7,784 nucleotides of DNA. Origin: a virus. Lineage: Monodnaviria; Loebvirae; Hofneiviricota; Faserviricetes; Tubulavirales; Inoviridae. Numbering within the stretch: position 1 is the first letter of the stretch; the number at the start of each line of letters is the position of its first letter. The stretch is from IMG/VR virus record IMGVR_UViG_2648501498_000001; one strand, 5' to 3'. The position numbers and the translations under genes are program-made. Below, in pieces: positions 1 through 7,784 of the stretch. The notes under the pieces are model-generated. The model did not search any database. It saw only the letters and a list, made by a program, of their open reading frames with translations, and was not told where the DNA came from.

Positions 1-33
1 GTGCGCATAATGTGACACGCGTTATGTTGAAAA
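1..33 (+). other. dif-like Xer recombination site (site 1); window begins inside it
   Basis: Sequence GTGCGCATAA-TGTGACACGCG-TTATGTTGAAA. As I recall it, E. coli dif is GGTGCGCATAA-TGTATA-TTATGTTAAAT. The XerC-arm-like and XerD-arm-like blocks are conserved, but the central region is 11 nt instead of 6. Confidence 0.5.
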
Positions 34-64
34 GGCCGCTGCGATACTTTCCACCGCAGCGGCC
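34..64. other. Perfect GC-rich stem-loop between the two dif-like sites
   Basis: GGCCGCTGCG (34-43) pairs perfectly with CGCAGCGGCC (55-64); 11-nt loop 44-54; flanked by AAAA (30-33) and TTTTT (65-69). Could also act as a bidirectional intrinsic terminator. Confidence 0.6.
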
Positions 65-66
65 TT

Positions 67-92
67 TTTATACATAACGCCATTGTGCGCAC
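67..92 (-). other. dif-like Xer recombination site (site 2), inverted relative to site 1
   Basis: Reverse complement of 67-92 is GTGCGCACAA-TGGCG-TTATGTATAAA: the same XerC-like arm (one mismatch) and TTATGT XerD-like arm, with a 5-nt central region. In single-stranded form 1-33 can pair with 67-92, giving matched arms and an unpaired central bulge. Confidence 0.45.
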
Positions 93-102
93 TGTTGTGT
101 AT

Positions 103-243
103 TCAGTCGTTGCTTCTGTTGATTTTATTGTGTGCCCTCAGGACGATTGGCAACACTATTGTTATGACGCTGAACAAAAACATGCCGAACAGACTACCGG
201 CAATCAGGTATTTCATTAGTAAATCCAGAATCATGTCGTGCAT
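103..243 (-). CDS. Hypothetical small hydrophobic protein (46 aa), weakly supported
   Basis: Minus-strand ORF read by hand: MHDMILDLLMKYLIAGSLFGMFLFSVITIVLPIVLRAHNKINRSND. One predicted TM-like segment; no convincing Shine-Dalgarno; below the ORF-track size cut-off. Confidence 0.25.
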   Translation of the reverse strand: MHDMILDLLMKYLIAGSLFGMFLFSVITIVLPIVLRAHNKINRSND

Positions 244-365
244 GGTTTTTCTGAGCTGATGTTGTTAATCCTGTCGAGACTCTACATTCCTTTAGCTATT
301 TTTTAAATCGTATTTTCGTATCCGAGACGCCAGCACGCCGATGAAGAAGATAAGGGGAGGAGGAC

Positions 366-396
<31 letters not shown>

Positions 397-476
397 TCGA
401 GGACGGGAGCGCCTGCCGTGACGACGGACGACAATCACGATGATGATGATTCTTGGCGTGTTTGGGCAGGGATAAA

Positions 477-526
477 CCCCCGTCTTGTAACACGGGGGTA
501 GAGTCAACGGAAACTCAAGGGTTTCC
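477..526 (-). terminator. Candidate terminator hairpins downstream of the minus-strand regulator gene
   Basis: Hairpin 1: CCCCCGT (477-483) / ACGGGGG (492-498) with 8-nt loop; on the minus strand it is followed by TTTAT. Hairpin 2: GGAAAC (509-514) / GTTTCC (521-526) with 6-nt loop. They could instead be origin or packaging hairpins. Confidence 0.35.
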
Positions 527-584
527 AGTTAAACCGTATCCTTTCGATCCTTCGCGGGTAGTCTGCTGAATGCAGGAAAAGGGA

Positions 585-797
585 TCACATTGCCTTTTTT
601 TTCTTAAGTTCTTCTTTGCTTATTAGATCTTTCACCGCATCATCTAAGTAGTTGTCTATTAAGTGGTTTACTATCTCTGATGGTTTTAGTAGCTCACCTG
701 TTTTATTACCGATTTCCAGCACTCTTCGTTTTAGCTCCAGTTTTCTGTTTTCGTTAATCCTTACGGTTGTGTCTCCGCGCTTTGTTTCTTTTTTCAT
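585..797 (-). CDS. Small basic DNA-binding-like protein, candidate phage transcriptional regulator/repressor (about 70 aa)
   Basis: Divergent from the rep operon, as rstR is from rstA in CTXphi. Sequence MKKETKRGDTTVRINENRKLELKRRVLEIGNKTGELLKPSEIVNHLIDNYL... fits a beta-strand then two helices (ribbon-helix-helix-like), with a lysine-rich tail. The track ORF starts at a TTG (798-800); the adjacent ATG (795-797) has GAGGT about 9 nt upstream on the minus strand. Confidence 0.55.
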   Translation of the reverse strand: MKKETKRGDTTVRINENRKLELKRRVLEIGNKTGELLKPSEIVNHLIDNYLDDAVKDLISKEELKKKKAM

Positions 798-850
798 CAA
801 AATTTACCTCTATGTCCTTTCAATAGAAGGTGATTATTCCATTTTTTTTA

Positions 851-2673
<1,823 letters not shown>

Positions 2674-2677
2674 TTTT

Positions 2678-2851
2678 ATGTCTGTTAATTCGGATTCAGT
2701 TTCCACGCAAATTAATGCTATTTGCGTGGGGATACCTGATGTGTCGGGGATTTATTCCTCGGCGTTTTTAACGGGATTTTCACTGCCAGTATTTTGTTTT
2801 TTTCTTGGCATGATTATTTCCACAATTTGGAGTTTAATAAGAAGGCTTTAA
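2678..2851 (+). CDS. Small hydrophobic protein (57 aa), candidate minor coat protein (gpVII/gpIX-like)
   Basis: Hand-read ORF MSVNSDSVSTQINAICVGIPDVSGIYSSAFLTGFSLPVFCFFLGMIISTIWSLIRRL. C-terminal TM-like segment with basic tail; starts 5 nt after the previous stop and ends 2 nt before the coat gene ATG. Weak RBS. Confidence 0.4.
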   Translation: MSVNSDSVSTQINAICVGIPDVSGIYSSAFLTGFSLPVFCFFLGMIISTIWSLIRRL

Positions 2852-2853
2852 TT

Positions 2854-3102
2854 ATGTTTGCAAAAATGACCAATTTTTTTAAGGGTGTTGATAAGAAAGT
2901 TGCAGCTTTATCTTTTTCCGCTGCTTCTGCTCTTGCTGTATCTCCGTCTTTTGCTGGTACAGTCGATTTTTCATCATTGACTAACAGCATTGATATGTCT
3001 TCTGTTTCTGCTGTTATTCTTTCTATCGGTGTTGCAGGAGTTACAGTTTATCTGACTTTTGCTGGCGTTCGTAAAGTATGGGGAGCCATCAGAAGTATCT
3101 GA
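2854..3102 (+). CDS. Major coat protein (gpVIII-like) precursor
   Basis: 82 aa from the ATG at 2854 (AAGAAGG upstream). Signal peptide ending SFA|GT, then a mature peptide of about 49 aa with a hydrophobic core and basic C-terminus (VRKVWGAIRSI). Followed by a strong intrinsic terminator, as for Ff gene VIII. Confidence 0.75.
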   Translation: MFAKMTNFFKGVDKKVAALSFSAASALAVSPSFAGTVDFSSLTNSIDMSSVSAVILSIGVAGVTVYLTFAGVRKVWGAIRSI

Positions 3103-3118
3103 GTTGTTTTTTATGAGG

Positions 3119-3145
3119 AAGGGCGGATATTCCGCCCTTTTTTTG
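3119..3145 (+). terminator. Rho-independent terminator after the major coat gene
   Basis: AAGGGCGGA (3119-3127) pairs with TCCGCCCTT (3131-3139); 3-nt loop; run of 7 T (3138-3144). Confidence 0.8.
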
Positions 3146-3236
3146 GATATTTATGTTTGATTTTATTTTTATGATGTTTGGTTCCCTTTGTGGGTTATGT
3201 TGCGTCATTGGGTTTAAATCTAATTTGTGAGGTTTT

Positions 3237-3407
3237 ATGTCTACTCAAGAATTTAAAGTTAAATTGCCGGAATACACTATCGAGCAGATAGAAAGAATTA
3301 TTTACAATAAAAATACAACCATTGAAGAATATGCTGTTTCAGTTATTCTTGAAAAAGCCGATCAGGATTTCCGTCGAATTGTAAAACCATTTAGTTTTTA
3401 CTGGTGA
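3237..3407 (+). CDS. Hypothetical hydrophilic protein (56 aa), orphan ORF between coat terminator and pIII gene
   Basis: Hand-read ORF MSTQEFKVKLPEYTIEQIERIIYNKNTTIEEYAVSVILEKADQDFRRIVKPFSFYW. GAGG 6 nt upstream of the ATG; stop TGA 3405-3407 lies 4 nt before the pIII ATG. No TM segment, so unlikely to be a coat protein. Confidence 0.5.
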   Translation: MSTQEFKVKLPEYTIEQIERIIYNKNTTIEEYAVSVILEKADQDFRRIVKPFSFYW

Positions 3408-3411
3408 TGAA

Positions 3412-4893
<1,482 letters not shown>

Positions 4894-4907
4894 TAATCAG
4901 GTGGTGA

Positions 4908-5198
<291 letters not shown>

Positions 5199-5209
5199 GA
5201 GGGTGATTT

Positions 5210-7523
<2,314 letters not shown>

Positions 7524-7524
<1 letters not shown>

Positions 7525-7640
7525 TGCCGCAACGCGGCATGTAAGGCGGCATGATGATGTTTCATGTGATGCAGCTGCCTGACCGCCGAAGCCAGGGAGA
7601 AATTACAGAGCAGCAGGAGACAGCGCAACGCGCTTCCTGC
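7524..7640. other. Non-coding region with two hairpins sharing a CGCAACGCG core
   Basis: Hairpin A: ATGCCGC (7524-7530) / GCGGCAT (7534-7540), loop AAC. Hairpin B: GCAGG (7613-7617) ... AGCGC (7622-7626) AAC GCGCT (7630-7634) ... CCTGC (7636-7640). Neither has a T-run. No ORF in 7525-7784. Confidence 0.4.
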
Positions 7641-7784
7641 CAGGCCGCTTTTAAAGGGCAGCTATCGAGACGAACGACGCAAGGCGTGAGTCGTCCATGC
7701 ATTGATGTGGCCAGTTGATGAAATTGATGGGTTACAGCAATTCTGGTGATGACTGGCCTTCGGTTTTCATCAGTCCTGATAACA

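Follow-up and report, generated by a model that had tools for sequence, protein, structure and literature searches.

A probable CTX-type folded attP in an integrase-less filamentous prophage of Escherichia coli

Introduction

How does a filamentous phage that lacks an integrase become joined to the chromosome of Escherichia coli, and what is the function of the inverted dif-like sequences at one end of its genome? The DNA analysed here, referred to below as the window, is 7784 nt long and represents one unit of a filamentous (inovirus) prophage. [quoted passage not shown] Integration of this type, that of CTXphi, has been known since 2005. The attP(+) of CTXphi, a phage of Vibrio cholerae, was described by Val et al. 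(2005) and has been reviewed (PMC3089051; PMC4246890); its integration was studied partly with E. coli Xer proteins (PMC3089051). We compared the sites with host dif, folded the DNA as a single strand, located the prophage in complete genomes and plasmids, and followed the module through related phages.

Results

Coding content of the window

Every long ORF of the window lies on the + strand, as follows.

1102..2328, + strand: rolling-circle Rep, RstA homologue (Pfam Rep_trans, 1.9e-21)
2794-3102, + strand: major-coat-like ORF
3412-4893, + strand: g3p-like ORF, containing 18-nt repeats
4911-5198, + strand: DUF2523 protein
5210-6268, + strand: Zot/pI-like protein, assembly/export (Pfam Zot, 1.7e-22)
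6265-7524, + strand: secretin/pIV-like protein, assembly/export (Pfam Secretin, 1.9e-25)

The Zot/pI and secretin/pIV genes (5210..7524) identify the element as a filamentous phage and the + strand as its coding strand. A small ORF follows the secretin gene in the same operon and ends at 7718. The Rep protein is 33% identical to RstA of CTXphi (BLASTP, E = 6e-60), and its best matches among deposited phages are the RstA proteins of CTXphi and pre-CTX. BLASTP comparison of the ORFs at the RstB and RstR positions with CTXphi proteins revealed no likeness to either. The long ORFs are inovirus genes (Rep_trans, DUF2523, Zot, secretin), the remaining ORFs are all of 153 aa or less, and no integrase was found among the window ORFs by Pfam and PHROGs searches or by ORF length and similarity, in agreement with the earlier view that the element has none of its own.

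The window is carried by thirteen complete E. coli genomes, in which at least 80% of its length is matched at 98.5-99.7% identity. Searches of 50,697 deposited phage records with megablast and blastn gave no nucleotide match to the window or to its attP region; the deposited phages contain relatives of the window at the protein level only. An Rfam search of the window returned a single sub-threshold chance match (ncr1175, E = 0.85, with 23.5 bits where the gathering score is 60).

Two inverted dif-like sites flank a GC-rich hairpin

The elements at the start of the window are listed below, with E. coli dif, GGTGCGCATAA TGTATA TTATGTTAAAT, as the reference.

7781..7784, + strand: AACA, which pairs with TGTT at 93-96 across the circular or tandem junction and closes a 100-nt hairpin
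1..10, + strand: XerC arm of site 1, GTGCGCATAA; 10/11 match to dif; pairs with 83-92 in the ssDNA fold
11..21, + strand: central region of site 1, TGTGACACGCG, 11 nt; bases 13-18 form the bulge
22..32, + strand: XerD arm of site 1, TTATGTTGAAA; 9/11 match to dif; pairs with 65-77, T71 bulged
34..64, + strand: tip hairpin, with a 10-bp GC stem (GGCCGCTGCG at 34-43, CGCAGCGGCC at 55-64) and an 11-nt loop at 44-54
67..77, - strand: XerD-arm-like part of site 2, reverse complement TTATGTATAAA; 8/11 match to dif; bottom strand of the folded XerD arm
78..82, - strand: central region of site 2, reverse complement TGGCG, 5 nt; unlike the XerD side of the dif central region
83..92, - strand: XerC-arm-like part of site 2, reverse complement GTGCGCACAA; 9/11 match to dif; bottom strand of the folded XerC arm

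Both inverted sites (1-32 and the reverse complement of 67-92) and the perfect stem-loop between them were thus present as first described, and the predicted resemblance to host dif held: the XerC and XerD arms differ from those of dif by 1 + 2 mismatches in site 1 and 2 + 3 in site 2. A scan of both window strands for such arm pairs returned only these two sites, far above the 0.05 matches each that were found in composition-matched, first-order Markov random sequences. The eleventh and outermost base of the site 1 XerC arm is A7784 in the circular or tandem form, where it makes the eleventh pair of the folded arm with T93, and a host G in the leftmost prophage copy. The TGT that opens the central region of site 1 matches dif, whose central region TGTATA has the same three bases on its XerC side. 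There is no such match on the XerD side, where dif has ATA and the phage sites have GCG and TGGCG. A30-33 and T65-68 lengthen the tip stem to a perfect 14-bp inverted repeat.

The sites are predicted to pair in single-stranded DNA

Folded as ssDNA, nucleotides 1-92 have a predicted free energy of -37.2 kcal/mol, compared with -13.0 +/- 2.5 kcal/mol for shuffled sequences (z = -9.64); none of 200 shuffles was as good. In the predicted structure 1-12 pairs with 81-92, 13-18 is bulged, and 19-43 pairs with 55-80 apart from the bulged T71. The XerC and XerD arms are therefore duplex around a bulged central region, as had been suggested. The central regions themselves had been expected to remain unpaired, 11 nt against 5 nt, and this part of the proposal needs revision: T11-G12 pair with C81-A82 and G19-G21 with C78-C80, so that five positions are paired and a bulge of 6 nt (13-18) is left on the site 1 strand. 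In the circular or tandem form the four additional base pairs (7781-7784 with 93-96) extend the structure to 100 nt and -42.4 kcal/mol. In a sliding fold of the circularized window this was by far the most stable 100-nt stretch of the + strand (z = -7.3; next best, -23.5 kcal/mol). Nucleotides 30-68 fold alone at -17.9 kcal/mol, and in silico replacement of the tip by GAAA changed the total from -37.2 to -20.0 kcal/mol.

Two features of the predicted structure count against the model. The folded arms contain a G-T wobble, and many relatives have in addition a G-A mismatch at position 3 of the XerC arm. The dif strand that would enter the phage hairpin could form only two Watson-Crick pairs (T-A and G-C) before a mismatch. 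Against the bottom strand of dif TGTA, phage TGTG can form three Watson-Crick pairs and one G-T pair.

The prophage lies at dif, with its junctions on the XerC side

To locate the prophage, we took E. coli chromosomes that match the window and examined what lies beyond the window ends. E. coli O166:H15 JNE070796 (99.7% identity) has two copies in tandem, with hipA on one side and a LysR-family gene on the other. Immediately beyond position 7784 of the final copy is GTGCGCATAATGTATATTATGTTAAAT, a perfect dif, and at the left host junction ...TTATGTTG runs into GTGCGCATAA and then TGTGACACGCG. The junction between the tandem copies is the window end joined to the window start. Insertion elsewhere, for instance in a tRNA gene, had been named as the outcome that would speak against the proposal; the prophage instead adjoins hipA at dif.

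An empty and an occupied site with the same flanks were available for comparison. E. coli WP8-S17-ESBL-08 has the empty site, ..ataattttGGTGCGCATAA TGTATA TTATGTTAAATgtgg, which reads continuously as ...ATAATTTTGGTGCGCATAATGTATATTATGTTAAATGTGG. RIVM_C037794 has ..ataattttGGTGCGCATAA joined to TGTGACACGCG.. on the left and, after two phage copies, ..AACAGTGCGCATAA joined to TGTATATTATGTTAAATgtgg on the right, so that both copies are inserted between the XerC arm and TGTATA. At the left end of the prophage the host XerC arm accordingly adjoins the phage central region, with an 11-bp spacer; at the right end the phage XerC arm adjoins host TGTATA and the XerD arm, and together these make up a regenerated dif. 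At the host junction the XerC arm has G as its outermost base, whereas the tandem and right junctions have A. At least two tandem copies are present in both JNE070796 and RIVM_C037794, and in mixed arrays the newest element is nearest to dif.

The crossover was better mapped on Citrobacter plasmid pCY-CTXM-15, because the phage and chromosomal XerC arms are almost identical. This plasmid carries a related inovirus, with an attP 97.9% identical to that of the window, at the plasmid Xer site. Its left junction has the plasmid XerC arm, AGTACGCATAA, and its right junction has the phage XerC arm, AGTGCGCATAA, followed by TGTACG, the central region of the plasmid site, and by the XerD arm of the plasmid. 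From this distribution of arms, exchange took place between position 4 of the XerC arm and position 4 of the central region. The interval coincides with the place of XerC cleavage and, judged by sequence, is compatible with single-strand exchange by XerC.

The prophage junctions have the geometry expected of XerC-side exchange of the CTX type, and with both sites paired into duplex arms they are those expected from cleavage of the site 1 strand. The same junctions are also expected, however, if the double-stranded replicative form recombined with dif through site 1 alone, as in VGJphi, with XerC acting first on the duplex and replication resolving the product, while site 2 and the hairpin served another purpose. 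Circular replicative forms do exist among the relatives, one of them deposited as a 9565-bp 'plasmid' (L003). The geometry alone does not discriminate between the two routes.

The predicted fold is conserved across diverged phages

The complete module of ~92 nt was found in 230 of 5,426 complete E. coli genomes, in ~50 IMG/VR inovirus contigs that are otherwise diverged, and in plasmid records of Klebsiella, Salmonella, Citrobacter, Pantoea, Arsenophonus and other genera. A pattern search of genome contigs for the tip stem returned mostly chance palindromes in GC-rich genomes, a Lelliottia contig (L040) being the only relevant match. The 34 distinct versions share one architecture: a XerC arm; TGT, 5-6 variable bases and CG; TTATGTTGAAAA; the GC stem; a variable loop of 10-12 nt; a second XerD-like arm; CGTCA or CGCCA; and a second XerC-like arm. 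In the central region of site 1, TGT and the terminal CG are invariant and columns 14-16 have an entropy of 1.5-1.7 bits. The site 1 XerD arm shows almost no variation across the family. In the XerD-like arm of site 2 the CATAA core never varies while the outer part does, and the adjoining central region, CGCCA in the window, is CGTCA in most relatives. The tip keeps its stem and varies in its loop.

Variation is concentrated where the fold predicts unpaired bases. Column entropy was 0.84 bits for predicted unpaired positions and 0.13 bits for paired positions (p = 2e-8), and the contrast persisted among columns that were not fixed by the search patterns (0.89 versus 0.21 bits, p = 7e-6). Across the 34 sequences 95.1% of cells were paired (94.9% for helix 1). 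Covariation was weak, since most pairs are invariant within this close family and both partners differ in only 3 of the 37. As it was too weak to be used alone, support for the fold was taken from the contrast between paired and unpaired columns and from independent lineages.

Four attP lineages can be distinguished by their long and short central regions: 11/5 in the window family, 10/6 in L186/L191/L193/L194, 11/6 in L185/L188, and 12/7 in CTXphi, the last as published (PMC3089051). Their arms are all dif-like and their tips differ in sequence; the tips of L186/L191/L193/L194, L185/L188 and CTXphi are all GC-rich, and in lineages more distant from the window family the tips, although of unrelated sequence, are hairpins as well. 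The XerD arms of L185/L188 match those of CTXphi. Retention of site 2 and of the long/short asymmetry behind four different tips argues against integration through a double-stranded site 1 alone, as does the strand on which site 1 is found. It is on the main coding strand at 56 of 57 loci, as would be expected of a site that acts in the packaged (+) strand; recombination through duplex DNA would require no such bias. Spacer length points the same way. Known Xer sites have spacers of 6-8 bp. The central region of dif is 6 bp long (PMC3089051), whereas the duplex form of site 1 would have a spacer of 10-11 bp in every member of the family. We therefore regard the double-stranded, VGJphi-type route as improbable and the folded (+) strand as the better candidate for the integrating substrate.

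Cassettes are at least 82-89% identical between phages that otherwise have next to no nucleotide similarity; for the window phage and either L003 or L190, for example, the cassette is nearly all that is alike at this level. Phages that share it have Zot and secretin proteins only 25-55% identical and Rep proteins of different types, the cassette accompanying RstA-like, pII/X-type, 670-aa endonuclease-type and undetected Rep modules. Its retention across such diverged backbones therefore indicates strong selection, horizontal exchange, or both.

Possible additional roles of the tip hairpin

The preliminary description regarded the tip stem-loop as a feature additional to those of CTXphi. This does not stand, since the ~90-nt spacer between the CTXphi sites also folds, into a branched tip; the single hairpin of the window is thus the compact equivalent of that structure and not an addition to it.

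The tip may have other functions. By sequence it looks like a bidirectional intrinsic terminator: the 10-bp GC stem leads into TTTTTATAC when read on the + strand and into TTTTCAAC on the - strand, and each strand thus has a T-run. At this point the + operon (secretin gene and small ORF) converges with - strand ORFs that end 11-13 nt from site 2. A terminator consensus scan did not report the hairpin, its loop being 11 nt and the range accepted by the tool 3-8 nt. The packaging signal of Ff phages is situated after gene IV, and there an orientation-specific (+) strand hairpin is needed for assembly. Past the pIV-like gene of the window, the tip is the earliest + strand hairpin and also the strongest, at a distance of ~260 nt from the secretin gene. 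A role as terminator, packaging signal or minus-strand origin in addition to that in attP is plausible, if somewhat short of probable.

The same observations could be taken further, such that the hairpin at 30-68 is primarily a bidirectional Rho-independent terminator, a packaging signal or a minus-strand origin and the dif-like arms are relics of past integration. The T-run flanks, the convergent transcription and the position past the pIV-like gene would all be accounted for. Such a function on its own, however, leaves the conserved arms, the spacer asymmetry, the strand bias and the junctions at dif unexplained, and we consider it very improbable. Short segments between two inverted Xer sites that XerCD moves or inverts as dsDNA (pdif-like modules) have been proposed for Acinetobacter plasmid modules, and the window likewise has two inverted XerC/XerD-like sites near each other, but spacers of 11 and 5 bp instead of 6, only a 31-nt hairpin and no cargo between the sites, and an orientation fixed at all but one of the loci make this explanation scarcely credible.

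Discussion

A model for integration

Nucleotides 1-92 are very probably the attP of an integrase-less filamentous phage that integrates as CTXphi does. What was observed supports this and upholds the central proposal of the preliminary description: the two inverted sites and their fold, the strand that carries site 1, the geometry of the junctions with dif and the interval in which crossover took place, the arrangement in tandem arrays, and the lack of an integrase. Binding of XerC and XerD, catalysis by XerC only, resolution by replication and irreversibility are proposed by analogy with CTXphi.

In the proposed pathway, rolling-circle replication by the RstA-like Rep would release (+) ssDNA. 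The GC tip hairpin (34-64) would nucleate folding, and site 1 (1-32) would then zip with site 2 (67-92) so that both the XerC arm and the XerD arm become duplex, around a central region that has five paired positions and a 6-nt bulge. Host XerC and XerD would bind this pseudo-dif and bring it into synapsis with a chromosomal or plasmid Xer site. XerC would cut the site 1 strand between A10 and T11 and exchange it with the top strand of dif, the shared TGT stabilizing the exchange. On its other side the central region mismatches dif, so XerD could not finish the reaction, and replication would resolve the resulting pseudo-Holliday junction. The left junction, with a host XerC arm and an 11-bp spacer, would be non-functional and lock the prophage in, while the regenerated dif on the right could take further copies. 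Integration of this type, with dif restored at the right-hand end, would account for both the tandem and the mixed arrays. Tandem arrays of CTX-type elements can act as templates from which phage is produced by rolling-circle replication, and those of the window phage, with its RstA-like Rep, may do likewise.

A broader role for the cassette is conceivable, and we offer it tentatively. The 100-nt hairpin may be a portable, multi-purpose cassette. In ssDNA the GC tip would clamp the fold that serves as the XerCD substrate; in dsDNA the tip would terminate transcription in both directions, shielding the prophage from transcripts of the host and from convergent ones of the phage, and it might be a packaging signal as well. 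Recombination would carry the cassette, which was found with at least four Rep types, from one inovirus backbone to another, unrelated one; as it needs only TGT beside a XerC arm, the cassette would also target plasmid dimer-resolution sites. If this is true, filamentous phages could travel on conjugative megaplasmids across the Enterobacterales.

The finding confirms a known mechanism rather than discovering one. Xer biochemistry has been done mostly with the E. coli enzymes. For such work the window offers a very compact and cleanly delimited CTX-type attP for E. coli dif, with natural empty and occupied sites, and hence a convenient substrate. The analysis also corrects the common description of such phages as carrying 'a copy of dif'. 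Since the cassette is widespread, common to unrelated inovirus backbones and used to enter conjugative plasmids, it bears on the spread of filamentous phages and of their accessory genes.

Comparison with known systems

Integrative elements (IMEXs) of the VGJphi and TLCphi types resemble the window phage in using host XerCD for integration at dif. Each of them carries one double-stranded attP, whose central region is of normal length; VGJphi integration is reversible, and TLCphi has a degenerate XerD arm and reacts with XerD first (PMC4246890; PMC5357621). The window phage differs in its spacers of 11 and 5 nt and in a XerD arm that matches dif at 9/11 positions. Membership of the VGJphi type was considered and rejected on the 10-11-bp spacer of all relatives and the conserved inverted second site, and membership of the TLCphi type on the well-matched XerD arm and the crossover on the XerC side. 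In the TLCphi type an activator encoded by the element drives the XerD-first exchange; no such domain was seen in the subset of window ORFs scanned with Pfam.

The UPphi phages, inoviruses known from E. coli, Klebsiella, Citrobacter and Salmonella, form tandem arrays at dif, and their repeats match only the first ~15 bases of dif (Shapiro and Putonti, 2020; PMC7307601). A match of ~15 bases fits a XerC arm plus TGT, as in the window phage. Their published description differs from ours in taking the site as a simple copy of dif, and its text does not contain the words hairpin, inverted or attP (PMC7307601). The replication module of UPphi is IKe-like, whereas that of the window phage is RstA-like. 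The genome of E. coli H14 matches 69% of the window at 98.7% identity and has a different replication module; its element may be UPphi-like.

CUS-1 of E. coli O18:K1:H7 and YpfPhi of Yersinia pestis have been described as carrying an inverted pair of XerC/XerD binding sites (PMC4266046; PMC4246890; PMC3089051), and both are already listed as CTX-type IMEXs in these sources. Like the window phage they are enterobacterial inoviruses found in tandem at dif, the likeness being drawn from published descriptions. Among the prophages examined here, those with a pII/X-type Rep (L006, L007 and the 8700-bp L157) carry the same attP cassette at ~82-86% identity. From their size and gene layout, which fit the published description, they are probably of the YpfPhi/CUS-1 kind. 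The window phage is distinguished from this group by its RstA-like Rep and by almost complete lack of nucleotide similarity outside attP.

The mechanism is thus already known, and the RstA-type phage described here is a further CTX-type member. It differs from CTXphi itself in several respects. The CTXphi attP is 152 nt long, has a branched tip and folds at -41.5 kcal/mol with the same parameters, whereas that of the window phage measures 92-100 nt and has one perfect hairpin as its tip. A separate terminator is present ~80 nt upstream in CTXphi, while in the window phage the tip itself is terminator-like. The window phage has a XerC arm of the E. coli type, GCGCATAA, and not GCGTATTA; it encodes its own secretin and has no detected similarity to RstB or RstR. 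In other respects the two are closely alike. Both have two inverted dif-like sites that pair in (+) ssDNA, with a long and a short central region (12/7 in CTXphi, 11/5 in the window phage) of which the long one starts with TGTG in both phages. The site 1 XerD arms are TTATGTTGAGG in CTXphi and TTATGTTGAAA in the window phage. In each, attP lies upstream of a divergent small gene and an RstA-type Rep (33% identity), an integrase is absent, dif is regenerated at one end of the prophage, and the prophages form tandem arrays.

Central-region variability within the attP cassette

Cassettes that are otherwise near-identical differ in the bulge of the site 1 central region (window 13-18), which is hypervariable across the alignment of 34 distinct family members. 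The corresponding alignment columns, A1 columns 14-16, carry 1.5-1.7 bits per column, and 17 different central regions were found. Despite the variable middle, the length of the central region is constant at 10-11 nt and its ends are constant (TGT...CG). The variability may stem from relaxed constraint or from selection favouring diversity.

Arrays on megaplasmids and at dif

Two conjugative megaplasmids, the Citrobacter youngae plasmid OV141394.1 (L202 5219-22810) and the Klebsiella sp. LY plasmid NZ_CP022441.1 (L203 1-18000), carry inoviruses in tandem arrays that share the attP cassette of the window. The target of both arrays is an Xer site of these plasmids, AGTACGCATAA TGTACG TTATGTTAAAT, and on both the array shares a common neighbourhood of H-NS and thermonuclease genes. 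One of the two plasmids is 362 kb and IncFIB/IncHI1B; the other, a 316-kb MOBH plasmid, has eight attP places. A literature search found no paper on filamentous phages borne by plasmids in this way.

On a single contig, L170, two cassettes of different variants lie about 5 kb from each other, at 667 and 5613 on the - strand, which indicates a mixed array at one dif, formed by two different phages or satellites. The cassette was also matched in three small circular records, from E. coli, Citrobacter and Salmonella, that were deposited as plasmids of no known type (untypable) but may be inovirus replicative forms. For NZ_CP128883.1 (L003, 9565 bp), a gene check showed Rep, Zot and secretin together with the attP cassette, while NZ_CP069805.1 (10,242 bp) and NZ_CP140410.1 (7,938 bp) are known here from the attP match alone.

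Cassette relics

Window 23-92 alone was matched by about 865 E. coli records at about 81% identity; of all the places matched, 489 were plasmid-borne. Cassette relics devoid of phage genes, which lack the site 1 XerC arm and retain site 2 together with the tip hairpin, were located in an empty-dif strain (L199 4931-7745), in an occupied-dif strain (L201 430-3262) and at a third locus (L004 3950-5013). At chromosomal dif the relic has a SIR2-family gene and the remnant of an ISNCY transposase as neighbours, and on ColV plasmids it adjoins an STM4504/CBY_0614-family gene. Such a relic is probably the decayed left end of a CUS-1/Ypf-like prophage with its accessory gene kept, and the gene is possibly a defence gene.

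Other features of the window

The top promoter-like match of the window lies immediately 5' of the Rep operon:

TTTACA, 18-nt spacer, TATGAT (10/12)

It overlaps an inverted repeat, GCGCGCAT...ATGCGCGC, and the segment (872-912) may serve as promoter and operator, or else as a nick-site region. The stretch that separates attP from the divergent small gene is AT-rich except at window 340-470, an unusually GC- and purine-rich tract (GGGGAGGAGGACGGAGGAACGCC...); the ORFs that overlap this tract on the - strand (65-71 aa) gave no family match. Within the g3p-like gene, 4435-4556 contains at least five 18-nt repeats encoding Gly/Thr-rich units. This gene is 1608 nt in JNE070796 versus 1482 nt in the window, a difference of ~126 nt; the repeat number therefore differs between strains.

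Relation to the CTXphi attP

Two IMG/VR inovirus contigs contain an attP that joins CTXphi-like XerD arms to an E. coli-type XerC arm:

L185 1368-1517, - strand, 150-nt attP
L188 3204-3353, - strand, 150-nt attP

These link the Vibrio and enterobacterial versions of attP: their XerD arms (TTATGTTGAG., TTATGTTACGG) are identical or nearly so to the arms of CTXphi attP1 and attP2, whereas their XerC arm is of the E. coli type (CTGCGCATAA).

What the first reader, a model, noticed from the sequence alone, without database searches (positions are those of the whole stretch)
3237..3407. Orphan 56-aa hydrophilic ORF between the coat terminator and the pIII gene
This ORF has its own GAGG RBS and is packed 4 nt upstream of the pIII start. 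It is soluble-looking with no TM segment, so it is not an obvious structural protein, and Ff has no gene in this position. Slots like this in inoviruses often hold accessory cargo such as small regulators or host-interaction proteins.
Basis: inference. Interest (0 to 1): 0.5.

Follow-up and report, generated by a model that had tools for sequence, protein, structure and literature searches.

The report
Small ribbon-helix-helix gene before pIII
The 56-codon reading frame is a real, lineage-specific accessory gene of an undescribed E. coli filamentous prophage; it encodes a small protein predicted to have the ribbon-helix-helix DNA-binding fold, inserted just ahead of the receptor-binding coat gene, and its target and role are unknown.

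Summary
The ORF is at 3237-3407 (56 aa), with GAGG 4 nt upstream and its stop 4 nt before the pIII ATG, downstream of a real coat-gene terminator. Alone it is barely above chance: 7% of shuffles give an ORF this long. Comparative data show it is a gene. A 46%-identical allele (type B) sits in the same slot of a sister E. coli inovirus. pN is below pS, the frame stays open at 57% nt identity, and the C-terminal motif DFRxIVKPFSF is kept despite many synonymous changes.

The gene is accessory. The nearest catalogued relatives and CTXphi have no gene here; it was inserted between a conserved 25-aa membrane-peptide ORF and gIII. It has no promoter of its own, is mildly acidic, and its body evolves fast while its tail is frozen.

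Most likely it is a dimeric RHH regulator or adaptor made together with the morphogenesis proteins. Its target is unknown. This is a new member of a known kind and of moderate interest.

The parts
2854..3102 (+). Major coat protein gene (82 aa), which is the upstream neighbour
   Evidence: phrog_2186 virion structural protein, E 2.9e-14; weak Pfam Phage_Coat_B hit. PGAP does not call it in the O166:H15 record.
3115..3145 (+). Intrinsic terminator after the coat gene: 13-bp hairpin plus T-run
   Evidence: RNA fold dG -18.9 kcal/mol, z -3.75. Conserved in all relatives.
3153..3230 (+). Conserved 25-aa hydrophobic ORF (MFDFIFMMFGSLCGLCCVIGFKSNL). It is a core gene of this inovirus clade, and its stop overlaps the ORF56 Shine-Dalgarno sequence.
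   Evidence: omega 0.06 against the type-B phage. 0 nonsynonymous and 5 synonymous changes among type-A haplotypes. Positional homologues with invariant G10, C13 and G20 occur in phages whose Zot is only 35-44% identical. KD(19) 2.1.
3229..3232 (+). GAGG Shine-Dalgarno sequence of ORF56, 4 nt before the ATG
   Evidence: Read from the sequence. Conserved in type A; type B has GAG only.
3237..3407 (+). ORF56: the 56-aa protein of the finding, predicted to have a ribbon-helix-helix fold
3249..3266 (+). Residues 5-10 (EFKVKL): predicted beta-ribbon strand. The outward-facing residues E5, K7 and K9 align with the Arc DNA-reading residues Q9, N11 and R13.
   Evidence: Profile alignment to Arc. Extended in the AF2 model.
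3270..3383 (+). Helix 1 (residues 12-25), turn N26-T27-T28 (N26 and T28 invariant), and a long helix 2 (residues 29-49)
   Evidence: AF2 with family alignment, pLDDT 80-90 in this span. Invariant columns.
3366..3398 (+). C-terminal motif DFRxIVKPFSF (residues 44-54). It is the most conserved part of the protein and a presumed partner-binding or oligomerisation tail.
   Evidence: Residues 42-54 are 11/13 identical between types, against 14/41 for residues 1-41 (Fisher p 0.003). Many synonymous differences across these codons. No change in residues 42-56 among type-A haplotypes.
3403..3414 (+). ORF56-to-pIII junction: GGTGAT (SD-like) overlapping the TGA stop, then 4 nt, then the pIII ATG. This is translational-coupling geometry.
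   Evidence: Read from the sequence. The same stop + 4 nt + ATG spacing occurs in the type-B locus L006, TAA-AACA-ATG; other type-B alleles have different C-terminal lengths.
3412..4893 (+). pIII-like minor coat/adsorption protein (493 aa). Its N-terminal two-thirds diverge together with ORF56.
   Evidence: Assigned by position before the DUF2523 (pVI) and Zot genes, a signal peptide, a Gly/Thr linker and a C-terminal anchor. Divergence profile.

Best explanation
ORF56 is a real, translated, lineage-specific accessory gene of an E. coli CTXphi-like inovirus. It encodes a small ribbon-helix-helix (RHH) protein.

By analogy with every characterised RHH protein, two chains should pair their N-terminal strands (residues 5-10) into a two-stranded ribbon that inserts into the DNA major groove. 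On the Arc alignment, E5, K7 and K9 would be the base-reading side chains. Helices 12-25 and 29-49 would form the dimer core. The invariant C-terminal tail DFRxIVKPFSF would contact a conserved partner, either a neighbouring dimer for cooperative binding or a phage or host protein.

The gene has no promoter of its own. It sits after the coat terminator, 6 nt after a conserved 25-aa ORF and 4 nt before gIII. It is therefore made by terminator read-through and translational coupling, in step with pIII, only when the phage is producing virions. I infer that it is a production-phase regulator or adaptor acting on a DNA site in the morphogenesis module or in the host chromosome.

Shown: the gene is real, the predicted fold is RHH, the gene is an insertion, and the operon layout and selection pattern are as described. 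Inferred: dimerisation, DNA binding, a role for the tail, and timing of expression. Unknown: the target.
For: Real gene:
- A 46%-identical homologue occupies the same coat-to-pIII slot of a sister phage.
- Between the types pN is 0.37 and pS 0.72.
- The frame survives at 57% nt identity, where only 3.5% of unconstrained simulations stay open.
- The tail is conserved through synonymous changes.
- About 700 contigs carry the intact protein against 2 with disrupted versions.
- The ORF56 region is present in all 45 copies of the module.

Fold:
- AF2 with a 22-sequence alignment gives pLDDT 80 with an extended 1-11, H12-25, a turn and H29-49.
- Foldseek against PDB and BFVD returns Arc, CopG, AmrZ, AtaR, ParG and repressors.
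- All 19 type-B members hit PHROG 'Arc-like repressor' and 'transcriptional repressor', best E 0.005, over residues 2-42.
- A PDB profile search aligns residues 5-40 to Arc 9-44.

Accessory insertion: the slot is empty in D_HF5_61, Dulem virus 52, D_HF32_91 and CTXphi.

Operon context: no promoter-like site lies between the terminator and the ORF, and the junction spacing is the same in type-B locus L006.
Against: - Every sequence-level link to RHH families is sub-significant on its own (E 0.005-0.8).
- The AF2 model rests on an alignment with only two effective sequence types, and the five models range from pLDDT 57 to 80.
- The protein is acidic to neutral (pI 5.3 and 6.2), whereas Arc and CopG are near pI 10.
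- It lacks its own promoter and any recognisable operator, unlike nearly all RHH repressors and antitoxins.
- No DNA target was found. The inverted repeats near or within the ORF are not conserved between types on inspection of the alignment.
- The gene travels with two unrelated replication/lysogeny modules, which argues against a role in the phage's lysogeny switch.
- Among type-A haplotypes omega is about 1 (12 N: 3 S), compatible with weak constraint on most of the protein.
Confidence: 0.5

Rival explanations
1. ORF56 is an antitoxin-like or adaptor RHH whose main job is protein binding through the conserved C-terminal tail. It might neutralise a host toxin or abortive-infection effector (an orphan antitoxin acting as anti-defence). 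Alternatively it might dock onto a conserved phage protein such as the Zot/pI ATPase, as ParR and ParG tails engage their partition NTPases. DNA binding would be secondary.
For: - The best structural matches are RHH antitoxins with C-terminal extensions: TacA1 to TacA3, KacA, AtaR, ParD, MazE6.
- The acidic to neutral pI is typical of antitoxins (my general knowledge) and unlike Arc and CopG.
- The tail is the only strongly constrained part.
- Fast amino-acid turnover in the body suits a conflict-related protein.
Against: - No toxin gene is adjacent. The neighbours are a 25-aa core membrane peptide and pIII, with no Pfam or PADLOC toxin hits.
- There is no autoregulated promoter.
- In an arms race the interaction surface would be expected to vary, yet the tail is invariant.
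- The tail is only about 7 unstructured residues beyond helix 2.
Confidence: 0.25
2. ORF56 is a type-specific superinfection-exclusion or receptor-control factor. The RHH would repress, or otherwise block, expression of the host receptor recognised by the co-inherited pIII N-terminal domains. That would explain why ORF56 and the receptor-binding part of pIII diverge together.
For: - The divergent cassette at about 3140-4650 spans the 25-aa ORF, ORF56 and the pIII N-terminal domains, while the flanks are 92-99% identical.
- The putative DNA-reading residues differ between types: K7/K9 in type A, R7/Q9 in type B.
- ORF56 travels with the morphogenesis module and not with the lysogeny module.
Against: - Co-divergence may simply reflect physical linkage within one recombination tract.
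- No receptor and no host operator is known.
- A read-through-dependent gene may be poorly expressed in a quiescent lysogen, which is when exclusion matters.
Confidence: 0.1
3. ORF56 is a dispensable or decaying ORF. In this view it matters only as a translated spacer that delivers ribosomes to the gIII start, and its protein product has no function.
For: - Among type-A haplotypes the substitution pattern is indistinguishable from neutral: 12 N: 3 S, binomial p = 1.0.
- The single-sequence ORF is only marginally above chance.
- The 4-nt junction suggests coupling.
- Two disrupted copies exist in databases.
Against: - The protein-level conservation of the tail through synonymous changes cannot be explained by a spacer role.
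- pN is below pS between the types.
- Replacements in the helices are conservative, hydrophobic for hydrophobic.
- The alignment yields a confident, recognisable fold.
- Relatives translate pIII without such a spacer.
Confidence: 0.07

Closest known systems
Arc/Mnt/CopG-type ribbon-helix-helix repressors (phage P22 Arc, plasmid pMV158 CopG)
   Same: Size is similar (45-56 aa). The topology is beta-alpha-alpha. The strand pattern with a following Pro (EFKVKLP against Arc QFNLRWP) and the polar turn before helix 2 match. Arc is the best full-length sequence-profile match, PHROG 'Arc-like repressor' profiles hit, and Foldseek returns Arc and CopG.
   Different: There is no significant sequence homology. 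ORF56 is acidic (pI 5.3) where Arc and CopG are near pI 10. Helix 2 is longer and is followed by a conserved aromatic tail. The gene is not next to a promoter or operator that it could autoregulate, and it sits inside a structural operon and not in an immunity or copy-control region.
RHH antitoxins of type II toxin-antitoxin systems (TacA/KacA/AtaR of the DUF1778 family, ParD, RelB, CopA_SO)
   Different: The downstream gene is pIII, a secreted adsorption protein, and not a toxin. No toxin family was detected nearby. There is no promoter of its own, and the tail is much shorter than typical toxin-binding regions.
Accessory regulators of integrative inoviruses (CTXphi RstR/RstC; the omega-like RHH ORF13 of Pseudomonas phage PMBT54, PMC10534721)
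   Same: These are small regulators carried by filamentous phages as non-core cargo. PMBT54 ORF13 is also an RHH protein.
   Different: Those genes lie in the regulatory or accessory region outside the morphogenesis genes. ORF56 is embedded between a core tiny ORF and gIII, and it moves with the morphogenesis module across two different replication backbones. There is no sequence similarity to them.

Membership tests
Ribbon-helix-helix (RHH / MetJ-Arc) superfamily | Beta-alpha-alpha protomer of about 45 residues | tested here: met
Ribbon-helix-helix (RHH / MetJ-Arc) superfamily | N-terminal strand with alternating hydrophobic (core) and polar or basic (DNA-facing) residues | tested here: met
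   Type A reads E5-F6-K7-V8-K9-L10-P11 and type B reads E5-I6-R7-L8-Q9-I10-P11. These align to Arc Q9-F10-N11-L12-R13-W14-P15.
Ribbon-helix-helix (RHH / MetJ-Arc) superfamily | Conserved G-x-S/T/N turn, with the N-terminus of helix 2 contacting the DNA backbone | tested here: inconclusive
   The turn is N26-T27-T28, with N26 and T28 invariant in all 22 sequences. Asn stands where Gly is usual.
Ribbon-helix-helix (RHH / MetJ-Arc) superfamily | Significant sequence-profile match to a curated RHH family | tested here: not met
   No Pfam or NCBIfam RHH hit at E <= 10. Only sub-threshold matches were found: PHROG Arc-like, best E 0.005, and Arc in the PDB, E 0.79.
Ribbon-helix-helix (RHH / MetJ-Arc) superfamily | Obligate homodimer that binds DNA through the ribbon | not testable with these tools
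   No multimer prediction or binding assay was available. No conserved operator was found.
Type II toxin-antitoxin antitoxin (RHH class) | Adjacent cognate toxin gene | tested here: not met
   The neighbours are a 25-aa core membrane peptide and pIII. No toxin or defence family was found in Pfam or PADLOC.
Type II toxin-antitoxin antitoxin (RHH class) | Own autoregulated promoter and operator upstream | tested here: not met
   No sigma-70-like site lies between the terminator and the ORF. Only 6 nt separate it from the upstream ORF. The scan is consensus-only.
Phage immunity repressor (Arc/Mnt or RstR-like role) | Located in, and co-inherited with, the immunity/lysogeny module | tested here: not met
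   Type-A ORF56 occurs with two unrelated replication/regulation modules, and it lies in the exchangeable module 2672-7729.
Inovirus core (morphogenesis) gene set | Present at the syntenic position across related inoviruses | tested here: not met
   Absent from D_HF5_61, Dulem virus 52, D_HF32_91 and CTXphi. By contrast the 25-aa ORF upstream is present in the first three.

The most novel reading that the evidence does not exclude
ORF56 is a new kind of inovirus accessory factor: a promoter-less RHH protein, translationally coupled to pIII, that co-evolves with pIII's receptor-binding domains. It would either set type-specific superinfection exclusion or receptor expression, or use its invariant tail to couple a DNA site to the assembly machinery.
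Probability: 0.12. Interest if true: 0.65.

Novelty: new member of a known kind. Interest (0 to 1): 0.38.

Why it matters
Filamentous prophages reshape the behaviour of pathogens, and most of their small accessory ORFs are unannotated or labelled 'hypothetical'. This work turns one such ORF, in a prophage found in human-derived E. coli genomes (27 of 5426 complete genomes), into a concrete and testable object. It is a predicted RHH protein with defined DNA-reading residues, an invariant tail motif and two natural alleles.

If it regulates host genes or superinfection, it would be a phage-borne switch that acts only during virion production. The work also shows that a 25-aa ORF ahead of gIII is a conserved core gene that annotation pipelines miss. 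It further shows that the morphogenesis module of this phage is exchanged between XerCD/dif-type and IS110-transposase-type backbones.

Tried and rejected
Tried without result:
- Pfam, NCBIfam and PADLOC scans of ORF56 found nothing usable.
- tblastn against 50,697 phage records gave only noise.
- Megablast of the whole window against the phage collection found no match.
- The species-representative genome scan with Zot found no relative.
- Single-sequence AF2 gave a poor model, one long helix at pLDDT 65.
- hhalign against single Arc, Mnt and CopG sequences was weak. Arc was best, with probability 7%.
- Rfam found nothing in the window.

Considered and rejected:
- A paralogue of the phage's 71-aa divergent putative regulator: no similarity.
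- A canonical toxin-antitoxin antitoxin: no toxin and no promoter.
- An immunity repressor: the gene travels with the wrong module.
- A conserved nucleotide element instead of a protein: the tail codons differ synonymously.
- Operator candidates: the palindrome at 3207-3224 and the inverted repeat at 3322-3353 are not conserved in type B on inspection of the alignment. The GCGGCATG hairpin and repeat at 7521-7555 is conserved but is not type-specific.
- UPphi901 as a relative: it is an IKe/I2-2-like phage of a different group.

Full report
CONTEXT. The window is one unit (7784 nt) of an integrative filamentous phage of E. coli. The gene order on the + strand is as follows:
- a divergent 71-aa putative regulator (585-800, minus strand);
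- a Rep_trans/RstA-like initiator (1102-2328; 33% identical to CTXphi RstA);
- a 111-aa protein;
- a 57-aa protein;
- the major coat protein (2854-3102);
- pIII (3412-4893);
- a DUF2523/pVI-like protein;
- Zot/pI;
- a secretin.

The phage is present in 27 of 5426 complete E. coli genomes, 45 copies in all and often in tandem. I found no match in the catalogued phage collection and no paper describing it.

OBSERVATION. The ORF is exactly as described. It spans 3237-3407 with an ATG start and encodes 56 aa. GAGG lies 4 nt upstream, and the TGA stop lies 4 nt before the pIII ATG. The 'coat terminator' is real: a 13-bp hairpin plus a U-run, dG -18.9 kcal/mol, z -3.75. The protein is hydrophilic and has no TM segment. 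RefSeq already calls it a hypothetical protein, WP_179148870.1. PGAP leaves it unannotated in a second phage lineage.

By itself an ORF this long is not remarkable. 7.3% of dinucleotide shuffles of the 309-nt interval contain one.

IS IT A GENE? Yes, on four lines of evidence.

(i) Homologue in the same slot. An exhaustive HMMER scan of 1.84 billion representative proteins found a single distant homologue, P0005 (63 aa, 46% identity, E 2.8e-7). That homologue lies in the same slot (coat, then ORF, then pIII) of a sister inovirus. A profile search of 5.8 billion proteins found only more copies of these two allelic types (A as in the window, B), with every source-named hit labelled E. coli.

(ii) Selection between the two types. 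pN is 0.37 against pS 0.72 for ORF56. At the observed 57% nucleotide identity, an unconstrained frame would stay open in only 3.5% of simulations.

(iii) The tail. The C-terminal motif DFRxIVKPFSF is kept at the protein level although its codons carry many synonymous differences. Residues 42-54 are 11/13 identical between types, against 14/41 for residues 1-41 (p = 0.003).

(iv) Retention. All 45 copies of the conserved pVI-Zot segment in complete genomes are accompanied by the ORF56 region. The intact protein cluster is seen on about 700 contigs, against two disrupted variants.

WHAT IS IT? Sequence libraries gave nothing significant. By eye the sequence fits a strand-helix-turn-helix pattern, and several independent tests converge on a ribbon-helix-helix fold:
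- AlphaFold2 with the 22-sequence family alignment gives mean pLDDT 80. The model has an extended N-terminus (1-11), helix 12-25, a three-residue turn and helix 29-49. The single-sequence run had been uninformative.
- Foldseek against the PDB and against viral models gives the same picture: Arc, CopG, AmrZ, AtaR, ParG and 'Arc-type ribbon-helix-helix'.
- All 19 type-B proteins hit the PHROG families 'Arc-like repressor' and 'transcriptional repressor' over residues 2-42, best E 0.005.
- The family profile's third-best PDB hit is Arc, aligned 5-40 to 9-44 (E 0.79).

In that alignment E5, K7 and K9 (type B: E5, R7, Q9) take the place of Arc's DNA-reading Q9, N11 and R13. P11 matches Arc P15. The invariant N26-x-T28 sits at the inter-helix turn. 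Each sequence-level signal is sub-significant, so the RHH assignment rests mainly on the predicted structure. I rate the fold at about 0.85.

ACCESSORY OR CORE? Accessory.

The nearest catalogued relatives are Inovirus D_HF5_61, Dulem virus 52 and Inovirus D_HF32_91 (Zot 35-44% identical, same gene order). They have only 51-93 nt between the coat gene and pIII. CTXphi has 10 nt. Ff has none (established knowledge).

Those short gaps do hold a 24-25-aa hydrophobic ORF that abuts or overlaps pIII. It is homologous in pattern to the window's 25-aa ORF at 3153-3230, with invariant G10, C13 and G20. That tiny ORF is under strong purifying selection: omega is 0.06 between types, with 0 N: 5 S within type A.

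The ancestral layout is therefore coat, terminator, tiny ORF, pIII. ORF56 was inserted between the last two in the E. coli lineage.

CONTEXT OF EXPRESSION. No promoter-like site lies between the terminator and ORF56. ORF56 starts 6 nt after the tiny ORF, whose stop overlaps the GAGG. It ends 4 nt before the pIII ATG, with an SD-like GGTGAT across its stop. The stop + 4 nt + ATG geometry is also present in the type-B locus L006, although other type-B alleles differ in C-terminal length. I infer read-through transcription and translational coupling, so the protein would be made together with pIII.

EVOLUTIONARY BEHAVIOUR. The segment from about 3140 to 4650 (tiny ORF, ORF56 and the pIII N-terminal two-thirds) is a divergence hotspot, with dS saturated between types. 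The flanking coat, pIII C-domain, pVI, Zot and secretin genes are 89-98% identical in protein.

ORF56 always travels inside an exchangeable morphogenesis module, window 2672-7729. In other E. coli strains that module is joined to a completely different backbone, with an IS110-family transposase and a 667-aa replication endonuclease, inserted at various chromosomal sites. This argues against a role in the lysogeny switch of any one backbone.

Among close type-A lineages ORF56 changes almost only at the amino-acid level. There are 7 N: 0 S between the window and L002, and 12 N: 3 S over all haplotypes. Its neighbours in the same cassette are dominated by synonymous changes (Fisher p about 1e-4 to 4e-3). 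The replacements are conservative (V/I/L/A, E/Q/K) and avoid residues 42-56. The body is thus either weakly constrained or diversifying, while the tail is frozen.

MECHANISM. The best-supported reading is a dimeric RHH protein. It would bind DNA through its ribbon and use the invariant tail to contact a conserved partner, as a production-phase regulator or adaptor (confidence 0.5).

Several observations temper this:
- The protein is acidic to neutral (pI 5.3 and 6.2) where Arc and CopG are near pI 10.
- It has no promoter or operator of its own.
- I could not identify a target. Local inverted repeats are not conserved between types on inspection of the alignment. A conserved GCGGCATG hairpin and repeat after the secretin is not type-specific.

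These features, together with the TacA/KacA/ParD structural matches, keep an antitoxin-like or adaptor reading alive (0.25). No toxin gene is adjacent, however.

A type-specific superinfection-exclusion or receptor-control role would explain the co-divergence with pIII's N-domains. It may equally be mere linkage (0.1). A functionless 'spacer' ORF is unlikely given the tail conservation (0.07).

COMPARISON AND NOVELTY. ORF56 appears to work like an Arc/CopG/antitoxin-type RHH protein. It fails sequence-based membership of any curated RHH family. It also fails the contextual criteria for a TA antitoxin or an immunity repressor.

RHH regulators are common phage cargo and are known in inoviruses, for example PMBT54 ORF13 (PMC10534721), though that paper places it outside the morphogenesis genes. 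I classify ORF56 as a new, sequence-orphan member of a known kind in an unusual genomic position. Interest is moderate (0.38).

Noticed in passing
window 3153-3230 (+): A 25-aa hydrophobic ORF (MFDFIFMMFGSLCGLCCVIGFKSNL) lies between the coat terminator and ORF56 and is not annotated in RefSeq. It is under strong purifying selection (omega 0.06; 0 N : 5 S). Positional homologues sit directly ahead of pIII in distant gut and saliva inoviruses, so it is probably a missed core gene, either a pVII/pIX-like tip protein or an assembly peptide.
   Followed up: yes
window 1-92: A very stable ssDNA hairpin (dG -38 kcal/mol, z -10.4). Its arms carry dif-like XerC (GTGCGCATAATG) and XerD-like (GTTATGTTGAAAA) sequences around a bulge. 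It looks like a CTXphi-style folded attP for XerCD integration.
   Followed up: partly
window 2672-7729; loci L002-L005: The whole morphogenesis module is shared at 97-99% with a second E. coli inovirus lineage. That lineage has an IS110-family transposase, a 667-aa replication endonuclease and a downstream phospholipase-D-family gene. It is inserted at different chromosomal sites (next to hcxB, leuO/yabR and yahK). This is modular exchange between integration and replication backbones.
   Followed up: partly
window ~3140-4650: A divergence hotspot covers the tiny ORF, ORF56 and the N-terminal two-thirds of pIII, with dS saturated against the type-B phage. The flanks are 92-99% identical. This suggests replacement of a host-range cassette by recombination.
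   Followed up: partly
L001 8754-8891 (-), corresponding to window ~2870-3007: In the O166:H15 RefSeq record PGAP calls a 138-nt antisense ORF in place of the major coat gene (window 2854-3102). It also omits the 57-aa gene at window 2678-2851.
   Followed up: no
window 193-564: A GC-rich non-coding stretch matches E. coli plasmids, including 2.5-2.7 kb small plasmids, at 84-96% identity with no annotated feature. Rfam finds nothing. Its function is unknown; it could be a cer-like site or an RNA.
   Followed up: no
window ~4440-4580 (within pIII): A (GT)n-type microsatellite encodes the Gly-Thr/Gly-Ser linker of pIII and is length-polymorphic. pIII ranges from 493 to 569 aa among copies.
   Followed up: partly
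window 7521-7555: Immediately after the secretin stop there is a hairpin, ATGCCGC-loop-GCGGCAT, followed by a second GCGGCATG 12 nt later. The stem is conserved and the loop is variable across type-A and type-B phages. It may be an operon terminator, part of a packaging signal or a protein-binding array. A 55-aa ORF at 7551-7718 overlaps the region.
   Followed up: partly
window 585-935: A divergent 71-aa gene (phrog_2503, unknown function) faces the best promoter-like site in the genome (872-901, 10 of 12 matches). That site is flanked by inverted repeats (859-869/905-915) and direct repeats (827/888). This is probably the repressor-operator region of the RstA-type backbone.
   Followed up: no
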